Source of the DNA: an uncultured Chloroflexia bacterium
Lineage (GTDB): Bacteria > Chloroflexota > Limnocylindria > Limnocylindrales > CSP1-4
Direction: 5' to 3'
Length of the DNA stretch: 64,000 bases
Assembly (NCBI GenBank): GCA_963741085.1
Contig: CAVUGM010000006.1
Location: 565,822-629,821, forward strand
The position numbers and the translations under genes are program-made. A model generated the notes under the pieces. The model worked only from the letters and a program-made list of their open reading frames with translations, ran no database searches and was not told the origin of the DNA. Positions 1 to 64,000 of this stretch are shown here, piece by piece; positions within the stretch are counted from its first letter, which is position 1, and the number at the start of each line of letters is the position of its first letter.

Positions 1-350
1 CGCCGCGCAGCGCGCAGCCCTGGCCGCGGGGATCGAGCTCGCGGAGGGACTGGCCCGCCTCGTCGGCCTTCGCCCCGCCACCAGGACGGAGACGGCCCTC
101 CTCGGATCGCTCGTGGATCCGCGCCCCGCGCCCGGCCTCACCTGGTACCGGGTCGTCCTCGCCCACGGCTGGAAGCGGCAGGTCAGGCGCATGCTTGCCG
201 CGGTGGGCGCGCCCGTGGTGCGGCTCGTACGGGTGCGCGTCGGCACCCTGCGCCTCGACCTGCCGGCGGGCGGGGCCCGGCTTCTCTCGCCCGCCGAAGT
301 GCGACGCCTGGGGGCAGCGCCCGCAAGTCGGCCGCCGGCGACCTTCCGGC
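1..350 (+). CDS. RNA pseudouridine synthase (RsuA/RluB family), C-terminal fragment; window starts inside the gene
   Basis: In-frame translation upstream of 113 and following reads ...TWYRVVLAHGWKRQVRRMLAAVGAPVVRLVRVRVGTLRLDLPAGGARLLSPAEV, which matches the conserved RluB/RsuA C-terminal block (GxNRQVRRMxxAxGxxVxxLxRVxxG). No stop codon separates it from the downstream amidohydrolase reading frame. Confidence 0.6.
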
Positions 351-2023
351 GGGCCGTCGGGCGGACGGCCGAGGGTCCTGCCGACCTTCTCTTCACGAAC
401 GGGGCGATCGGGATCGTGGAACCGACGCGGCGCGTGGCGTCGGCGGTCGCCGTGCGCGACGGGAGGATCCTGGCCATCGGTCAGGACGCCGACCTGCATC
501 GCCTCGCCGGTCCGGCCACGCGCGTGGTCGACCTCGAGGGCCGCTCGCTCCTGCCCGGCTTCCAGGATGCGCACGTGCACCCGCCGATCGGCGGCTGGGC
601 GATGCTGACCTGCGACCTGCACGACGTGGCCTGGTCGCGGGCCGCCTATCTCGAACGGATCCGGGCGTACGCGGACGCCCGTCCCGACGAGCCGTGGATC
701 GTGGGCAGCGGCTGGTCGATGCCCGCCTTCCCAGGCGGAACCCCGTCGCGGCTCGACCTGGACGTGATCGTGCCCGATCGGCCCGTCTACCTGGAGAATC
801 GCGACGCGCATGGTGCCTGGGTCAACAGCCGGGCCCTGGCCCTTGCGGGGCTCACGGCAGCGTCCGTGGATCCGCCCGACGGACGGATCGAGCGCAACCC
901 CGACGGCAGCCCCCAGGGCACGCTCCACGAGGGCGCGGCGAATCTCGTCAGGAGGCTCGTGCCGCCCTTCGACACCGGGCGCTGGGAGGCTGCGCTCCTG
1001 GCGGCCCAGGCGCACCTGCACGCCCTCGGGATCACCGCCATCACGGACGCGTGGGTGGCGCCAGAGCACCTCCCGGCGTATCGGGCTCTCGCCGAGCGGG
1101 GCGTCCTCACGCTGCGCACGAACCTGTCGCTGTGGTGGGAGCGGGGTGGCGACCTCCGCCAGCTCGAGTGGTTCGAGGAAGCCCGGCGGACCGCCACGGT
1201 CGGGCGCCTGCGGGCCTCGGCGGTCAAGCTGATGCTCGATGGGGTCCTCGAGAACTACACCGGCGCGCTCCTCGAGCCCTACCTCGACGCGAGCGGCCGG
1301 GAGACCGCCAACTCGGGGATCGACTTCATCGACCGGCGCCGGCTGGCCGACGAGTTCGCGCCGGCACTCGACGCGGCCGGCTTCCAGCTGCACTTCCACG
1401 CCATCGGCGACCGTGCCGTGCGGTCAGCCCTCGACGCCGTCGAGGCGACTCGGCGCCGGCCAACGGGTCGTCCGATCGGAGGCCGCACGTCGCCCATCTC
1501 CAGGTCGTGCAGCCGGATGACATCCCACGCTTCGCGGCCCTCGGCGTGGGCGCGAACATGCAGCCGCTGTGGGCTGCCTTCGGCTCCCAGATGCACGATC
1601 TCACGATCCCGTACCTGGGCCCCCGGCGGAGCGTCGTGGCAGTACCCGTTCCGCAGCCTCGAGCGCGCTGGCGCGCGCCTCGTGGGCGGCAGCGACTGGC
1701 CCATCTCGACCGCCAACGTCCTCCGGGAGGTGGAGGTGGCGGTGAACCGTGTCGATCCGGAGCATCGCGGGGAGGAGCCGCCATTCCTGCCGGCCGAGCG
1801 CCTCGACCTGGCGTCTGCGCTGACGGCCTTCACGGCGGGGGCGGCGTGGGCGAACGGGCTCGAGCGGGAGACAGGATCGCTGGAGCCGGGCAAGCTGGCC
1901 GACCTCGTGGTGCTGGACCGGGACGTCTTCGACCGGGGTGCCGGCGAGATCGGCGATGCGCAGGTCCTGCTCACCCTGTCGGCGGGCGTCGCCGTCCACG
2001 CGGACGCCGGCCTGGGCTGGTAG
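299..2023 (+). CDS. Amidohydrolase-family metal-dependent hydrolase (YtcJ/Amidohydro_3-like); two compensating frameshifts around 1470-1640
   Basis: Motifs: LLFTNGAIGIV...RILAIG; HVHPPIGG; FHAIGDRAV; then in another frame HLQVVQPDDIPRFAALGVGANMQPLWA, then back to GGSDWPIS...GKLADLVVLDRD. A possible GTG start lies near 299. The frame switches 2->1->2, indicating two indels. Confidence 0.7.
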   Translation: MRRLGAAPASRPPATFRRAVGRTAEGPADLLFTNGAIGIVEPTRRVASAVAVRDGRILAIGQDADLHRLAGPATRVVDLEGRSLLPGFQDAHVHPPIGGWAMLTCDLHDVAWSRAAYLERIRAYADARPDEPWIVGSGWSMPAFPGGTPSRLDLDVIVPDRPVYLENRDAHGAWVNSRALALAGLTAASVDPPDGRIERNPDGSPQGTLHEGAANLVRRLVPPFDTGRWEAALLAAQAHLHALGITAITDAWVAPEHLPAYRALAERGVLTLRTNLSLWWERGGDLRQLEWFEEARRTATVGRLRASAVKLMLDGVLENYTGALLEPYLDASGRETANSGIDFIDRRRLADEFAPALDAAGFQLHFHAIGDRAVRSALDAVEATRRRPTGRPIGGRTSPISRSCSRMTSHASRPSAWARTCSRCGLPSAPRCTISRSRTWAPGGASWQYPFRSLERAGARLVGGSDWPISTANVLREVEVAVNRVDPEHRGEEPPFLPAERLDLASALTAFTAGAAWANGLERETGSLEPGKLADLVVLDRDVFDRGAGEIGDAQVLLTLSAGVAVHADAGLGW

Positions 2024-2035
2024 GTTAGGCCCGAC

Positions 2036-2732
2036 ATGGCAGAGCGCGGTCCGATCGTGGCCCTCGACGGCCCGGCCTCGTCGGGCAAGAGCAGCGTCGG
2101 GTGCGGCCGTGGCGGCGGCCCTCGGCCTGCGCTTCCTCGACACGGGTCTGCTCTATCGCGCCCTCACGTGGCTCGTCCTCGAGCGCGGGATCGATCCGGC
2201 CGACGGCCCCGCGATCGCGCCGCTGGTCGACGACGTCGACCTCGCGGCGGATGCTGCCGGGCACCTGGCCCGGGTGATCGTCGACGGTCGCGAGGTCAGT
2301 GGGGAGCTCCGGACGCCGCGCGTGGACCGCGCGGTGTCGGCCGTGTCGCGCCAGCCGGAGGTCCGCGCCGCGCTTCTCGGTCGCCAGCGCGCGCTGGCGG
2401 CAAGCGGCTCGATCGTGGTGGCCGGCCGGGACATCGGCAGCGTGGTGCTGCCCGACGCCGATGTCAAGGTCTGGCTGGATGCCTCGGCCGAGGAGCGTGC
2501 CGCGCGCCGGGCCGGCGAGCGCGGGGTCGACCCCGGCTCGGCCCAGGGAGTCGCGATCCTTGACGACCTCCGACGCCGCGATACCGCGGATGCCTCGCGG
2601 GCCGCGTCGCCTTCGCGGGCGGCGACGGACGCCGTCCACGTGCGGACGGACGGCAACACCTTCGAGGAGACGGTGGCCGCCGTCGAATCGGTCGTGCGAC
2701 ACGCAATCCCCTCGACCGAGGTTCTCCCGTGA
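2036..2732 (+). CDS. cmk: Cytidylate kinase; frameshift near 2100
   Basis: N-terminus IVALDGPASSGKSSV (P-loop). After a 1-nt frame change the protein continues in ORF 1938..2732: LGLRFLDTGLLYRALTW...VVAGRDIGSVVLPDADVKVWLDASAEERAARR. Confidence 0.8.
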
Positions 2733-3505
2733 CCGAGCCGGCGCGCCCCCGCTCCGGGCAGGAAGAGGCGGCATTTGCGCTGCCCGCCAACCGCGTGCCG
2801 CTCGTCATCCGGGCCACGGACGCGTTCGGCCGCACCCTCATGCAGTGCCTGACGCGGGTCCACGTCGAGGGGCTGGAGAACGTCCCGACCGAAGGGCCGC
2901 TCATCCTGGCGGGCAACCACATCAGCAACGCCGACCCGCCGCTCATCGCATGCTGGCTCACGCCTGCCCTCGGCCGACCGATCCACTGGATGGCCAAGGC
3001 GGAGGCGCTCGAATGGCCGATCGTCGGCTGGTTCATGCGCCAGAACGGGTGCTTCGGGATCCGGCGGGGCGCGGCCGACACCGAGGCATTCCGCCTCGCA
3101 CGGGGCGTTCTCGACGACGGGCGCGTGCTCGGGGCGTTCCCCGAAGGAACCCGCAGCCCGTCGGGGGCCCTGCAGCCGGCCAAGGACGGCGTCAGCCTGC
3201 TGGCACTCCGCACCGGCGCGCCCATCCTCCCGTTGGGCGTCGCGGGAACCGACCGCTTCTGGCCGCGCGACTCCACCCTGTGGCGGTTCGGCGGCCGCGT
3301 CTCCCTGCGGGTGGGCGAGCCCTTCGTCCTCCAGCGCGGCCTGGGGCCGGACGGACGGAAGGAGAGTCTCGAGGAGGTGACGACGCGCGTGATGATGCGC
3401 ATCGCCGAGCTGTTGCCCGAGCGCCACCGGGGCGTGTACTCCGGGATGCTTGCAGCGGGCAGTGACGATGGTCGGCCGCCCGCCCCGGCGCCGGGCGAGT
3501 CCTGA
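2729..3505 (+). CDS. plsC: 1-acyl-sn-glycerol-3-phosphate acyltransferase (PlsC family)
   Basis: GTG start overlaps the cmk stop. Contains LILAGNHISNADPP (the HX4D acyltransferase motif) and FPEGTRS. cmk-plsC-der order is typical of Actinobacteria. Confidence 0.8.
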   Translation: MTEPARPRSGQEEAAFALPANRVPLVIRATDAFGRTLMQCLTRVHVEGLENVPTEGPLILAGNHISNADPPLIACWLTPALGRPIHWMAKAEALEWPIVGWFMRQNGCFGIRRGAADTEAFRLARGVLDDGRVLGAFPEGTRSPSGALQPAKDGVSLLALRTGAPILPLGVAGTDRFWPRDSTLWRFGGRVSLRVGEPFVLQRGLGPDGRKESLEEVTTRVMMRIAELLPERHRGVYSGMLAAGSDDGRPPAPAPGES

Positions 3506-3538
3506 GGGTTTCGCCGGCTGTCGTGACATAATCGGCCC

Positions 3539-4627
3539 ATGGGTATGGTCCAGGATGTCCGCATCGCGAAGCGGACTGGGTTCTGCTACGGCGTCCGCGA
3601 GGCCGTCGACAAGGCGAAGGAGGCCGCCGACGCCGGGAAGCTCACGCACACGCTCGGCCAGGTCGTCCACAACGAGGGCGTCATCGCCGGCTTGCAGGCG
3701 CGCGGCGTGGCGTCGATCGCGAGCCTCGACGAGGCCGAGGAAGGGTCGGCCGTCGTCATCCGGGCCCACGGCGTGACGCCGGGCGTACGCGAGGCGGCGT
3801 CGGTTCGAGGCCTCGACGTCATCGACGGCAGCTGCTCCTGGGTCATCGCGGAACAGCGCGAGCTCCAGAAGCTGGTCGAGGACGGCTACACCATCGTCCT
3901 CCTGGGGACGCCCAACCACCCGGAGGTCGTGGGCCTGCTCGGCTTTGCGCCCGACGCCATCGTCGTGGACGACGAGGAAGATTGGGACGCCATCCCGCAC
4001 CGGAAGCGGATGGCCCTCATCACCCAGTCGACGCAGCCGCCCTGGAAGTTCGAACGGCTTGCGGCGCGGATGGTCCGCCTGGCTCACGAGATCAAGATCG
4101 TCAACACGGTCTGCCCGGTGACGATCCGGCGCCAGGAGGACACCGTCGACATCGCCCGCGAGGTCGACTTCATGGTGGTCGTCGGCGGCCGCAGCAGCGC
4201 CAACACGCGGGAGCTCACGAGGCTCTGCGCGATCGTCGGGACGCCCGCGATGCAGGTGGAGCGTGCCAGCGATCTCCTCGATCCGGACGTCTTCGGACCG
4301 GCCCAGATCGTCGGGGTGACGGGTGGCACCTCCACGCCCATCGAGGACCTCGAGCTGGTCGCCGAGCGGATCCTCGAGGTGGCGGGCACGTCCGACTCCA
4401 GCGCCCGCGCAGCCGAGCTGGCCTACCGCGCTGTGCACGCGGCCGTGACGCCGGCGGGTCGCACCACGTCGCTCCCCGCGAGCCCGAACCGACCCGACCA
4501 GGTCGAGCATGTCGGGCGCCATGCGGCCGGGTCGACGGTGACACCCGCCCCGGCGCCGGCGGCCGGCACACACGCCGCGGCCGGCACCCGCGCCGCCGCG
4601 CCCGCCGCCGCGCCCGCATCCCGTTGA
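3539..4627 (+). CDS. ispH: 4-hydroxy-3-methylbut-2-enyl diphosphate reductase (IspH/LytB) with Ala/Pro-rich C-terminal tail
   Basis: [33 protein letters not shown]: the full set of LytB conserved blocks. At 362 aa it is about 40 aa longer than usual, with a low-complexity tail [14 protein letters not shown]. Confidence 0.85.
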
Positions 4628-6127
4628 GCGGGGCCGCCTCGCTCCCGCTCGTCGCCATCGTCGGCCGTCCGAACGTCGGCAAGAGCACGCTCTTCAACCG
4701 GATCGTCGGGGACAGCCGGGCGGCGATCGTCGAGGACCGGGCGCGGACGACGCGCGACCGCATCTACGGCGAGTCGGAGTGGAACGGGCGCCGCTTCCTC
4801 GTCGTGGACACCGGCGGCCTGGAGCTCGCACCGGGGGACGTGATCGAGGCCAAGGTCCAGGAGCAGGCCCGCCTCGCGATCGCCGAGGCCGACCTCATCG
4901 TGTTCGTCGTCGAGGCCACGGCCGGGCTCACCCCGGCCGACCAGGAGGCGGCGGAGACCCTGCGCCGCGCGACGGCGCCCGTGTTCGTGGCGGTCAACAA
5001 GGCCGACAACGCCAGGCGCGAGCTCGACGCGGCCGAGTTCTGGGAGCTTGGCTGGGACGAGACGTGGCCGATCAGCGCCTCCCACGGCAGGGGCGTCGCG
5101 GACCTCCTGGACGACATCGTCCTCGCGCTGCCGCCGGAGGGCGAGGCCGAGCTGGGGCGCAAGGCGCGCGAGGTCGCGACGGATCGCGGCGCCGACCTGA
5201 TCGGCGATGAGCTCGCGGAGGGGCTGGAGCCCGACGAGATCGGGGATGCGGAGGAGGATCTGCCCGGGCCCGTCACGATCGCGCTCGTCGGGCGGCCGAA
5301 CGTCGGGAAGTCGAGCCTTCTCAACGCGCTCCTCGGCGAGGAGCGGGCAATCGTCTCCGCGATCCCGGGGACGACGCGTGACGCCTTCGACACCCGCCTG
5401 CCGTTCGGGCAGGGCGAGATCGTCCTCGTCGACACGGCCGGGATCCGGCGCCGCGGCAAGGTGGCATCCGGACCCGCGGCGGAGCGGTACTCGACACTGC
5501 GAGCGCTCAAGGCGATCGACCGCGCGGACGTCACGGTGCTCGTCATCGACGCTGTCGAGGGCCTGACCGCGCAGGACGCCCACGTGGCGGGGTACACCAT
5601 CGATGCCGGGAAGGGCCTCGTCATCGCGGTCAACAAGTGGGACCTGGTCGAAGACAAGACGGACCGCACGTTCGACCAGTTCGTGGCCTGGATCCGCCGC
5701 GACGCGGCGTTCCTCGACTTACGCCCCGGTGGTCTCGATCAGCGCCAGGACGGGCCAGCGGGTGGATCGCGTGCTGGAGATGGCCGTGGACGTCTGGGGC
5801 GAGCGCCGCAAGCGAATCGGCACCGGCGAGCTCAACCGCCTCCTCGCCGAAGCGACGGCCCGGCAGGTCCCGCCGGCGGTCAAGAACCGCCGGCCGAAGC
5901 TCTTCTACGCAACGCAGGCGGGGATCGAGCCGCCGACGTTCATCTTCTTCGCCAACGACGCCGAGCTGATCCACTTCAGCTACCGTCGCTACCTCGAGAA
6001 CCGGATCCGCGACGTGCTCGGATTCCACGGCGCGCCGATCCGGCTCGTCTTCCGCAACCGGGGCGCCGAGCGCCCGCGCCGACGCAGCGGCGTCCGCCCC
6101 AAGGCCACCTCCACGCGCCGCAGCTGA
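4624..6127 (+). CDS. der: Ribosome-associated GTPase Der/EngA (two tandem GTPase domains plus KH-like C-terminus); frameshift near 5728
   Basis: Two G domains: [16 protein letters not shown]...DTGG and [16 protein letters not shown]...DTAG...NKWD. The C-terminal part [20 protein letters not shown]...RLVFRNRG is in the +1 frame; an extra T in 'gacttacgcc' shifts it. The TTG start at 4624 overlaps the ispH stop. Confidence 0.85.
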
Positions 6128-6199
6128 GGCTCGGTTCCGCCGGCCGCGAACCTTCCTGAGCGGATGGCCCGTTCCGCGCCTCTGCTATCCTTTCCTCAT

Positions 6200-6276
6200 C
6201 GGGGTGTGGCGCAGCTTGGTAGCGCACCTGAATGGGGTTCAGGAGGTCCCGCGTTCGAATCGCGGCACCCCGACCA
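6200..6276 (+). tRNA. tRNA-Pro (anticodon GGG)
   Basis: Manual cloverleaf: acceptor CGGGGTG/CACCCCG; D-stem GCGC/GCGC; anticodon stem CCTGA/TCAGG; loop A-T-GGG-G-T; T-arm CCGCG-TTCGAAT-CGCGG; discriminator A; encoded CCA. Confidence 0.85.
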
Positions 6277-6288
6277 CTTCCTGAACGC

Positions 6289-6324
6289 GACGAAGGCCCT
6301 CCGTCTGACGCGGAGGGCCTTCTG
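6289..6324 (+). terminator. Perfect hairpin immediately after tRNA-Pro
   Basis: GAAGGCCCTCCG-tctgac-GCGGAGGGCCTTC, a 12-bp stem, followed by TGAATCGG (weak U tract). Confidence 0.4.
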
Positions 6325-6618
6325 AATCGGGCCGTAGCCGAACCGTACCCTGGCCAGCTTCCAGCGGATTGCGCCGTCCAGGTCGAGCGCGGCGTCCATC
6401 CGCTCCGTTGCGCGGCCTGGCATCTTGCGGGTGAGGCGCGCATCTCCTCGTCCGCCTCTGCCGGACCACAGCCTCAGCGCGTAGGCAGGAGGCGATTGAA
6501 GCGCGGAGCACGATGCGCCGATATGAGCCGCGTGCCATCTGGCTCTGTTGCAGGCGGTCCGTGGTGAGCCAACTTGTCCGCAAGCGTCCCATGAGGCACC
6601 GAATGGGAGGGTTGGTCC

Positions 6619-7330
6619 ATGCGACGCGCGAAGCTGGCGGCTGCGTTGGCAGCTGCCCTGGCGACCGGACTGGTCATCGGTGCGACGGCAGTGGCGGTCG
6701 GGCTGACGCCAGCCCCAGCAGTTCACGGGCTGCCTCGCCAAGGATGGGACCCTGCTGCGGGTCGCGATTGGATCGGTGCCGGCCCAGGCCTGCCGGCCCA
6801 ACGAGACCCAGATCGCCTGGAACTCCCAGGGTCCCAAGGGCGATCCGGGCAAGGCGGGCGGCGCCTCCGTCGTCGCCTACCCGTGGCCGCAGTCAAGCAC
6901 CTGGCTCACGTCCTACTGTGGGACTGAGTGGCTCACGCTCGGCGGACTCCCGGCTCCCGACTGCGGGTCGAACCCCGTGGTGATCCCCGCGCCCATAACG
7001 GGCATCGACGCGTATGCGGTCTTCCCGATCGACGCTGCGCAGTATCCGGCCGGGGCGAAGATCAGCCTCAGGTACCTGGTCACGAGGGCAGACCAGGGCA
7101 CGACCGCCTGCGTCCGGCTCTTCGATGCCGTGGGCCTCAAGACGATCGCGGGGTCCCAAACGTGCACCGGCGATCGCGGGTGGCACGCAACCCCGCCTGT
7201 ACCGATCGGATCCTTGACGCTGCTCACGGTCCAAGTGCAGCAGCCCGACGCAGCTTTCTCAACCGAGGACGGCTACTGGCCCGAGGCGCCCGTGCAGTAC
7301 GGGGGCAACTTCCTCGAGGTGAGCTGGTAG
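6619..7330 (+). CDS. Hypothetical secreted protein with a short collagen-like Gly-X-Y stretch; apparent frameshift near 6775
   Basis: Signal-peptide-like N-terminus MRRAKLAAALAAALATGLVIGATAVA. After a frame change the protein continues NSQGPKGDPGKAGGASVVAY...CGTEWLT...CGSNP...FLEVSW. No recognisable domain. Confidence 0.4.
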
Positions 7331-8555
7331 GCCCACCCGAATACGCGGCGCCCGCGACACCCTCACCCCGCCCCCGGCTCCGCATGGGACGCCCGCTCTT
7401 CGGATGAGCTCGTCGTGCCACGGTCGGAATGGCCGAAGAGCTTTGACACGACCGCGTGAGGCTGTCACGGCGACCGGGCGACCGGGCGACCGAGGCCGCG
7501 GCGCGCTCTGGGCGCTGGTGGCGCACCTGGAGGCACGCCATATGAGCGAAAGATAGGAGTCGGGCGTCATCCGACCCGCAATGCGCGGGCGCCGTGCCCG
7601 CAGGCTACGCGACCTCGCCCGTCCGGACGTCCCGAGGGCCAGCCCAACAAACGTTGCCGAAGCTGAGGCGGCAACGGCGACGAGCGCGAGCTTGCTCAAG
7701 AGAGGGCGTCCGGGGGTGGTCTTCGGTGGTGCCTTCTGTCACCGCATGAGCCCCATGCCCAAGTACGGCCCCGCGCCCAGGGCGTAGGCTACGAAACACG
7801 AGCGGGAGGCCCAGACACGCGGTCCATTCCCCGGCCGCCGGGACCGCGCCGAGCCACTGGCGAGACCGACCCGCGGGACCTGCGTCCCATCGATTGGGGA
7901 TGGTCTCTCCAGGTGGGCCGGCTCTTCTCCTTGCCCCCGACGGATGAAGACCCTCCATGGAGCAAGCGCTGCGCGCCCGAGCCTTACAATCCAGGCGCCA
8001 GTTGTGTTCGGGGGGCTGCACGCCGGCGGCGTTGAGCCGGGCGGCCCCGCCGGGTCGCCTGGCCCCGCCTGCAAGGTGGCGAGTGCCATGACCGAGGACC
8101 AGCGGTGGCGCACCTGGGCCTCCGCGCACGACGTAATGGCCACCATGCCCGGCTGGGCCGTCGGACCGTGCGTCTACCAGGGCGTCGACGGCGCTCGTCG
8201 CGGCACGCGACTACGTAGCCCGACCTATTGAGCGGTCCGCGGAAGGCAGAGAGAATCCCGCTTGGCCCCCGGCTCCGCGCGAGCGCGCACCGCTCCCCGC
8301 CCCCACGTGGGATTGGTCGCTGCACCGGGCGTCCGGGGGCCGCTGCATTCGAGCGATCCAGGCATTGACATGCCACAGTCCGTGCGGCAGGATCCGCGTT
8401 GCACTCATCGCTTTCTAGGCGGCCCTCGCGACACTCGGCCGCACGCTCTGGGGGGAGCGTGGACGGCGTGGTGTTCCCGAGGGCCGTTCGACGTGTCGAC
8501 CATTGAGCCGACCGGAGAGATGGGCTGCGCACCGGGCGTCAGGTGGCCGTTGGCC

Positions 8556-8834
8556 TCAGAAGTGTGCGAGCACGCGGTAGAAGTCGACGCTGTCCACCTG
8601 CATGAACCCGGGGCGGGGCGCGCTCCGTATCGGCTCCAGCGCCGCCCGTGCTGCTGCCTCGGTCTCGAACACCAACACGTTGAGCGTTCCGCCCGACCCG
8701 TCCGTCATCCAGAGCGCTGACACGATCCCGGGGGCGCGCCGCGTGCGCGGAAGCACGTTGGTCTGCAGGTCCTCCCCGGTTCCCTCGATGCGTTCGGGCT
8801 CTCCGGTCTCACGAACCACGACGGCGTACATAGA
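8556..8834 (-). CDS. Hypothetical small protein (~92 aa)
   Basis: MYAVVVRETGEPERIEGTGEDLQTNVLP...LNVLVFETEAAARAALEPIRSAPRPGFMQVDSVDFYRVLAHF. Composition is protein-like, unlike the R/P/S-rich alternative frames. The part of the ORF upstream of this Met looks like noise. Confidence 0.35.
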   Translation of the reverse strand, partial: SMYAVVVRETGEPERIEGTGEDLQTNVLPRTRRAPGIVSALWMTDGSGGTLNVLVFETEAAARAALEPIRSAPRPGFMQVDSVDFYRVLAHF

Positions 8835-9361
8835 CCCCCCTCCCGTGCTACGCCCACCCGGCAACGCTCCGGCGGCCCGATCATCGTAGCGCTGGTCCCC
8901 TCGCGGCTCCGCGCCGGGCGCTCCGCACTCCTTCGGGGACGGGAGGCGCATCGAGCATCCGGACCACGGTGCAGCCGAGTCTGCAACGCGGTGTCCCCTC
9001 CGGCCGGGCGCCAACCATGTCGGGCGGATCCCCGTCGAGAACTCCCGGAAGCTGCCCGCTGTGCGCACCGCCGCGACGGCCGGGCGCCGCTCTCATCCTC
9101 TCTTCATCGTCGATCGGCTATACGCCACACGAGGCGGGCCTGGGGTGCGCCTCACGGTCCCCGGCGTGGCCTTGAGCCCGGTCGCACTCCCACGAGGGTG
9201 GGATGGCCGGCGATCCCGGGCCGGTCGGGGGCCGTTTCATGCCCCGATCGGCGCGGCACTCAGTCGCTGGGGCGAACGCCTCTCATCGCCTATTCATGTA
9301 CGGTTGCCAGAATTCGTGCGGTCGAGCAGGTTCTGACACAGGTGGATCTGGCGAGCCGCAT

Positions 9362-9635
9362 GGGGTGGGGCATGATCCCGAGGGCGCACTTTCTCGCGGA
9401 AGACATCGAGGACGACGAGGAGCGCCGCCACGCTTACCGTCGCGCCCTGCGCGGGGGCCACAGCGAGCGTCCTCCGGCCTGGTCGACCCGGCTTGCAGAG
9501 GCGAACCTGCGGACTGAGGACGGCGACCGCCATGCGCTCGCGAACGATCCCTGCCGCCTCATCGACGGGTCGATCGGTCGGATGGTCTTCGTCCTGAGCC
9601 ACGAGGGGTGGACGCTCGCCTGCCGTCCCGCGTAG
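9362..9635 (+). CDS. Hypothetical small protein (~90 aa)
   Basis: MGWGMIPRAHFLAEDIEDDEERRHAYRRALRGG...LIDGSIGRMVFVLSHEGWTLACRPA, preceded by a locally AT-richer promoter-like segment (9285-9320). Confidence 0.3.
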
Positions 9636-9829
9636 GGCCGGCTGCCCCAGCGTGGTGACCGGCGCCAGACGCCCACTGCTGCACCAATCCCTGGAACGGC
9701 GAGAGGGGATCGCCGCCGCTCAACCCGACGGACCGGTCGCGTTCGACCCGACACCAGCCAATCGACCGCGCCCGTGCCATCCTTCGCGGGGCCGGAGGTC
9801 CACCGCCAGCCGGGCGCTGCCCGCGGCTG

Positions 9830-10093
9830 TCAGGGAGCCAGGAGCTCTTCGAGCAGGTGCTCTGTCGGCGGGTGGACGGCGCAAACCTCGTCCTCGGCCG
9901 CGCGCTCGGCGGCGTCGCGGTCGAGGGCGTCACCCTCGCAGAGGACGTGTCCGGCCGGCGAGATCACTCGCCAGTGCCAGAGATGCGCGCCGTCTTCCAC
10001 GTGGACCTGCGCGTCGCGACCGTGAAGGTGCGCGGCGAACGCCATCCGGACGCCGTCGGGGCAGGGGATCGGGTGCCAGTTCGCGATGATCAT
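9830..10093 (-). CDS. Hypothetical small protein (~87 aa)
   Basis: MIIANWHPIPCPDGVRMAFAAHLHGRDAQVHVEDGAHLWHWRVISPAGHVLCEGDALDRD... His/Cys-rich. Convergent with the ORF at 9362..9635. Confidence 0.3.
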   Translation of the reverse strand: MIIANWHPIPCPDGVRMAFAAHLHGRDAQVHVEDGAHLWHWRVISPAGHVLCEGDALDRDAAERAAEDEVCAVHPPTEHLLEELLAP

Positions 10094-10215
10094 CGGTCGT
10101 CTCGGGCTCGCCTTGCGGATCGTCGCCATCGTCGTTCCCGTGAACGCCCTCCGCAAGTGCCGTCTCTCCCTCGTCGATGGCGTTCCGTCACGCGCCGCCG
10201 GATAGACTGCCCGGC

Positions 10216-11757
10216 ATGACCGACGAAGGCACCGGGATCCCCGCCGGCCGAGCGCATTCGGAGGCGCTCGACGCCCTCGACCCGGCCCAGCTCGAGGGTC
10301 TCCTCGACATGGACCCGGAGCGTTTCCGCGAGGCGGCCCACACGGTCGTGGACGCCATGGCGGACTACCTGGCGACGCTGGAGTCGCGCCGCGTCCTCCC
10401 CGCGATCGAGCCTGGATCGATCAGGCCGGCCTTCCCGGCCACGCCGCCGGAGGGGCCCGAGCCGCTGGGCGCGATCCTGGCAGACCTCGATCGGTTCGTC
10501 GTGCCCAACGCGACCCATTGGCAGCACCCGGGGTTCATGGCCTACTTCGCCACGACTGCGTCGGCCGCGGGCATCCTGGGCGAGATGTGGACCGCGGTCC
10601 TGGGGCAGAACCCGATGCTCTGGCGGACTTCGCCGATCGGGACGGAGCTCGAGGAGGTGGTCGTCGGCTGGCTGCGGGACGGCCTCGGCCTGCCGGGCTC
10701 GTTCGACGGCCTCCTCAACGACACCGCCTCCACCTCGACGCTCATCGCCCTGGCGGCCTCCCGCGAGACAGCGGGCTTGCGGGCAGCGGCCGACGGCGTG
10801 GCGCACCGGGACCGGGGGTCGCCGGTGGTCTACGCATCGGCCGAGGCCCACAGCAGCGTCGAGAAGGCATGCATGACCCTCGGCCTGGGCCGCGCGTCGC
10901 TCCGCAGGATCCCGGTCGACGACGCCTACCGGATGCGCGTCGACCTCCTGGAGCGCGCCGTCGCAGCAGATCGAGCAGCCGGCCGCGTGCCGGTCGCGAT
11001 CGTCGCGACGATCGGGACGACCTCGTCGACCTCGGTCGACCCGGTCGGCGCGATCGCCGACATCGCGGAGCGTGAGCGAACCTGGCTCCACGTCGATGCC
11101 GCGTACGCCGGATCGGCTGCACTGGTGCCGGAGAGGCGCGGACCGTTCGCCGGCTGGGAGCGCGCCGACTCGATCGTCGTGAACCCTCACAAATGGATGT
11201 TCACGCCGCTGGGCGCGTCGCTGCTCCTCACCCGGCGCATGGAGTCGCTGCGGGACGCCTTCAGCCTGGTGCCGGAGTACCTTCGGACACTCGACCAGGA
11301 GCGGCCCGTCCGCGACTTCAACGAATACCAGCCGCAGCTCGGCCGGCGGATGCGAGCGCTCAAGCTGTGGGTCCTGCTCCGCTACTTCGGCCTCGAGGGG
11401 CTGGGGCGGCGGATCGACGCCCACTGCCGGCTGGCGGCCGACCTTGCGGCCCGGGTGAACGCCGACGCCGACTTCGAGCTCCTGGCGCCGGCGCCGTTCT
11501 CGACGGTCTGCCTCCGCTGGCGACCGGCAAGCCTCGCGGGCAGGGAGGGCGACCCTGACGTGGCGACCCGCCTCGACGCCGCGAACGAGCGCCTGATGGC
11601 GGCCGTGAACGCCACCGGCGAGGTGTTCCTGTCGCACACGCGGTTGCACGACCGCTTCACCATCCGGGTGGCGATCGGCAACCTGCGAACCGAGGGCCGT
11701 CACGTGGAGCGCGCCTGGCACCTCCTGCGTCGGGAGGCCGCCCTTCTCGAGGCGTGA
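10216..11757 (+). CDS. PLP-dependent group II amino-acid decarboxylase (aromatic-L-amino-acid / tyrosine decarboxylase family)
   Basis: HWQHPGFMAYF; STSTLIAL; HVDAAYAGSA; NPHKWMFTPL (the PLP-lysine motif). 510+ aa. Confidence 0.85.
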   Translation: MTDEGTGIPAGRAHSEALDALDPAQLEGLLDMDPERFREAAHTVVDAMADYLATLESRRVLPAIEPGSIRPAFPATPPEGPEPLGAILADLDRFVVPNATHWQHPGFMAYFATTASAAGILGEMWTAVLGQNPMLWRTSPIGTELEEVVVGWLRDGLGLPGSFDGLLNDTASTSTLIALAASRETAGLRAAADGVAHRDRGSPVVYASAEAHSSVEKACMTLGLGRASLRRIPVDDAYRMRVDLLERAVAADRAAGRVPVAIVATIGTTSSTSVDPVGAIADIAERERTWLHVDAAYAGSAALVPERRGPFAGWERADSIVVNPHKWMFTPLGASLLLTRRMESLRDAFSLVPEYLRTLDQERPVRDFNEYQPQLGRRMRALKLWVLLRYFGLEGLGRRIDAHCRLAADLAARVNADADFELLAPAPFSTVCLRWRPASLAGREGDPDVATRLDAANERLMAAVNATGEVFLSHTRLHDRFTIRVAIGNLRTEGRHVERAWHLLRREAALLEA

Positions 11758-11945
11758 GCATTTGTCGGGCGCGCCTGGGGCGTCCGGCTGACCATGCCGC
11801 GTTCAGCGCGAAGCCGCGATCGGCGGTAGGTCCGCCCGCCAGGCGCAGGACGCGCCTGTCCCGGAACCAGCGCGTGCTAGGCTCGTTGTGAAGCGACGAA
11901 CCGCCACGGCCGGGCGTCCCGCCGGCGCCCTTGAGGAGACCCACG

Positions 11946-13466
11946 ATGGACGCCGACGCCGTCCGCGACTTCCCCATGTTCATCGACGGGGCGCCCGCGG
12001 GCCCAGGGACCAGCGGGTGGCTGGAGGTGCGCAGCCCGGCGACCGGCTCCGTCGCGGGGCGCGTGCCGGCCGGCACGCCCGAGGACGTGGACCGGGCCGT
12101 CGCGGCAGCGCGCGCCGCGTTCGACGACGGGCGCTGGAGCCGCCGCTACCTTCCGGAGCGGGTTGCGATCCTCGACCGGCTCGCTGATCTCCTCGAGGAC
12201 CACGCCGACGAGCTCGCGCGCCTCGAGACCGCCCAGACCGGCTCGGCCTACAAGCTGCGCCGCGACTCCGACCTCCCCTTCGCCATCGACAACCTGCGCT
12301 TCTTCGCGGGCGCCGTGCGTCACCTCGAGGGCAAGGCTGCCTACGAGTACTCGGGCAGCCACACGAGCTTCGTGCGCCGCGAGCCCCTTGGGGTGGTCGG
12401 CCAGGTGAGCCCCTGGAACTATCCGCTCTGGATGGCGATCTGGAAGATCGGGCCCGCGCTCGCGGCGGGCAACTCGGTCGTCCTCAAGCCGGCGACGGCC
12501 ACGCCGTTGACGACGATCCGCCTGGCCGAGCTGGCGGCCGAGGCCGGGGTCCCGGCGGGCGTCTTCAGCGTCGTCACGGGGCGCGGCGACGTCGTGGGTG
12601 CCGCCCTGGCGGGCCATCGCGACATCGATCTCATCTCCCTCACGGGCGATTCCGAGACCGGTCGCCGGATCATGACCCGGGCAACGGGCAACCTCAAGCG
12701 CGTTCACCTCGAGCTCGGCGGCAAGGCCCCGTTCATCGTCCACGCCGACGCCGACCTGGAGGCCGCAGCCCGCGGCGCCACCGCCGGGGCCCTCATCAAC
12801 GGGGGCCAGGACTGCACGGCGGCGACCCGGGTCTACGTCCACCGGTCGGTCGCCCAGGCGTTCACGGCCCGCCTCGTGGAGCTGTTCGAATCCGTTCGCG
12901 TCGGCGACCCGATGGCGGCGGACACGGACCTGGGTACGCTCATCAGCGCGGCCCAGGTGGAGCGGGTCGCCGGCTTCGTGGAGCGCGCCGTGGCGGCCGG
13001 TGCCCGGGTCCTAACAGGCGGCTCGCGGGCCCAGGTCGCGGGCCTTCCCGACGGTGCGTTCTACCTGCCGACGGTCGTGGCCGGCGCGGCCCAGGACAGC
13101 GAGATCGTGCAGCACGAGGTCTTCGGCCCGGTGCTGGTCGTCCTGCCCTTCGACACCGAAGACGAGGCGCTCGCCATGGCCAACGACACCGCCTATGGCC
13201 TCGCGAGCTCCGTCTGGACGAGCGACCTGCGGGTGGCGATGCGGGCGACGCAGGCCCTCAACTTCGGCCACGTCCTCGTCAACGACCACCTGATGGTCAC
13301 AAGTGAGATGCCTCACGGCGGCTTCAAGCAGTCGGGCTTCGGCAAGGACATGTCGATGTACTCGTTCGAGGAGTACACGCGTGTGAAGCACGTGATGATC
13401 GAGCTCACCGGCGCGCCCGAGAAACCCTGGCACTACACGATCTTCGGCGACAGGCCGGCGAGGTAG
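11946..13466 (+). CDS. NAD(P)+-dependent aldehyde dehydrogenase
   Basis: VSPWNYPLWMAIWKIGPALAAGNSVVLKPA; ELGGKAPFIV (catalytic Glu); GQDCTAATRVYV (catalytic Cys); PFDTEDEALAMANDTAYGLASSVWT. Confidence 0.85.
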   Translation: MDADAVRDFPMFIDGAPAGPGTSGWLEVRSPATGSVAGRVPAGTPEDVDRAVAAARAAFDDGRWSRRYLPERVAILDRLADLLEDHADELARLETAQTGSAYKLRRDSDLPFAIDNLRFFAGAVRHLEGKAAYEYSGSHTSFVRREPLGVVGQVSPWNYPLWMAIWKIGPALAAGNSVVLKPATATPLTTIRLAELAAEAGVPAGVFSVVTGRGDVVGAALAGHRDIDLISLTGDSETGRRIMTRATGNLKRVHLELGGKAPFIVHADADLEAAARGATAGALINGGQDCTAATRVYVHRSVAQAFTARLVELFESVRVGDPMAADTDLGTLISAAQVERVAGFVERAVAAGARVLTGGSRAQVAGLPDGAFYLPTVVAGAAQDSEIVQHEVFGPVLVVLPFDTEDEALAMANDTAYGLASSVWTSDLRVAMRATQALNFGHVLVNDHLMVTSEMPHGGFKQSGFGKDMSMYSFEEYTRVKHVMIELTGAPEKPWHYTIFGDRPAR

Positions 13467-13970
13467 GCCGGATCGGAGAGCGGGGGAGATCTCGGCGAGC
13501 GCCCCGCCGGGAGGCGAGCTGGCACGCATTGCCACGATGACCTCACAGCTAATTGGGACGCGCTGGCACCACACGGCCTTTCGTTCTAGTATTCGCGTCG
13601 CGTACTACCGCGCTCCGCCGGGTGGGCGGTGCCATGAAGAGCTGGGGGGTTCTCTCATGCCACATTCGAGATTGCCGCGCGTCCTGACGCGAGCCAGATG
13701 GGTGACGTCGCGGGCGCAGGCTGCGGCGACATCAGGGGTGGCGAGCCCGGCGCGAGAGCCATTTGCGGGCGCATCACCTGGTGGGCAGGCGCCCGTCGCA
13801 CCCTGAGAGGTCGCCCGGCGCGGGGGGTGCCGGGCCTTCGACCTCGGAAGCCCGCTGGCCGTCGCGCGCAGCGCCCGTTACGCGCCACCGCCGACCCTGC
13901 TCCTCCTTGGTCCTTGTGCCCGGTTCCGCTGGTCACCTCATCTTCGGAACGCTTCACGGGGTATCGGTCG

Positions 13971-14501
13971 ATGGATGTCCTCCAGGGCGACACTGGCTTC
14001 CCGACTCTGACGAGCCGACGGAAGCCACTCAGGCTTGCCCCGTCCCGCTCCAGCGTCCGCCAGGTCGCGTCGTTCGCCGCGATCGGCGTTGTCAGCACCG
14101 CCGCCTACGTCGTGCTCTACACCGCCTTCCGGCTGGCCCTCGGCGCGACCGCGTCCAACGCTCTGGCCCTGGTCATCACCGCGATCGGGAACACGGCCGC
14201 CAACCGGCGGCTCACCTTCGATGTCCGCGAGCGGGAGGGAGCCCTGCGCGACCAGGTCGGCGGGCTCGCCGCCCTCGGGGTCGCCCTCGCCATCACGACG
14301 CTGGCGGTCAACCTCCTTGGCGCAATCGCGCCCGGAGCCGGGCGCGCCGTCGAGCTCGTGGTCCTCGTCGCGGCGAACGTGCTGGCCACCATCTGCCGCT
14401 TCCTTCTCCTCCGTCACTGGATCGCCGGCCGACGCCGAGCGTCGGCGACGGGCACCCAGCCATCTGGCGCTGGGCTCGTGGTGGTGCCGGAGCGGGACTG
14501 A
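13971..14501 (+). CDS. GtrA-family membrane protein
   Basis: VRQVASFAAIGVVSTAAYVVLYTAFRL...NALALVITAIGNTAANRRLTF, four predicted TM segments. ATG at 13971. The upstream part of the long ORF is R/G-rich noise. Confidence 0.7.
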   Translation: MDVLQGDTGFPTLTSRRKPLRLAPSRSSVRQVASFAAIGVVSTAAYVVLYTAFRLALGATASNALALVITAIGNTAANRRLTFDVREREGALRDQVGGLAALGVALAITTLAVNLLGAIAPGAGRAVELVVLVAANVLATICRFLLLRHWIAGRRRASATGTQPSGAGLVVVPERD

Positions 14502-14602
14502 CCGGTAGCCCACGCTAGCGCGTCGATCTCCTCGGCGGCCCGGCCGATGGTCGGCGGCTCCAGGGCACGACCGCGGGCCAACGGTCAGATCTGGTCGGGC
14601 GT

Positions 14603-15880
14603 TCAGGCCGTGACGGCGTCGCCCTTCGCGTAGTCCCGCAGCTCGGACGTGCCCGGCAGGATCGTCTTGCCCTTGCGGGCCACCTTCAGGAGCAGCCAGG
14701 CCAGCGGGATCGGCACGAACCAGAAGTACAAGCGGTACAGGAAGACGCCGGCCGTGATGGCCGCCTGGTACTCGGCGCCGGCGATCGCGGAGAAGGCCGA
14801 GATGAAGAGGAGCTCGGACACGCCGGCGCCCCCCGGCGAGAGCGGGAGGATCGTGATGCACATCACGAGCGCATAGACGGCGAAGACCTCGCCGGCGCTG
14901 ATCGCCGTGTCGGGCACGCCGCAGATGCGCAGGGCGACCAGGAGGACGATCGCCCACACGAACTGCGAGACGACCGCGATCGCGAGCGCCAGCGCGCCGC
15001 GCCGGCGGATGACGAGGCCGAGCTGGTCGCGGAAGCGGTGGATCGACGCGGAGACGTTGGGGGAGCCCGTCCGTCCGAGGCGCCGCAGGGTCCAGTCCGC
15101 GATCCGCTGCCCGGTCCGCCCGATCCAGTCTGCGATCCGTTCGGAGCGCACGATCCCGACGATGAGCGACGTGACGACCACGAAGGCAACGGCGCTGATG
15201 ATCGCGATCGCCCAGGCGGTGCCGGCTTTCGCCGAGCTGGCGAGGTCCCCGGCGAGGGCGACGGCGAGGATCCCGAAGAGCGGCAGGAACATCCGGCTCA
15301 GGATGTTGATGACCCCGTACAGGGCGACCCCCGACGTCGCGGCGGCGTTGCCCGTTCCCCAGCCGCGGACCACGACCCACAGCACGCCCATGTTCCAGGG
15401 CCCGAACGGCACGCTGGCTCCGATGCCCGCCAGGATGAGCCAGGACATCGTGCCCCGGAGCCACGACAGGCCGTCGATCAGGGCGCTGAAGATGAGGCCG
15501 CTCACCACCCAGGCGATCGCGCCCAGGATCGTGATGACGACGAATTGCTGCAGGGTGAGCGCCTTGAAGGCGGCGACGACCTCGGAGTAGTCGATGTAGC
15601 GCGGCAGGATGATGCCGAAGACGACGACGAGGACGGCGATGATCAGGCCGGAGCGCATCAGGGCGGCCCGACGGCTCGGCGGCGCCGCGGCCGACGCGGG
15701 ATCGGTGCCCCTCTCGGGGGGCGTCGCGGCTTCGCCGGCCTCAGCGGGCGGGGCGGCCGGAAGCGCGGGATCGGGGCTCGGTGCGGCTGGCCCGGTCGTC
15801 ACGGGTGGGGGAGCCTCCTGCTGATTGGCTCGTAGCGTAGCGGCTGGAACGAGGGAGGTGTCGGCCAGCGCGCGCCCCAC
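14603..15880 (-). CDS. Lysylphosphatidylglycerol-synthase-TM-region / UPF0104 'flippase-like' integral membrane protein
   Basis: Multi-TM protein with ...ILPLSPGGAGVSELLFISAFSAIAG..., characteristic of the LPG_synthase_TM / TIGR00374 family. Has a Pro/Ala-rich N-terminal tail; an alternative start at 15658 (MRSGLIIAVLVVV) is possible. Confidence 0.6.
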   Translation of the reverse strand: MGRALADTSLVPAATLRANQQEAPPPVTTGPAAPSPDPALPAAPPAEAGEAATPPERGTDPASAAAPPSRRAALMRSGLIIAVLVVVFGIILPRYIDYSEVVAAFKALTLQQFVVITILGAIAWVVSGLIFSALIDGLSWLRGTMSWLILAGIGASVPFGPWNMGVLWVVVRGWGTGNAAATSGVALYGVINILSRMFLPLFGILAVALAGDLASSAKAGTAWAIAIISAVAFVVVTSLIVGIVRSERIADWIGRTGQRIADWTLRRLGRTGSPNVSASIHRFRDQLGLVIRRRGALALAIAVVSQFVWAIVLLVALRICGVPDTAISAGEVFAVYALVMCITILPLSPGGAGVSELLFISAFSAIAGAEYQAAITAGVFLYRLYFWFVPIPLAWLLLKVARKGKTILPGTSELRDYAKGDAVTA

Positions 15881-15895
15881 GTGCGGCCGTCGCGG

Positions 15896-16351
15896 TCAGC
15901 CGCGACCCGAGGCGACGAGCGCCTCCTCCAGCCGCTGGACCTTGTCGAGCAGGGCGTCGATCGCGACGTCCTGGGCCTTGAGATGCTCCTGGATCTGGAT
16001 CGACTCGTGGAGGATCGCATCGGCGTCCTTGTAGGTCATCTCCGAGCGGCGGTCGGCGGCCTTCCCCAGGATGTTCTGGCCGACCATGATCACCGACAGC
16101 ATCACGAGCTGGATGAAGGTCTGGCTCAACCACTGGACGAAGAGGAGGAGGCCACCGCCCAGCGCCTGCGGGAGGACCATGAGCGCCAGCAGGGCAAAGA
16201 AGTAGGCGCACCACATGGTGCCGACGATCGTCGTCAGGGTGAGCCCGATCCGCCCGTTCAGGCCCACGTGCCCGTCGGTGCTCAGGGGCGGAGCCTCCTT
16301 CGCTCGCTCCTCGATCCGCGGGTGGGGCAGGTGGTCGAACGCGATCGCCAC
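15896..16351 (-). CDS. DUF1003-family membrane protein
   Basis: GHVGLNGRIGLTLTTIVGTMWCAYFFALLALMVLPQ...LLLFVQWLSQTFIQLVMLSVIMVGQNILGKAADRRSEMTYKDADAILHESIQIQEHLKAQD, the typical DUF1003 core. Confidence 0.6.
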   Translation of the reverse strand: MAIAFDHLPHPRIEERAKEAPPLSTDGHVGLNGRIGLTLTTIVGTMWCAYFFALLALMVLPQALGGGLLLFVQWLSQTFIQLVMLSVIMVGQNILGKAADRRSEMTYKDADAILHESIQIQEHLKAQDVAIDALLDKVQRLEEALVASGRG

Positions 16352-16515
16352 GATCCGGGCCTCCGTTCCGCCGCGATCCCGTCCCAGGGCGACGGTGGTA
16401 TCGCGTCGCGGGCAGCCTAACGCGTCTTCGGCCCGCGCCCTGCTGCCAGCACCCCGGGCGAGGGCGTCCACCGTACAATGGCGCCCGCCAGCAGCCCCCG
16501 GAGGAACGAGCGAGC

Positions 16516-16905
16516 GTGCCGCCGATCACCGAGCTCACGCGGATCGAACCGATCCACGTGCAGCGCCTTGCGCACCAGGGGATCTTCACGACGGGCCTCC
16601 TCCTCGAGGTCTCGGAGACGCCTGCGCGCCGCCAGACGCTCGCGGACCAGGTCGTCGCCACCACGAACGACGTTCTGACATGGCGCGACGAGGCCTTGCT
16701 CCTCAATCTCGCCGGCTTCACGTCGGCCGAGCACGACCTCCTCCGCTTCGCGGGTTTCGGCGGCCTGCGCGCGCTCCTCGCCGTGGACCTGCCGGCGTTT
16801 CGAGGCCGCCTGACCCGGGCCGCAGGCCAGCTCCAGGTGGAGGCCCCGAGCGACCTGATGATCGAGACGTGGTGGGACCAGGCCCGGACGCTCGCGGAGG
16901 AATGA
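16516..16905 (+). CDS. DUF4332-domain protein (helix-hairpin-helix-like)
   Basis: ITELTRIEPIHVQRLAHQGIFTTGLLLEVSETPARRQTLADQ...TWRDEALLLNLAGFTSAEHDLL. Confidence 0.55.
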   Translation: MPPITELTRIEPIHVQRLAHQGIFTTGLLLEVSETPARRQTLADQVVATTNDVLTWRDEALLLNLAGFTSAEHDLLRFAGFGGLRALLAVDLPAFRGRLTRAAGQLQVEAPSDLMIETWWDQARTLAEE

Positions 16906-17669
16906 GCCGGGCGGCAGCCGACGGCCCGACGGTCGGGCGGCGTCTCACGGGGATTGCCGTCGCGGTCGCGACCGCGCTCGTCATCACTGGCATCACGATC
17001 GCGATCTTCTTCAACCCGGTGTGGGTCTCCTTCGACCAGGCGCGGGCCGATGCGGCGGCGTGGACCGGCTGGCCGGCGCCCGCCGTTGACGCGGTCACCC
17101 GCGAGATCGTCGCCGAGGTCTGGCTCGGCCCGGGCACCTTCCTGCAGAGGGTGGCGGGTCAGCCGGTCCTCGAGGCCCGTGAACGGGCGCACATGGACGA
17201 CGTGCGGCGCGTCGTCATGGAGTTCTATGCCCTGGTCGTGGCGGCCGCGGTGGTCCTGCTTCTCGCCGGCGCCCTTTCGCGCGGGTCGCCGTGGTTCTGG
17301 CGGTCCGTTGGCACGGGGGCGAAGCTGCTCGCGGTCGGCACCGTGGCGATCGGGATCACGTTCGCGATCTTCTTCGACACCGCGTTCACGATCCTCCACG
17401 AGCTCCTGTTCCCGGCCGGGACGTGGACGTTCGATCCCGCGACGGACCGCCTCGTGCAGCTCTTCCCGGACCAGTTCTGGACCGAGACGTCGGTGGCGAT
17501 CGCCATCGTGGGCCTCCTGCTGGCGGCCGGCACGTGGCTCGTGGCGCGGCGCCTCGCACGCCCGCGGCTGCCGGCGCCGGCCGCGCGCGGTGCATTACCG
17601 GGCGTCCCGACGGACGGAGAGGCCGGATCACCGTCCCAAGTTGGCTCGCCGCCAGATCCTCGGGCGTGA
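16902..17669 (+). CDS. Integral membrane protein (DUF1461/TIGR01906-like)
   Basis: ATG overlaps the upstream stop (ATGA). GIAVAVATALVITGITIAIFFNPVWVSF... second TM block LLAVGTVAIGITFAIFFDTAFTILHELLFPAGTWTFDPATDRLVQLFPDQFW. Confidence 0.5.
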   Translation: MSRAAADGPTVGRRLTGIAVAVATALVITGITIAIFFNPVWVSFDQARADAAAWTGWPAPAVDAVTREIVAEVWLGPGTFLQRVAGQPVLEARERAHMDDVRRVVMEFYALVVAAAVVLLLAGALSRGSPWFWRSVGTGAKLLAVGTVAIGITFAIFFDTAFTILHELLFPAGTWTFDPATDRLVQLFPDQFWTETSVAIAIVGLLLAAGTWLVARRLARPRLPAPAARGALPGVPTDGEAGSPSQVGSPPDPRA

Positions 17670-17747
17670 CAGAATTGGCCCGGGGCGCCGCCGGCTTGGC
17701 GCCGGTCTGAGCCCGCAGGCCCGGTTGCCCCGGTCGGACCGGCGAGC

Positions 17748-18383
17748 ATGCCGGTGGAACGCGGAGGAGTCATGGACGACCGCGCCGTTCCGCGTACGGA
17801 GCGTCGGCGGCTGACGCACGTCGATCGGCGCGGCCGCCCGCGGATGGTCGACGTGTCGGAGAAGCCCGCCACGGCGCGGCGCGCCGTGGCGGAGGCCGAG
17901 GTGGCCTGCTCGCAGGCGACGCTCACGCTGGTGATCGACGGCGGGGGGCCGAAGGGTGACGTCCTGACCGTCGCCGAGCTCGCCGGAGTGATGGCCGCGA
18001 AGCGGACGTGGGAGCTCATCCCCCTCTGCCATCCCCTGACGCTCACCGACGTCGCGGTCCGGATCACGCCGGACCGCGTTGCCTCGGCATTCCGGATCCG
18101 CGCCGAGACCGCCACCACGGGCCCGACAGGCGTCGAGATGGAGGCGCTGACGGCGGCCAGCGTGGCCGCGCTCACGCTGTATGACATGGTCAAGGGCGTC
18201 GAACGGGGCGTGGAGATCCGCTCCATCCACCTCGTCTCGAAGAGCGGTGGCGCGTCGGGTGAGTGGCATCGACCGGACGAGCCGGCGTCCGCGCCCCCGC
18301 CGCACGCCGGCCGTCCACGGGGCGTGCGCGGCCCCACCGGGGCCGGCAAGACCCGGCGGGCGCCGCGCAAACCGACGGGCTGA
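17748..18383 (+). CDS. moaC: Cyclic pyranopterin monophosphate synthase accessory protein MoaC
   Basis: LTHVDRRGRPRMVDVSEK; ELIPLCHPLTLT; GVEMEALTAASVAALTLYDMVK. A later start (GTG at 17769) is possible. Confidence 0.85.
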   Translation: MPVERGGVMDDRAVPRTERRRLTHVDRRGRPRMVDVSEKPATARRAVAEAEVACSQATLTLVIDGGGPKGDVLTVAELAGVMAAKRTWELIPLCHPLTLTDVAVRITPDRVASAFRIRAETATTGPTGVEMEALTAASVAALTLYDMVKGVERGVEIRSIHLVSKSGGASGEWHRPDEPASAPPPHAGRPRGVRGPTGAGKTRRAPRKPTG

Positions 18384-18892
18384 TGGCAGGCCCCGAACGC
18401 ACGGCCCTCGTCCTGACCGTGTCGGACGGCGTGGCGGCTGGCGTCCGCGAGGACGCCTCCGGCGGCGCGCTCGAGGCGCGCCTCGTCGCCCTGGGGTTCG
18501 CCGTGGAGCGGTCGAGCGTCCCCGACGAGCGCGGCATCATCGAGCCGGCCCTCATCCGTGCCTGCGCCCTCCACCCCCTGGTGCTGACGACCGGCGGCAC
18601 GGGGCTGACGCCGCGCGACGTCACGCCGCAGGCAACCCAGGCGGTCGTTGACTACGAGATCCCGGGCCTCGCAGAGGCGATGCGGGCCGACGGCCGGGCG
18701 AAGACGCCGATGGCCGTCCTCTCCCGATCGGTCGTCGGCGTCCGCGGCCATACCCTCGTCGTGAACCTCCCCGGCAGCCCGCGCGGTGCCCTCGAGGCGC
18801 TCTCCTCCCTCGAGCCGGTCCTCGACCATGCTCTCGAGACGCTCGCGGGGCCGTTCGAGCACGCGGGGTGGCCCGGGTCCGGCTCTTCGTGA
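18383..18892 (+). CDS. Molybdenum cofactor biosynthesis protein MoaB/MogA family
   Basis: ATG overlaps the moaC stop. ALVLTVSDGVAAG...LVLTTGGTGLTPRDVTPQATQ...VVNLPGSP (MoCF_biosynth fold). Confidence 0.8.
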   Translation: MAGPERTALVLTVSDGVAAGVREDASGGALEARLVALGFAVERSSVPDERGIIEPALIRACALHPLVLTTGGTGLTPRDVTPQATQAVVDYEIPGLAEAMRADGRAKTPMAVLSRSVVGVRGHTLVVNLPGSPRGALEALSSLEPVLDHALETLAGPFEHAGWPGSGSS

Positions 18893-20947
18893 CCTCGACG
18901 CTGGCACAGGTTCCCTACTACCCGCTGGCGTTCCCGGTCTTCTACGGTGCGCTCGCCGTCTTCGCCGTCCTCATGGCGCGGCATCTGCGGGTCCTGCGGC
19001 TGGCCCGTGCCGCCGGACCGTTCACCGACGTCCGGCAACGAAGCGCGGCGCTGGCGCGCTACGCCATCGCCCAGGTGCGGATGTTCCGCGATCCCGGCGT
19101 CGGGGTCATGCACTACCTCATCTTCGTCGCCTTCGTGGCCCTCTCGGTCGGGACGCTCAACGCGGCCACCGGCGGCCTCGTGGAGGCGCTCGTCGGGTTC
19201 CCGCTCGGCGGCGCCCTCTGGGCGATGACGCTCTTCGTGCGCAACGTCGCGGGCGTGCTGGCCATTGGTGCGCTCGCGTATGCCCTCTGGCGCAGGCTGG
19301 TCGTGCGACCGTCGCGCCTGACCCTTAACCGCTCCGGGATTGCGATCCTTTTCCTGATCCTTGGCATCGTCGGCGCGGAGCTCGGGGCGCTGGCCTATGA
19401 GGCGGCCCTCTACGGGCCGCTGCCCGGGGCGCTGATCACGAATGCCGCCGGAGCGGCCCTGGCGAGCGTGAGCCAGCCCACCCTGGAGGCGCTCTTCGCG
19501 CTTCACTGGTGGGCCCACCTCGTTCTCGTCGCGATCTTCCTCGCCTGGCTGCCGACCACGAAGCACCTCCACATCGTCACCGCGTTCTTCAACGTCTACC
19601 TTCGGAAGCTCGAGCCGCGGGGTGCTCTCCCCGCGATGGACCTCGAGGCCGAGGACGCGACGTACGGGCTGCGGTCGGTGGCCGACCTGCGGTGGAAGGA
19701 GCTCCTCGACGGCTACACCTGCACGGAATGCGGTCGCTGCCGGGACGCCTGCCCGGCGCATGCCACCGGAAAGCCGCTCGACCCGAAGAGCCTGGTGATG
19801 GGGATCCGTCACCTCGCCGGCGAGGGGACCGAGGGAGCGGCGGGCTCCGCTGCTCCGGAGCTGGTTCCGGGGCGCGATCACGGAGGAGGCAGTCTGGGAC
19901 TGCGTCACCTGCGGCGCGTGCGTCGAGGCCTGCCCGGTGTTGATCGAGCACGTCGATACCATCGTCGGGATCCGGCGCAACCTGGTCCTCGAGGAGAGCC
20001 GCTTCCCGGGCGAGCTTGCGCCGGCGTTCCGGGCGATGGAGTCGGCCCAGAACCCGTGGGGCCGGCCCCGGAGCGAGCGACTGGACTGGACGCGGGGGCT
20101 CCCGTTCAGCGTGCCGGTCGCCGCCGACGTCGCGCGTGCCGGTCGCCTGGGAGACGTCGAGGTCCTCTACTGGGTCGGCTGCGCGGCGGCCTTCGACGAG
20201 CGCAATCGGCGCGTGGCGCGCGCCTTCGCGACCTGCCTCGATGCCGCCGGCGTGCAGTTCGCCGTCCTCGGCCAGGAGGAGGCCTGCACCGGCGACCCGG
20301 CCCGACGGATGGGGAATGAGTACGTCTTCCAGCTCCTGGCCAGCCAGAACATCGACGCCCTGCGCGCCTACGGGCCGCCGCGGATCGTCACGGCGTGCCC
20401 CCATTGCTTCAACAGCCTCGCGAACGAGTACCCGCAGCTGGGCGGTGCGTTCGACGTCGTTCACCACTCGACATTCCTCGCCGCCCTTCTCGCCGAGGGT
20501 CGCCTGGCCACCCTGGTCGGGACGGACGGTGCCGACGTCCGCCGGGTGACCTTCCACGACGCGTGCTACCTCGCCCGCTACAACGGCGTCCTCGCCGAGC
20601 CGCGCGAGGTCCTGGACGCGGTCCCGAGCGTCTCGGTGGCCGAGATGGATCGTCACGGGCGCGAGAGCTTCTGCTGCGGAGCCGGAGGCGGCAGGATGTG
20701 GATGGAGGAGAGCCGCGGGTCCCGGATCAATGCCGAACGAGCTCGGCAGGCGCTGGCCACGGGTGCGGACGCCGTGGCGGTCGCCTGCCCGTTCTGCCTG
20801 ACCATGCTCGCCGACGGCCTCGCGGGCGACCCAGCCAACGCGGCCGGCGTTACGACGCTCGACATCGCCGAGATCCTGGCGCCGGTCGCGATCGCCGGCC
20901 CGGCCCCGAGCGCCGGGCGGGGCCGGGCGTTGCCGGTGATCCAGTAG
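18868..20947 (+). CDS. Membrane-anchored (Fe-S) oxidoreductase, EtfD-like (N-terminal 5-6 TM, 2x[4Fe-4S] CX2CX2CX3CP, two CCG domains); frameshift near 19875
   Basis: N-terminal TM domain. CTECGRCRDACP in frame 1, then WDCVTCGACVEACP and CCG-type blocks (YWVGCAAAFD..., TACPHCFNSL, SFCCGAGGG, VACPFCLTML) in frame 2. A 1-nt indel sits in 'ccggggcgcgatc'. Confidence 0.75.
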
Positions 20948-21080
20948 CCGACCCGCCGCGAGGGGTGGTCCGCCCGGCGCCTCGGCCGGCCGAGGCGCCC
21001 ACCCGGCCGCCATCCGGTGTGTACACTCGGCTGCGCCGACCGCGCCGGCAATCGGCCCGGCAAGGAGGGAAGGCTCGTCC

Positions 21081-21870
21081 GTGCGGATCGTCGTGCTCGT
21101 CAAGCCGGTGCCCGACGCGACCGGCCAGGAGCGACTGCTGCCCGATGGGCGACTGGACCGGTCCGCCGCCCCGCCGGTGCTCAACGGCAACGACGAATAC
21201 ACGCTCGAGGCGGCGCTCCGGCTGGTGGATGCCGGCGGCGGCGACGTGACGCTGGTGGCGATGGGACCGCCGGGATCCCAGGACGCCCTCCGGAAGGGGC
21301 TCGCGATGGGCGCCGCGCGGGCCGTCCTCGTGCTCGGATGAGCGACTGGCGGGATCGTGCGCGCTCTCCACGCTGCGCGTCCTGGCCGCGGTCCTGCGGA
21401 CGCTCGACCACGACCTCGTGCTTGCCGGCGCCGACAGCGCGGATGGCGGTGGCGGGGTCGTGGGAGCCGGGATCGCGACCCTGCTCGACCTGCCGCTCGT
21501 GTCGGGCGCCGCCGCACTCGGGGTGCCGGCGATGGTCTGCTCCGCGTCCGCCGTGCTCGTCGCGCGACGGCGAGGAGACCGTCGAGGTGCGCCTGCCGGC
21601 CCTCGTCGTGGGGACCCAGCTCCTCGGCGAGCCGCGCTACCCGACGCTCGAAGGGGATCATGGGCGCCCGGTCGAAGGAGATCGTCGTCCTGTCGATCGA
21701 CGACCTCGGGCTGGACGTCCGGGACGTCGGCGGCGCGGCAGCCTCGACGGTCGTGCTCTCGCAGCGGCCACCTGCCGAGCGGGCTGCGACACGGGTGATC
21801 CGCGAGGTCGCCGGACGTCGCGGCGCGCGAGATCGTCGACCTGCTCGTGGCGCGCGGAGCGCTCCGTGAC
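21081..21870 (+). CDS. etfB: Electron transfer flavoprotein beta subunit; at least 3 frameshifts
   Basis: MRIVVLVKPVPD...NGNDEYTLEAAL (frame 0); LVLAGADSADGGGGVVGAGIATLLDLPLVSGAAAL (frame 1); VEVRLPALVVGTQLLGEPRYPTLEG (frame 2); IMGARSKEIVVLSIDDLGL (frame 0). Confidence 0.75.
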
Positions 21871-22880
21871 CGACGCGATCTGGTCGATGGCGGAGCTGGG
21901 CTCCGACGGGCTGCCGACCCGCCTGTCGTTCGAGGCGGCGACGGCCGCGCGGACTCCTGGCCGACGCCGCTGACCGTCCGTCGGCGGCGATCGTCGTCGC
22001 GCCCGGACCCGGCCCCGGCGGCGGATGCCCTGGCCGCATGTCGTGCGCCGCGTGCTGCGCAGTCCGTCTCGCGGCGACCCCGCCGACGCCGCGCGACGAT
22101 CGCGGCCGTCGTGTCCAGCCTCGCGGCGACCGAGGCGACCGGCGGTCGCTGCTGCTCGGCGCAACGCCCGACGGCCGCGAGGTCGCCGGGATCCTCGCGG
22201 CGCGTCTCGGACTCGGCGTCCTGGCCAACGCGAACGGCCATCTCCTGGTCGCCGGGCGGCGACGGCGCGCGGCGCCGGGCCGCGAGTGGAGAAGAGCGTC
22301 CTCGGCGGGCGGGCGGTGACGGTCTCGGCCTTCACCGACGGGCGCGGCATCGTGACGCTCCGTCCGGGGGCGATTCAGGCGGCCGCGCGGCGACCGCCGG
22401 GAGGTGCGCGCCGCGGAGGACGGCGCGCCGCGGTCGCCGTCCCCGGTGCAGGTCGTCGAGCGGCGCGGCGTGGAGCCGCGGGGCGCCAGCATCGAGGAGG
22501 CCTCGATCGTCGTGGCCGGCGGACGCGGCCTCGGCGGGCCGGCCGGGGTCGCTCTTGTCGAGGAGCTCGCCGCCAGCCCTCGGCGGCGCCGTCGCTGCGA
22601 CGCGGGCCGCGGTCGACGCCGGCTGGCTTGCCGTACGCGATCGCAGGTGGGGCAGACCGGGCAAGACGGTCCGGCCCTCCGTCTACCTTGGCGATCGGCG
22701 TCTCGGGCGCCATCCAGCACCGGGTCGGGATGCAGGACGCGGAGACGATCATCGCCGTGAACCGGGACCCGGACGCGCCCCTCGCCGAGCATGCCGACCT
22801 CTACGTCGTCGGGGACCTGTTCGAGGTCGTGCCCGCCGCTGACGTGGCCGCTCTCCGCGCGCGGGCGAGCGGCGATGACG
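21870..22880 (+). CDS. etfA: Electron transfer flavoprotein alpha subunit; multiple frameshifts
   Basis: EtfA blocks are spread over three frames: LLLGATPDGREVAGILAARLGLGVLANANGHL; EKSVLGGRAVTVSAFTDGRGIVTLRPGAIQ; VQVVERRGVEPRGASIEEASIVVAGGRGLG; YLAIGVSGAIQHRVGMQDAETIIAVNRDPDAPLAEHADLYVVGDLFEVVPA. Confidence 0.7.
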
Positions 22881-23520
22881 ATGACCGACGTGCTCGTCGT
22901 CGCCTCGCTCGTGCTCTTCGTCGCCCTCGTGGCGGCCTTCGTCTCGTCCTCCGCCGGACGGCCACGGTGGTCGCGAAGAGCGCGTGAGGACGAGGCGTTC
23001 CGCCGGGACGGCGCCTCGCTCGCGGATCGCGCGGGCGCGGCGATCGCGGCCGCGTGCCGAGCGGATCGACCGGGTCCGGCGACGCCAGGACGCCCCCGAC
23101 ACGATCGACGAGGTCCTCCCGGCGATGCTCGAGGAGCCTGGAGGGCTTCCTGGCCGAGGCCGAGGCGCTTGCCCCTCCGGCCGCGCTGGCACGTCTCGGG
23201 CTGCGCACTCGCCGAGGAGCTCGGCGAGCCACGCGGGCGGTCGAGATGGTCCAGCACGGCTGTTCGCGCTTCTCGGTCACCGCGGGACGCCCCCGCGAGA
23301 TGGAAGGCGAGACATCGGTCAAGCGCGGGTACCTGAACCTTCTGCATGCGCGCGAGGCGCTGGTCACGCTCGGCGTGGACCTGCGCTCCGGGCCGTGCCG
23401 ACACCAGCCGCTGGTTCAGCGACCGCGGCAGCGGCGATTGACCGCGCATCCACGCAGGCACCTTGATCGGCCCGCCTCGACCACCGTATGTCGTGGTATG
23501 GTCGCGGCAGGCCACTAGAT
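22872..23520 (+). CDS. Possible hypothetical gene (N-terminal TM helix), reading frame uncertain or fragmented
   Basis: [23 protein letters not shown]... followed in other frames by protein-like stretches ([15 protein letters not shown]; [48 protein letters not shown]). No confident family assignment. Confidence 0.2.
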
Positions 23521-23547
23521 GTTGTGGTGGAGGCGCAGGAGGACCGG

Positions 23548-24010
23548 ATGCGCTGTCCGACGTGCGAGGAGCGCGACACCCGGGTGATCGACTCCCGGGA
23601 CCTCGACGAGGCCGGCGACGATCCGACGCCGGCGCGAGTGCGTCGCCTGCGGCGCGCGCTTCACCACCTACGAGCGCGATGGAGGCGGCGCGCCTGGTCG
23701 TCGTCAAGCGCGACGGGGCGCGCCAGGAGTTCGATCGCGAGAAGCTTGCCGCCGGTCTGCGCAAGGCCCTCACGCGGCGACCCGTACCCGAGGGCGCGGC
23801 GGAGCAGGCCGTCGACGAGATCGAGGCGACGCTCCGCGCGGCCGGCGCCGACCGAGGTGGACTCCTCGCGGGTCGGGGAGCTCGCCATGGAGCAGCTGCG
23901 GGCGCTCGACCAGATCGCCTACATCCGGTTCGCCAGCGTCTACCAGTCCTTCGAGGACCTGGAGACGCTCAAGCGCGAGGTCGACTCCCTGTACGCGCGA
24001 GCGCGAGCCC
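23548..24010 (+). CDS. nrdR: Transcriptional repressor NrdR; at least 3 frameshifts
   Basis: [24 protein letters not shown] (zinc ribbon); [13 protein letters not shown] (next frame); [32 protein letters not shown] (ATP-cone); [34 protein letters not shown] (another frame). Confidence 0.75.
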
Positions 24011-24031
24011 GGCAGCTCTGGGGCACCGGTC

Positions 24032-24645
24032 GTGAGCGTCCTCTCCGATCGCGACATCCGGGCGGAGCTCGAGGCCGGCCGGATCCGCATCGAGCCGTAC
24101 GACCCGGCCGACCTCCAGCCCTCGTCGGTGGACCTGCACCTCGACCGCAGCTTCCGCGTCTTCCGCAACAACCGCTACGCGTTCATCGACCCTCGCGAGG
24201 CGCAGCCCGACCTGACCGAGCTCCTCGAGGTCCGCGACGACGAGCCGTTCATCCTCCACCCGGGCGAGTTCGTCCTCGGGCAGACGCTCGAGTGGGTCGA
24301 GCTGCCGACCGACCTCGTGGCCCGCCTCGAGGGGAAGAGCAGCCTGGGCCGGCTCGGGCTCCTGATCCACTCGACCGCCGGCTACGTGGACCCGGGCTGG
24401 AAGGGAACGCTCACCCTCGAGCTGAGCAACGTCGCCAACCTGCCGATCGCGCTCTATCCGGGGATGCGGATCGGCCAGGTCAGCTTCTTCCGCATGTCGA
24501 GCCCCGTGGAGCGGCCCGTACGGCAGCGCCGAGCTCGGCTCGAAGTACCAGGGCCAGAGCCAGCCCACGGCGTCGGCGTTCCACCGCGACTTCGACGCCC
24601 GGCGGAAGCTGCCCGGGCCGACGCTGACCACTCGATGGCGCTGAA
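24032..24645 (+). CDS. dcd: dCTP deaminase; frameshift near 24525
   Basis: [13 protein letters not shown]...IEPYDP...[10 protein letters not shown]...[15 protein letters not shown]...[10 protein letters not shown]. The C-terminal [13 protein letters not shown] is in an adjacent frame. Confidence 0.8.
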
Positions 24646-24649
24646 CGAC

Positions 24650-25499
24650 GCCGTTCACTGGTCGGCCGACCTCGGGCGGCGGGACGCGGGTCGCGCTGGT
24701 CCAGGCCGGGACCTTCCGGTCCGACGCCGGCGCCCTCTTCGGACCGGCGCCGCGGGTCCTGTGGGACCGGCTGGTGGTGGACGAGATCGACGCTCAGCAC
24801 CGGCTGCTGCAGGCGCTCAACTGCCTGCTGGTCGAGACGCCGGCCGGACGCGTCCTCGTGGAGACCGGGATCGGCGAGCGCCTCGACGAACGCGGCCGAG
24901 CGTGGCGCGGGCTGGACGGCGAGCCCGATCGTGCCGACGCTCGAGCGCGCCGGCTTCGACCCGGCGACAGTCGACGTCGTGGCGATGAGCCACCTCCACT
25001 ACGACCACGCCGGTGGCCTGCTTCGCGCGGACGGGACGCGGGCGTTCCCGCGAGCCCGGATCGTCGCCCAGCGCGCCGAGTGGGAGATCGCCCTCTCGGA
25101 CAACCCGCGGATCGTCGCCTCGTACGACCAGCCGGAGCTGCGCCTGGTGCGCGGATGGGGCGACGCGGGCGCGGCCGACGGCGAGGTGGAGCTGCTGCCC
25201 GGGTGTCTGGGCCGTCCCGACGGGCGGGCACACGGCCGGCCACCAGGCGATCGTCGTGCGGGCACCTGCCACGACGCTGGCTTTCTTCGGCGACATCGCG
25301 ATGCGGCCGTGGTCGGCCAACCCGCGCTGGATCCCGGCCTTCGACGACTTCCCGCTCGACGCGGTGGCGCGTCAAGGCGACGCTCTTCGCCCGCGCAGCG
25401 GCGGAGCGCTGGACCGTCGTCCTCTCCCACGAGCTGCAGCATCCGGTGGGACGGCTCGTGCCCGATCGCGATCGCTTCGCCTGGGAGCCCCTGGCCTAG
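24650..25499 (+). CDS. MBL-fold metallo-hydrolase (lactonase-like); at least 3 frameshifts
   Basis: [17 protein letters not shown] (frame 0); [17 protein letters not shown] (HxHxDH zinc motif; frame 1); [15 protein letters not shown] (frame 2); TVVLSHE (frame 0). Confidence 0.6.
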
Positions 25500-26220
25500 G
25501 GAGCCGCCGAGGACGCCGGGACCTGGCTCGCGGCCGGCGTCCCGATCCCCGGCGCGACGAGCCCGAGCCCCGCGAGGTTCGCGGCCACGATCTCCGGTGT
25601 CACCGGGCCCTGGACGATCGACCGGATGATCCCGTTCGCGTCGAGGAAGTAGTGCGTGGGCAGGCCGAAGACCTTGTAGCGCCGGTAGACGTCGCCTGTC
25701 AGGTCGGCAGCGATGGTGTAGCCCAGGTCGTACTTCTCGGCGTAGGCCCGGACGTCGTCCTCGCGTCGCCTCCTGGACGCTGATGCCGACCACGCGCGAG
25801 CCCCTGCGGCGCGTAGGCCGCGGCCGTGTCGCGGACGATTGGCAGTCTCGGCCTGGCAGGGCGGGCACCAGCTGGCCCAGAAGGTGATCCAGACCGGGTG
25901 TCCGCGGAGGTCGGCCAGCCGAACCGGGCGTCCCGAGATGTCGCGCAGCGGCGCCGGGCAGCCGTCGGGCCCGACCACGACCAGCTCTGGGGCGCGGTCG
26001 CCCACGTGGAGGCCCGGGCCGGGGAGCCGATGACGTACTGCGTGGCTCGCGGGTCGGCAGGCGAAGGGACCGCGGACGTCGCGACCAACGGATGCGTCGC
26101 CACGACGAGGACGATCGCCGCCAGGAGGATGACGCCGAGCGTCGTCGCGAGCTGGCGGCCGGTGAAGGGCCCGACGAGGCCACGTCGCGTCTCGGGCGGA
26201 TCGGAGTGGGGGAGGGTCAT
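25496..26220 (-). CDS. TlpA/ResA-like thiol-disulfide oxidoreductase (thioredoxin fold, N-terminal membrane anchor); frameshifts
   Basis: TM anchor LATTLGVILLAAIVLVVATHP; VWITFWASWCPPCQAE (CxxC) in the second frame; YKVFGLPTHYFLDANGII in the third frame. Confidence 0.65.
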
Positions 26221-27057
26221 GCCGCTAGACCCCGGGCGCGAGGCGCGAGAACCAGCTGAGCCCCACGAAGAGGCCGAGGCCGTCCATCAACATCAGGACG
26301 CCAACCACAGCCACCAGGAGCCCCCCGACGAAGCTCACCGTCTGGCCGTGGCGGACCAGCGGTCGGACCAGAACCGGCGCCCGGTCGTAGACCACGCCGA
26401 GGAGAATGAACGGAATGCCGAGGCCGAGGGTGTAGGCGAGGAGGAGCAGACCGCCCTGCAGCGTCGTGCCGGACGGCTGCGGCGAGAGTCAGGATGCTGC
26501 CCGAGGATGATCCCGATGCACGGCGTCCAGCCCACGGCGAAGACGACGCCGAGGCCGAACGACGACAGGACGCCGCCCCGGCCGCCGACGATGCGCCCGC
26601 CAAGCCGCTCGCCGAGCCCTGGGTCCCCTGACGGCCCCGCGGCGGCGAGCGCGACCGTGCCAGTCTGCTGGGCGAGGGCGCCGGCCGCGCCGGCCTCGAG
26701 CGGGCGCCACGTCCGGTCGAGCGCGGGGATGCGCAGGATCCCTGCCAGGTTGAGGCCCATCACGATCAGCAGGATGCCGCCGATCGTGCGGAAGGCCGGC
26801 AGGTAGTCGGCCAGGGGCCCGCCCACGAAGGTCGCAGTGATGCCCAGGATCGTGAAGACGACGCCGAACCCCAGCACGTAGGCGACGGCATGGCGGACCG
26901 CGAGCCAGCGCGATGGCACGGCGTTCGCCCGCCCCACCACCGCGACAACCGTTAGCTGGCCGATGTAGGCCGGCACGAGCGGCAGGACGCAGGGCGACAG
27001 GAAGCTCAGCAGCCCGGCGCCGAACGCGACAAGGAGCGTGAGGTCCGCCGGGTCCAT
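26217..27057 (-). CDS. ccdA: Cytochrome c-type biogenesis protein CcdA (DsbD transmembrane domain family); frameshift near 26480
   Basis: LLVAFGAGLLSFLSPCVLPLVPAYIG...GGVLSSFGLGVVFAVGWTPCIGIILG with two conserved Cys. Stop overlaps the TlpA-like start, a typical ccdA-resA arrangement. Confidence 0.7.
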
Positions 27058-27335
27058 CAGGGATACCGGTCGTCGAGGAAGGTACGGATAGGACCGAGCT
27101 GGGTCGCGAGCGGCAGGCTCCAGTCGCCGGCGACGAGCACCGGGATCGTCTCGAAGTACGCGCGTTCAGCGGCGGGATCGTCGGCGATGCGGCGGACGAC
27201 GAGTGTCGGCACGGGACGGCCGGCCGCAGCGCGTTCGGCGAGGAGCAGGTGGAGCAGCTCAGCCGTCTCCTCGCACAGGTGACAGCGGTCGGAGCGCCAC
27301 AGCACGAGGTCGGGGAGGGGAGCGGGGACCGTCAT
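27057..27335 (-). CDS. Glutaredoxin-like thioredoxin-fold protein (DUF836-like)
   Basis: 92 aa with VLWRSDRCHLCEE (a CxxC variant) ...IPVLVAGDWS. Confidence 0.55.
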   Translation of the reverse strand: MTVPAPLPDLVLWRSDRCHLCEETAELLHLLLAERAAAGRPVPTLVVRRIADDPAAERAYFETIPVLVAGDWSLPLATQLGPIRTFLDDRYP

Positions 27336-27470
27336 CGGGCGCGATTGTACGGCGCGTCGCCACGAACCCTGCCGGGACGGCAGGTGTGCGCGAGACTCCG
27401 GTTTCGGCAGGCCCGCCGGAACCGCCCGCCCCGGGCACGTCGCTGCGCCGGCGCTACGATGGCGGTCCGC

Positions 27471-27546
27471 GCCCCCGTAGCTCAGTGGATAGAGCGAGGC
27501 CGTCCTAAGGCCTGCGTCGGCGGTTCGAGTCCGTCCGGGGGCGCCA
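27471..27546 (+). tRNA. tRNA-Arg (anticodon CCT)
   Basis: Manual cloverleaf: acceptor GCCCCCG/CGGGGGC; D-arm GCTC-AGTGGATA-GAGC; anticodon stem AGGCC/GGCCT with loop G-T-CCT-A-A; T-arm GGCGG-TTCGAGT-CCGTC; encoded CCA. Confidence 0.85.
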
Positions 27547-27950
27547 TAGCAACGCAGCAGGCTCGAAGAACGGGCGAGCAGGCGGCGTCCACTCGATGGA
27601 CTCGGGTTCGACGGTCCGGCCCTTGGCCTTGACCCGCTCGACGAGGAGCTGCACCAGCTCGGCGAGCTGCGACCGGGTCGCCCGATCCACGTTTTCGGCC
27701 ATCGTGACCATGACGCGGCGGTTGCGGTCGAAGGCCACGAGCTTGTTCGGGTCCGGCAGCTCCGCCAGCATCGTGCGGGTCTCGGCCATCTCCCGGCGGT
27801 ACGCCTCGTCCGTCAGATCGCCCCACGAGTACAGCTTCGGGAGCTTCGAAAGGCGGGTCTCGAGCCGGCGGCGCTTCGCCCCGACGAGATCCGCATCAGG
27901 AACCTGAAGCCTTCGCGCCAGCTCTGCCCGCGCCTCGTCGATGGACTTGG
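27505..27950 (-). pseudogene. Recombinase/integrase-like C-terminal remnant whose last 14 codons are the antisense of the tRNA-Arg 3' half
   Basis: Protein-like segment SIDEARAELARRLQVPDADLVGAKRRRLETRLSKLPKLYSWGDLTDEAYRREMAETRTMLAEL...VERVKAKGRTVEPESIEWTPP resembles the coiled-coil C-terminal region of large site-specific recombinases. The N-terminal ~30 aa of the ORF are R-rich noise and there is no catalytic domain. The C-terminus WRPRTDSNRRRRP* is encoded by the reverse complement of tRNA positions about 35-76. Confidence 0.3.
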
Positions 27951-28096
27951 GCGGCAGCGGTGCGGCGGCACGGCACCGGCGGCGGGCGCTCGCGAGCCTG
28001 CCAGCCGGCCTCGCGCATGCAACCACCACCAGATCAGCCCGGAAGTGAGCATCGGCCGCCGACAGCGCGAGCCGCGAGCCCCGCTATGCTGCCGAG

Positions 28097-28366
28097 ATGA
28101 CCAAGCAGGCTCCGCCTCCCATCGTCGTCCTCGGGCGCGACACCTGCGAGGACACCACCCGATCTCGCGCCGTACTTGCAGGGCGACGGATCCCCTTCAC
28201 CTACTGGAGGGTGGACGAGGACGCTGCCGCCGATGCGTGGATCCGCCGCTTGAACGACGGCGGGTCGCGCACCCCGACGATCCTCATCGGCGACCCGAAT
28301 CGGCCCGACATGATCCTTCGCGAGCCGTCGGACGAGGCGCTCCTAGAAGCCCTTGGCCTCGCCTGA
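28097..28366 (+). CDS. Glutaredoxin/NrdH/mycoredoxin-like small redoxin
   Basis: 89 aa: IVVLGRDTCEDTTRSRAVLAGRRIPFTYWRVDED...RTPTILIGD, thioredoxin fold with a CxxT-type active site. Confidence 0.6.
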   Translation: MTKQAPPPIVVLGRDTCEDTTRSRAVLAGRRIPFTYWRVDEDAAADAWIRRLNDGGSRTPTILIGDPNRPDMILREPSDEALLEALGLA

Positions 28367-28560
28367 TCCGAGGCATCTCGTGCCGCCCGCCCAACAAGTC
28401 AGGAGCTCGGTGGCGTCATTACGCCCCGCCGACCCGCTTGACAACGTCCCTACGCGATCTCGATGGACCGGCAGATGTAGCTCGGAACGTATGTGATGCG
28501 GATCAGCAGGATCGGTGACGGCAAGGCCAGCGGCTGGCGGTTGGCGGCGAACTGGACGAG

Positions 28561-28995
28561 TCAGGCATTCGGCGGGGCCAGCAGGGGCCCAAGCGTCTCC
28601 ATTAGGTCCGGCGTGGTGATCGGGTCGTCTTCTGTGATCTTGCCGTTGGCAAGGCCGTAGTAGGTCAGGCCCCGGCCCGAGATCTTCTCCCCGTTGGCGA
28701 GGGTGTATTCGAAGGAGAAGCGGGCGACGACGGCATCCCCTTCGGCGATCAGGTCGGCGATCTTGAACTCACGAGCGGGTATGGCCGCAGCCATCGCAGC
28801 CAACGTCGCTTTGAAGCCCGCGACGTCCATGCCCCCCATCGCACGGTTCACGTAGTTCGGGGCAAACAGCTCGTCGATCACATCGACGTTGCCACCATCG
28901 AGTGTCTCGGTGATGAAGCGGCGGACGACGGCCTTGTTCTGCTCCGGAGACGCCACAGTGACCCCCTTCTGGGCGCAGGCGCGCCCATCCCGGAG
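28561..28995 (-). CDS. SnoaL-like / ester cyclase (NTF2-like superfamily)
   Basis: SPEQNKAVVRRFITETLDGGNVDVIDELFAPNYVN...FKATLAAMAAAIPAREFKIADLIAEGDAVVARFSFEYTL...GRGLTYYGLANGKITE. GTG start 7 nt after the AAGGGGG Shine-Dalgarno. Confidence 0.65.
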   Translation of the reverse strand, partial: LRDGRACAQKGVTVASPEQNKAVVRRFITETLDGGNVDVIDELFAPNYVNRAMGGMDVAGFKATLAAMAAAIPAREFKIADLIAEGDAVVARFSFEYTLANGEKISGRGLTYYGLANGKITEDDPITTPDLMETLGPLLAPPNA

Positions 28996-29112
28996 GGTCG
29001 GTCTCGCCATTGGCCCAGCGCGACGGTCGTGGCGACCGTATGAGGACGCCGCACTGGTTGGACCTCGCGGTCCGCTGCCACCCCCGGATCGGCGGAGTAT
29101 GCCACGGCCGTG
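28996..29112 (-). promoter_or_regulatory. Conserved structured 5'-UTR RNA motif (candidate riboswitch/cis-regulator), copy 1
   Basis: Sense (minus-strand) sequence: GGCAUACUCCGCC...GGGGG...hairpin GGACC-GCGA-GGUCC...CCAACCAGUGCGGCGUC...hairpin ACGGUCG-CCA-CGACCGU...GCUGGGCCAAUGGCGAGACCGACC, then a ~35-nt linker and the SD. It is about 90% identical to copy 2 and shares the 3' core with copies 3 and 4. Confidence 0.45.
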
Positions 29113-29394
29113 TTTCCTGTCCCAGCCCGGGTTCGCGGCCATGCGCAGCCGCCGTCATGCGCGCCTAAGCGACCTCCGAGGCACCGTTGCCGCTGGGGTC
29201 GTTCGTTACGGGCTGCGGCTCGACGCGGCTCGAAAGTTGGATAGTGTCGGCGCTACTCCTCCCGCCCCGACCAGTTGTGCGAGACACCCCTGAGCCGGAC
29301 CCACCTGGTCTGGCTCTTCCGCTGCCGGTGGGACCCGGATGTGGACCGTTGGCCGCCCGGACCTGCCCTCCTGCGCGTCCGCGAACGCCATCAG

Positions 29395-29747
29395 CTGCGC
29401 AGGACCTTCTCCAGCGCCCGGCCCTTCGCGAGCTCGTCCACGAGCTTGTCGAGGTACCGGATCCGCTGCATGAGCGGGTCCTCGATCGCCTCGACGCGCA
29501 CCCCGCAGACGACGCCCGTGATGAGCGCTGCGTTGGGGTTCAGGCGCGCCCCAGCGAAGAAGTCCGCGAAGGTCGAGCCGGCGGCGAGGTGCTGGTCCAG
29601 CTTCGGACTGGTCGTACCCGGTCAGCCAGCGGATCACCGCGTCGAGCTCGTCCCGGGTGCGGCCCTTCTTCTCGACCTTCGCGAGGTAGAGCGGGTAGAC
29701 CGAGGCCAGGGTCGTGGTGAAGATCCGGTGTCCAGTCGATCCGCTCA
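29395..29747 (-). CDS. DUF2200-family protein; frameshift near 29590
   Basis: [47 protein letters not shown]. After a 1-nt shift it continues [62 protein letters not shown]. Confidence 0.6.
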
Positions 29748-30110
29748 TCCCGGCGTCACCGCGAACCAGCGTCCCTCGGGGTCCGAGAACGCGAAGCTCC
29801 GCGTCCCGTGGTGCTCGCCCACCTCGGTCGCCTGCACCCCCCGTCCGACGAGGGTGGCGCGCGCGGCCTCGAGGTCGTCGACGTGGAAGCAGATCGACGG
29901 CGTCGCGAGGTCGAGGCCGTCCGGGTTGTCCTGCATCATCTCCAGCGGCACGAGCTGGAACGCGAACGGCTGGTCGGCGAACCCGACCTGCGCGATCGTG
30001 AAGGCGCCCACCTCGTCGCGCCGCTTCTCCACCATGCCGACCTGCTCGACCCAGAACCTGCGGCAGGCTTCCGTGTCGTTCACGTAGAGCACGACGTATC
30101 CGACCTTCAT
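29744..30110 (-). CDS. VOC-family protein (glyoxalase/bleomycin resistance/dioxygenase fold)
   Basis: 121 aa: [26 protein letters not shown]...[13 protein letters not shown]...[19 protein letters not shown]. Stop overlaps the DUF2200 start (ATGA). Confidence 0.7.
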
Positions 30111-30477
30111 GAGCGACTCCCGACAAGCTGCGGCGACGACGGCGCTGGCGCGCCCGGCTGCCAGCGATCTGCGAGAGCCTACCGCGTGTCGTGGTGAGAT
30201 GGGTCGACCTTGTCTGGCGGGCGCCTCCTGGGCGGCCCAACTGACGACGATGCGGTGCCGATGAGGTCGGCGCCGCTGGTTCGACCTCCGTTGGCCGCGG
30301 CAAGGTCACCCTGCGAGCAGGGTAGGGGAACCCAGCTCACCCGACCTCGAGGCACAGTCCAGCACGCTGCGTTGCTGCTGGGGGGTCCGAGTCCGTCCAG
30401 AAGTGCCGGGTCTCCACTGCCCGTTCGGATCCGACGTGTCGCGCCCCCCAGCCTCAGCGCGAACTACAGACTGTCGG

Positions 30478-31359
30478 TCAGGCGCCGACCTCGGCCTCGG
30501 CGGTTGAGAGTCTGGCGCGGGTCTCGCTCCAGCGCGCCAGCGCGGCCAAAGCGGCCGCGGACGATGAACCCGGCTCGGCCGAGTAGGTGACGATCACGAG
30601 ACCCGAGTCCGCGGGGAGGTCGAGCCGTTCGTAAGCGAGAGTCAGGTCTCCGACCAGCGGATGGCGGAACCGCTTGGTGCCGCTACGGTGGACTAGCACG
30701 TCGTGGCGAGCCCACTGGACGCGGAACTCCTCGCTCCGCGTAGAGAGCAACCCGACGAGGTCCGAGAGGGCGCGGTCGTAGGGGCTGCGGCCGGCCTCGC
30801 TACGCAGCGAGGCCACAACGTCGTGGGCGCCGCGCTCCCAGTCGGCGTAGAAGGTCCTCGCGCGCGGGTCGAGGAACACGAAGCGTGCCGTGTTCGGCGG
30901 CTGGACGGGATCGCTGAACTGCTCGGAGTAGAGCGCCGCCGCCAGCGGGTTGGCGTAGAGGATGTCGAGGCGCCCGTTGCGGACGAACGCCGGCATGTCC
31001 GCCATCGCGTCGACGATCCGCTGCACACTGGGGCGGACCCGCTGCGGGGCCGACGCTCGTCGGGGCGGCCGAGCCGTGTTCGCGGCCCGGACCAGGTCGA
31101 GCAGGTGCTCGCGCTCGGCCTCGTCGAGCTGAAGGGCGCGGCTCACGCCATCGAGCACGTCATCGGACACGCCACGGGCGTTGCCTCGCTCCAGGCGGGT
31201 GTAGTACTCGACGCTGATCCCCGCGAGCAGGGCGACCTCCTCGCGACGCAGCCCGTTCACCCGGCGCGTCCGGCCGTACACCGGCAGGCCCGCACGCTCA
31301 GGGGTTACCTTCGCGCGACGGGTCGTCAGGAAGTCGCGGATCTCATCGGCGTTGGCCAT
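30478..31359 (-). CDS. MmyB-like transcriptional regulator (N-terminal XRE-type HTH plus MmyB-like ligand-binding domain)
   Basis: LRREEVALLAGISVEYYTRLERG (HTH) then ...VRNGRLDILYANPLAAALY...FVFLDPRARTFYADWE...VGDLTLAYERLDLP. Divergent from the AKR gene. Confidence 0.75.
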   Translation of the reverse strand: MANADEIRDFLTTRRAKVTPERAGLPVYGRTRRVNGLRREEVALLAGISVEYYTRLERGNARGVSDDVLDGVSRALQLDEAEREHLLDLVRAANTARPPRRASAPQRVRPSVQRIVDAMADMPAFVRNGRLDILYANPLAAALYSEQFSDPVQPPNTARFVFLDPRARTFYADWERGAHDVVASLRSEAGRSPYDRALSDLVGLLSTRSEEFRVQWARHDVLVHRSGTKRFRHPLVGDLTLAYERLDLPADSGLVIVTYSAEPGSSSAAALAALARWSETRARLSTAEAEVGA

Positions 31360-31528
31360 GTCGACGCCACGGTACGGGGTCGCGGCAACGGGAGGGAGGT
31401 ACTCGCAGTACCCCTATGACGGGTGCCTTCCTCCGTTCGCGTTCGGGTGGTTCCATGTGGGCGTGACGAACCCCCGCCCTTCCCGACCACGACGCGTCGC
31501 CCGGCAACCCACGACCCAGGAGAAGGCC

Positions 31529-32422
31529 ATGAGCCAGCCCAAGATCACCCTCAACAACGGCGTCGAGCTGCCCGCCCTCGGCTTCGGCGTCTTCCAGACC
31601 CCGCCCGAGCAGACCCAGGCCGCCGTCGAGGAGGCCCTGCACATCGGCTACCGCATGATCGACACGGCCGCCTCGTACGGCAACGAGCGCGAGGTCGGCG
31701 CGGCGATCGCGGCGAGCGGTCTCGCACGCTCGGACATCTTCGTCCAGACCAAGCTCTGGGTCAGCGACTACGGCTATGACGCCGCCCTCCACGGGTTCGA
31801 GGTGAGCACCCGCAAGCTCGGGCTCGACACCGTCGACCTCTACCTGCTCCACCAGCCGCTGCCGCAGGCGTTCGACGACACGGTCGGCGCCTACAAGGCG
31901 GCCCAGCGCCTTCTCGCCGAGGGCCGGGCCCGCGCCATCGGCGTGTCGAACTTCAGCCCGGCGCATCTCGCGGCGTTCCTGCCCCGGGTCGAGGTGGTGC
32001 CCGCGGTTAACCAGGTCGAGGTGCACCCCTACTACAACCAGCCCGCGCTGCGCGCCGAGCACGCGCGCCTGGGCATCGCGACCCAGGCGTGGTCGCCCCT
32101 CGGCGGGGTGATGGTCTACCGCCCCTCGGACGCCGACGCGCCGCAGAACGCCCTGGCGGACCCTGTGATCACGGCGATCGCAGCGCGTCACGGCAAGACA
32201 CCGGCACAAGTCGTCCTGCGCTGGCACATCGACAGCGGCCGGTCCGCGATCCCGAAGTCCGTTCGGCCGCAGCGGATCGCCGAGAACCTCGACGTGTTCG
32301 GCTTCTCGCTGAGCCCGGACGAGATCGCGGCGATCGACACGCTCGACACGGGCGTGCGGGGCGGGCCGAACCAGGACGAGCTCGACTTCCGGACGTTCAA
32401 CCGGCCGATCCCGGAGGCATGA
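31529..32422 (+). CDS. Aldo/keto reductase (AKR family)
   Basis: LNNGVELPALGFGVFQ; IGYRMIDTAASYGNE (catalytic Tyr); LWVSDYG; VDLYLLHQP; IPKSVRPQRIAENLDVF. SD AGGAGAAGG upstream. Confidence 0.85.
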   Translation: MSQPKITLNNGVELPALGFGVFQTPPEQTQAAVEEALHIGYRMIDTAASYGNEREVGAAIAASGLARSDIFVQTKLWVSDYGYDAALHGFEVSTRKLGLDTVDLYLLHQPLPQAFDDTVGAYKAAQRLLAEGRARAIGVSNFSPAHLAAFLPRVEVVPAVNQVEVHPYYNQPALRAEHARLGIATQAWSPLGGVMVYRPSDADAPQNALADPVITAIAARHGKTPAQVVLRWHIDSGRSAIPKSVRPQRIAENLDVFGFSLSPDEIAAIDTLDTGVRGGPNQDELDFRTFNRPIPEA

Positions 32423-32465
32423 CGATGCAGACGCGCGCCCTCGGGCAGGGACTCACCGTCCCATG

Positions 32466-32663
32466 AGTGGTGGAGGAACTGGACGCTGCCACCAAGGTAG
32501 CCGGCCGCCAGGATGAGGACGAGCACCACGAACGGTGCGACGCCCGGTCCGTGAGCCGCGACGCCGGCCGCGACGACGAGCAGGTCGCCGGGCACCGGGA
32601 TCGGCAGCCCGCCTCCTTGACCACGAGGAGCACGACCAGCCCGAGGACCGCAGCCGCATCCAC
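32466..32663 (-). pseudogene. DedA/SNARE-associated family N-terminal remnant (frameshifted and truncated)
   Basis: MDAAAVLGLVVLLVVKEAG in one frame, then GLPIPVPGDLLVVAAGVAAHGPGVAPFVVLVLILAAGYLGGSVQFLHHSW* in another. Only ~65 aa of a normally ~200-aa protein; the remainder would run antisense into the AKR gene. Confidence 0.35.
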
Positions 32664-32799
32664 GACTCAGTCCCGCTCGGCGCGGCGGAGGGATGGCGGG
32701 AGGTGGGGATCGAGACCCGGCGGGATCACGTCGCTCTCGACCGCTGCGAGGCCTCGATTGGCCGGTGGAGTGGACGTCCGTGGACACCCCGGGAGGCAC

Positions 32800-33375
32800 G
32801 TCGAGCGCCGCGCGGAGTCTGCGGTAGGAGGCGTCGAGGAGCCGGGCGACCTCGGGCCAGTACGCCCTGCCGGACCCGGCCGGCCCATCAGGATCCGACG
32901 CTGCTCCCCTGTCCCGCACCTCGGCGGCGAGGCCCCGGAGCCTGCCGGCCTCCTCGACCGATGCCGGCGGGAGCGTATAGAGCGTCGCGTACAGGGCGGC
33001 GATTGCTTCGCCCGCCGCCTCGCCGGCGGACAGGCCGATCTCCCGCCGGACGACCCACCAGCGCAGCTCGAGCCGTGCAACCTCGTGCGCATCAACGCCC
33101 TCGGGAATGCCAAGCGCGCGGTAGCCGCGAACGATGTCCGGCAGGAAGCGGTCGTAGCCCTCGGAGGAGCGGCCGAACCGGGCGGCACCCCGCGCGAGAC
33201 AGCCAGCGGCGACCACCGCACGCACCCAGCCGGCACCCGCCTGCTCGCGGTTCGCGAGAACGAGCAGCCCGAACAGCCGGAGCGCCTGGCGGCGGTAGTA
33301 AGCCTTCCACATGCGTAGCTCGAGGAACGCCAGCCGTGCTGGGTCGAAGGACCGTCCCCAATGTGCCCGGGTCAT
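32800..33375 (-). CDS. Hypothetical protein (~190 aa)
   Basis: MTRAHWGRSFDPARLAFLELRMWKAYYRRQALRLFGLLVLANREQ...YRALGIPEGVDAHEVARLELRWWVVRREIG...AIAALYATLYTL. Protein-like composition; the 3' end is uncertain. Confidence 0.4.
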
Positions 33376-34080
33376 GGCGAGACTCTCAGGGCACGGTCAA
33401 CCTGCGGCGACGCGCCTGTAAACAGCTTCCAGTGCCCCTCGGAGACGACTTCGACGGTTCCGTTGGTCACCTTGATGGCGGTCTGATCGTCGATCGCGTA
33501 CGCCGGCACCTGGCATGCCGGCGGCCCATCTTTCCGCGTTGGCCATGGAATTGTCCGGCATGTTCTCGTGATCCAGGTGCGGAAAGATCGAGAAGTCAAC
33601 CATGCCCAGCGCGCTATCGCCGCCGGTGGGCGGCTTCCAGCCGACGAAGTCCTCCCCGATGTTTGGGGTCATGACCATGCTTCCGGCGCTCAGTCCCACC
33701 CAGACTGCCTCGTGCAGCGACGGCAAGAGGTCTGCCAGTCCGGACTGGCGCATCCAGTAGCACAGGTACAGGGCATCGCCGCCTTCCACCAACAGGACGT
33801 CAGTCTCCCGGACCATGGGGACCCAAAGCTCTTCATCGATGCTGGGCAACGCGGTGAGCTCCAGCACGCCCAGGGACTTCCAGCCCAGTTCGCACATGGG
33901 GGTCCTGGGTTCTCGCCCGCTGATGAACCGCCATGCATGGCCAGCACCGCCGGGGTTTGCGTACGCGCCGGTGGGAATGCAGAGAGCGCTGGACTCGGCA
34001 ATCGGTTTGCCCAGGAGGTCGACCAGCGCATCGTGGATGCTCGGGTTCTTGATGCCAGCTGATGTGAGAAGAAACTTCAT
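33372..34080 (-). CDS. Peptidase E-like / type-1 glutamine-amidotransferase-like (S51 family); frameshift near 33530
   Basis: MKFLLTSAGIKNPSIHDALVDLLGKPIAESSALCIPTGAY...LLVEGGDALYLCYWMRQSGL...VGLSAGSMV (nucleophile Ser). C-terminus YAIDDQTAIKVTNGTVEVVSEGHWKLF in an adjacent frame. Confidence 0.65.
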
Positions 34081-34295
34081 GGTGCCTCTCCTTCGGCTGC
34101 GGCATACCGAATCTGGTCGTCCCGGCCGTGTACCGGTCCCGGTGCGGGTCCCGAGTCCCCGAGGTCCGTCCGGGGGCGCCAGTCCTTGCCCGCCGATGAC
34201 CACCCGGCCGGCGGTTGTCGGAGACCTCGACGGGGGACTCTCTGACGCCAGTCTCCCGACGTGCGATGACGTGCCACGCCAAGGCGCAGCGACCC

Positions 34296-34907
34296 TCAGC
34301 CGACGGTCCCGAAGGCCGGCCGGCCGGCTGGTCGATAGGTCTGGATCGTCACGCCTGACGGCGTCGACCGCGACTCGGCCAGCGTCAGGGCATGCGTCGG
34401 GCCGTGCTCCGGGAAGAGCCGAAGCCCGTCGCCCAGCACGACGGGGTAGAGCAGCAGGTAGAGCTCGTCGACCAGGTCCCGCTCGAGGAGCCACCGCAGC
34501 AGCTTGCCGCTGCCATGGACCTGAAGCTCGCGCCCAGGCTTCGCCTTGAGCTCGCGCACCGCCGCCTCGACGCCGCCCTCGATGACGTGGGTGTTCTGCC
34601 ACGTCGGGTCCTTGAGCGTGATCGAGGGCACGTACTTGGGCAGGACGTTGATGCCGTGGGAGACCGGATCGCCCCCATCGTTGTGCGGCCAGTACTCAGC
34701 CCAGATATCCCACGTCTTGCGTCCGAGCAGCAACCCGTCCGCGCGCTCGTACACCGAGGTGATGAACCGCCAGGTCTCCTCGTTGGCATACGGCGCCAGC
34801 CATCCGCCGCGCTCGAAGCCGCCGCGTCGGTCCTCGTCGGGGCCCCCGGGACCCTGGTACACGCCGTCCAAGGTCAGGAACAGCATGGCGGTCAGCTTCA
34901 TGGTCAT
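34296..34907 (-). CDS. Dihydrofolate-reductase-like family protein (RibD C-terminal domain / YwjB-like)
   Basis: MKLTAMLFLTLDGVYQGPGGPDED...WLAPYANEETWRF...DGLLLGRKTWDIWAEYWP...LQVHGSGKLLRWLLERDLVDELYLLLYPVVLGDGLRLF. Confidence 0.8.
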   Translation of the reverse strand: MTMKLTAMLFLTLDGVYQGPGGPDEDRRGGFERGGWLAPYANEETWRFITSVYERADGLLLGRKTWDIWAEYWPHNDGGDPVSHGINVLPKYVPSITLKDPTWQNTHVIEGGVEAAVRELKAKPGRELQVHGSGKLLRWLLERDLVDELYLLLYPVVLGDGLRLFPEHGPTHALTLAESRSTPSGVTIQTYRPAGRPAFGTVG

Positions 34908-35125
34908 CGCCCCCCTGCGAGTGATCGTCGATGGCTAGATTACCGTTCGGAAGCGGAGGCGTCGGCGAGCCATGGAGAACCCATCGCCGAACGCCCAGGC
35001 AAGGTTGCTTGCGTCACGGGGGCGACCGTCGAGCGCTCGTGTCGCAGACGGTCCGACTCGCCGCCGGGCTTGGCTTGGCGGCTCGGCTCCACGAGGCGGC
35101 TTCGGTACAATCACGCACCCAAGCT

Positions 35126-35942
35126 GAGGGACCGGATGGCGCTCTTCATGGACCGTCACGACCTGCCCGGCATCACAGCCGAACAGGTCGCAGCAGCCCA
35201 TCTGACGGACCTCCAGATCGAGTCGAAGTACGGCGTCACGTTCCTCGCCTACTGGTTCGATGCCGATCACGGTGAGGTGTTCTGTCTCGCTCGAGCCCCA
35301 ACGCCCGAGGACATGCAGGCGGTCCACCGGGAGGGGCATGGTCTCATTCCCAACGAGATCATCGCGGTCTCCGAGGACGACGTCTTCCGCTTCCTTGGCA
35401 AGGTCAACGACCCCGTCGACCGCACCCGGATCAGAGGGGCCTTCCGGACGATCTTGTTCACCGACCTGAAGGGATCAACGTCTCTGCTCCAGGAAGTTGG
35501 CGAGGGAGCCTACATGGGCCTGCTTGCTGAGCATGATGTGATCATCCGACGGTCGCTCGTGACGTGGCAGGGACGCGAGGTCAAGCACACCGGCGACGGG
35601 ATCATGGCCTCGTTCGAGGATGTGTCGAATGCACTTGGATGCGCGCTGGCGATCCAGGACGGCTTCGAGGCGCGGCTGTCCGACGGAGCGACACGAGAGC
35701 TTCGGGTACGAATAGGGATCGCAGCCGGTGAACCGGTTGACCACAACGACGACCTGTTCGGCTCCACGGTCAATCTCGCCAGCCGGATCTGTGATGCGGC
35801 TGAGCCCGGCCGCATCCTCACAGCAGACCTCGTCCGCGAGATGGGGACCGAGAGGGGCTTCTCGTTTGGGCGGGGTCAGGACGTCGAGCTGAAGGGGTTC
35901 GGCCGGGTTCGGGTCTTCGAGCTTCTGCGGCCCCGCCCCTGA
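35126..35942 (+). CDS. Adenylate/guanylate cyclase catalytic domain protein with N-terminal DUF4242-like domain
   Basis: N-terminus MALFMDRHDLPGITAEQVAAAHLTDLQIESKYGVTFLAYWFD (DUF4242-like); cyclase domain ILFTDLKGSTSL...VKHTGDGIMASF...GIAAGEPV...DLFGSTVNLASRI. Confidence 0.8.
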
Positions 35943-36092
35943 GGTCTCTGGGCGTCCTGATCGACCGCAATCAAGAGTGGGGCTCAAGTCAGCCAACCTC
36001 GAGGTACCAGTCCAGCCCGCTGCGCTGGTGCTGGCGGTTCGAGTCCGTCGGGTCCGGTGGCTCCGTCCGCGATTCGGATCCCTCGGGGGACA

Positions 36093-37547
36093 TCAGGCCG
36101 GTATGGCAAACGCGGCGGCGATCAGCGCGTCGACAGCCGCGCGAAGCGCCGAGCCGACCTGCGCATCGACGGCATGCTGGTCGATGAGGGCGCCAACCTG
36201 CGTCGCCAGACGTTGCACCTCGGATCGAGCGCCACGTACGTCACCGCTGGCGATCGAACGGTCGAAGGCGTCGAGGCCGCCCTCGAGATCCTTCACCTCG
36301 CCTCCCTTGAGGCCGCCCTTTCCTCGTGCAGAGGCCACTGCCGCTCGCATGGCCGTGCTGGCGGCCCTGGCGTCGGCATACGGATCTGTGCTCGCGGTCG
36401 GAACCGGGGAGGCTGTCGGAGTGGGTGACGGGACGGGCGTCGGCGTCGTTCGGGTGCTCGCCGATGGCGACGGCGAGATGCCCGTTCCAGAGGCTGCCGG
36501 GGAGGGCGAGGACCGGTCCGCCGAGCTGCCCGACCTGAGAATCATGAGCGCCATCGTCGCGAGGACGAGCCCCGCGACAACGACGCCGACGACGAGCAGT
36601 CGACGGTCCCTGCCGCCGGACGACGCAGCGGCGGTCGACTCGGCGGCATCTCCACCGAGTGGCAGCGCGGCCAGCGTCGTCACATCCTCGCTCGCTCGCG
36701 ACCCAGGCTGGGGCCGCGAACGAGCGAGCGCCTCTGACAGCGCCGTGCCGAACTCGGCGGCGGTCGGGCGACGCGCGGGATCAGCGTCGAGGGCTCGAGC
36801 GATCGCGGGATCGAACGCCGGACCAACGTCGGGGTTCAGGACGGAGACGGAGACAACCGGCCGGACACCCGCCGCGACCACCTCGTTGAGGCTGCCGGCG
36901 GGCCGCGGGAGGTGCCCCGTCAGTCCCAGGAAGGCGATGACCCCAAGTGCGTGGACGTCACTGGCTGGGCTTGCCGGTTGGCCGGCCAGCTGCTCGGGGG
37001 CGAGATAGGCGATGGTGCCGACGATTGCCCCGGTAGCGGTCAGTTCGCTCGGCCCGTCGGCGGCGATCCCGAGGTCGGCGACCCGGGCACGCCCGCTGGT
37101 CAGGAGGACGTTTGACGGCTTGAGGTCGCGGTGCACGATGCCTCGCGCATGAAGAGCGTCGAGGCCCTCTGCGACGTCGACGAGGATCGGGACGAGTTCG
37201 TCGGGAGGCACGGCGTGGGTCGCCGAGCCCCCCAGACGATCGGCGAGCGATCCGCCATCGCACAGGTCCATCACCAGGAATGGCCCGGCTCCTGTCGCGA
37301 GGTCGGCCGGCTCGACATCGTGGATCGCTACGACATTCGGATGGTCGATCGCGGCCAGGACGCGAGCCTCGTGATCGAAACGCTCGGCGACGACGGGATC
37401 CGTGGCGTGGTTCGCGAGCAGCACCTTCAAGGCGACGTCACGTTGAAGTCGCAGGTCTCGGGCGCGGAAGACGGTGGCGAACCCGCCTGACCCGATCGGG
37501 GCGTCGAGCCGGTACCGCCCAGCCAGCAGGTCACCGGTCTTGGGCAT
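36093..37547 (-). CDS. Ser/Thr protein kinase with TM segment and Ala/Pro/Ser-rich extracytoplasmic C-terminal region
   Basis: GSGGFATVFRARD...VALKVL; HPNVVAIHDV; IVHRDLKPSNVLL; DLGIA; TIAYLAPE; TM segment LLVVGVVVAGLVLATMALMIL. Confidence 0.85.
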   Translation of the reverse strand: MPKTGDLLAGRYRLDAPIGSGGFATVFRARDLRLQRDVALKVLLANHATDPVVAERFDHEARVLAAIDHPNVVAIHDVEPADLATGAGPFLVMDLCDGGSLADRLGGSATHAVPPDELVPILVDVAEGLDALHARGIVHRDLKPSNVLLTSGRARVADLGIAADGPSELTATGAIVGTIAYLAPEQLAGQPASPASDVHALGVIAFLGLTGHLPRPAGSLNEVVAAGVRPVVSVSVLNPDVGPAFDPAIARALDADPARRPTAAEFGTALSEALARSRPQPGSRASEDVTTLAALPLGGDAAESTAAASSGGRDRRLLVVGVVVAGLVLATMALMILRSGSSADRSSPSPAASGTGISPSPSASTRTTPTPVPSPTPTASPVPTASTDPYADARAASTAMRAAVASARGKGGLKGGEVKDLEGGLDAFDRSIASGDVRGARSEVQRLATQVGALIDQHAVDAQVGSALRAAVDALIAAAFAIPA

Positions 37548-37819
37548 GACCCGAGGGTACCTGAGCGCTGCCAGATTTCGCCCGGCATGATTGGCGACGA
37601 GACTGGGACACGGGACTCATCGCTCGGCGGAGAAGCCGGGAAGGCTCGAGTCCGGCCATCAAACCCAGCCCTCAGCGGCCGACGCAGTCCCTGCGCCACG
37701 GCCAAGGGGCGAGACCCCGACCCTGACGGCCGACATCCCGCCCCCCGGTGTCGTGTTTCTCGAGGGAATCGATCGAACCGAGCCGGGGAGCGTCCGGTCG
37801 GCTCACCCGGCTGCCGGGG

Positions 37820-38173
37820 TCAGAGTTCCGCGACCAGCTTCCCGAAGACGGCGAACTGGCGCTCGAGGCCGGCGCCGATGAATGCGCCGATGACGCCGAT
37901 GTTGTGGAGACAGAGACCGGCGCGGGCGTTGAAGCCCGTGAACTCATCGCTGCGGCGCACACGGTCGAGCTTCTCGGCCTCCCCACGAATGAGCAGGAAG
38001 CCACCCAGATCGCCCCCGTGCGGCTCCAGGAAGACTGGCTCGAAGCTCTCGATCTCACCCCGCTGCTGGAGCCCGCCGTAGTACGCGAGCACCTCGCCGA
38101 ACAGGGTCTGCGCACGCTGCTCGCGACCGACGATGGTTGGCCCCCAGCCGATGAAGATTGCGCTATCAGCCAT
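37820..38173 (-). CDS. Hypothetical small cytoplasmic protein (~117 aa), paralogue of 63601..63957
   Basis: MADSAIFIGWGPTIVGREQRAQTLFGEVLAYYGGLQQRGEIESFEPVFLEPHGGDLGGFLLIRGEAEKL..., about 45% identical to the protein at 63601..63957. Preceded by conserved RNA motif copy 2. Confidence 0.5.
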   Translation of the reverse strand: MADSAIFIGWGPTIVGREQRAQTLFGEVLAYYGGLQQRGEIESFEPVFLEPHGGDLGGFLLIRGEAEKLDRVRRSDEFTGFNARAGLCLHNIGVIGAFIGAGLERQFAVFGKLVAEL

Positions 38174-38302
38174 GCTCCACCCCCCTTGTGGAAGATCGAC
38201 TGGTCGGTCTCGCCATTGGCCCAGCACGACGGTCTGGCGACCGCATGGAGACGCCGCGCTGGTGGGAACCTTCGGCCCCGTGCCCCCTGCCGTGGGCGGA
38301 GT
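38174..38302 (-). promoter_or_regulatory. Conserved structured 5'-UTR RNA motif (candidate riboswitch/cis-regulator), copy 2
   Basis: Sense: GCAUACUCCGCCCACGGCAGGGGGCACGGGGCCGAAGGUUCCCACCAGCGCGGCGUCUCCAUGCGGUCGCCAGACCGUCGUGCUGGGCCAAUGGCGAGACCGACC-(26 nt incl. AAGGGGGG SD)-AUG. Stem changes are compensatory relative to copy 1. Confidence 0.45.
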
Positions 38303-38708
38303 ATGCGCGCGGGCGTTCTTCTTGTCCCTATGTGTGCCAGCCGGACTGGTCGCACGGCACCAACCGAATGTGAAACCCGACCCGCTCATGGTCTGCACGC
38401 GGCCCCGAAGCGGAGGGGACGTCGACTCCTCGCGCTATAGCGCACCATGCCTTGTCGACGTCGCTCGGAACGTTCACGCGACAGGCATCGGCGGGGATGG
38501 CCATGGTGTGTCGGGGCTAGCCATTCTCGCCCCGACCGACGACGATCCTCGCTACGACATGAACCAGCTCTAGCCTCGTGAAGACCTACGCGAACACGAA
38601 CGGTGCGACCTGCCGCGACATGGCGCGGGAGCCGAAGGCGTCGTTCCGAGCCGTCGCGGACCGCCACGCCGGCGCGCCTTCGTCGCCTCGGAGCCTCTGA
38701 CCCTCGTC

Positions 38709-39191
38709 ATGGGACTCGCGCTGCGCAACGTCCTGTTCACCGTTGTGGTGCCGGGTCTCGGTGGGGTGTATGTCCCGTGGTGGATCCTGGCCCACGATGG
38801 CGCCACGCCGGAGCCCGTCGTCTGGCCGGCGGTCGCCGTCATCGCACTCGGGGCGGCCCTGTACTTCTGGTGCCTGTCCCTCTTCGCGACCGTTGGGCGC
38901 GGCACCCCGGGCCCATGGGATGCTCCACGGCGCTTCGTCGCGGTCGGACCGTACCGCTGGGTCCGCAACCCCATCTACATCGCGGCGCTCCTCGTGGTGG
39001 TCGGCGAGGCGTGGCTCTTCCTCTCGCTCCCGCTGCTGCTCTATGCCGGTGGACTCGCGGTGGGTGTCCACCTGTTCGTCATCGGGTACGAGGAGCCGAC
39101 CCTCCGTCGCCGGTTCGGCGACGAGTACGTGACGTACCGACGGCATGTCCGGCGTTGGATCCCGCGTCCACCGCGACGGGACCGGCCATAG
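38709..39191 (+). CDS. Isoprenylcysteine carboxyl methyltransferase (ICMT)/phospholipid methyltransferase family membrane protein
   Basis: Four TM segments. C-terminal block GPYRWVRNPIYIAALLVVVGEAWLF...IGYEEPTLRRRFGDEYVTYRRHVRRWIP. Confidence 0.7.
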   Translation: MGLALRNVLFTVVVPGLGGVYVPWWILAHDGATPEPVVWPAVAVIALGAALYFWCLSLFATVGRGTPGPWDAPRRFVAVGPYRWVRNPIYIAALLVVVGEAWLFLSLPLLLYAGGLAVGVHLFVIGYEEPTLRRRFGDEYVTYRRHVRRWIPRPPRRDRP

Positions 39192-39315
39192 CGCCCGACC
39201 GCCGGCTCCCGCCAGGTTGGTTCGCACCGGCCCGCGACGCTTGCGGCCTTGGGTGGTCTCATGACCACATGAACACGAATACCATCCCTTGGACGCAACC
39301 CACCAGAGGCATCCC

Positions 39316-40359
39316 ATGCGAGCAGGCGTCTTCAACGGACCGCGCCGGATCGACGTCGGCGAGCGCCCCGACCCAGTGATCACCGCCCCGACGGACGCCG
39401 TCGTGCGGGTCGTCCTCGGGTGCGTCTGCGGCTCGGACCTGTGGTACTTCCGCGGCGAGTCGCCCCACGCGCTCGGCCCGATCGGGCACGAGTTCATCGG
39501 CGTGGTCACGGACGTCGGGTCGGCCGTCACGGTGCTCGCCGCGGGCAACCTCGTCGTCGCCCCCTTCACGTTCAGCGACGGCACCTGCCCGCACTGCCTG
39601 GCGGGCTGGCCGTCGAACTGCGCCAACGGAGGCTCGTTCGGAAACCACGGCGTCGACGGCGGCCAGGGCGAGGCCGTCCGGGTCCCCTTCGCGGACGCGA
39701 CCCTCGTCAAGGTTCCCGGTGGCGGCCACTCGGATGCGACGCTGCGCTCGCTCGTGGCACTCTCCGACGTCATGTGCACCGGCCACCACGCGGCCGTCAG
39801 CGCCGGGGTGAAGCCGGGCGACACGGTGGCGGTCGTGGGCGACGGCGCGGTCGGACTGTGCGCGATGATCGCGGCGAGGCGCCTGGGCGCGGGGCGGATC
39901 ATCGCCCTGTCGCGGAACCCCGCCCGTCAGGCGCTGGCACGGGAGTTCGGCGCGACGGACCTCGTCGCCGAGCGCGGCGATGCCGGGACCGAGGTCGTCA
40001 TGGCGATGACCGATGGCATCGGCGTCGACGCCGCCCTCGAGTGCGTGGCGACCGGCCAGTCGCTGACGACGGCGTTCGCGGTCGGCCGTCCAGGCAGCAT
40101 CGTCGGCGCAGTCGGGGCCCCACACGACGTGCAGGTGCCGATCAACACCGTCATCTTCCGCAACGTCGGCCTGCGGGGTGGCGTGGCCCCGGTCCGGCGG
40201 TACATTCCCGAGCTCCTTGACGATGTCCTTTCGGGGCGCATCAACCCCGGCCGCGTCTTCGACTTCGAGACCGACCTCGAGCACGTCGCCGATGGCTACC
40301 GGGCGATGGACGAGCGTCGGGCGGTCAAGTCGCTGGTGAGGGTCAGCGCAACCGGCTGA
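39316..40359 (+). CDS. Zinc-dependent alcohol dehydrogenase (MDR superfamily)
   Basis: VVLGCVCGSDLWYFRG; GHEFIGVV (catalytic Zn); CPHCLAGWPSNC (structural Zn, 4 Cys); VAVVGDGAVGLCAMIAARRLGAGRIIAL (Rossmann). Start chosen at MRAGVFNGP. Confidence 0.85.
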   Translation: MRAGVFNGPRRIDVGERPDPVITAPTDAVVRVVLGCVCGSDLWYFRGESPHALGPIGHEFIGVVTDVGSAVTVLAAGNLVVAPFTFSDGTCPHCLAGWPSNCANGGSFGNHGVDGGQGEAVRVPFADATLVKVPGGGHSDATLRSLVALSDVMCTGHHAAVSAGVKPGDTVAVVGDGAVGLCAMIAARRLGAGRIIALSRNPARQALAREFGATDLVAERGDAGTEVVMAMTDGIGVDAALECVATGQSLTTAFAVGRPGSIVGAVGAPHDVQVPINTVIFRNVGLRGGVAPVRRYIPELLDDVLSGRINPGRVFDFETDLEHVADGYRAMDERRAVKSLVRVSATG

Positions 40360-40474
40360 GCCGGCCGAGACGGGAGACCCAATTCGGCAGCCCCGCAGGC
40401 GCACAGGCTGCGCCTGGTCGACAATCTGACCGCGGCGCACTCAGCAACTCGAGCGAGGACGATCGGGATCCACC

Positions 40475-40650
40475 GTGGCGCAACGAACATGGCTCATCAC
40501 TGGCGTCAGCAGCGGCCTCGGTCGCCACCTGACCGAGCGGCTCCTCGGGCGTGGCGATCGCGTCGTCGGCAAGGTCCGGGACGCCCGCAAGGTCAGGGAC
40601 CTGGCCCTGAGGAACGCCGCCGGGACTGCACTGCTGACACGGGAGGAGCC
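40475..40650 (+). pseudogene. Short-chain dehydrogenase/reductase N-terminal remnant
   Basis: MAQRTWLITGVSSGLGRHLTERLLGRGDRVVGKVRDARKVRDL is a classic SDR TGxxxGxG N-terminus. It is followed within ~55 codons by the cupin gene in another frame, with no SDR catalytic region present. Confidence 0.4.
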
Positions 40651-40654
40651 TTCA

Positions 40655-41067
40655 TGCACAAGCTGCCCAAGCAGCCCACCCTCAAGGCGCCGGCCGAGAC
40701 TTTCACGGGAGACGCGTGGTACGACGTCATCGCCAGGGGCGAGGCGCCGTCCCGCGTCCGCGTCAACGTGGTCCGGTTCGCGCCCGGTGCCCGGAACGCC
40801 TGGCACGCGCACGCCATCGGCCAGACGGTCCACGTCACCGAAGGCGTCGGGCGCATCCAGGCTCGTGGCGGCTCGGTCGTCGAGATCCGCTCTGGTGACA
40901 CGATCTACACGCCGCCCGGCGAATGGCACTGGCATGGCGCGGCACAGGACCACTTCATGACCCATCTCGCCATCTGGGAGGCGCCCGCCGAGGGCCCCGA
41001 GAGCGAGTGGGGCGAGCAGGTCACCGACGCAGAGTACCTGGCGCAGCCAGCTGAGCCAATCCGATGA
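40655..41067 (+). CDS. Cupin-domain protein
   Basis: VVRFAPGARNAWHAHAIGQTVHVTEGVGRIQARGGSVVEIRSGDTIYTPPGEWHWHGA (two-His cupin motifs). Confidence 0.75.
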
Positions 41068-41456
41068 CCGCCTGGACCGCCGACGAGCTCGCCCGGATCG
41101 GCCGGTCCGACGAGCTCCAGGTCAGCTCGCGGCGTCCCGACGGCAGCCTTAGGCCGTACGTCACGATCTGGGTGGCTCGCCTCGCAGACGACCTCTATAT
41201 CCGCTCGGCGTACGGGCCCGACAACGGGTGGTTCCGGCGCGCGAAGGCATCTGGCGCGGGCCGTGTCCGCGCCGGCGGCGTAGAGCGCGACGTGGTGTTC
41301 GAGGAGGCCGGACCCTCCGTCGACGCGGACCTGCACGCGGCATACCACGCCAAGTACGACCGATATGGAGCCCGGATCGTCGGGACCGTAGTATCTCCCG
41401 AGGCCGCGAGAGCCACGCTCCGTCTCCTGCCACGAGAGACCGACCCAACCCGGTGA
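41064..41456 (+). CDS. DUF2255-family protein
   Basis: WTADELARIGRSDELQVSSRRPDGSLRPYVTIWVARLADDLYIRSAYGPDNGWFRRAKASG. Start overlaps the cupin stop. Confidence 0.6.
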   Translation: MTAWTADELARIGRSDELQVSSRRPDGSLRPYVTIWVARLADDLYIRSAYGPDNGWFRRAKASGAGRVRAGGVERDVVFEEAGPSVDADLHAAYHAKYDRYGARIVGTVVSPEAARATLRLLPRETDPTR

Positions 41457-41716
41457 CTGCTGACCGCGAGACGAAGAGGCGATGATCGTCCGGGGGTGAT
41501 GGCCCGACCAGCACCGGGCACCCGCATGCCATTGCGTGGTGCCTGCCGGCACCACTTTGGACGGTTTGGGACGCACGGCCCTGTCGCTCATCTCGGGTCG
41601 GAGCGTAGAAGACACCTACGGCGGAAGGCGCTGACACACGGTCCACACTCTGGTCGCCGGGACCGTGTCGAGCCACTGGCGAACCCGACCCGCCCAAGGC
41701 GTCCCTGGGAGGATCG

Positions 41717-42559
41717 ATGCGCGCCAGACTCCTGTCTCTCACGATGGCCGCCCTGCTGGCGGCCTTCGTCGCCGCTCCGGCGGGCGCCGTCACGAACGGC
41801 ACGCCCGACGGGAACAACCATCCGTATGTCGGCTTGATCATCTTCGACACGCTCGTCAACGGCGTGCCGACGCCGACGTGGCGCTGCAGTGGCGCGCTGC
41901 TCTCGCCGACTGTCGTCCTGACCGCCGCTCACTGCACCGACGGCGCGGTCGCCGCCCGGGCGTGGTTCCAGCCCGACATGACGTATACGGCGGTGCCGTA
42001 CCCGCTCTATCCATTCGGCGGCCCCGGCAGCGGAGCGTTCGAGGGCAGCCCGAACGTCTATCCCGGGTACGCGAGCCCCTTCGCCAACGGCCTGCCGGGC
42101 TTCTCCTTTGGTGACATCGGCGTCGTCGTCCTGAGCGAGCCGGTGCCCGTGAGCCAGGTGGCGGTCTACGCCAAGCTCCCGACCGCCGGGACCGTCGATG
42201 GCCTCCCGAACAAGGCGGCCCTCGACTACGTCGGGTACGGCGTCCAGTACCAGGTCCAGTCCCCGGGTGTTAAGCCGTTCGACCGGTGGGCCGGCCCTCG
42301 GATCCGCAACTACGCGCCGGGTCAGCTGGTCCCGGGGAGCTTCAAGGGCAGCGAGAACCTCATCAAGGTCACGATGAACCCGGGCGCCGGCAAGGGTGGG
42401 ACGTGCTTCGGTGACTCGGGTGGCCCCGACCTGCTCGGTGGCACGAGCACCGTGCTCGCCGTCAACTCGTTTGTCACGAACTCGAACTGCAGCGGCGTCG
42501 GCTACGACACCCGTGTCGACGTCCAAGCGCGGCTCGACTGGATCAAGTCGTTCCACTGA
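41717..42559 (+). CDS. Secreted trypsin-like serine protease (S1 family)
   Basis: Signal peptide MRARLLSLTMAALLAAFVAAPAGA; LTAAHC (His); GDIGVVVL (Asp region); CFGDSGGP (Ser). Confidence 0.8.
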   Translation: MRARLLSLTMAALLAAFVAAPAGAVTNGTPDGNNHPYVGLIIFDTLVNGVPTPTWRCSGALLSPTVVLTAAHCTDGAVAARAWFQPDMTYTAVPYPLYPFGGPGSGAFEGSPNVYPGYASPFANGLPGFSFGDIGVVVLSEPVPVSQVAVYAKLPTAGTVDGLPNKAALDYVGYGVQYQVQSPGVKPFDRWAGPRIRNYAPGQLVPGSFKGSENLIKVTMNPGAGKGGTCFGDSGGPDLLGGTSTVLAVNSFVTNSNCSGVGYDTRVDVQARLDWIKSFH

Positions 42560-42887
42560 GCCGACCGCCTGCACCTTCGTCGATTCCGCGGAGGTGATCT
42601 CGTTCACCTCGACCGGAGCCGTTGTCTGCCGGTAGCGGATCCCGGAGCTGCGAAAGCGTGAAAGCCCGGTCGACGACCGGGCTTTCCGTCCATTGCGGCC
42701 GGCGCAGGTGTGATGGAACCCGGCCCGCCGGATCGGCGTGTCAGCGTCGGTCCGGCCCCGGTTCACCGACCGGGCTACGCCCACCAACGAGGGGTCCGGC
42801 GTCCAGCCCGGGAGGTTCGTCACGGATCAGCAGGCCCGTTGAAGGTTGGTCGTGGCTGATCTTCTGGACGCCGCAGTCACGCGCCCG

Positions 42888-43145
42888 TCACGGCTTGGGG
42901 CGCCCGCGGAACGCACCCCACGACCACCCATTGCCGCTCGTCACGGTCGCGACCACCCCATAGGCGATGATCGCGCCTACCAGGACGACGATGCCCAGGG
43001 GTGTCCGAAGACCGACGAAGAAGGCGTCAGCGAGGACGACCACGACCAGGGCGAGGGCGACCAGCCGTCCCTGCCACGTGACAGGTCGAGCGAGACCGGG
43101 AACGACCAGCCTCTCGCCGAACCAGGCGTCCCCTTCATGGTTCAC
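42888..43145 (-). CDS. Hypothetical small membrane protein (~85 aa)
   Basis: Two hydrophobic segments (LVALALVVVVLADAFFVGL; GIVVLVGAIIAYGVVATV). Weak evidence. Confidence 0.3.
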   Translation of the reverse strand: MNHEGDAWFGERLVVPGLARPVTWQGRLVALALVVVVLADAFFVGLRTPLGIVVLVGAIIAYGVVATVTSGNGWSWGAFRGRPKP

Positions 43146-43295
43146 CCCCAGCTCAGCCAGCTAGCACGGATCTTACGCCTCCAAACCGGGCTGGCTGTAC
43201 GTGCGGGGGATCCAGCCAGCTTCTGGCGCGGCGCGGCACTCCGAGGCGAAGCGCGTTCGACGGACTGACCGGGCAGAACGGCCATACTGGGCACG

Positions 43296-43820
43296 ATGAC
43301 CGAGGCACACGAACCGGTCCGTCGCTTCTACGCCGATTGGACGCAGTACCAGTCACGGCTCGTCGAGGCGGTGCGCGACCTGACCACGGACCAGCTGGCG
43401 ATCAGCGCCGGTCCGGATCACTCGCCGGTCTGGGCCCTTGCGGCGCACTGCGCCGGCGTGCGGGTCTACTGGCTGTGTGGCGTGCTGGGTGAGCCCGGCG
43501 CCGAGGCGACGCCGTTCCCCGACCCGTTCGCCGAGCTCGGCTGGGAGGACGACCTCGCCCATCCGCGGTCGGCCGCGGAGCTGGTCATCGCCCTCGAGAC
43601 GACGGGCGCGATCATCGATCGCTGCCTGGACACTTGGACCTCGGACATGCTCGGGGTCGAGTTCGAGCGGTGGCGCGGTGACGTCCGCCAGATCCACACA
43701 CGCCGGTCCATCCTGATGCGACTGCTGAGCCACGACGCGTTCCACAGCGGCGAGATCTCCCAGCTTCTGGGTGCGCGCGGCCTGCCGGCGATCGATCTCT
43801 GGGCCCACCGGACCACCTGA
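43296..43820 (+). CDS. DinB-family (DinB_2/DUF664) four-helix-bundle metalloprotein
   Basis: YADWTQYQSRLVEAVRDLTTDQL...WALAAHCAGVRVYW...RRSILMRLLSHDAFHSGEISQLLG. Confidence 0.7.
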   Translation: MTEAHEPVRRFYADWTQYQSRLVEAVRDLTTDQLAISAGPDHSPVWALAAHCAGVRVYWLCGVLGEPGAEATPFPDPFAELGWEDDLAHPRSAAELVIALETTGAIIDRCLDTWTSDMLGVEFERWRGDVRQIHTRRSILMRLLSHDAFHSGEISQLLGARGLPAIDLWAHRTT

Positions 43821-44061
43821 CCGGCGGCCTCACTGGAGTCGCCGTCGTGATTCGACACCGGCACTTCCGCAGGGATGGCCGCGGCGCGATCGCGGCCACA
43901 CCCCCGGTGCACGTTGAGTCCGTCCGCTATTCGCGCGCCGACCAGTGGAACGGGTCCCACACCGGCGTGCAGGACAGAGTTGACCCTGGTCGGAGCTGGG
44001 TAGTACGGTCAGGTTGCTGCCCGTCAGGCGCGGCAGGTTCGACGAGCGAGGTGGGGATCAT

Positions 44062-46024
44062 GGAACGGAGACTCGTGGCGGTTGGTGCCGCCCTCGTTCT
44101 GGTGCTGGCCGGGCTGATTCCGGCAACGGCGCTCGCCGCGCCTCCGCCCTCCGGGGCGACGCGCCAGATCCCCGCCGGGGGGACGACGAGCATTCGCTCG
44201 ACCGTGCAGGGGGTTGACGGACTGCAGCAGCCCGAGCTCCGGCCTGGGTCGGCCGAGGCGGACGGCGGCGCGGTCGTCAACCGGCCGCGCCCCGGCTTCA
44301 AGAACGGCAAGTTCCCGAAGCATCCCGCTCGACGCGCCGATCGTGCCGTCGAGCACGGTTGCCAGCTCGAACCCCGAGGTGGCCTTCAGCTTCGACGGAC
44401 TCAACCACCGCGACCAGCGGCTGGCCAACGGCGGCAACCAGTGGTCCCTCGAGCCGCCGGACCAGGGCCTGTGCGTCGGCAACGGCTACACCGTCGAGAC
44501 CGTCAACAGCGTCATCCGCGTCTACTCCACCACCGACGGCGCTCCGCTGACGGGTGTCGAGGATCTCAACACGTTCTTCGGCTATCCGGCCGCGATCGAC
44601 CGCTCGACCGGGGTCGTGGGTCCGAACGTGATCGATCCGCAGTGCTACTACGACCCGGACAACCAGCGGTTCGTGGTCGACATCACGACGCTCCTCGGCG
44701 ACGCGGCCGGCAACTACAACGGCAAGAACACGATCGACGTCGCCGTCTCGAACACCGGCGACCCGACCGGCGCCTGGACGATCTACCACGTGCCCGCCCA
44801 GAACGACGGCACCGACGGGACACCCGAACCACGGCTGCACGCTCGACGGCACGACGCCCGGCCCGTGCTTCCAGGACTACCCGCACATCGGTGGCGACCA
44901 GAACGGCGTCTACATCACGACCAACGAGTACGACCTGTTCGGACCGAACTTCAACGCGGCGCAGGTCTTCGCGTTCTCGAAGGCCCAGCTCGCCGCCCAC
45001 CCGGCCTCGATCGCGATGACGCTGGTCCAGAACCTGAGCGTCGACGGCTCGCCCGGCTTCACCGTGTGGCCGGCGACGTCGCCGGCCGGCCAGTACGCCA
45101 GCGACGCGCAACGGGACCGAGTACTTCCTGAGCACGATCGCGGGCGACGGCTCCGAGACGGGCAACCCGACCGGGACCGCCCGGCGGATCGGCCTGTGGG
45201 CGCTGACGAACACGAAGTCGCTCGACTCCGCGTCGCCGGCGCTGGCGGTCACGAGCCGGCTCATCAACAGCGAGACCTACGTCTATCCCCCGAGGTCGGA
45301 CCAGAAGGCCGGATCGACGCCGCTCGCGGACTGCATCAACGACACGACGATACCCACGCCCTTCGGGCCCGGCTGCTGGCAGATCCTCTTCAACCCGCCG
45401 GCTCCGGCCCATGACGAGGTCGAGGTCCACGTCGACTCGAACGACGGCCGGATGCAGCAGACCTGGTACGTGAACGGCACGCTCTGGGGCTCCACGGACA
45501 CGGCGGTCAACGTCGGCGGCGAGATGCGTGCCGGTATCGCCTGGTTCGCAGTGGCCCCGAAGATCAACGGTGCCGGCATGGTCGAGGGCCAGGTGAAGAA
45601 CCAGGGCTATCTCGCCCTGGCCGGCAACAACCTCACCTACCCGGCGCTGGCGATGGGCACGAACGGGAAGGGCGCGATCGCCTTCACCGTCCTCGGCACG
45701 GACTACTTCCCGAGTGCCGGCTACGCGCCGATCAACGCCGACGGGACCGTCGGCCAGGTCCACGTCGCGGCCGCCGGACTCGGGCCCGATGACGGCTTCA
45801 CCGGCTACAACGCCTTCCAGTACTTCCGTCCCCGCTGGGGCGACTACGGCGCGGCCGTCACCGACGGCAGCTCGATCTGGATCGCCTCCGAGTACATCGG
45901 ACAGACCTGCACCCTCGCCCAGTACTACCCGAGCCCGCCCAGCCTGGCCGGGTTCGGCAGTTGCGGCGGCACCCGCACGTCGCTCGCCAACTGGGACACG
46001 CGCATCACCAAGCTGAACCCCTGA
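44062..46024 (+). CDS. Large secreted hypothetical protein (~650 aa); at least 3 frameshifts
   Basis: Signal peptide MERRLVAVGAALVLVLAGLIPATALA. Protein-like blocks continue through three frames (VAFSFDGLNHRDQRLANGGNQWSLEPPDQGLCVGNGYTVETVNSV...; NHGCTLDGTTPGPCFQDYPHIGGDQNGVYITTNEYDLFGPNF...; GTEYFLSTIAGDGSETGNPTG...WYVNGTLWGSTDTAVNVGG...RWGDYGAAVTDGSSIWIASEYIG). No family assigned. Confidence 0.55.
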
Positions 46025-46134
46025 CGGTCCACGGTCGTTCCGCGGGCAGCCTCGAGGACGGGAGCCACCCTGGCTCCCGTCCTCGCCTTTGGGACCCGGC
46101 TGGATCGATCAGCCATCACGCCGGACGTCGGCCT

Positions 46135-46765
46135 TCAGACGCCGACGGGCTCCCGCACCAGCACGACCGTCGTTCGGCCAGGGCGGGCCTCGAGGTAGGT
46201 GATCAGCAGCTTGGCAATGCGCGTGCCCACGCCGAGCTGCTCCCGAAGGCGCGCATCCTCGTATGGCAGGACGTGCTCGCTGACCCTGCGCAGCGCCGTC
46301 GCGAGGTCGGGGACGATCTTCTGGCTCCCGACGACAAGGATCACGCGGCCGGCACTGGCGGCGTACGGCCCGATCTGGCTGCCCGAGTAGCTGGCCGTCA
46401 CCAGCGCGCCGTCAAGTGTCACGGCCTGGACGCTGCCGAGCATGATGTCCGGGGCCGCCATCAGCTTTCGGATCTCCCGGGCCTGCGTGGCGCGGTCCAT
46501 CGCCATCGACCTGGGGCGAACCGGGTCGTAGCGCTCGGTGTCCGACAGGCTGGCGGTGATGCCGAGATCGTCCAGCGTCTTCGACTTCGCCCAGTGGACC
46601 TCGGAACCCCCGGGAACGAGGGCGAGCACCGTGTCGCGGGCTTCCCCGGCGGTGTCGACCACGACGGCTTCGATGTTGTTGGCGGCGAGGGCCGCGGCGA
46701 CGGCCGCGACGGTATCGTCGGAGGCCCGCTCCGCGTACGTCTTCGTGAGAGTCTCGATCGACATG
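46135..46765 (-). CDS. LUD-domain (DUF162, LutC/YkgG-like) protein
   Basis: MSIETLTKTYAERASDDTVAAVAAALAANNIEAVVVDTAGEARDTVLALVPGGSEVH...LGSVQAVTLDGALV...GRVILVVGSQKIVPDLATALRRVSEHVLPYED. Confidence 0.7.
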
Positions 46766-46916
46766 GTGCCGTCCTTCCAAGGTAGTTGCTGGCGCAACTA
46801 TAGTGCGTCGTCGCTCGAACCGCGCCGACGCTGGACTGCGACCGGACGTCACGCGTGAAGACCGGGTGCTCGGCCCATAATCTGGGCTCGAGGACGTGCG
46901 CCTGCAGGGACGCGAG

Positions 46917-49703
46917 ATGACCGACCAGACACGCGTGGCGCTTGACGTGAACGGGATTCCGCGCACCGTCGTCGTGCCGTCCAGCGCACGGCTCCTCGAC
47001 CTCCTTCGCGATGGCCTGGGCCTGACCGGGACGAAGGAAGGCTGCGAGGACGGCACCTGCGGAACGTGCGTCGTGATGGTCGACGGGAAGATGGCGCGAA
47101 GCTGCCGGACGCCGGCCATCGAGGTCACCGGCAAGGATGTCGTGACCATCGAGGGGCTCGGGACGCCGGACCGGCCGCACCCCCTGCAGGAGGCCTTCGT
47201 GGCCGCCGATGCCGTCCAGTGCGGCTTCTGCACACCCGGGATGATCATGGCGGCCGCGGCGCTTCTCGAGCGCAATCCGCGCCCCCGCCGGCCCGAGATC
47301 GTGCGCTGGCTGGGGAGCAACCTCTGTCGGTGCACGGGCTACAACGCCATCGTCGATGCGATCGAATTCTCGGCCGGCGGCCGCCAGGGATCCCCGCGGC
47401 AGTGGCCGTGGTCCACCGGGGTCGGCGGCGAGCCGGCAGCGACCGCCGACACCGGACACGTGCGCGCCGAAGCCCTCGCCAAGGCGACGGGCCGCGCGAT
47501 GTACGCCGCCGATCTCGCTGTCCCGGGGATGCTCCATGGCCGGACCCTGCGGAGCCCGCATCACCACGCCGACATCACGCGCATGGACACCGAAGTCGCG
47601 CTCGGGCTGCCGGGCGTGGTGGCGGTCCTGACCGCGCGCGACGTACCGGGTGAGAACAGCTACGGGCGGAAGCTGAAGGATCAGCCGGTCCTTGCACTGG
47701 CAAGGGTTCGCCAGGTTGGCGATCCGGTGGCGCTCGTGGTCGCCACCTCGCCGGAGGTCGCCGCCGAGGCGCTCGCCCTGATCGACGTCGAGTACCGGGT
47801 CCTGCCCTCCGTGCTCACTCCCGACGAGGCGCTCGAGGACGGCGCGCCCTCGATCCATCCGGACGGCAACCTGCTGGCCGAGAACTGGCTCCGCTCGGGC
47901 GACCTTGTCGCGGGGTTCGCCCGCGCCGACGTGGTCGTGGAGGCCACGTACTCGACGCCCTGGAACGAACATGCCTATCTCGAGCCCGAGGCGGCGCTGG
48001 CCGAGTGGGACGGCGACACGCTGGTGATCAGGACGGCGACGCAGTACAGCCACTACCAGCGGGCCGAGGTGGCCCGCACGCTGGGCCTGCCAGCCGAGCG
48101 CGTGCGGGTGATCCCCACCGTGGTCGGGGGTGCGTTCGGTGGCAAGACGGAGATCTCGTGCCAGTGCCTGGCGGCCCTTGCGGCGTATCGCACGGGCCGC
48201 CCCGTGAAGATCGTCTACGGCCGCGCCGAGTCGTTCATCTCCACGACGAAGCGCCACCCGTACCGGATCCGCGTCAGGGCAGGGGCCACCCGCGAAGGCG
48301 ATCTCATGGGCCTGCAGGTCGACATGCTCGCCGACACCGGCGCGTACGCCTCGTTCGGCCCCGGGCTCATGGTGAAGACGTTCGCCTCGGCCGCGGGCCC
48401 GTACCGCTGGTCTGCCGTGGAGCTCCACGGGCGGGTTGTCTTCACGAACAACCCGACGGCGGGCGCCATGCGCGGCCCCGGCACGACCCAGGTGGTATTC
48501 GCCCTCGAATCGCACCTGGACCAGCTGGCGACGAGCCTCGGGATGGACCCGCTCGAGCTTCGCCGGCGAAACGCCCTGCGCGCGGGAGACCGGCTCCTCT
48601 CGGGCGAGGTCCTTGCCACGGATCCGCCGTACGTCGCAACGCTCGACGCGGTGCGCCCGCACTGGGCGGAGGCGGTGGACCGGTGCACCGCCTCCTTCGA
48701 CCGCGCTGGGACGCGCCGTCGCGGCGTCGGCGTGGCCTCGATCTGGTACGGGATCGGCGGCGGGGGCGGCGGCCCGACGCCCGGCCAGGACCCGACCCTC
48801 ACCGTGGGCCGTGGGCCGGGACGCGCGGCACTCGACCTGCTGCAGGACGGTTCGATCGTGCTCCGGACCGGCGCTATCGACCTGGGGCAGGGGAGCGCGA
48901 CGGCCCTCCGCCTCGTCGCCGCCTCCGAGCTCGGCGTGGCGCCGGACGGCGTGACGGTCATCTGCGGGGACACCGGGACCTGCCCTGACGCCGGCCCCTC
49001 GGTCGGAAGCCGGGTCACGTTCTTCGTCGGCAACGCCGTCCGGAACGCGGCCGCCGACCTCCGCGAGGCGATCCTTGGCACGGCGGGCGGCCTGCTGGCG
49101 GCACCCGTACGGGACCTGGAGATCCACGAAGGGAACGTGACGCTGCGGGACGACGGCCGGCCCGGAGTCGCCCTGGCGGACGTCGCCCGCGCGAGGGCGG
49201 AGGCCGGGCTCTCGACGACATTCGACGGCTATTTCGACGCCGATGTCCCTGCGTACGCGGTGAGCCCGGAGCGCGGCGAGCCGTACGCTCTGTACGTCAG
49301 CGCCACCCAGGTGGCCGAGGTCGAGGTCGACACGGCCACGGGCGTCGTCCGGGTCGTGCGCGTGGTCGCCGCCCACGACGTCGGGAGGCCGGCCTTTCCC
49401 GAGGGCCTCGTGGGGCAGGTCGAGGGCGGGATCGCGATGGGGATCGGCTTCGCCCTGAGCGAGGAGTTCGTGCCCGGCGAGACCACCGGCTTCGGGCAGT
49501 ACCGGATCCCGAGGACGCGGGACATGCCGGAGATGGTCACGCTCCTCGTCGGCGGCAGCGCAGACGGGCCGCCCGAGGTCCAGCTCAAGGGCGTGGCCGA
49601 GTGCTCCAACATGGCCGTCGCGCCGGCCATCGCGAACGCGCTTGCACACGCGACCGGCGAGCGCGTCCGTCACCTGCCGCTGCGCCTTGCCGGGAGGGGA
49701 TGA
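46917..49703 (+). CDS. Xanthine-dehydrogenase-family molybdoenzyme: fused [2Fe-2S] (CoxS-like) plus molybdopterin-binding (CoxL-like) subunit, intact
   Basis: N-terminus CEDGTCGTCVVMVDG...CGFCTPGMIMAAAALL...CRCTGY (two 2Fe-2S clusters). Then Ald_Xan_dh_C blocks: RLKGEALAKATGRAMYAADL, GGAFGGK, ...GQVEGGIAMGIGFAL...E (active-site Glu region). 2.8 kb with no frame disruption. No FAD/CoxM-like subunit adjacent. Confidence 0.85.
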   Translation: MTDQTRVALDVNGIPRTVVVPSSARLLDLLRDGLGLTGTKEGCEDGTCGTCVVMVDGKMARSCRTPAIEVTGKDVVTIEGLGTPDRPHPLQEAFVAADAVQCGFCTPGMIMAAAALLERNPRPRRPEIVRWLGSNLCRCTGYNAIVDAIEFSAGGRQGSPRQWPWSTGVGGEPAATADTGHVRAEALAKATGRAMYAADLAVPGMLHGRTLRSPHHHADITRMDTEVALGLPGVVAVLTARDVPGENSYGRKLKDQPVLALARVRQVGDPVALVVATSPEVAAEALALIDVEYRVLPSVLTPDEALEDGAPSIHPDGNLLAENWLRSGDLVAGFARADVVVEATYSTPWNEHAYLEPEAALAEWDGDTLVIRTATQYSHYQRAEVARTLGLPAERVRVIPTVVGGAFGGKTEISCQCLAALAAYRTGRPVKIVYGRAESFISTTKRHPYRIRVRAGATREGDLMGLQVDMLADTGAYASFGPGLMVKTFASAAGPYRWSAVELHGRVVFTNNPTAGAMRGPGTTQVVFALESHLDQLATSLGMDPLELRRRNALRAGDRLLSGEVLATDPPYVATLDAVRPHWAEAVDRCTASFDRAGTRRRGVGVASIWYGIGGGGGGPTPGQDPTLTVGRGPGRAALDLLQDGSIVLRTGAIDLGQGSATALRLVAASELGVAPDGVTVICGDTGTCPDAGPSVGSRVTFFVGNAVRNAAADLREAILGTAGGLLAAPVRDLEIHEGNVTLRDDGRPGVALADVARARAEAGLSTTFDGYFDADVPAYAVSPERGEPYALYVSATQVAEVEVDTATGVVRVVRVVAAHDVGRPAFPEGLVGQVEGGIAMGIGFALSEEFVPGETTGFGQYRIPRTRDMPEMVTLLVGGSADGPPEVQLKGVAECSNMAVAPAIANALAHATGERVRHLPLRLAGRG

Positions 49704-50624
49704 CCGACGGACATCCTCCGGCGCCTGTTCGGTCCCGACCCACGCGACCCGGCGCCGGCGCGCGACCCACGCGAGCTCGATCCAGCGAGCGCAGCCGAGA
49801 CGGGGGGCGAGCGCCTGCCGCCTGCGCCGACCGGGCTGCCCTGCCCGTACTGCGCGGTGCTCCTCGACCCGCCGCCGGCCAGAAGGCGCTTGTGCCCGCG
49901 CTGCCGGCAGCCGATCGTGCCCCGGCGGGTGGAGGGCCGGCTCGTCCTGCTGACGCGAGCCGCGGTCACGGTCTTCGAGGCTCAACGCCAGCGCGAGGTC
50001 GACGAGCGCGACTGGGCCGCGTCGCGGCGGCGCTGGCTCCAGCTGGCGAAGGCGGTGAAGGCACCCGCGGCCCGGCGGTCCAGGCTGGCGGCAGCCCCGA
50101 TCACGGCCGACGTCGTCGTCTCGTGCCGGGCCCTCTACCTGTCCGCCGCGGAACGCGCGGTCAAGGGGGCGCGGCGCGAGAAGCACTGGGGCGAGGTCGG
50201 CCACCTCCGCCGCGAGCAGGCGATGGCGCTCTTCGAGGAATCCGGCTCACGGGTGCCGCTTCCCGACGAGATCGCCGCCCTGCACCGCGACGGCATGACA
50301 GCCGTGCTCCGCTCGCTGGTGCCACTGGCCCACAATGTCGAGCTCGTGAGCGCGGAATGCTGTCCTGCCTGCCGGGCCGAGACCGGGCGGACGTTCCGGA
50401 TCGCGGACGAGATCCAGGTCGGACGCCTCCCCCACGCCGGGTGCCCGAAGGGCCTCTGCCGGTGCGACTGGTGGCCGGCCACTATCGAGCCGGGCCGGCG
50501 CCGTCGCCGTCGAGCGGTGCCACGGGGCACGCCGACTTCGGCGGGGAGCAGGGAAGAGCTCGACGCCGAGCTGACGGAAACACCGACCCCCCTGGCTGCG
50601 GAGGCCGAGCCGTCGACCGAATGA
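49700..50624 (+). CDS. Hypothetical protein with N-terminal zinc-ribbon (CPYC...CPRC) and C-terminal Cys cluster; frameshift at about 49709
   Basis: ATG overlaps the XDH stop (ATGA); MTD then a 1-nt shift (extra G in 'gacggac') into ILRRLFGPDP...GLPCPYCAVLLDPPPARRRLCPRCRQPIV...VSAECCPACRAETGRTFRIADEIQVGRLPHAGCPKGLCRCDWW. Confidence 0.5.
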
Positions 50625-50661
50625 CGCCGCCCGGCATCGCGACTGCCGGTTCTTGAGAGCG

Positions 50662-51459
50662 TCAGGGCAGGGGCTGGTTGCGCTCCGGTGCCCAGCGCAA
50701 CGCCAGGCGCCGGTCGGCCTGGTCGAGGTCGAGGTCCGCGACGGCGAGACCCACGGCCCCGTAGCGAAGGCTGGCGACGAGGGCGCCGTCCGGCGCGACG
50801 ATCCCCGTGATCGAGCCCTGGTCCGCGGCAGCCACGTTCGCCTGGGCCACGAACACCGTGTTCTCGAGGGCCCGGCAGAGCAGCGCTCGCTCGTTGTACG
50901 GATTGGCCGCGTCGCACCAGCGGCTGGGCAGCGAGCCGTCATCCGTTCGAACGTAGTGGGGGACGAAGACGATCGATGCTCCACGAAGCACGAGGGAGCG
51001 CGTGATCTCCGGGTAGCGAAACGCCTCATGACAGATCGCGATCCCGAACATCACGCTCGCGACCGTGAAGATGCGACGCCCCGTGCCCGGGACGTACCAG
51101 CGCTCCTCGCTGGGGTCGATCTGCGTCTTCGGCTGGGTGCCGAGTCGCGAGCCGTCGGCGCCGATCACGACGCTCACGATCTGTCGGCCCGCGGGCGTCG
51201 GGAGCTCTGCACCAACGAGCGCCACCACGCCGGCACGGGCGGCCGCGGCCGCCACCCTGTCCAGGGCGCTCTCGAGAGCCGCCGGTTGCATGTCAGCCAC
51301 CTGGCGGGCCTGGTCCCGGTGGCCGGGCAGACCCGCTTCGGGAAGGCACACGATGGCCGCGCCCGCGCGACCGGCCTCCTCGATGGCGCCGACGGCCGCG
51401 GGGACCGCTTCATCGAGGGTCGCGGTCAGGGGGGTCGAGGCGACGGCGATGCGCACGCT
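50662..51459 (-). CDS. Carbon-nitrogen hydrolase (nitrilase superfamily)
   Basis: VRIAVASTP...AAIVCLPEAGLPG (Glu); ...GTQPKTQIDPSE...RIFTVASVMFGIAICHEAFRYPEI (catalytic Cys in ICHE context). Confidence 0.75.
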   Translation of the reverse strand, partial: SVRIAVASTPLTATLDEAVPAAVGAIEEAGRAGAAIVCLPEAGLPGHRDQARQVADMQPAALESALDRVAAAAARAGVVALVGAELPTPAGRQIVSVVIGADGSRLGTQPKTQIDPSEERWYVPGTGRRIFTVASVMFGIAICHEAFRYPEITRSLVLRGASIVFVPHYVRTDDGSLPSRWCDAANPYNERALLCRALENTVFVAQANVAAADQGSITGIVAPDGALVASLRYGAVGLAVADLDLDQADRRLALRWAPERNQPLP

Positions 51460-51646
51460 GAGATGACCTCCTCGCGGACCAGGCAGGCCGAGTCTACCGC
51501 TCCGCCGCCGGCGACCCGTGCAGGAGGAGTGGGAAGAGAGGTCGCGTCCGCGACGGAGCTCGAGCGCGGAAGACCGCTCTTCCCCGGGCCCGAGCGCCAC
51601 GGAATCGGGCGCGATCTCGCGGCCGTCACGACGTAGGATCGCTGGT

Positions 51647-52530
51647 GTGGACGACCTCGTCGACGCCTACGAGCTTCTCGATGCGGGCGATGGCCGCCGC
51701 CTCGAGCGCTTCGGCGACGTCGTCGTCGACAGGCCCGCGCCCGGAGCCCTCGGGCCACGCCTCGCGCCCGCGGAGTGGCTCCGGGCCCTCGCACGCTACG
51801 AGCGGCCGAGCGCTGCCGAGACGGGGGCGTGGGCGCCCGCGCGCACGCTCGCGGCCGGCTGGGTGATGGAGGTTGACGGGCTCCGCCTGGAGTTGCGTCT
51901 CGCACCATCCGGCCAGGTCGGCTTCTTCCCCGAGCACCTGGCCGTCGCTCGCTGGGCCGCGCGGCGTGCCGCCGCCCTGGGGAGCGACCGGAGCCTGCCG
52001 GTGGCCGTGCTGAACCTGTTCGCCCACACCGGACTCGCGACGCTCCTGCTTGCCCGCGCGGGTGCCTCGGTCTCCCACGTCGATGCCTCGCGACCCGCCG
52101 TCGCATGGGCGCGCCGAAACGCCGCGCTCTCCGGCATGGAGGAGCGCCCGGTCCGTTGGCTCGTCGACGACGCGGCCGGCTTCGTGGCCCGCGAGGCGCG
52201 GCGGGGTCGTCGCTACGACGGCGTCGTGCTCGATCCGCCATCGTTCGGGAGGGCCCCTGGCGGCGCCGGATGGAGCCTCGCGACGGGCCTGGCCCCGCTG
52301 CTTCACGGCGTACGCGGCCTCCTCGCCGGCCCGGACGCATTCGTGGCCTGCACGGCGCATGTCGCCGGGCTCGGTCGGGACGACCTGGAGCGCGCCGTGG
52401 TGGACGGCCTGGCGCTCGCGGGGTCGACACGGAAGTGCGCGACCTGCCCTCGCTGGCGCGGAGCGGAGCGAGGTTGCCCGCCGGCTGGGCGGTCCTCGTG
52501 GCGGCCGTCGGTCCGGAGGGTCATCGATGA
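51647..52530 (+). CDS. Class I SAM-dependent RNA methyltransferase (RlmI/YccW-like); frameshift near 52420
   Basis: GQVGFFPEHLAVARW...VLNLFAHTGLATLLLARAGASVSHVDASRPAVAWARRNAALSG...YDGVVLDPPSFGR (motif IV). C-terminus in an adjacent frame, ending GPEGHR*. Confidence 0.65.
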
Positions 52531-53368
52531 CCGACGAACCACCGATCGCGTCCGCGATCACGAGCGCCTCGAACCCTCGGGTCCGGGCCGCCCTGGACCT
52601 GCGCGAGCGGAAGGGACGCGAGCGCGCCGGGCGGCTGCTCGTCGACGGCGGACGCGAGGTCGCTCGGGCCCTCGACGCCGGTGTCGAGATCGTCGAGGCA
52701 TTCGTGTCCGGCGAGCCACGCGACGCGGCCGCCCGCGCGACGATCGGCCGGCTCGCCGCCGCCGGAATCCCGCTGGTCACGGTCTCGGGCCCGGCCGAGA
52801 GGCGCCTCGCCTACGGCGACCGGCGCAGCGAGGTTGTCGCCGTCGTCACGACGCCCCAGGCCGACCTGGTCCACCTCGCGAGGACGCTGGATGGGGTGCC
52901 GGATCCGCTCGTGATCGTGCTCGAGGATCCCGAGAAGCCGGGGAACCTCGGGGCGATCGCGCGGAGCGCGGACGGCGCCGGCGCGGCCGCCCTCATCGCG
53001 GCCACGCGGCCGGGGCCCGGAGGCCGATCCATGGAACCCGAACGCGATCCGCGCCAGCGTCGGGGCCGTGCTGGGGCTGCCGATCGCGGTGGCATCGACG
53101 CCGGACGTGCTCGCGTGGCTGTCCGAACGCCGGATCCGCGTCGCTCGCGGCACGCGTCCAGGCGCCCGTCGAGTACGTGCAGGTCGACATGCGCGGCCCG
53201 CTGGCGATCGCCCTCGGTTCCGAGGCGGACGGCCTCGGTCCGGCCTGGCTGGCGGCCGGGATCGCGGGAGTCCGGCTGCCGATGCTCGGCCGCGGCGATT
53301 CGCTCAACGTCTCGGCCGCGGCCGCCGTCCTTCTCTACGAGGCCCGCCGCCAGCGCTCCGGCGCCTGA
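52526..53368 (+). CDS. TrmH/SpoU-family RNA 2'-O-methyltransferase; 2-3 frameshifts
   Basis: NPRVRAALDLRERKGRERAGRLLVDGGREV...LVIVLEDPEKPGNLGAIARSADGAGAAALIA; then MLGLPIAVAST... and ...LAIALGSEADGLGPAWLAAGIAGVRLPMLGRGDSLNVSAAAAVLLYEA in other frames. Confidence 0.7.
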   Translation, partial: DDRRTTDRVRDHERLEPSGPGRPGPARAEGTRARRAAARRRRTRGRSGPRRRCRDRRGIRVRRATRRGRPRDDRPARRRRNPAGHGLGPGREAPRLRRPAQRGCRRRHDAPGRPGPPREDAGWGAGSARDRARGSREAGEPRGDRAERGRRRRGRPHRGHAAGARRPIHGTRTRSAPASGPCWGCRSRWHRRRTCSRGCPNAGSASLAARVQAPVEYVQVDMRGPLAIALGSEADGLGPAWLAAGIAGVRLPMLGRGDSLNVSAAAAVLLYEARRQRSGA

Positions 53369-53440
53369 ACGTCTCGGGCGCAGCGGGGCCACCCAGCCGT
53401 CGCGACCGGGCTCCTGCCGACCTCGACCTATACTCCGGCC

Positions 53441-55036
53441 ATGATCCCCATGGTGCCGTCGACGTACGGTCTGCGCCGGCCCGTCCGCCGCGCCCTGCCG
53501 CTCATTGCCGCCGTCGTTCTCGCCGCCGCGGCGCTCCTGCCGGTGGGGACGCACGTTGCCGCGGAACGGCCGGCCCGGATCTTCATGGCGTCGCCCGCGA
53601 CACTCGATCCGGCGGCCGCCGGCGACGCGCAGAGCGCGGCCGTCATCGCCCAGGCGTTCGAGGGCCTGACGGCCGTCGACGCGACGCTCACGCCCAGACC
53701 GGCGCTGGCCCAGGGCTGGGAGCTGCGCGACAACGGCCAGACCGTGGTCTTCACGCTCCGCGACGGGCTCGCGTTCTCGGACGGGACCCCGCTCACGGCC
53801 GCCGACGTCCGGCGCAGCTGGCTGCGCGTCCTGGACCCGGCGCGGCCGTCTCCACTCGCGTCGCTCCTGTACGACGTCGTGGGTGCCCGCGAGTACCTCC
53901 AGGGCACGGGTTCGGTCGATGGCGTGGGGATCAACGCGAACGGCCGCACGCTGGAGGTGCGCCTCAAGGTGCCGGCCGGCGACTTCGCCGCCCTCGCCGC
54001 GAGCCCCACCCTGGCTGTCGTGCCGGCAGTGGGCGCGGCGACCTTCAGCCCGGGGAGCACGTTCGTCGCGTCCGGTGGCTACCGGATCGTGGGAACGGCA
54101 ACGGACGGGCTGACCCTGCAGGCCAACCCGCGCTACTGGGCGGGCGCACCGGCCATCTCCGACATCACCCTCGTGTCGGACATCGGAGGACGCAGCCCGG
54201 TCGATGTCTTCTCGGCCGGGCAGCTGGACTGGACGCCGGTGGGCGAGTACGACGCGTCGTGGCTGGCTTATGACCCGACCCTGGGCGCGAGCCTGCGCTC
54301 GTGGGCCGACCTGGCGGTCACGTACTACGGGTTCGAGACGCGGCGCAAGCCGTTCGACGACGCCCGCGTGCGGCAGGCGTTCGCCAGTGCCGTCGACTGG
54401 ACGAGGATCGTGCAGCTGGCGGACGGCGCGACGGCCGTCCCGGCGACGTCCATGGTTCCCCCGGGGATTCCCGGCCGCCCGGACGGACCGTTCGTCCCGA
54501 CGTACGACCCGGCGGGGGCGCGCCGCCTGCTTGCCGAGGCCGGCTTCGCCGACCCGTCGACGTTCCCCGCCGTCACGCTGGTGACGGGCGGGACCGCCTA
54601 CGACGAGGCGATCCTGGCCCAGCTGCGCCAGAACCTGGGGGTCACCATCCACTACGAGACGCTCGACTTCACGACGCTCTACGAGCGGCTCGGGAGCGCG
54701 GACTCGCCGGACCTCTGGGCGGTGTCGTGGATCGCCGACTACCCGTCGCCGAACGACTTCCTGGGGATCCTGCTCGGCTCGCGCCAGCCCAACAACTACG
54801 GCGGCTGGTCCAGCGACCCGTTCGATGCCGCCATCGCGAGCGCCACCGGCGCCGCCGATCCTGTCGCGGCGAAAGCCGGCTACGACGCCGCCGAAAGGAT
54901 CGTTGCCGCCGAGGTGCCGGTGGTGCCGGTCACCTACGGGACCTCGTATGCGCTGGCTCGTGACGGGCTCCACGGCGCGGCGAGCAACGGGCTTGGGATC
55001 CTCCGGATCGCGGGCCTCGACTGGAGCGGGCAGTGA
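53441..55036 (+). CDS. ABC transporter substrate-binding protein, family 5 (peptide/nickel type), secreted
   Basis: Signal peptide; ...AQAFEGLTAVDATLTPRPALAQGWELRDNGQTVVFTLRDGLAFSDGTPLTAADVRRSW...NPRYWAG... Intact 531 aa. Confidence 0.8.
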   Translation: MIPMVPSTYGLRRPVRRALPLIAAVVLAAAALLPVGTHVAAERPARIFMASPATLDPAAAGDAQSAAVIAQAFEGLTAVDATLTPRPALAQGWELRDNGQTVVFTLRDGLAFSDGTPLTAADVRRSWLRVLDPARPSPLASLLYDVVGAREYLQGTGSVDGVGINANGRTLEVRLKVPAGDFAALAASPTLAVVPAVGAATFSPGSTFVASGGYRIVGTATDGLTLQANPRYWAGAPAISDITLVSDIGGRSPVDVFSAGQLDWTPVGEYDASWLAYDPTLGASLRSWADLAVTYYGFETRRKPFDDARVRQAFASAVDWTRIVQLADGATAVPATSMVPPGIPGRPDGPFVPTYDPAGARRLLAEAGFADPSTFPAVTLVTGGTAYDEAILAQLRQNLGVTIHYETLDFTTLYERLGSADSPDLWAVSWIADYPSPNDFLGILLGSRQPNNYGGWSSDPFDAAIASATGAADPVAAKAGYDAAERIVAAEVPVVPVTYGTSYALARDGLHGAASNGLGILRIAGLDWSGQ

Positions 55037-56442
55037 GGCGCGGGGCCGCGGTCGCCGCGGTCGTCGCCCTGGTCCTGTGCCTGCTTCCCGCTGCCGTGCG
55101 TGCAGCGTCGCCGACCTTCGGCACGCCGACGACCGCGGTGACGTTCGGCCAGGAGATCGTCTTCACGCAGCCCTACGACACGCCGCTGCCGCTGGCTCGG
55201 GCCGAGCTGCTGGTCGACTTTCCGCAGAGTCTCGGTCCGGTCGTGACCCAGGTGGCTGACGCCACCGACGCTGGCCGGGGCACGCTGACCTATCGATTGT
55301 CGGTCGCGGGCGACGCCCACATCGCGCCGAACACCAGGCTCACGGCGCGCTGGCGCCTCGTCCCTGCGGACCGCTCGCTGCCACCGGTCGTTGGACCGGA
55401 GGCGTCGGCCCTCTATGCGGATACACGGTTCACGTGGAAGACGCTCAGCGGCGACCTCGTCCGGCTCCACTGGTACCAGGGCCCCGATTCCTTCGGCAAG
55501 GCGGCGCTCGCGATCGGCGAGAAGGCCGTGCGCGATGCGGCCGCGTTCATGGGGGTGACGGAGACCGAGCCGATCGACTTCTTCGTCTACGCCGACCAGC
55601 AGGCCTTCTACGATGCCCTCGGGCCGGGAACCCGCGAGAACGTCGGCGGCGAGGCCTTCAGCGACATCCGGACGATGTTCGCGCTCATCGGCCCCGGCAA
55701 CGTCACGGACTCCTGGGTCGGGATCGTCATTCCCCACGAGCTGACCCACCTCGTCTTTGACACTGCTGTCCACAACCCGTACCACTTCCCGCCGCGCTGG
55801 CTCAACGAAGGAGTCGCGGTGTATCTCTCCCAGGGCTACGGAACCTCCGACCGCGACGCGGTGGCGTCGGCCACCGCGGACAGTCGGCTGATGCCCTTGA
55901 CGGCCCTCGGTGGGCAGTTCCCGACGTCCGCGGACCGCTTCAGCCTCGCCTACGCCGAGAGTGTCTCTGCCGTCGACTTCCTCGTCCGCACTCACGGGAC
56001 GCAGGCCCTCGTGAACCTCCTGCATGCCTATGCCGGCGGCGTCACGGACGACGAGGCCTTCACGACCGCCACGGGAACCGACGTCGCGGGCTTTGAGCAG
56101 GCCTGGCTGACCGCGCTCGGCGCCTCGGCCCCCGTCAAGCACGGCCCGCAACCCGCCGCACCGGGACCGGTGCCGCCAGGCTGGGCCGCCGGGGCCGCCG
56201 GCAGCGCACCCTCGGCGGAGCCGGCGTCGCCATCCACTCCGGCGCCCGCAGACGGCGGCCAGCCGGCACCGACGGGGGCGCTCCCGATCCTCGGCATCGC
56301 GGCGGTCGCCGGGCTGCTGATCGGCGGCTCCATCGCGTACCGTCGCCGATTGCGGGCCGGGTCGTTCGCGCTTCCCGACGCGGACTCCGATCCTGCCGCG
56401 ACTACCGGCGAGACGCTTCCGCCCGGAGGAGACGGGGCGTGA
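55033..56442 (+). CDS. Secreted/membrane-anchored zinc metallopeptidase, MA-clan-like (HExxH)
   Basis: Signal peptide MRRGAAVAAVVALVLCLLPAAVRA; VIPHELTHLVFDTAV (HExxH); ...NEGVAVYLSQGYG...; C-terminal Ala/Pro-rich linker plus TM helix ILGIAAVAGLLIGGSIAY. GTG start overlaps the SBP stop. Confidence 0.6.
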   Translation: MRRGAAVAAVVALVLCLLPAAVRAASPTFGTPTTAVTFGQEIVFTQPYDTPLPLARAELLVDFPQSLGPVVTQVADATDAGRGTLTYRLSVAGDAHIAPNTRLTARWRLVPADRSLPPVVGPEASALYADTRFTWKTLSGDLVRLHWYQGPDSFGKAALAIGEKAVRDAAAFMGVTETEPIDFFVYADQQAFYDALGPGTRENVGGEAFSDIRTMFALIGPGNVTDSWVGIVIPHELTHLVFDTAVHNPYHFPPRWLNEGVAVYLSQGYGTSDRDAVASATADSRLMPLTALGGQFPTSADRFSLAYAESVSAVDFLVRTHGTQALVNLLHAYAGGVTDDEAFTTATGTDVAGFEQAWLTALGASAPVKHGPQPAAPGPVPPGWAAGAAGSAPSAEPASPSTPAPADGGQPAPTGALPILGIAAVAGLLIGGSIAYRRRLRAGSFALPDADSDPAATTGETLPPGGDGA

Positions 56443-57204
56443 CGGGACTCGTGGCCCGGGCTCGGCGGGTGCCAACCTGGCAGGTGACCCTGTTCGTCGC
56501 CCTCCTCGCCCTCGGCTTCCTGATCGCGGCCCAGGTGCGCAGCGAGGCGCCCCGTGTGCGCTACACGACACAGGAGCGAGCGCCGCTCGTGGAGACCGTC
56601 GTCGCGCTGCAGGCCCAGCAGGACGCGCTGAAGCAGCAGATCCTGGACCTCCGGTCGAAGATCGCCAGCGCCGAGGCGACGAGCGCGGGAAGCACGCGCC
56701 AGGTGCAGCGACCTCAACACGGCGCTCCTCGGCGCTCGCATCGCCGCAGGGATCGTGGCCCTCGAAGGCCCTGGGATCGTCCTGCAGCTCGAGGACTCGC
56801 AGGTGCCGCTTCCACCCGGCGCGGCGGCGACGGACTACCGGGTCAGCGGCCGCGACCTCCGTACCGTCGTCGAGGAGCTGTGGCTTGCCGGTGCCGAGGC
56901 GGTCGCGATCAACGGCGAGCGTGTGGTCCCCACGACCGCCTTCGTCGACATCGGCGGTTCGGTCCTCGTCAACTCGGCCTACCTGGCCCCGCCGTACCAG
57001 GTCGCGGCCATCGGTCCGGCTGACATGTACGACGCGCTGGTGGCGTCGCCCGGGTTCGTCGACCTCGCGCGCGCCCGCGTCGACCGGTACGGCATCCGCA
57101 TCTCGTTCGCGCAGCCATCGACGGTGACGGTGCCGGCGTACGCCGGTTCCGTCGCAGTCCTCTACGCCCGCCCGCCGGTCGCCAGCCCTTCGCCGGTCCC
57201 GTGA
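56439..57204 (+). CDS. DUF881-domain protein (actinobacterial cell-division-associated); frameshift near 56690
   Basis: N-terminal TM helix and coiled coil LVETVVALQAQQDALKQQILDLRSKIASAE. Second frame: GPGIVLQLEDSQ...VSGRDLRTVVEELWLAGAEAVAINGERV...VAAIGPADMYDAL. Confidence 0.7.
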
Positions 57205-57881
57205 CGATGCGCCGCCCGCGGAGCCAGATCGCCATTGCCGCTGTGGCCCTCCTGCTCGGCCTGCTGCTCGTGATCCAGCTGCGGGCACAGCAGGCCGGGA
57301 CCGGCCTCGAGACCCAGTCGTCGCAGGACCTGACCCTCCTCGTCGCGAACCTGACCACCCGTAACGAGCAGCTGCGGGCCGACACCGCGGACCTTCAGAG
57401 GCAGCTCGACGGGATCGCAGCCGCGAGAGCGCGCGGCGAGACGTCGCTCGACCAGCTGCGCTTCGAGCTCGAACGGGTCCGCCTGTGGGCGGGGATCGAC
57501 CCCGCGTCGGGGCCGGGCGTGCGGGTGCTGATCCTCGGCGGAGTGCCCGCCAATGCCGCCTCCGACCTCGTCAACGAGCTGCGCAACGCCGGCGCCGAGG
57601 CGATCGGGATCAACGGCGTCCGCGTGGTCGCGGGGACCGTCGTGGCCGGGCCGCCCGGCTCCCTCTCGGTGGAGAACACCCCGCTCGGCCCAAGGATCGA
57701 GATCGTCGCGATCGGCAATCCCGCGGCGCTCACCGGATCCCTGACCCGTGTCGGCGGGATCGTCGCCCAGCTCGAGGCGACCTACCAGGAAGCCCAGGTC
57801 GAGGTGATGCCGCTCGATGCCGTGACCGTGCCCGCGACCGACAGTGTGCTTGTCCCGACGTACGGGAAGCCTCGGCCGTAG
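57201..57881 (+). CDS. DUF881-domain protein (second tandem paralogue), intact
   Basis: TM helix; LLVANLTTRNEQLRADTADLQRQLDG...GPGVRVLILGG...LVNELRNAGAEAIGINGVRVV...IVAIGNPAALTGSL. Confidence 0.75.
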   Translation: MTMRRPRSQIAIAAVALLLGLLLVIQLRAQQAGTGLETQSSQDLTLLVANLTTRNEQLRADTADLQRQLDGIAAARARGETSLDQLRFELERVRLWAGIDPASGPGVRVLILGGVPANAASDLVNELRNAGAEAIGINGVRVVAGTVVAGPPGSLSVENTPLGPRIEIVAIGNPAALTGSLTRVGGIVAQLEATYQEAQVEVMPLDAVTVPATDSVLVPTYGKPRP

Positions 57882-58001
57882 CTCCGGATCGCAGACCGCC
57901 GCGCGCCGAAGACCGCCCCTGCCGCTCGGTCATTCGTCGCCGCGCTGTCCCGCAGGGGCTGGAATGCTACCCTCGCCGCCGATGAACCTCGCGGCTGACC
58001 C

Positions 58002-58214
58002 ATGACGCCTCCGGTCCCGTTCCGGCTCGGCGACCGCCTCGAGCTCAGGCGGCCGCATCCGTGCGGCGGACGTTCGTGGGACGTCACCCGGATCGGTGCC
58101 GACCTCGGCCTCCGATGCACGACGTGCGGGCGGCGGATCCTCGTCGAGCGCCGCACCGTGGAGCGGCGCCTGGCCGCCTTCCTCGCGCGCGGGCCCGAGG
58201 TGCTCCCGCCGTGA
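58002..58214 (+). CDS. DUF951-family small protein
   Basis: 70 aa: FRLGDRLELRRPHPCGGRSWDVTRIGADLGLRCTTCGRRILVERRTVERRL. Confidence 0.6.
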   Translation: MTPPVPFRLGDRLELRRPHPCGGRSWDVTRIGADLGLRCTTCGRRILVERRTVERRLAAFLARGPEVLPP

Positions 58215-59641
58215 GCGAGCTGGCCGCTGTGGCCAACGGCACGAACGGCGCGGAGACCTCGGCCGCCGCCGTCTTCCGCAACCGCCCGTTCCTGCTGCTG
58301 TGGCTCTCGCAGGTTGCGACGCAGGTTGGCGGGAACATGGTCCTCTACGGGCTCACCGTCCTGGTGTTCGCCGAAACGGGCTCGAAGAGCGCCGTCTCGC
58401 TGCTGATCCTGACCTTCCTGGTCCCGGCCGTCATCTTCAGTGCCGTCGCCGGCGTCTACGTCGACCGCTTCGACCGCCGGAAGGTCCTCGTCGTCACGAA
58501 CCTGGTCAGGGCAATCCTCTTCCTCGTCCTGGCGATCTTCGACTCGAACATCCTCGTCGTGTATGGGCTCAACATCGCCATCTCCATCGCGACGACGTTC
58601 TTCGCCCCGGCCGAACTCTCGATGATCCCGCGCGTCGTGCCGCGGATCCAGCTGGTGGCCGCGAACGGGATCTTCCTGCTCACGCTGAACGCCGCGTTCG
58701 CCATCGGGTTCGCCCTTCTCGGGCCGCTGCTCGTCATCGCCTCGAATCCGACGGTCCTCATCATCATCGTGGCCGCGCTCTACCTGGTCGCCGCCGGGTT
58801 CTGCTGGACGCTCCCGTCGGCGCCGCCCGGCGCGATGACGAGCGACGGTGCGCCCGACCGGCCCGACGCGCCGACGGGGACGTTTCTCGAGCAGTTCCGC
58901 GAGGGAATCGCCTACATCCGGGCGAACCCCCTCGTCAACTGGGCCCTCCTCTATCTTGCCGTCGCCGCATCGATCGTCGGCGTCCTCGGCGTCCTCGGCC
59001 CCGCGTTCGCGCAGGACGCTCTGGGGCTGCGGCCGAAGGACTTCGTCGTCATCGTGGCGCCGCTGGGGGTGGGGGTCGTGATCGGCGCCCTCGCGGTCAA
59101 CGCGGTCCAGGCGCAGGTCGCGCGACGGCGACTGATCGAGACGGGCATGGTGGTGCTGGGCACCTGCCTGGCCCTCATCGCGATCGCGGGCCCGATCGCA
59201 GAGTTCCTGCGCGACGTCAACAGCCGCGTGCCGGGACCGGACGTGTCGGCGTTCGTCAGCGTCCTCTCGGTCGTCGTGGCCATCGCGATCGTGGCCGGGA
59301 TCGCCTATGCCGCTACGGCCATCCCGGCCCAGGCCGAGCTGCAGGAGGAGATCCAACCGGCGGTCCGGGGCCGGGTGTTCGGGATCCTGAACATGCTCGT
59401 CTCGATCGCCAGCTTCCTGCCCATCATCCTCGTCGGTCCGATCTCGGACGCCGTCGGCACGATGCCCGTCCTCCTCTTCTGTGCCGTGACGATCGTCGTC
59501 GTCGGGATCGCGTCGATCCTCCTCCGCAAGAGCCCGGCCCTTGGAGCCTTCTCCGACGAGACGGCGCCCGACGAGTCGATCGCCCCCGCGGCGACGTGGG
59601 AGCCCGGCGTCGTGCCCGGTCCCTCGCCGGACGAGCCGTGA
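58211..59641 (+). CDS. MFS transporter
   Basis: GTG start overlaps the DUF951 stop. 12 predicted TM helices. FRNRPFLLLWLSQVATQVGGNMVLYGL...YVDRFDRRKVLVVTNLVRA. Confidence 0.8.
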   Translation: MSELAAVANGTNGAETSAAAVFRNRPFLLLWLSQVATQVGGNMVLYGLTVLVFAETGSKSAVSLLILTFLVPAVIFSAVAGVYVDRFDRRKVLVVTNLVRAILFLVLAIFDSNILVVYGLNIAISIATTFFAPAELSMIPRVVPRIQLVAANGIFLLTLNAAFAIGFALLGPLLVIASNPTVLIIIVAALYLVAAGFCWTLPSAPPGAMTSDGAPDRPDAPTGTFLEQFREGIAYIRANPLVNWALLYLAVAASIVGVLGVLGPAFAQDALGLRPKDFVVIVAPLGVGVVIGALAVNAVQAQVARRRLIETGMVVLGTCLALIAIAGPIAEFLRDVNSRVPGPDVSAFVSVLSVVVAIAIVAGIAYAATAIPAQAELQEEIQPAVRGRVFGILNMLVSIASFLPIILVGPISDAVGTMPVLLFCAVTIVVVGIASILLRKSPALGAFSDETAPDESIAPAATWEPGVVPGPSPDEP

Positions 59642-60666
59642 CCCGCCGGCCGCGGGTCGCGGTGATCTTCACCGGCGGGACGATCAGCATGACCGTGGAC
59701 ACCTCGGCCGGCGGAGTCGTGCCGACGCTGGCCGGGGCCGACCTGCTGGCCAGCGTACCCGGGCTCGCTGACCTCGCCGAGGTCACCCTGATCGACCTCG
59801 GACGGACGCCGGCCAGCCACTTCACCTTCGCCGACGTGCTGCGCATCCGGTCGCAGGTCGACGACGCCCTCGCCGACCCGGAGGTCCGCGGGGTCGTGGT
59901 CGTGCAGGGGACCGACACGCTCGAGGAGACGGCGTTCGCCTGGGACCTCTGCCACCGTGACGCCCGCCCGGTCGCCGTCACTGGCGCCATGCGGAACGCG
60001 AGCGAAGCGAGCTGGGACGGGCCGCGCAACCTGCGGGACGCGATCCGGGTCGCCGGGTCGCCCCGGGCTCGCGACGCCGGCGTCGTGGTCGTGCTGGGTG
60101 GGAAGGTCCACGCCGCGGACGCGGTTGCGAAGCGGCACGCGTCGGCGCTCGACGCCTTTGCCACCCGCGAGGGCCCGCCCCTGGGCGGAGTGGGGGAGCG
60201 CTCCCTCCGGTTGCGACCGCGCGGGCCCCGGCGGAGCCTCGCGATGACGCCGGCCGCAGCGGCGCTGCCCGTCTCGATCGTCATCGCCGCCCTGGACACG
60301 GACGGGAGCCAGGTCGACGCGGCTGTGCGTGACGGCGCTCGGGGCACCGTCGTCGCGGCCACCGGGTCAGGGAACACGCACCCCGACCTCCTGCGGGCGG
60401 CCATCGACGCGCGCAACGCCGGTGTGGCCGTGGCTCTCGCCTCGCGCACGGGCGCCGGATCCGTCGGCACGACATACGCCTTTCCAGGCGGCGGGGCGAC
60501 GTGGGCACGGGCCGGCATCCCGTTCGCCGGCGATCTCACGCCCGTGCAGGCGCGGGTTGCGCTGGCCCTCGGGCTGGGCGCGGGCCTGGTTGGCGACGCG
60601 TTGGCCGCCCTCCTCCTGGGCCCCGCCGCAGACCTGACGGACCGCTGGCCGCGGCCGATATCCTAG
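59638..60666 (+). CDS. L-asparaginase (type I / bacterial asparaginase family)
   Basis: VAVIFTGGTISM (Thr nucleophile motif); VVVVQGTDTLEETAFAW (TD motif); VLGGKVHAADAVAKRHASALDAF. Confidence 0.8.
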   Translation: MTRRPRVAVIFTGGTISMTVDTSAGGVVPTLAGADLLASVPGLADLAEVTLIDLGRTPASHFTFADVLRIRSQVDDALADPEVRGVVVVQGTDTLEETAFAWDLCHRDARPVAVTGAMRNASEASWDGPRNLRDAIRVAGSPRARDAGVVVVLGGKVHAADAVAKRHASALDAFATREGPPLGGVGERSLRLRPRGPRRSLAMTPAAAALPVSIVIAALDTDGSQVDAAVRDGARGTVVAATGSGNTHPDLLRAAIDARNAGVAVALASRTGAGSVGTTYAFPGGGATWARAGIPFAGDLTPVQARVALALGLGAGLVGDALAALLLGPAADLTDRWPRPIS

Positions 60667-60699
60667 GGTCAGAGCCATCACCGCCGGAGGAGCGACCGC

Positions 60700-61029
60700 A
60701 TGCCCGACGACGTCCGAACAAGGGAGCTGAACGGCCGGCTCGAGACGATCAGCTGGGGCCTCTTCCTGATCATGATCGGCGGCTTTGCGCTGCTGAAGGA
60801 CGTCCCTTCGGGCACCTGGCTGATCGGCGCCGGCATCATCATGCTCGGGCTCAACGTCGTTCGGCTCGCACTCGGAATCCGCGCCAGCTGGTTCACCCTG
60901 ATCCTGGGCGCGATCGCGCTCCTGTCGGGGATCGGCAGCGTCTACGGGATCGACATCCCGGTCGGACCGCTCCTCGTCATCCTCATCGGCCTGGCGATCA
61001 TCGTCCGGGCGCTGCAGCCCCGCTGGTAG
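60700..61029 (+). CDS. Hypothetical small membrane protein (109 aa, 3 TM)
   Basis: ISWGLFLIMIGGFALL...WLIGAGIIMLGLNVVRLALG...FTLILGAIALLSGIGSVYG...LLVILIGLAIIVRAL. Confidence 0.5.
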   Translation: MPDDVRTRELNGRLETISWGLFLIMIGGFALLKDVPSGTWLIGAGIIMLGLNVVRLALGIRASWFTLILGAIALLSGIGSVYGIDIPVGPLLVILIGLAIIVRALQPRW

Positions 61030-61166
61030 GGGCTGGCCGGCTGTCGCCTCCGTCTCGCCGGCGGCCACGCCGCCCGGTCCGTGCTCACCTGGGGTCCGTT
61101 CGTTGCCATGGATCCGCTGCCGGTTCGTCAGAACCGCGGTCTGCAGCCTGATGTCGGCCCACGTCA

Positions 61167-61238
61167 TCGCCGAGGCACGCCCCGGGACGCCCGGTGCCCG
61201 TCCATCCCGAAATGAAGCGAGCGCCGGGTGCGGAGCCG
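61167..61238. repeat. GC-rich palindromic repeat unit R-a
   Basis: CGCCCGGTGCCCGTCCATCCCG-AAATGAAGCGAG-CGCCGGGTGCGGAGCCG...GCCGGCC. Shares blocks CGCCCGGTGCG / GTCCCATCCCG / GCGGAGCC with five other copies at 61499-63589. Confidence 0.55.
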
Positions 61239-61498
61239 CGAGCCGGCCTACCCGAAAGGACGGGGAAAGGGGGGCCCTCTGGCCCTGTCCGGTGATCTGG
61301 GGATTGGTGGACGATCTCAGCAACGGGCCATCGAGGCCCCTGCAGATCGAGCCCCGGCACCGTCCCCCCCGGTTGCCGGGGTTCTCTGTATCTGCCAGGC
61401 CCTGACGCGCGGCGCGCGTCCCGCCGTCTAGCGGTGTTGGCCCGACCCTTCGTCTACGACTGACGCGAGCGGAAGGCGACCAGTCATCGCGAGGCAAT

Positions 61499-61579
61499 GG
61501 CCCCGGGCGCCCGGTGCGCCTCCCGTCCTGCCAATGAGCGGAGCGCCCGGTGCGGAGCCGATGGGCGGGAGGTCAGGCC
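61499..61579. repeat. GC-rich palindromic repeat unit R-b
   Basis: GGCCCCGGGCGCCCGGTGCGCCTCCCGTCCTGCCAATGAGCGGAGCGCCCGGTGCGGAGCCGATGGGCGGGAGGTCAGGCC. Flanked by a 'GGCC' terminal inverted repeat. Confidence 0.55.
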
Positions 61580-61630
61580 AGTCTTCACGACCGGAGCAGG
61601 TTGCGGCCCGCTCCGGTCGTGCTCTCGCCG

Positions 61631-62118
61631 CTACTGCGAGTTCTGGCCCCCGGTGGTGTAGATCGAGATGTTGCCCGACACGACCTCCCAGGCCGGGTTC
61701 ACGTTGTCGAGGAAGGTGTCCGCCGACCCACCGTCGGAGACCCGGTAATCGACGGGAAAGTCGAGGCAACCGCTCGGCGGGTTGATGATGCATTCCTCCA
61801 TGTGGAGCATGGCGCCCTGCGCCCCAGTCGGGGTCTTGAAGTAGTCGACGCTCTTCACGCTGTACTCGTGGATCTGGCCCACGTTCGGTTCGTCGACGCC
61901 GCCGGTGAGCCCATAGAGCTCCAGGTAGCCGAACTGCACCACACCCGACGTCGTCCGTACCTCGAATCGGGCGAGCCACTCCCGGCTGAGCGCGGGCTCG
62001 AAGACCTTAACGGTGCCATCCACATGCTTCGTGACGGGCGTCGTGCCGGCGCTGACGAACGGCACAGCGGCGAGGACGAAGAGCGCGATCGCTCCGACAG
62101 TGATGAGCCTCCGCATCG
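61631..62118 (-). CDS. Hypothetical secreted protein (~160 aa)
   Basis: Signal peptide MRRLITVGAIALFVLAAVPFVSA, then ...VQFGYLELYGLTGGVDEPNVGQIHEYSV...ECIINPPSGCLDFPVDYRVSDGGSADTFLDNVNPAWEV. Preceded by conserved RNA motif copy 4. Confidence 0.5.
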
Positions 62119-62200
62119 CGGAACCCTCCCTCGGGACGCATTCCTCGCGGGTCGGTCTCGCCAGTGGCTCGGCGCGGTCCCGGCGGCCGGGTTTGGACCG
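62119..62200 (-). promoter_or_regulatory. Conserved structured 5'-UTR RNA motif, copy 4 (3' core plus variant stem)
   Basis: Sense: CGCGGUCC-AAACCCGGCCGCCGGG-ACCGCG-CCGAGCCA-CUGGCGAGACCGACC-CGCGAGGAAUGCGUCCCGAGGGAGGGUUCCGCG-AUG. The 8-bp stem CGCGGUCC/GGACCGCG replaces ACGGUCG/CGACCGU of copy 1 (covariation). Confidence 0.4.
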
Positions 62201-62289
62201 CGTGTCAACGCTCCCCGTCATCAGTCACAGATGCGGCCAGGGGTCCAGGTGTCCCAGGTGCTCTATTCGGCATGGTGCCCGGAGGCAAC

Positions 62290-62368
62290 GGCCCCAGAGA
62301 CCGGGTGCGCGTCCCATCACGCCACTATCGAGGCTGAGCGGTGGATCCAGTTCGGAGCCCGGGGGCTG
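62290..62368. repeat. GC-rich palindromic repeat unit R-c (divergent)
   Basis: GGCCCCAGAGACCGGGTGCGCGTCCCATCACGCC...GGAGCCCGGGGGCTGACC. Confidence 0.45.
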
Positions 62369-62410
62369 ACCTCGATTGTGGTCCCCTGACCAGCCAGACC
62401 CAATGGGGGA

Positions 62411-62654
62411 CTACCTCGTTGCGCTCGCCCCCGGGAGCGCCGCCCATGCCCTGAGAGCGGCGATCTCGGTCGGTCCCCTCCCCGTGATCGCCCCGCACTT
62501 GGCGTACTGTTCCGACTGCCGCAGGTCGATCGCCGAGAGCTGCGAGCGCTCTCCGTCGCCGTGGTAGACGCACGGCCCCACCGGGCCAGCCCGCAAGGTT
62601 GCGACGGTATCGTGCACGGCGGCCCAGGCGCGTTCGCGGACGTCGTCGGTCATG
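62411..62654 (-). CDS. Hypothetical small protein (~80 aa)
   Basis: MTDDVRERAWAAVHDTVATLRAGPVGPCVYHGDGERSQLSAIDLRQSEQYAKCGAITGRGPTEIAALRAWAA. Protein-like composition, weak evidence. Confidence 0.3.
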
Positions 62655-62670
62655 ACGGCAGGCGTAGAGC

Positions 62671-62744
62671 GGCCCCCGGTCGCCGGGTGCGTCCCCGCCC
62701 CGTCCCGAAGGACGGGGCGGGCGTCCCGCGCGGAGCCGGGGGCC
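62671..62744. repeat. GC-rich palindromic repeat unit R-d
   Basis: GGCCCCCGG-TCGCCGGGTGCGTCCCCG-CCCCGTCC-CGAA-GGACGGGG-CGGGCGTCCCGCGCGGAGCC-GGGGGCC. Has a 9-bp terminal stem, a central 8-bp hairpin with a GAAG/UUCG loop and two flanking G3-4/C3-4 hairpins (cloverleaf-like). Confidence 0.55.
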
Positions 62745-62886
62745 TGCCAGCCGACGAGGGGCACCCGCCCCCCACTTCGGGGCCTGGCGCCGGCCTGCCT
62801 GCATCGTGAAAGGCGCAACGTGGCGCGCAAGGGTCAACCGGGCCCCGGCCAAGCAAGCTTGGTGCGTCAACGCACCGGAACGTCAC

Positions 62887-62940
62887 GGCCGCGGTCGCCC
62901 GGTGCGCGTCCCCATCCCGCAAACGGGGCGGAGCGCCGAC
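62887..62940. repeat. GC-rich palindromic repeat unit R-e (immediately 3' of the stop codon at 62942)
   Basis: GGCCGCGGTCGCCCGGTGCGCGTCCCCATCCCGCAAACGGGGCGGAGCGCCGAC. Confidence 0.5.
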
Positions 62941-62941
62941 G

Positions 62942-63402
62942 CTATCTGGTCGGTTCGGCGGCGAAGTGACCGCCGATATTGAGGACCGTGCTCGGGACGA
63001 AGAGCAACAGGTAGACGACCCAGGCGGCAGGCTCGATGTTCCACAGCGGCCACCACATGAACATCTGGGCCGAGAAGTAGAGCGCCAGGTACGGGCCAAG
63101 GACGTTCCACGCGATGGGCGGACGGCGCCACTGGCGCGGGCGCCACACGTCGACGATCGCCCCGAACAGAGCCCACGCAGCCACCAGGAGAGGGCCGACG
63201 AATAGCCTCCACGTCTGTCCGTCGAGGAACAGCCACGCTCCGAGCGGCAGTCCGAGCCCGCCGAAGGCGTACACGACCCAGCCGAAGCGCGCCGCCAGCT
63301 GCTGCGACCAACGACGCGCCGCGAAGTAGCCCAGGAGCAGCGTCTCCGTTGCCAACCCGAATGCGACGAAGGCAAGTTCCGCCCCGGTCACATGCTCTCC
63401 AC
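62942..63402 (-). CDS. Hypothetical integral membrane protein (~150 aa, 4 TM)
   Basis: GTG start. AELAFVAFGLATETLLLGYFAARRW...FGWVVYAFGGLGLPLGAWLFL...LFVGPLLVAAWALFGAIVDVW...NVLGPYLALYFSAQMFMWWPLWNIEPAAWVVYLLLF. Confidence 0.5.
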
Positions 63403-63523
63403 GCGATGAAGGTCGATCGGAAGGCCTCGGAACGCAAGAGGCGAACGACCCGCTGAACGAAAGGCGCCCGCCTTGCGAGGTGAGGGTCACGCCCGCCGGT
63501 CACCGGGCAGGCAACAGCACTCG

Positions 63524-63589
63524 CCGCACGAACGGCCCCCGGACGCCCGCGTGCTCGTCCCATCCTCCGAATGGCGGGCGCCCGGTGCG
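63524..63589. repeat. GC-rich palindromic repeat unit R-f
   Basis: GGCCCCCGGACGCCCGCGTGCTCGTCCCATCCTCCGAATGGCGGGCGCCCGGTGCGGAACCAGGCC. Confidence 0.55.
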
Positions 63590-63600
63590 GAACCAGGCCG

Positions 63601-63957
63601 TTAGATCAGGTCGACGATGGCCTCGTTCCAGGCGCCCATCCAGCGCACCATCCCCGCATCGACCACAGCAGTGACGACGCCGACGCCATTGAGGCAGGCG
63701 TCCGCCCGCATGGTCATACGCTGGAATTCCGGCGCCATGCTGAGGCGCCCCAGCTTCTCGGGATCGCCGCGCAGCAAGGCGAAGCCGCCAAGATCGCCCC
63801 CGTGGGAGTTCAGTTCCGCGAACTCGAAGCTCTCGATCTGGCCTGCCGTCTTGAGCCCGTTCCAGTAGGCGACGGCTTCCTCGAACACCTTGGCCGCGGC
63901 GAGTTCCTTGCCGGCGCGCTGCGAGCCCCAGCCGATGAACAATGCGTACTCGGCCAC
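63601..63957 (-). CDS. Hypothetical small cytoplasmic protein (118 aa), paralogue of 37820..38173
   Basis: (GTG)AEYALFIGWGSQRAGKELAAAKVFEEAVAYWNGLKTAGQIESFEFAELNSHGGDLGGFALLRGDPEKL..., sharing IGWG...IESFE...GGDLGGF..LRG..EKL with the 38-kb paralogue. Confidence 0.5.
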   Translation of the reverse strand: MAEYALFIGWGSQRAGKELAAAKVFEEAVAYWNGLKTAGQIESFEFAELNSHGGDLGGFALLRGDPEKLGRLSMAPEFQRMTMRADACLNGVGVVTAVVDAGMVRWMGAWNEAIVDLI

Positions 63958-64000
63958 AGCGAAATCCTCCCCGAACTCTGCTGCGGGTCGGTCTCGCCAG
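63958..64000 (-). promoter_or_regulatory. Conserved structured 5'-UTR RNA motif, copy 3 (truncated by window end)
   Basis: Sense: ...CUGGCGAGACCGACC-CGCAGCAGAGUUCGGGGAGGAUUUCGCU-GUG. The core is identical to copies 1, 2 and 4, followed by an SD-containing linker. Confidence 0.4.

Follow-up and report, generated by a model that had tools for sequence, protein, structure and literature searches.

The 64-kb stretch of DNA analysed here (the window) carries six copies of a structured RNA element, of which three are complete with the architecture known from Rfam, two are variants and one is cut by the window end (Table 1). We refer to the copies by their approximate positions; the 29-kb copy is the focal one. 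Five exact matches to the 14-mer TGGCGAGACCGACC lie in the window, at 7858(+), 28996(-), 38202(-), 62150(-) and 63986(-), together with a relative with two mismatches at 41677(+); by simple arithmetic, the chance expectation for the exact 14-mer is about 5e-4 in 128 kb. An earlier note on this DNA had named four sites, and the sequence at each of them bears out that the element is there, sense to the downstream gene. As a copy number, however, four was too low, since cmscan also returned two plus-strand copies, at 7.8 kb and 41.6 kb. The spacing given for the four sites (25-40 nt before the start codon, with a Shine-Dalgarno sequence, SD) agrees with the measured distances between the end of the core and the start codon, namely 39 nt in the 29-kb copy, 28 nt in both the 38-kb and the 64-kb copy and 33 nt in the 62-kb copy, with a G-rich SD in between at each site. 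Over the window, five of the six copies have 26-39 nt between the end of their core and a start codon on the sense strand. The exception is the 7.8-kb copy, for which the frame plot, the ORFs and comparison with the syntenic locus L025 gave no convincing ORF in the approximately 670 nt downstream.

The genes behind the copies are unrelated, as had been claimed. The focal copy precedes a gene for a SnoaL-like protein, and similar SnoaL-type genes stand behind type II leaders (defined below) at loci L022 and L107. The 117-aa protein behind the 38-kb copy, which has a 118-aa paralogue behind the cut copy, has no match in Pfam, NCBIfam or PDB, and the 161-aa signal-peptide protein behind the 62-kb copy has none in Pfam or NCBIfam.

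Family assignment was based on a cmscan of the whole window against Rfam 15, with gathering thresholds of 40 bits for RF03169 (c-di-GMP-II-GAG) and 47.9 bits for RF03170 (c-di-GMP-II-GCG). The 41.6-kb copy was assigned to the latter and the other five window copies are of the GAG type; the scan gave no further copies in the window at E <= 1. The two families are placed in clan CL00127 (c-di-GMP-II), and clan competition in cmscan favours the GAG/GCG models over canonical c-di-GMP-II (RF01786). Both variant families reportedly come from the 2017 PNAS paper of Weinberg et al. Because RF03169 and RF03170 match with scores that reach or exceed their gathering thresholds, the view that the element is unassigned does not hold; an Rfam family was the very outcome that the earlier note had named as decisive against it. 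The GAG/GCG family is already known, and naming at the family level is routine, an Rfam scan being sufficient. We consider it very probable that the elements are aptamers of the c-di-GMP-II clan, from the GAG/GCG variant families, each at the extreme 5' end of its own mRNA.

Table 1. Positions of RNA elements, their parts and the associated genes in the window
Feature	Position	Strand	Evidence or remark
7.8-kb copy, c-di-GMP-II-GAG (RF03169)	7796-7880	+	67.2 bits; above threshold of 40
29-kb copy, c-di-GMP-II-GAG (RF03169)	28986-29091	-	43.6 bits; above threshold of 40
38-kb copy, c-di-GMP-II-GAG (RF03169)	38193-38282	-	33.3 bits; below threshold of 40
41.6-kb copy, c-di-GMP-II-GCG (RF03170)	41615-41699	+	71.1 bits, E=4e-11; above threshold of 47.9
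62-kb copy, c-di-GMP-II-GAG (RF03169)	62141-62224	-	70.2 bits, E=5e-12; above threshold of 40
64-kb copy, 3' core CUGGCGAGACCGACC, cut by window end	63986-64000	-	Core sequence match
Focal (29-kb) type II aptamer	28984-29097	-	RF03169 43.6 bits; own type II covariance model R1 96.6 bits; constrained MFE; covariation
Focal P1	29081-29087 / 28990-28997	-	
Focal P2	GGC 29077-29079 / GCC 29012-29014	-	
Focal extra hairpin P2a	29060-29073	-	
Focal P3	29045-29057 / 29015-29028	-	
Focal pseudoknot (predicted)	CGGUCGCC 29031-29038 with GGCGAGACCG 28999-29008	-	
Focal promoter-like sequence	29096-29123	-	GGGACA 29118-29123, 16-nt spacer, CATACT 29096-29101; directly upstream of P1; sequence, conserved position
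Focal expression platform	28954-28989	-	GC hairpin 28971-28986, SD AAGGGGG 28962-28968, GTG 28954-28956; fold of 3' part alone
Second (38-kb) type II aptamer	38190-38302	-	R1 93.5 bits; RF03169 33.3 bits; constrained fold
38-kb P1	38286-38292 / 38197-38203	-	
38-kb P2a	38265-38279	-	
38-kb P3	38252-38262 / 38221-38231	-	
38-kb pseudoknot (predicted)	38236-38243 with 38205-38214	-	
38-kb promoter-like sequence	CATACT 38300-38305, GGGACA 38323-38328	-	
131-aa SnoaL-like (NTF2-fold) protein	28561-28956	-	Controlled by focal copy; Pfam SnoaL_2 E=7.4e-18
117-aa protein, uncharacterised family	37820-38173	-	Behind 38-kb copy; 826 homologues
Secreted trypsin-like protease	41717-42559	+	Behind 41.6-kb copy; Pfam Trypsin E=2e-11
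161-aa signal-peptide protein	61631-62116	-	Behind 62-kb copy
118-aa paralogue of 117-aa protein	63601-63957	-	Behind cut 64-kb copy; no Pfam match

For relatives, one genome per species was scanned for the 3' core GCCANTGGCGAGACCGACC, which gave at least 118 stretches, mostly in MAGs of Chloroflexota that bear the label Limnocylindria, Limnocylindrales or 'uncultured Chloroflexia'. The real elements among the matches listed fall into two structural groups, type I and type II. Type I was aligned for 84 sequences from the matches listed, including the window copies at 7.8, 41.6 and 62 kb, and has the order of the Rfam consensus: P1, by which the domain is closed, P2 (GGC/GCC), a kink-turn, P3 of about 8 bp and a pseudoknot. 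The kink-turn signature between P2 and P3 is GGC-NNN-GA / GA-GCC, in which the GA...GA nucleotides are invariant across the 84 sequences. Pairing in this alignment reaches 86.1% of cells, compared to 28-42% when the 3' partners are slid, with a mean column identity of 71%; the pseudoknot partners are 91-99% complementary, with the 3' tail fixed by the search pattern. All three window copies in the alignment have the kink-turn and every other testable feature of the family. Those at 7.8 and 62 kb match the whole 86-nt RF03169 model with 67-70 bits, and P3 of the 62-kb copy is CGCGGUCC/GGACCGCG. The 41.6-kb copy matches RF03170 end to end, with the same fold and the same kink-turn, but its core reads GGCGAACCCGACC where the consensus of the model has GGCGAGCCCGaCC. 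Type I (kink-turn) is probably also the form of the cut 64-kb copy; at locus L117, which is 80.8% identical over the stretch, the type I element is complete (L117:4930-5022).

The 29-kb and 38-kb copies share with RF03169 the exact 3' core UGGCGAGACCGACC, the loop CGGYCGCC, P1, P2 (GGC/GCC), P3 and the position in the 5'-UTR. They differ from it in the absence of the kink-turn, in the presence of an additional hairpin (P2a), in a longer P3 and in the core, which reads GCCA-A-UGG rather than the GCCA-C-UGG of type I, and they span about 107 nt from P1 to P1 compared to 86. The GA...GA signature is absent in both aptamers, where the 3' strand reads CUGG-GCC. Type II retains P1 and P2 as well as the loop CGGUCGCC and the 3' core, and has a three-way junction with P2a (5-8 bp, of highly variable sequence) between P2 and a P3 of 11-13 bp; P1 of the 38-kb copy has one A·A mismatch. 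Given that the kink-turn is missing and a helix is added, we treat these two copies as a variant and not as plain members of the family.

At least 27 type II members were found beyond the window, in Chloroflexota (Limnocylindria-type) genomes. The type II alignment comprised 29 sequences (the 29-kb and 38-kb copies and 27 others), re-aligned with a covariance model, and the nested structure was supplied by hand; from the raw MAFFT alignment of the type II copies, RNAalifold recovered the pseudoknot helix alone. Across the 29 sequences, 82.0% of cells are paired, compared to 29-43% in the slid controls. Two-sided changes occur in 23 of 36 pairs, with the observed values reached by none of 500 shuffles, and covarying pairs make up all five in P2a and 10 of the 11 in P3; these pair counts are underestimates, because the IIb subgroup is imperfectly aligned. 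With the pseudoknot nucleotides kept single-stranded, constrained MFE folding yields the four-helix fold in most type II sequences. The Rfam threshold is reached by one of the two type II copies in the window and by three of 18 type II elements from other genomes. The three-way-junction variant may already be known to Rfam curators.

Two observations link the architectures. The element at L057:124-245 retains GA...GA and has a hairpin inserted in the bulge of the kink-turn, and looks like an intermediate between type I and type II. In addition, the 117-aa family is found behind both architectures: in the window its gene has a type II leader, and a gene at locus L103 with 81% nucleotide identity has a type I leader.

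In both groups, the loop of P3 (CGGYCGCC) has its complement in the 3' tail (GGCG-AGA-CCG, the partner written GGCGAGACCG), with a small internal loop enclosed. The partners are 99% paired across the 29 type II sequences, in which the 3' tail is fixed by the search pattern; because the loci were chosen by an exact 3' core, no covariation is visible in the pseudoknot. The earlier note had already proposed pairing across a hairpin (GGUCGCC with GGCG-AG-ACC), and this pairing, found in 99% of cells, corresponds to the predicted pseudoknot of the family. The compensatory hairpin that it placed just 5' of the core does not hold up, since it mixed non-homologous helices, namely P3 in the 62-kb copy and an alternative pairing within the P3 loop in the 29-kb and 38-kb copies. 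ACGGUCG/CGACCGU of the focal copy is paired in 74.3% of cells among the 29 relatives, compared to 73.1% in shuffles, 144 of 500 of which did as well, and it is not a conserved helix. Sequence comparison agrees that the 29-kb and 38-kb copies have about 95 further nucleotides in common. The shared GCAUACUCCGCC, which had been included in the RNA motif, lies outside the fold and corresponds to a -10-like promoter box and the presumed start of the transcript.

Immediately upstream of P1, each of the two type II copies in the window has GGGACA-N16/17-CATACT. Across 27 type II leaders, including both window copies, an A/T-rich hexamer (CATACT, CAGACT, GATGAT or CATCAT) is found 21-26 nt upstream, aligned on P2, and its second position is A in 78%, against a background of about 25-30% A+T. 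The promoter-like sequence scored under the threshold in a strict sigma-70 scan at the 29-kb and 38-kb copies. Given that the -10-like box has a conserved position upstream of P1, the aptamer would begin a few nucleotides from the inferred transcription start, and the focal copy appears to head its own transcript. The suggestion that this copy acts as an attenuator within an operon is not supported, given the fixed position of the box and the lack of an intrinsic terminator. Neither 28900-29300 nor 38100-38500 contains such a terminator, and among the matches listed the leaders between aptamer and gene are 14-50 nt long and free of U-tracts. Since the two copies scanned have no terminator, translational control is likely.

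When the 3' part of the focal copy is folded alone, the SD GGGGGUC pairs with GACCCUC, which comprises the end of the core and the 3' strand of P1, across a GC-rich hairpin, and 11 other type IIa leaders among the matches listed have, as judged by eye, a similar hairpin ahead of the SD. The 5' strand of P1 in the focal copy, GGGGGU, is identical to the SD. The 3' part of the 38-kb copy folds into a hairpin in which CUUCCAC pairs with the SD region. Among the matches listed, 29 of 72 type I leaders have the motif GCGUCCC right beside the SD, compared to none of 23 type II leaders.

We suspect that a nucleotide second messenger, with c-di-GMP or a related signal as the candidate, binds the pseudoknot pocket and locks or stabilises P1. 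The 3' strand of P1 (ACCC...) would lie 12-40 nt from the G-rich SD, close enough that the two could pair, and the 5' strand (GGGAGG or GGGGGU) resembles the SD, so that P1 and the SD may be rival partners of a single strand. Because the 3' strand of P1 can pair with the SD and its 5' strand is SD-like, we propose that ligand binding would free the SD and turn translation initiation ON. This direction is a guess, with chances about even. Class II c-di-GMP riboswitches in C. difficile are described as ON switches that precede genes for adhesins, pili and other surface-related functions (PMC11477304), and in the focal copy the 3' strand of P1 is the best partner of the SD. Both points run counter to the possibility that the same aptamer has a different output, in which the ligand would turn expression off by releasing an anti-SD, or would act on mRNA stability. 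Candidates for such an anti-SD are UCUUCC in the 38-kb linker, where the hairpin with CUUCCAC would be consistent with it, and the conserved GCGUCCC of type I leaders, whose place beside the SD also fits this output; at 0-3 nt from the SD, however, GCGUCCC is too near to form a hairpin with it. Thermodynamic tests give the ON direction no advantage. The duplex between the 3' strand of P1 and the SD has -9.8 kcal/mol in the elements' own leaders compared to -9.6 kcal/mol in permuted leaders, with no sign of evolved complementarity, and SD accessibility with real and shuffled aptamers is indistinguishable in type I (0.445 vs 0.449) and slightly different in type II (0.379 vs 0.420). We regard an OFF switch or an effect on stability as possible, if somewhat doubtful.

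The literature consulted gave no report of a ligand for the GAG/GCG variants. Weinberg and colleagues reportedly wrote in PNAS in 2017 that variants of c-di-GMP-I and -II riboswitches 'might recognize different bacterial signaling molecules', and we take it from the same work that the binding-site nucleotides of the GAG/GCG variants differ from those of canonical c-di-GMP-II. The lack of a reported ligand and the presumed differences in the binding site would suit a leader that binds a protein, or that acts as a thermometer or an sRNA target, with its likeness to c-di-GMP-II merely ancestral. We consider this unlikely, given that about 20 nucleotides of the core are nearly invariant on two scaffolds while the helices covary, a pattern typical of a small-molecule pocket, and that many unrelated mRNAs have the element at their 5' end.

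The set of genes behind the elements is large. A sense ORF preceded by an SD follows at 105 of 115 sites among the matches listed, with a median spacing of 28 nt, and the 96 downstream proteins among these matches include 86 different Pfam families. The most frequent are Polyketide_cyc2 (SRPBCC-type; eight proteins), SnoaL-like (seven), beta-helix/NosD (four) and methyltransferases (three), and for most of the 96 there is no dominant Pfam family. Of 95 products among the matches listed, 50 match a simple signal-peptide-like pattern. The c-di-GMP riboswitches of C. difficile act on genes for adhesins, pili, a protease and small hypothetical proteins (PMC11477304). Because the targets here are many, unrelated and largely secreted, we infer a second-messenger signalling regulon rather than metabolite feedback. 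Among single loci, a type II element lies just downstream of a GGDEF/HD-GYP gene at L092, and at L069, 88 nt separate a type I-like element from a class III nucleotide cyclase downstream of it; each is a single case and a hint.

The same survey bears on whether the elements are a lineage-specific dispersed repeat, or a UTR duplicated with one gene family, without a regulatory role. Their density is very high (six copies in 64 kb, and up to three per 8-kb locus among the matches listed), as is their conservation, with the 71% mean column identity of type I, and among the matches listed the family occurs mainly in Chloroflexota MAGs, all of which a repeat would share. A repeat would not be expected to lie nearly always in the sense orientation at so regular a distance before an SD and start codon, in front of many unrelated families, with compensatory changes in its helices, or to have different architectures before similar genes, as in the 117-aa genes of the window and L103 (about 81% nucleotide identity). 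No terminal inverted repeats or transposase were noticed beside the copies inspected. We consider a repeat very improbable, and the 86 Pfam families uphold the view that this is not the duplicated UTR of a single gene family. The central claim of the earlier note, a portable and structured cis-regulatory leader of the riboswitch type before unrelated genes, is well founded in the fold, the position and the diversity of targets.

A related, characterized system is the canonical class II c-di-GMP riboswitch (Lee et al. 2010; Smith et al. 2011; both through the summaries in PMC9495366 and PMC11477304). It belongs to the same Rfam clan, has the kink-turn and pseudoknot architecture, and stands before genes for surface or secreted proteins and not before the metabolic genes of its own ligand. 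The window elements differ in that they probably act on translation and not through termination or splicing, and in that their hosts are high-GC Chloroflexota and not Clostridia.

The type II architecture also recalls the k-junction, in which, as reportedly described by the Lilley lab in 2014, a kink-turn is replaced by a junction. In type II, a three-way junction would provide the sharp bend between helices in place of a simple kink-turn, and the element at L057:124-245, with its GA...GA pairs and a hairpin in the bulge, resembles a true k-junction. The type II copies in the window, however, have no tandem G·A signature, and because this signature is lost we regard them as ordinary three-way junctions and not as k-junctions.

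Taken one step further, the 29-kb and 38-kb elements may be an undescribed subclass of the orphan c-di-GMP-II-GAG riboswitch, in which a junction stands in for the kink-turn and which Rfam thresholds mostly miss. Together with the kink-turn form, this subclass would, in soil Limnocylindria, serve a large regulon that encodes secreted and small proteins, and the signalling nucleotide may not be c-di-GMP. We put this forward tentatively, at somewhat less than an even chance.

From the perspective of the family, the GAG/GCG riboswitches are greatly expanded in uncultured soil Chloroflexota, with six per 64 kb here and up to three per 8-kb locus among the matches listed, and they are under-counted by current covariance models. 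Their target genes, mainly those for secreted proteins, SRPBCC and SnoaL folds and the 117-aa family, are a rich set from which to infer the signal. The elements also represent a natural scaffold swap, with one binding core placed on a kink-turn or on a three-way junction, sometimes before very similar genes, and thus a natural experiment in RNA architecture.

The two architectures of the c-di-GMP-II riboswitches, type I with a kink-turn between P2 and P3 and type II with a three-way junction and the extra hairpin P2a in its place, can stand before the same gene. The 117-aa genes of the window (37820-38302, minus strand, leader included) and of a stretch from another genome (L103:80-544, plus strand) share 81% nucleotide identity, yet the window gene carries a type II leader and the L103 gene a type I leader. 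One scaffold has been exchanged for the other before the same gene. At L057:124-245 (plus strand), a type I core keeps the GA...GA kink-turn signature and carries a hairpin of about 25 nt inserted in the kink-turn bulge. This element has the look of an intermediate, of k-junction type, between the type I and type II architectures.

Of 72 type I leaders, 29 have the heptamer GCGUCCC directly 5' of the Shine-Dalgarno sequence (SD), at 9-18 nt from the start codon; it abuts the SD in none of the 23 type II leaders. Second codons starting with CG follow 17 of the 29 type I leaders with the heptamer, compared with 8 of the 43 without it.

The 117- and 118-aa paralogues (window 37820-38173 and 63601-63957, both minus strand) are of one family. 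Its 826 homologues come from MAGs that bear the labels Limnocylindrales, Thermomicrobiales, Ktedonobacterales and Gaiellaceae, and members are found behind both leader types. The 117-aa member has no relative in Pfam, NCBIfam or PDB. Type IIb leaders occur repeatedly 5' of secreted proteins of about 105 aa (L007, L010, L062, L063, L092, L099 and L104), which have in common an '...AGE(I/V)TG/KG...' motif directly after the signal peptide; the one in L092 has no NCBIfam match.

The type I copy at 7796-7880 may be an orphan, or may stand before a decayed gene. It is followed by about 670 nt (7881-8555, plus strand) lacking a convincing ORF. In the syntenic stretch L025 a 402-aa transaldolase-like ORF lies behind the counterpart riboswitch, and the two stretches cease to be homologous directly 3' of the aptamer.

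Two further calls in the window are probably spurious. ARAGORN predicted a 93-nt tRNA-Arg(gcg) at 62657-62749 (plus strand), which is probably a false positive because the Rfam tRNA model does not report it. The weak CRISPR-DR20 match at 14416-14451 (minus strand; 26.7 bits against a threshold of 42, E=0.23) is probably due to chance. A long ORF at 29206-30309 (minus strand) includes a stretch that we take to resemble the DUF2200 N-terminus, after which it becomes Arg/Pro-rich, and this turn suggests a frameshift or overlapping frames.

Heptamers, tRNA genes and a glyoxalase-like gene located in the window
Feature	Position	Strand	Context or support
GCGUCCC	7882-7888	+	type I
GCGUCCC	41699-41705	+	type I
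GCGUCCC	62133-62139	-	type I
tRNA-Pro(ggg)	6200-6276		ARAGORN and Rfam tRNA model
tRNA-Arg(cct)	27471-27546		ARAGORN and Rfam tRNA model
Glyoxalase-like gene	29745-30110	-	

Actinomycetota MAGs (Mycobacteriales, Nitriliruptoraceae) contain relatives with the same 3' core and a longer P3 insert (L071, L074, L112 and L116), and therefore either the family extends beyond Chloroflexota or those bins are contaminated. Elsewhere, riboswitch-controlled genes are densely arrayed: L019:2459-3925 and L113:2462-5081 each hold three riboswitch copies within 1.5-2.6 kb, most of them 5' of their own small gene. Two genes beside the elements may hint at the signalling pathway: an ORF with GGDEF and HD-GYP domains (L092:670-1719, plus strand) immediately upstream of a type II element (L092:2279-2395), and a class III nucleotide cyclase (L069:3441-5438, plus strand) that follows a type I-like element at a distance of 88 nt.

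Follow-up and report, generated by a model that had tools for sequence, protein, structure and literature searches.

Binding of c-di-GMP by riboswitches of the c-di-GMP-II class has reportedly been established. The canonical c-di-GMP-II class is found mostly in Clostridia, and c-di-GMP riboswitches typically govern regulons of exported and surface proteins through many copies per genome. The GAG and GCG variants of this class (Rfam RF03169 and RF03170, members with it of clan CL00127) are said to be relatives in which the ligand-contacting nucleotides have been altered, and it has reportedly been proposed that they "might recognize different bacterial signaling molecules". We know of no validated ligand for either variant, and the literature that we found on RF03169 and RF03170, which only reuses the Rfam models, reports none. 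Here we consider a stretch of DNA from Limnocylindria-type Chloroflexota (64,000 nucleotides, referred to in its entirety as the window) in which such aptamers recur, and in particular the leader at 38302-38174 on the minus strand. Our main reading, to which we assign a probability of roughly 0.78, is that 38302-38174 is the promoter-proximal leader of a small monocistronic gene, that it contains a riboswitch of the c-di-GMP-II-GAG class, and that the barrel protein encoded downstream is a non-central member of the regulon.

Read in the minus-strand direction, the leader consists of a structured GC-rich segment and AAGGGGGGUGGAGC, after which comes the ATG of a 117-aa open reading frame (ORF; 38173-37820). 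Between the structured RNA, which occupies 38190-38301, and the ATG at 38173 lies the Shine-Dalgarno region. Searching Rfam with cmscan yields a full-model match to RF03169 (c-di-GMP-II-GAG) at 38193-38282(-) with a score of 33.3 bits (E = 7.7e-5 in a local search, 0.014 over the whole window). This is below the RF03169 gathering score of 40 bits, which is an operational cut-off and not a structural feature; the score falls short because a 16-nt hairpin present here, P2a, is missing from the Rfam model. When the extended structure is included in a covariance model (R3), built from an alignment (A9) of 17 sequences of the same architecture, all from outside the window, 38190-38301(-) scores 98.5 bits, with E about 1e-20. 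An earlier note on this DNA, made from the letters alone, had described the segment as one copy of a recurrent 5'-UTR motif, and that motif is real and is a riboswitch-type leader.

The predicted aptamer, a long form of the c-di-GMP-II-GAG class recognized by both RF03169 and R3, extends over 38197..38292(-). Its helices are P1 (38292-38286 with 38203-38197), P2 (38284-38282 with 38220-38218), and P3 (38262-38252 with 38231-38221), nested in the order of RF03169 and showing compensatory change; the P2a hairpin, GGGGCC-GAAG-GUUCCC, is inserted at 38264..38279, between the 5' strand of P2 and P3. The loop of P3 contains the 5' strand of the pseudoknot, CGGUCGCC (38236..38243), identical to the Rfam consensus and complementary to GGCGA-ACCG (38214-38205), the 3' strand of the pseudoknot, which lies within the conserved 3' junction AAUGGCGAGACCGA (38204..38217). 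Both elements diagnostic of the pseudoknot, CGGUCGCC in the P3 loop and GGCGAGACCG in the 3' junction, are present; as CGGUCGCC is invariant in 21/21 aligned long-class sequences, what the alignment demonstrates for the pseudoknot is complementarity and not covariation. The 3' junction AAUGGCGAGACCGA is likewise invariant in two alignments (A4 and A5). The copy matches the RF03169 consensus core UGGCGAGACCGaCC exactly, with AAUGGCGAGACCGACC at 38217-38202; as we read the consensus lines of the two Rfam families, the contrast between the variants in this core would be GAGACCGA for GAG as against GAGCCCGA for GCG. The element lies in the sense orientation, with 23 nt separating the end of the P1 3' strand from the ATG at 38173. 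With helices, pseudoknot, core, and position all in agreement, the copy is, as judged from its primary and predicted secondary structure, a member of RF03169 in an insertion-bearing subclass.

This long subclass, characterized by P2a between the 5' strand of P2 and P3 and by an 11-bp P3, comprises the 38174-38302 copy, a second window copy at 29091(-), the leader of one orthologue of the 117-aa gene (at locus L004), and about 20 (at least 20) metagenomic sequences that we recovered with the exact core GCCANTGGCGAGACCGACC. The second window copy scores 99.5 bits with R3 (28984-29097(-)), and Rfam scores for other copies of the same architecture are 43.6 bits for this one (28986-29091(-)) and 40.4 bits for the copy at locus L167; the long forms reach only 33-44 bits with the Rfam model because of the extra P2a hairpin and the longer P3. 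The long subclass is therefore missed or nearly missed by current annotation, the Rfam model under-scoring a hairpin that covaries. Across 24 distinct long-class sequences, standard pairs occupy 86% of cells, versus 35-44% after a shift of the 3' partners by 1-3 columns, in an alignment that was fitted to the model and hence biased towards the structure. Double changes are seen at 18/27 pairs of the long-class structure, and 0/500 shuffles reach the observed values. Within the long class, P2a carries changes on both sides at all 6 pairs (89% paired) and P3 has double changes at 7/11 pairs (92% paired), while the inner helix of P1 is 85% paired and P2 is invariant. RNAalifold applied to a plain MAFFT alignment also finds P2a with compensatory changes, together with the invariant pseudoknot. 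The comparative evidence confirms the 38174-38302 sequence as a structured RNA element well beyond chance; its sensing of a small molecule is putative.

The earlier note had counted four copies of the motif; six aptamer copies are found in the window, one of them cut by the window end, and four of the six reach the Rfam gathering thresholds of clan CL00127. Two are GAG copies of canonical length: one at 7796-7880(+) (RF03169, 67.2 bits), with no convincing gene downstream in the ORF list, and one at 62141-62224(-) (RF03169, 70.2 bits), which precedes the gene for a 161-aa protein (62116-61631) with a signal-peptide-like N-terminus and no Pfam match. A GCG-type copy at 41615-41699(+) (RF03170, 71.1 bits) precedes the gene for a secreted trypsin-like protease (41717-42559; Trypsin match, E = 2e-11), and the second long-form GAG copy at 28984-29097(-) (RF03169, 43.6 bits) stands before a SnoaL_2 gene (28956-28561; E = 7e-18). 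At the edge of the window, only the 3' end of an aptamer and its Shine-Dalgarno region are included (63958-64000(-)): reading from 64000 to 63958, CUGGCGAGACCGACCCGC is followed by GGGGAGGA and by the GUG start of a 118-aa ORF (63957-63601), and the model matches are partial. Three weak model matches (49684-49758, 59669-59752, and 50535-50597; 19-24 bits) were rejected, as they are without the GGUCGCC and GGCGAGACCGACC cores. These three matches appear to lie inside long ORFs.

Immediately 5' of the aptamer, we propose a sigma-70-type promoter composed of a -35-like hexamer, GGGACA (38323..38328(-)), 17 nt from a -10-like hexamer, CATACT (38300..38305(-)), the latter conserved, with a constant spacing from the aptamer, in long-class members. 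The corresponding layout, (G/T)(G/T)GAC(A/C)-16..18-(C/T)A(T/C)A(C/A)N, is also seen ahead of the 29097 copy and, at loci L004, L123, L001, L006, and L007, ahead of the aptamer; the GGGACA-17-CATACT promoter scores 8/12, under the scanner cut-off of 9/12. Transcription would probably begin near 38293, about 7 nt past CATACT and at the first nucleotides of P1. The 5' box ACUCCGCC had been considered as an anti-Shine-Dalgarno sequence (pairing with GGAGU/GGGGU), an assignment that we rejected in favor of a putative -10 element because a GGGACA/TTGACC-like -35 lies 16-18 nt upstream of it in many copies. On the 3' side, the likely expression platform is a mini-hairpin (38175..38193(-)) with strands UUCCAC and GUGGAG, whose loop carries the Shine-Dalgarno sequence AAGGGGG and which ends 2 nt short of the ATG. 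An equivalent arrangement, (U)UCCAC-(G/A)AGGAG-GUGG(G/A)G, precedes the orthologues at L004, L006, and L007, and in part those at L001 and L002. Promoter, start, and Shine-Dalgarno hairpin are all read from this sequence and a handful of orthologous leaders.

No terminator-like site was found in 37500-38600, and among the matches listed the start codon lies at most 40 nt from the core in 116/133 copies with a called downstream ORF. With the start codon so near the core, there is little room for a transcription terminator, and control is therefore most likely exerted on translation initiation. Folding the leader by MFE gives a result no better than shuffles (z = 0.43), which is uninformative and would be expected of a GC-rich pseudoknotted RNA; one alternative pairing of the linker appears in that fold. 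In the mechanism that we propose, transcription from the GGGACA-17-CATACT promoter would begin at about 38293, and binding of a small molecule would stabilize P1 and the pseudoknot; the candidate ligand is most likely a nucleotide-derived second messenger, maybe one other than c-di-GMP itself. Formation of P1 and the pseudoknot could then shift the balance between the Shine-Dalgarno hairpin and alternative pairings of the linker, altering the accessibility of the Shine-Dalgarno sequence (which would sit in the loop of a 6-bp hairpin by the ATG) and so controlling the initiation of translation.

The gene behind this leader encodes a 117-aa protein (37820..38173(-)), and the 118-aa ORF at the window end (63601..63957(-); family profile score 151 bits) is its paralogue, the two being 44% identical over their full length (BLASTP E = 2e-35), in line with the earlier note's observation that two copies of the motif precede paralogous small proteins. 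They are the only members of their family in the window. The family is sizeable, with 826 homologues in a 90%-clustered collection, none with a Pfam domain, and 1,070 clusters at 50% identity for E <= 1e-3 (617 at E <= 1e-10), and almost all members are standalone proteins of about 118 aa. It was described from the start as unassigned, and this stands: Pfam contains no family matching either paralogue at E <= 1, and none of relevance at E <= 10 among 43 members; NCBIfam gives nothing meaningful for the 117-aa or the 118-aa protein; and a sequence-profile search of the PDB gives nothing below E = 0.1.

A fold can nonetheless be predicted. The AlphaFold2 monomer model of the 117-aa protein (pLDDT 97, pTM 0.85) has the order beta-alpha-beta-beta-alpha-alpha-beta-alpha, and the top 50 Foldseek matches in the PDB are all dimeric alpha/beta-barrel (DABB) or dimeric ferredoxin-like-fold proteins, including ABM, EthD, muconolactone isomerase, and YciI- and NIPSNAP-type proteins (probability 1.0, TM 0.55-0.65, identity 6-17%, best E = 8e-5). 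The structural search suggested by the earlier note thus identified the fold, but activity is not readable from it. The invariant residues of the family include an IGWG motif close to the N-terminus and, between strands 2 and 3, E-P-H-G-G-D-L-x-G-F; the 117-aa protein is without a signal peptide. We take this protein to be cytoplasmic, with a predicted DABB fold, and to represent a new, unannotated family within a functionally promiscuous known fold; we refer to the family as the barrel family.

To follow the association of aptamer and protein from the protein side, we assembled 134 loci encoding relatives (one genome per species), of which the best 80 were kept, and scanned upstream regions with an aptamer model derived from canonical copies (R1). 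An aptamer lies directly upstream in 6/6 testable close orthologues of the 117-aa gene (L001, L002, L003, L004, L006, and L007, all those whose upstream sequence is available), which are 72-76% identical and come from Chloroflexota labelled Limnocylindria, Limnocylindrales, or CSP1-4; the Rfam threshold is passed by the aptamers at L001, L006, and L007, one of the three being GCG. The 118-aa paralogue belongs to a second clade (B), 40-47% identical to the first, for which we sampled seven relatives (L209-L215; 69-75% identical) chosen solely for the length of their contigs. In each of the seven, an aptamer that scores 55-72 bits with RF03169, above gathering, ends about 20-21 nt ahead of the start codon. 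Across both clades, 13/13 testable loci carry the aptamer, in addition to those of the window, and the barrel family is indeed a recurrent and conserved target. At 73 homologous loci from other lineages (51-61% identical; among the best 80 of 134), scans with R1 and R3 find the aptamer upstream of none (0/73), and Rfam finds no RNA family at all in 20 diverse loci drawn from these. The aptamer-free loci belong, among other groups, to Actinomycetota, Gaiellaceae, Solirubrobacteraceae, Streptosporangiaceae, Ktedonobacterales, Thermomicrobiales, Gemmatimonadaceae, Planctomycetia, and Polyangiaceae. The linkage of aptamer and barrel family is complete within the Limnocylindria-type Chloroflexota, and elsewhere the protein exists without the RNA. 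The co-occurrence of RNA and protein anticipated in the earlier note holds in this one lineage but not in the others; that note had taken absence of the RNA upstream of homologues elsewhere as counting against its view, and by this yardstick it is half refuted, since not one of the 73 other-lineage homologues has the RNA upstream.

Genes adjoining members of the barrel family vary, and we found no conserved operon partners in the sampled loci. In 31/80 loci, uvrA lies divergently next to the family gene; we rejected it as a functional partner, its own identity of 85-96% marking lineage synteny confined to Gaiellales-type genomes. The neighbors of clade-B genes vary as well, with a GNAT acetyltransferase downstream in 4/7. 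Crude clustering of ORFs in the GC-rich flanks was swamped by spurious ORFs.

Approached from the RNA side, the picture is a much broader one. We searched for an exact 19-nt core pattern, obtaining at least 139 copies at no fewer than 120 metagenome loci, and took as the downstream gene the ORF with the highest third-position GC, which among the matches listed yields 130 distinct genes, window included (percentages given here are approximate). The barrel family accounts for 6/130 distinct downstream genes and is the second largest cluster among the matches listed. A secreted protein of about 100 aa stands behind an aptamer at no fewer than ten sites, and the seven sites listed for it have a long aptamer that we term "type B". 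Other recurrent targets among the matches listed are SnoaL_2 proteins (6) and SAM methyltransferases (5), along with several further secreted families of 3-6 sites each and, with 2 targets each, SRPBCC proteins, SCO4226-like proteins, and ECF sigma factors. In total, at least 80 Pfam families are represented, about 70 of them in one or two targets only. Signal-peptide-like N-termini, identified by a crude pattern, occur in 88/130 targets among the matches listed (about 68%), versus 10-17/50 other ORFs of the window (20-34%). Within the window, the targets are the SnoaL_2 protein, the trypsin-like protease, the 161-aa protein, and two barrel proteins, with one copy lacking a clear gene; several metagenome loci hold two or three copies, with up to three in 4.6 to 11 kb.

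These data bear directly on the idea, advanced in the earlier note, that the barrel family is the primary cargo of the RNA and binds, makes, or degrades the molecule that is sensed, an idea that we now regard as improbable. It has the attraction that 2/6 window copies precede the only two window members of the family, that the aptamer is retained in all sampled members of both clades (6/6 and 7/7), that the family ranks second among downstream clusters in the matches listed, and that binding or conversion of small molecules is common among DABB-fold proteins. Set against this are the modest share of the family (6/130 distinct targets among the matches listed), with the secreted ~100-aa proteins, SnoaL_2 proteins, and methyltransferases about as frequent or more so, the variable neighborhoods just described, and the 0/73 other-lineage homologues carrying the RNA, because of which we take the function of the protein to be independent of the ligand of the RNA. 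Nor did the Pfam, NCBIfam, and PDB profile searches reveal any similarity of the barrel family to nucleotide-binding or nucleotide-cyclase/phosphodiesterase families, and the hope that the family would provide a handle on the ligand is disappointed to the extent that we found no link between the two: its fold is a generic DABB one, outside any Pfam or NCBIfam family. The barrel family is a conserved minor target in a heterogeneous regulon dominated by exported proteins and not its primary cargo. Among target families, the protein-first test of completeness covered the barrel family alone.

The regulon as a whole looks to be of the second-messenger type, unlike that of a metabolite-pathway riboswitch, whose cargo points to its ligand. 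One might then suppose that the aptamer still senses c-di-GMP and that the gene for the 117-aa protein is simply one more gene in a c-di-GMP regulon. Membership of the same Rfam clan, the shared architecture, a regulon with many exported and surface proteins, and the finding of six copies within 64 kb are all as one would expect in that case. We nevertheless judge it unlikely, since clan competition assigns every copy to RF03169 or RF03170, with none having the canonical c-di-GMP-II model as its best match, and the variants are reportedly defined by changes at the ligand contacts; the six-frame translation of the window also contains no GGDEF motif, which in 64 kb is weak evidence. Our preferred reading remains a riboswitch of the GAG variant class controlling one gene among many.

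A different possibility is that the element is no ligand sensor at all and represents a conserved cassette of promoter and leader (such as a leader bound by a protein or an sRNA) that was duplicated and dispersed along with its genes. Some gene families do go with one aptamer subtype, as the ~100-aa secreted family does with "type B", a pattern that fits duplication of leader and gene as a unit, and to our knowledge there is no known ligand for the GAG and GCG variants that would speak to the contrary. We consider a non-sensing cassette highly improbable nonetheless: the element shares clear homology and architecture with a class of c-di-GMP-binding riboswitches; its core and pseudoknot are invariant while its helices vary by compensatory change; unrelated genes carry it, from the same 80 or more Pfam families noted above; and orthologous genes are found with different subtypes, which argues against simple co-duplication. 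On this last point, canonical GAG, GCG, and long-GAG forms are all found before orthologous genes of 72-97% identity, and the comparison suggests that the three forms can stand in for one another in function and probably respond to one signal. Under the riboswitch reading that we favor, one may go a step further and imagine that the GAG, GCG, and long forms read one signal of which the barrel family is the receptor or turnover enzyme. This thought is prompted by the retention of the aptamer in two clades only about 44% identical, and we rate it as a long shot; if true, it would make the barrel family a direct biochemical handle on the ligand.

The material assembled here offers several points of entry. 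The census, a rough first one of about 130 targets, reveals exported proteins along with small ligand-binding folds (SnoaL/NTF2, SRPBCC, SCO4226-like, and the barrel family). Six copies in 64 kb form a dense natural set from which ligand screening could start, and the cytoplasmic barrel family, with complete linkage in every sampled locus of the lineage, is a further starting point.

How, then, does the locus compare with the systems already described? The barrel family resembles the DABB superfamily in its ferredoxin-like beta-alpha-beta-beta-alpha-beta core of about 100 residues, with structural matches to PeHNL hydroxynitrile lyase (5xzt), SnoaB (3kg0), YgiN (1r6y), EthD (2ftr), olivetolic acid cyclase (5b0a), SP1 (1si9), At3g17210 (1q53), and methylmuconolactone isomerase. 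It differs from the named DABB families in its own invariant motifs and an extra C-terminal helix, and it falls outside the profile HMMs of the Pfam DABB families (ABM, Dabb, EthD, MLI, GYD, NIPSNAP, and others). With the canonical c-di-GMP-II class of clan CL00127, the RNA shares its fold class, a pseudoknotted aptamer, occurrence in many copies, and control of exported and surface proteins, whereas the host of the copies described here is a Limnocylindria-type member of the Chloroflexota. Closest of all are RF03169 and RF03170, with which the 38174-38302 copy has in common the P1-P2-P3 arrangement, the pseudoknot, the invariant 3' core GCCANUGGCGAGACCGACC, and the position in a 5' leader; relative to these, the 38174-38302 and 29097 copies and at least 20 metagenomic relatives add the covarying P2a and an 11-bp P3. 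None of these elements, be it the copies, the census, the long subclass, or the protein, changes the kind of system to which the locus belongs.

Within the 64-kb window, six aptamers of a single riboswitch class, the c-di-GMP-II-GAG/-GCG variants, precede unrelated genes (7796-7880(+), 28984-29097(-), 38190-38301(-), 41615-41699(+), 62141-62224(-) and 63958-64000(-), the last cut by the window end). Similar crowding is seen in three of the metagenome loci found by the aptamer core pattern (L090, L106 and L167), each of which carries three copies spaced within 4.6 to 11 kb. This density suggests that the regulon in each genome is very large. For the high-scoring copy at 7796-7880(+), no convincing gene was found behind the aptamer (7796-8231(+)); the sole candidate is a 95-aa ORF beginning 64 nt past the Rfam match, for which there was no Pfam match. 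One possible reading is that this leader is orphaned or has decayed; another is that a small, unrecognised gene follows it. The 170-aa ORF at 8556-9068(-) lies on the strand opposite this aptamer and is without sequence relationship to the 117-/118-aa barrel-protein family; its C-terminal part, judged by eye, resembles an ABM-type barrel domain. Elsewhere in the window, the CRISPR-DR20 direct-repeat model gave a weak match at 14416-14451(-) (26.7 bits vs a gathering score of 42).

Many of the aptamers have, at a fixed spacing on their 5' side, a sigma-70-like promoter that can be read from the sequence as GGGACA or TTGACC, a spacer of 16-18 nt, and a CATACT-like box (38328-38300(-) and 29130-29100(-) in the window; also the barrel-protein loci L001, L004, L006 and L007, and the aptamer-pattern locus L123). 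Given this fixed distance, transcripts would start at P1, the first aptamer helix. With CC added, the -10 box can also be read as ACUCC; several leaders have a Shine-Dalgarno sequence complementary to it, over 7 bp in metagenome locus L137, a match that may or may not be meaningful.

We considered also the neighbours of the barrel-protein genes. Directly downstream of the clade-B gene, and on the same strand, 4 of the 7 clade-B loci carry a GNAT acetyltransferase gene (Acetyltransf_3; L211 3447-4040, L212 3432-4043, L214 3506-4237, L215 3622-4089) that could be co-transcribed with it; the window's 118-aa paralogue is followed instead by a 182-aa ORF (62942-63490(-)). After a gap of 272 nt, the 117-aa barrel-protein gene is followed on its own strand by the gene for a 484-aa Ser/Thr protein kinase (36093-37547(-)) whose C-terminal region is FIMAH-like, and since no terminator was detected between the two genes, they may be co-transcribed. 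In Gaiellales-type Actinomycetota, uvrA (~1-1405, minus strand) is divergent from and adjacent to the barrel-protein gene in L011 and 30 others among L012-L079 (best 80 of 134 loci); genes for a metallophosphoesterase and a CHRD-domain protein are close by in some cases. The uvrA identity of 85-96% indicates that this adjacency reflects synteny within the lineage and not a functional connection. Several loci also have tRNA genes near their riboswitch-linked barrel-protein genes (L088 2609-2682, L141 522-605, L210 2314-2386, L167 10995-11066; window 6200-6273 and 27471-27543), at distances ranging from some hundreds of bases to several kilobases; this proximity is probably coincidental.

Among the matches listed, the commonest aptamer target is a secreted protein of ~100-110 aa and unknown function, present at at least 10 sites (L086, L121, L142, L149, L151, L153, L154, L171, L177 and L200). 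In the seven sites compared, its gene is preceded by a distinct long aptamer, type B, in which GGAUGCCAAUGG replaces CUGGGCCAAUGG. That this form accompanies the gene suggests that leader and secreted-protein gene have been duplicated as a unit.

Follow-up and report, generated by a model that had tools for sequence, protein, structure and literature searches.

One end of a 64,000-nt stretch of DNA from an uncultured Chloroflexota bacterium (the window) carries six GC-rich palindromic repeats among small minus-strand genes, which raises the question of whether these repeats belong to a wider family and what such an element does between genes.

Repeat units in the window

A profile was built from the six units and used in an nhmmer search of the whole window. 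All six, which a preliminary description had identified by a set of shared sequence blocks, were recovered at or near their original positions with those blocks confirmed, and the search gave ten copies in total with E-values from 1e-14 to 7e-5. The copies form two clusters only, one at 61174-63603 on the plus strand and one at 7368-8973 on the minus strand. A composite pattern had four matches in the window and none in 100 shuffles, and a covariance model run with filters off over the whole window gave no convincing copy beyond those already known. The element is missing at the roughly 35 other gene ends in the window and is not the general terminator of this organism.

The first unit, R-a (61174-61246, +; nhmmer E = 1.2e-10), lies between convergent genes and has a degraded outer stem with retained inner arms, a partial match to the covariance model (61185-61237, E = 3e-4) and a fold z-score of -0.61. 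The next unit, R-b (61492-61570, +), is the top sequence match in the window (nhmmer E = 1.1e-14; covariance model 60.9 bits), and its own fold is not better than that of shuffled sequences (z = +0.91). R-b lies just past a generic 15-bp GC-rich hairpin (61586-61621, -), an inverted repeat of 93% complementarity with a 6-nt loop that is outside the family and directly 3' of the stop codon of a riboswitch-controlled gene (61631-62116, -). The 161 aa product of this gene has a signal-peptide-like N-terminus and no Pfam family. R-c (62283-62370, +) is a divergent copy with a whole outer stem and a diverged inner 3' arm, for which the sequence match is clear (nhmmer E = 3.4e-11) and the structure match weak (covariance model 19.2 bits, E = 0.043). 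In gene sense, R-c is 3' of a small gene (62411-62653, -) and about 59 nt ahead of a riboswitch. This gene, between R-d and R-c, encodes 80 aa (MTDDVRERAW...) and has a paralogue at 8088-8231 (+). R-d (62665-62748, +; covariance model 34.1 bits) is located 12 nt upstream of the start of the same gene and is a whole, very stable hairpin (z = -6.05) of a CGGG/CCCG subclass. R-e (62879-62954, +; nhmmer E = 2.5e-9; covariance-model partial match 62897-62942) retains the 5' two-thirds of the unit, and the stop codon (62942-62944) of the gene at 62942-63391 (-) falls within its gene-proximal arm. This gene lies between R-f and R-e and encodes a hydrophobic, probably membrane-located protein of 149 aa with no Pfam family. 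R-f (63530-63603, +; nhmmer E = 3.7e-12; covariance model 39 bits; z = -1.84) follows a second riboswitch-controlled gene (63601-63957, -; 118 aa, no Pfam family) and begins 2 nt past its stop codon in gene sense.

The minus-strand cluster is composed of four copies. R-j (7368-7423, -; nhmmer E = 6.8e-5, profile positions 22-79) is a half element with the 3' arm only, 38 nt past the stop of gene 6776-7330 (+). R-g (8260-8349, -; nhmmer E = 2.8e-9; covariance model 38.6 bits; z = -1.56) is a whole hairpin downstream of the small gene at 8088-8231 (+), and it is followed by R-h (8492-8555, -; nhmmer E = 1.4e-7, profile positions 3-66), a half element with the 5' arm only, and by R-i (8896-8973, -; nhmmer E = 6.9e-12; covariance model 45.7 bits). 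This cluster is absent from the preliminary description, as are the abutting sigma-70-like promoter, the tight coupling to c-di-GMP-II-GAG riboswitches and the restriction to accessory-gene arrays. Only R-d, R-f and R-g fold better than dinucleotide shuffles, with z near 0 for copies a, b, c, e, h, i and j; the majority of window copies are degraded.

Fold and sequence conservation

Whether as RNA or single-stranded DNA, the unit folds into a single long bulged hairpin about 78 nt in length, with the consensus ends (A)ACGGCCCCCGG...CCGGGGGCCGU. The outer stem, GGCCCCCGG/CCGGGGGCC, is a terminal inverted repeat that is paired in about 78% of cells. It encloses the inner helices CGC/GCG, CCGG/CCGG, GCGC/GCGC and UCC/GGA with conserved single-base bulges between them (U, G, U), a GAG internal loop and a conserved internal loop of CAUC opposite AGC. 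Across species there is hardly any variation in the inner arms and bulges. The apical stem-loop is free in both sequence and length. Its apex spans from about 10 nt to over 45 nt, which places the two arms about 28 to 60 nt apart.

The structural conservation on which the preliminary description had staked its reading is borne out. Pairing is present in 86.2% and 88.3% of cells in two data sets, compared with 33-60% with slid partners, and these values were reached by no shuffle or by 1 of 500. The apical helix covaries in the first data set (CG 39/UA 20; GC 31/CG 30) as well as in the second (UA 73/CG 26; CG 81/GC 27), and one subclass carries the compensatory change from CCGG/CCGG to CGGG/CCCG. 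Intact copies have folding energies of -50 to -80 kcal/mol. The cloverleaf that had been proposed for R-d is disfavoured by energy, as the minimum free energy structure is one long bulged hairpin (-66.9 kcal/mol, or -69.9 kcal/mol in the comparison with shuffles). Folds with at least three hairpins reach -55.1 kcal/mol at best, and the cloverleaf as transcribed reaches -18.5 kcal/mol. The internal direct repeat reported for each unit is present in that CGCCCGGTGCG does occur twice; this near-palindromic 11-mer has one copy in each of the two arms, whose pairing is staggered, and its closeness to its own reverse complement makes the two copies read as a direct repeat.

The stability of the family is modest, with median z-scores of -1.1 to -1.9 that are equal on both strands. 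Counts of G-U plus U-G against A-C plus C-A (87 vs 101; 36 vs 38 and 38 vs 30 in the inner helices) show no strand bias. Such a bias is normal for a selected RNA helix, so these counts leave room for action at the level of DNA.

Distribution of the family

Beyond the window, 83 copies were found across 50 Chloroflexota (Limnocylindria-like) genome loci and 219 on 117 of 120 metagenome contigs, which brings the family to 312 copies with those of the window; the loci sampled outside the window amount to about 0.85 Mb. The units are thus a real, dispersed family across many uncultured Chloroflexota, previously uncatalogued, and the simple local duplication that had been set against this does not account for them. 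A search of the units against Rfam 15 gave no match at the gathering threshold or at E up to 10, which removes the objection that they might be a known Rfam family, and no plasmid or phage match to the units was found.

Hairpins occur at about one per gene, with a median spacing of 846 nt. A CRISPR array, already dismissed in the preliminary description, is ruled against by the irregular spacing (214-2959 nt), by genes in the place of spacers and by repeats that are 65-90% alike. The copies are co-oriented within the locus in 77 of 79 multi-copy loci, and those of other genomes likewise lie in co-oriented arrays of genes that are small and mostly unannotatable. Many such arrays occur per genome; the window has two, and one MAG has them on at least five contigs. 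The family is limited to these riboswitch-rich accessory-gene arrays, with no general dispersal. Orthologous copies are retained in two pairs of loci (L036/L059 and L014/L047), and those of the first pair are about 88% identical compared with 78% for the neighbouring gene DNA, a pattern that points to purifying selection on copies kept across species.

Position relative to genes, promoters and riboswitches

In gene sense, a stop codon is followed by the hairpin, a predicted sigma-70-like promoter that abuts it, often a c-di-GMP-II-GAG riboswitch and then the next gene. The earlier placement of units directly behind stop codons stands, with the orientation of the unit locked to the genes; the distance from stop codon to hairpin is -21 to +51 nt with a median of about 14. 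If R+ denotes the strand opposite in sense to the flanking genes, its 3' neighbour is an opposite-strand gene in 62 of 81 cases. The genes upstream of the hairpins are diverse (27 clusters from 34 genes). Of 270 hairpins, 83 (31%) are followed in gene sense by a -35-like box and a YAnnnT box with a spacer of 17-22 nt between them, against 6 with this arrangement on the opposite side; the -35 box begins about 9 nt past the hairpin base. A riboswitch is located downstream of 76 of the 312 hairpins (24%), with its onset at a modal 32-33 nt, where transcription is predicted to start. Conversely, 56% of the riboswitches have an upstream hairpin, with none on the wrong strand and one on the wrong side.

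The "5'-UTR motif" of the preliminary description is real and corresponds to the Rfam c-di-GMP-II-GAG family (RF03169). Gene 61631-62116 has as its leader the aptamer at 62141-62224 (-), which scores 70.2 bits (gathering score 40; E = 5e-12). A second aptamer, the leader of gene 63601-63957, is cut by the window edge, and its 3' end (63977-64000, -) gives a partial Rfam match to model positions 63-86 and includes an 18-nt stretch identical to 62147-62164. Another aptamer (7796-7880, +; 67.2 bits) belongs to the second cluster. Between R-c and the first aptamer, the spacer at 62225-62282 (-) opens with GTTGCCTCCGGGCACCATGCCGAATAGAGC in gene sense and aligns to the family-wide flank GTTCGCCTCTCGCCAG-N17-TAnnnT of other loci; judging from these letters, it is predicted to hold a promoter.

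Predicted role at gene boundaries

The hairpin is a stable G+C-rich stem close behind stop codons, as are rho-independent terminators and the TRIT motif of Mycobacterium tuberculosis, a conserved and repeated terminator-like hairpin of a high-G+C genome. It differs from these in its conserved bulges and internal loop, in its absence from housekeeping gene ends and in the lack of a U-tract. No U-tract follows the hairpin on either strand, its gene-sense 3' flank being GUUCGCC, GCUC or GUCC, and a consensus terminator scan matches no family member; a classical rho-independent terminator is rejected on this ground. This genome region has next to no U-tract terminators (2 observed vs 3.9 expected), which makes hairpin-only 3' ends plausible.

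The best explanation, put forward tentatively, is a REP/BIME-like boundary element, a terminator or insulator recognised by a protein, in arrays of separately regulated accessory genes. The element would mark the joint between consecutive transcription units with separate promoters in small accessory-gene arrays. Through termination, 3'-end protection or both, the hairpin would end or insulate the upstream transcript, and this insulation would leave each downstream gene to be read only from its own promoter and riboswitch. A protein probably recognises the arms and bulges of the hairpin, because these are nearly invariant across species. The element may in addition be a portable homology patch at which gene modules swap. 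Several observations weigh against a boundary role. The gene at 61631-62116 already has its generic hairpin before R-b, and the loci L029 and L044 each have a hairpin-promoter-riboswitch unit that points away from a tRNA gene and has no upstream ORF, which leaves it nothing to terminate. Strand bias and U-tract are both absent, the distribution is restricted, the decay is asymmetric and the stability is modest.

An unlikely alternative, though the strongest of the rivals, is that the units are promoter-upstream regulatory DNA, namely an operator, an activator site or an extruded cruciform of an accessory-gene regulon. A protein would then bind in the hairpin region, at a minimum to the promoter-proximal arm, and many genes of the regulon would also bear the c-di-GMP-II-GAG riboswitch. 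The fixed spacing from the hairpin base to the -35 box and riboswitch (mode 32-33 nt) fits this arrangement, as do the two units without an upstream ORF, the near invariance of the sequence including its bulges, the lack of a G-U versus A-C bias and the confinement of the family to riboswitch-rich arrays. The promoter-proximal outer arm is also more conserved than the opposite outer arm, and half elements retain the promoter-proximal arm far more often than the other (33 vs 9), an asymmetry that suggests a tie to the promoter and not to the upstream gene. However, no promoter can be recognised on the gene-sense downstream side of about 60-70% of hairpins, some copies (R-a and R-b) lie between convergent genes, the variable arm distance of about 28 to 60 nt fits co-operative binding to double-stranded DNA poorly, and the covariation of the apical stem points to a folded single strand.

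Comparison with other intergenic repeats

REP sequences carry by definition an unpaired GTAG or CGTC tag at one end, and REP dimers are single large stem-loops found downstream of coding regions (Di Nocera et al. 2013, PMC3733652). The units resemble the REP, BIME and REPIN elements in being extragenic imperfect palindromes, short and in many copies per genome (312 in the family, with pairing supported), mostly downstream of coding regions and between co-directional or convergent genes, with two inverted halves able to form one large stem-loop and with termination and mRNA stabilisation among the proposed roles. In contrast to these elements, the units have stems of pure G+C and no GTAG or CGTC tag, as CGTC is present in the consensus only within a stem. 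A scan for the HUH plus Y..NP motif of RAYT, which is usually single-copy, found none in any of the sampled loci (about 0.85 Mb) or in the window. The units also differ in lying in accessory-gene arrays at about one per gene and not across the chromosome, in having an orientation locked to transcription, in having one side that abuts a conserved promoter and often a riboswitch, and in being conserved in sequence over many species of a class.

The REP/MITE-like or termination/stabilisation family suggested in the preliminary description points in the right direction except for its MITE part. The GGCCCCCGG/CCGGGGGCC stem does provide terminal inverted repeats; no direct repeats are found around the units, and a MITE is ruled against by this absence of target-site duplications together with the orthologous copies retained across species. 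The Correia (NEMIS) elements of Neisseria and the ERIC elements of enterobacteria also lie between genes and form hairpins; these repeats are about 100-150 nt long, are transcribed together with genes and can terminate or process transcripts. Both belong to the MITEs, with a higher A+T content and with target duplications, which are TA in the case of Correia, and Correia elements have outward-facing promoters at an end. The units share the hairpin-forming intergenic character; they differ in having no duplication and in having the promoter just outside the palindrome.

It is quite improbable that the units are a selfish REPIN-like or MITE-like palindrome that itself serves no host function and is spread by a RAYT or a different transposase. 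Such an origin would suit the inverted arms with a near-palindromic 11-mer in each, the terminal inverted repeat, the high copy number with degraded and half copies, the variable host regions that are often beside tRNA genes, and the single large stem-loops that REP dimers form 3' of coding regions (PMC3733652). It is opposed by the missing target-site duplications and tag, by a HUH/RAYT motif not found in about 0.85 Mb of flanking DNA, by orthologous copies kept across species at a level above that of neighbouring genes, by the orientation locked to transcription and promoter, and by copies that lie in arrays instead of being dispersed.

Comparison with integron attC sites and exchange of gene modules

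The R boxes of attC sites are defined by a conserved AAC...GTT triplet pair, and there are reports of integrons in Chloroflexi (Cury et al. 2016, PMC4889954). Like attC, the units are bulged hairpins, 60-100 nt long, in which extrahelical bases are conserved and the terminal structure varies. They likewise occur once per small gene in co-oriented arrays at a cassette-sized median spacing, and the content of these arrays differs between relatives. At a syntenic site beside a PLP-decarboxylase gene, array content differs between the window, L013 and L044, with a rearranged block order. Hairpin-promoter-riboswitch-gene modules occur behind differing upstream genes, and of the 145 interior breakpoints of homology blocks, 73 fall at hairpins.

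An attC-like folded-DNA recombination site, at which a recombinase would swap cassettes of gene plus hairpin, is nevertheless a poor prospect. AAC is found at the 5' base of 35% and 24% of copies in two sets, but GTT is found at the 3' base of 4% of the metagenome copies (6/143) and is not among the eight commonest triplets of the genome set, and the pair occurs together in 1/91 and 1/143 copies. The units also have no unpaired central spacer in an R/L layout. No integron integrase was found in a search that covered about 170 loci, though the arrays may be of the CALIN type, far from IntI, and the only recombinases there were four generic tyrosine recombinases, none in the window; the one tested, from L016, scored 49.7 bits against the TIGR02249 integron-integrase cut-off of 265. 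The lack of AAC/GTT boxes and of an integron integrase in these loci leads to the rejection of attC proper. An integron-like site is further opposed by the many separate arrays per genome, by the many units with their own promoter at a fixed distance, and by breakpoints that are scattered over the base, apex and far base, with one at a riboswitch end, and converge on no single nucleotide.

That the R+ strand is a functional small RNA, or acts as a cis-antisense RNA on the 3' end of the upstream gene, is very hard to credit. In its favour, R+ folds slightly better than R- in 8/9 examples and lies about 100 nt upstream of a same-sense tRNA gene in L029 and L044. Against it, family-wide z-scores are equal on both strands with no wobble-pair bias, no promoter motif was seen to read into R+, the sole conserved one facing the other way, and there is no Rfam match.

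The units are lineage-specific structured intergenic palindromes that can be grouped broadly with REP dimers, BIME, ERIC and Correia elements, and the link of hairpin repeats to a riboswitch class is new relative to the Correia and ERIC elements. If, against the balance of the evidence, they were a new Limnocylindria gene-cassette system without IntI, with the hairpin as the folded-DNA recombination site, a promoter and often a riboswitch would travel with each cassette, and some recombinase or hairpin-guided recombination would shuffle cassettes among the many arrays of a genome.

The hairpin family in the window

The blocks shared by the six GC-rich units of the preliminary description (R-a to R-f) were found at all six places when positions 60500-64000 were read and searched for repeats. 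These units co-align in MAFFT with four minus-strand units at 7.4-9.0 kb (R-g to R-j), and a profile HMM built from this alignment puts the number of copies in the 64-kb window at exactly ten (E 1e-14 to 7e-5), all remaining matches having E > 0.9. By this profile HMM, cluster 1 spans 61174-63603 with all copies on the plus strand and cluster 2 spans 7368-8973 with all copies on the minus strand. Four matches to a composite pattern in the window contrast with none in 100 shuffles, and an unfiltered covariance-model search of the window gave nothing better than E = 0.02 outside the two clusters. The hairpin family is real, exceeds chance and is clustered within the window rather than dispersed. 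No Rfam family matched the units at the gathering threshold or at E up to 10.

The orientation reading GGCCCCCGG-ACGCCCGGTGCG...GCGGAGCC-GGGGGCC is designated R+, and the opposite strand R-. The window has a G+C content of 71.5%, and the genes within both clusters are small and without a Pfam family. The clusters lie in unremarkable surroundings: MFS transporter and asparaginase genes are found beside cluster 1, and cluster 2 is bounded by ispH, der and a tRNA gene at one end and by a PLP-decarboxylase gene at the other. Small ORFs within the units were rejected as candidates, as the ATG of R-b is not kept in other copies and the flanking frames hold stops. Each cluster carries one member of a pair of paralogous small genes without a Pfam family, 62411-62653(-) encoding MTDDVRERAWAAVHD...GPCVYHGDG and 8088-8231(+) encoding MTEDQRWRTWASAHD...GPCVYQGVDG. 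An 18-nt inverted match (60699-60716(+) and 62637-62654(-), 94% complementary) lies over the opening codons of two genes that are different elsewhere (MPDDVRTRE... and MTDDVRERA...).

Structure and conservation of the hairpin

Single-sequence folding predicts one long imperfect hairpin from either strand. The outer stem, (AC)GGCCCCCGG/CCGGGGGCC(GU), is followed inward by an A facing GAG and then, from base to apex, by the inner helices CGC/GCG, CCGG/CCGG, GCGC/GCGC and UCC/GGA. A U is bulged from the 3' arm after CGC/GCG, a U from the 5' arm after CCGG/CCGG and a G after GCGC/GCGC; an internal loop places CAUC opposite AGC, and the apical stem-loop varies in sequence and length. The 11-mer CGCCCGGTGCG, previously described as an internal direct repeat, does occur in both arms, and this repetition arises because it is nearly its own reverse complement. 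The cloverleaf proposed for R-d was rejected on energetic grounds: it has -18.5 kcal/mol as transcribed from that description, compared with -66.9 for the long hairpin and -55.1 for the best R-d fold with at least three hairpins.

RNAalifold returned no prediction from the plain MAFFT alignment because the variable apex misaligns, and this check was replaced by a covariance model with a gap-free seed alignment and a hand-set structure. The model identified 92 copies in the genome loci and the window and at least 171 copies in 100 metagenome contigs. In these two alignments, which are fitted to the covariance model and so favour its own structure, 86.2% and 88.3% of paired cells hold pairs, compared with 33-60% when the partners are slid by 1-3 columns; the observed pairing was reached by none of 500 shuffles, or by one of 500 for one measure. 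The apical helix covaries clearly in set 1 (CG 39/UA 20/UG 10; GC 31/CG 30) and also covaries in set 2 (UA 73/CG 26; CG 81/GC 27). The inner helices pair at 88-98% with almost invariant sequence, apart from a compensatory change of CCGG/CCGG to CGGG/CCCG in the subclass that includes R-d. The outer stem reaches only approximately 78% pairing, the promoter-proximal arm being the better conserved. The unpaired bulge and loop bases are kept in at least 90% of copies, and such near-invariant bulges would imply a protein partner. Fold z-scores are modest (median -1.1 to -1.9; below -2 in 33-47% of copies), since shuffled sequence of 78% G+C also folds well, and among the window units only R-d, R-f and R-g fold better than shuffles.

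Distribution in genomes and metagenomes

Scanning species-representative genomes with the composite pattern gave 66 loci, 50 of which contain profile-supported copies (83 in total). All 50 belong to Chloroflexota metagenome-assembled genomes ("uncultured Chloroflexia", Candidatus Limnocylindrales) with the sole exception of one bin labelled Acidimicrobiia. The remaining 16 matches, Streptomyces-type and other non-Chloroflexota, have no profile support and were rejected as chance. Several of the hairpin-bearing Chloroflexota genomes share stretches of 75-88% identity with the window, which identifies its source as a Limnocylindria-like Chloroflexota genome. The same pattern matched at least 120 metagenome contigs, and the element is present in 117 among the 120 contigs listed, which contain at least 219 copies and at least 82 riboswitches in 424 kb. 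With copies in 50 loci and at least 117 metagenome contigs, the units form a widespread family and not a local duplication. No similar sequence was found in plasmid and phage collections. Locus L030, from the bin labelled Acidimicrobiia, and locus L020, from a genome labelled Anaerolineaceae, carry typical hairpins and riboswitches, which points to mis-binning or mis-labelling or else to a slightly broader host range.

The pooled loci (genomes, metagenomes and window) hold at least 312 hairpins and at least 136 riboswitches. Successive hairpins lie a median of 846 nt apart (interquartile range 607-1254), which is approximately one per gene, and mixed orientation occurs in only 2 of 79 multi-copy loci, one of these being the whole window, in which each cluster is uniform by itself. 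In locus L050, the 95-nt "tRNA-Thr" called by ARAGORN at 6245-6339 is a hairpin unit (covariance-model match 6262-6338), thus tRNA finders can mis-annotate the family.

A putative promoter and a riboswitch downstream of the hairpin

The 5'-UTR motif of the preliminary description was identified as the Rfam family c-di-GMP-II-GAG (RF03169), with matches at 62141-62224(-), 7796-7880(+), 28986-29091(-) and, cut by the window edge, 63977-64000(-). A c-di-GMP-II-GCG match (RF03170) lies at 41615-41699(+). To our knowledge, c-di-GMP-II-GAG is an orphan riboswitch whose ligand has not been identified. With four GAG and one GCG aptamers in the 64 kb of the window and at least 136 such aptamers in approximately 0.85 Mb of related loci, the Limnocylindria-like lineage makes very heavy use of this riboswitch variant, most often ahead of small genes whose products are secreted, membrane-bound or unannotatable.

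In gene sense (R-), the hairpin is followed by the conserved 5' flank of R+, which consists of GTTCGCCTCTCGCCAG, approximately 17 nt and TACGGT (or CATCCT, CACGAT or TAGGGT), with 5-8 nt between the TACGGT-type box and the first aptamer base. Its motifs and their spacing suggest a sigma-70-type promoter with a -35 box of TCGCCA or TCGACG and a -10 box of TAnnnT. The pattern is present on the gene-sense downstream side of 83 of 270 hairpins and on the other side of 6 of 270. A second variant, GTCCGCCTCTCGACGG...CATCCT, runs directly into a Shine-Dalgarno sequence without a riboswitch. The riboswitch starts 15-71 nt from the hairpin in 76 of 312 cases (mode 32-33 nt), and a hairpin lies upstream of 56% of the riboswitches; in the window, R-c is approximately 59 nt ahead of the riboswitch at 62224. 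Across the pooled loci, none of the riboswitches closer than 120 nt to a hairpin is on the R+ strand, and one riboswitch was found on the wrong side. A -35-like box past the hairpin, UCUCGCCAG (flanks such as L036 5082-5120 and L026 4338-4376), exactly matches the reverse complement of the conserved 3' pseudoknot strand of the riboswitch, CUGGCGAGA (such as window 62147-62164), so that part of a read-through transcript could base-pair with the aptamer. This complementarity may be coincidental, as variant boxes lose the match.

Gene context and the question of termination

By crude gene calls based on third-position G+C content, the distance from the preceding stop codon to the hairpin start is -21 to +51 nt in gene sense (median approximately 14). 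The earlier placement of units immediately after stop codons held for R-f, which is 2 nt past the stop, and was modified for R-e, which overlaps a stop codon. The genes ahead of the hairpins vary widely (34 genes in 27 clusters) and encode lipoproteins, a methyltransferase, a hydrolase, beta-propeller and membrane proteins, among others. All loci together encode 846 predicted proteins in 594 clusters, including 487 singletons, most without a Pfam family; the top clusters are membrane, Kelch, SRPBCC or esterase proteins or have no Pfam match. A recurrent recombinase or partner protein was sought among the 594 clusters, and no recombinase cluster was found. tRNA genes are enriched approximately fourfold near the arrays (21 in approximately 360 kb), often 100-600 nt away, as at window 6200-6273(+) and in L004, L020, L026, L029, L033, L044, L050, L065 and others. 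Locus L016 has a Xer-like tyrosine recombinase gene (4084-5007) with a tRNA-Arg gene on one side and two hairpin-flanked genes on the other.

In Limnocylindria-like accessory-gene arrays, a sequence-conserved bulged hairpin sits at the boundary from a stop codon to the promoter that follows, which often has a riboswitch behind it. The most likely role of the hairpin, which we put forward tentatively, is in termination or insulation: the hairpin would terminate or insulate the upstream transcript and would be recognised by a protein. No U-tract follows the hairpin, which is thus not a classical intrinsic terminator, and terminators of the U-tract type are all but lacking in this part of the genome (2 found, 3.9 expected from shuffles). 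Only one terminator-like hairpin with a T-run is present on the plus strand of 44-64 kb (CCCCGGTTGCCGGGG TTCTCTGTAT, 61367-61381), and it lies between R-a and R-b. A plain terminator is further complicated by four observations. The element is absent at all of the approximately 35 other gene ends in the window. The gene 61631-62116 is followed, directly past its stop and before R-b, by a G+C-rich hairpin from outside the family (61586-61621; 15-bp stem, 6-nt loop), which resembles a common terminator hairpin lacking a U-tract. A tRNA gene lies approximately 100 nt from the hairpin-promoter-riboswitch unit in L029 and L044 and is divergent from it, so that the unit has no ORF before it whose transcript could be terminated. 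Among the half elements, 33 retain the promoter-proximal arm and 9 the opposite one. That the element instead serves as a regulatory DNA site upstream of the promoter is a possible reading, though an unlikely one.

Signs of exchange of array modules

The PLP-dependent decarboxylase gene, together with a small divergent gene, forms a conserved anchor (window 9830-11757, L013 1-1398, L044 1668-3595). It adjoins cluster 2 in the window, and its orthologues adjoin arrays in L013 and L044, so a variable hairpin and riboswitch array is found beside it in three genomes, with differing content and rearranged block order. L036 and L053 have a hairpin, promoter, riboswitch and gene in common at 90% identity with different upstream genes, and L036 and L059 have the upstream gene and hairpin in common with different downstream sequence. 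In one genome, a 0.8-kb duplication runs from within the promoter-proximal arm of a hairpin to the exact 3' terminus of a riboswitch aptamer, past which the genes differ. Interior ends of blocks of at least 90% identity fall at -60 to +140 nt of a hairpin in 73 of 145 cases, which is partly expected anyway because intergenic DNA diverges fastest. These ends are scattered over both hairpin bases and the apex with no single preferred nucleotide, and the breakpoint pattern fits homologous exchange at conserved elements.

Comparison with known elements

The family resembles REP dimers, but it lacks their GTAG/CGTC tag (PMC3733652), it is not dispersed, and motif scans of the loci and window found no RAYT/HUH transposase. 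The earlier REP/MITE-like reading stands in that the element is REP-like in kind; the MITE part does not, for the terminal inverted repeats are present without target duplications and orthologous copies are retained. A selfish REPIN- or MITE-like element is improbable. Literature searches turned up no account of the element.

The element shares with attC the bulged hairpin, the variable apex and the arrays of small unannotatable genes. The definition of attC includes AAC/GTT triplets (PMC4889954), however, and AAC and GTT occur together in only 1 of 91 and 1 of 143 copies, so attC identity was rejected. Motif scans of the loci and window found four generic tyrosine recombinases and no integron integrase. 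An integron-like recombination site is quite improbable; if the element were one, it would represent a second, integron-like route to gene-cassette assembly.

All four cluster 1 genes (61631-62116, 62411-62653, 62942-63391 and 63601-63957, all minus strand) are antisense to R+, and by the crude third-position G+C gene calls the neighbouring gene is on the opposite strand at the R+ 3' side in 62 of 81 cases and at the R+ 5' side in 58 of 86. G-U and U-G can pair only on R+, and A-C and C-A positions pair only on R-. The corresponding wobble bias was absent from two independent data sets, with 87 G-U plus U-G compared with 101 A-C plus C-A in set 1, and 36 compared with 38 (set 1) and 38 compared with 30 (set 2) in the inner helices. 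The outer-stem A-C excess is close to that expected given how much G and C the less conserved arm contains. Folding energy does not differ between R+ and R-, and strand assignment by wobble pairs or by energy was abandoned as without signal. The element may act as RNA, as single-stranded DNA or as a cruciform. It is very improbable that the element acts as an antisense RNA.

The proposed termination or insulation at these boundaries raises the question of how transcription units end in a genome of 71% G+C without U-tract terminators. The covariance model (R1) offers a search handle for the arrays, for more than 100 new riboswitch instances and for their regulon, and should aid ligand identification. 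If the proposed role is true, an uncultured lineage abundant in soil and freshwater assembles its accessory-gene arrays from standard parts, namely a conserved bulged hairpin with a promoter and, in many cases, an orphan c-di-GMP-II-GAG riboswitch.
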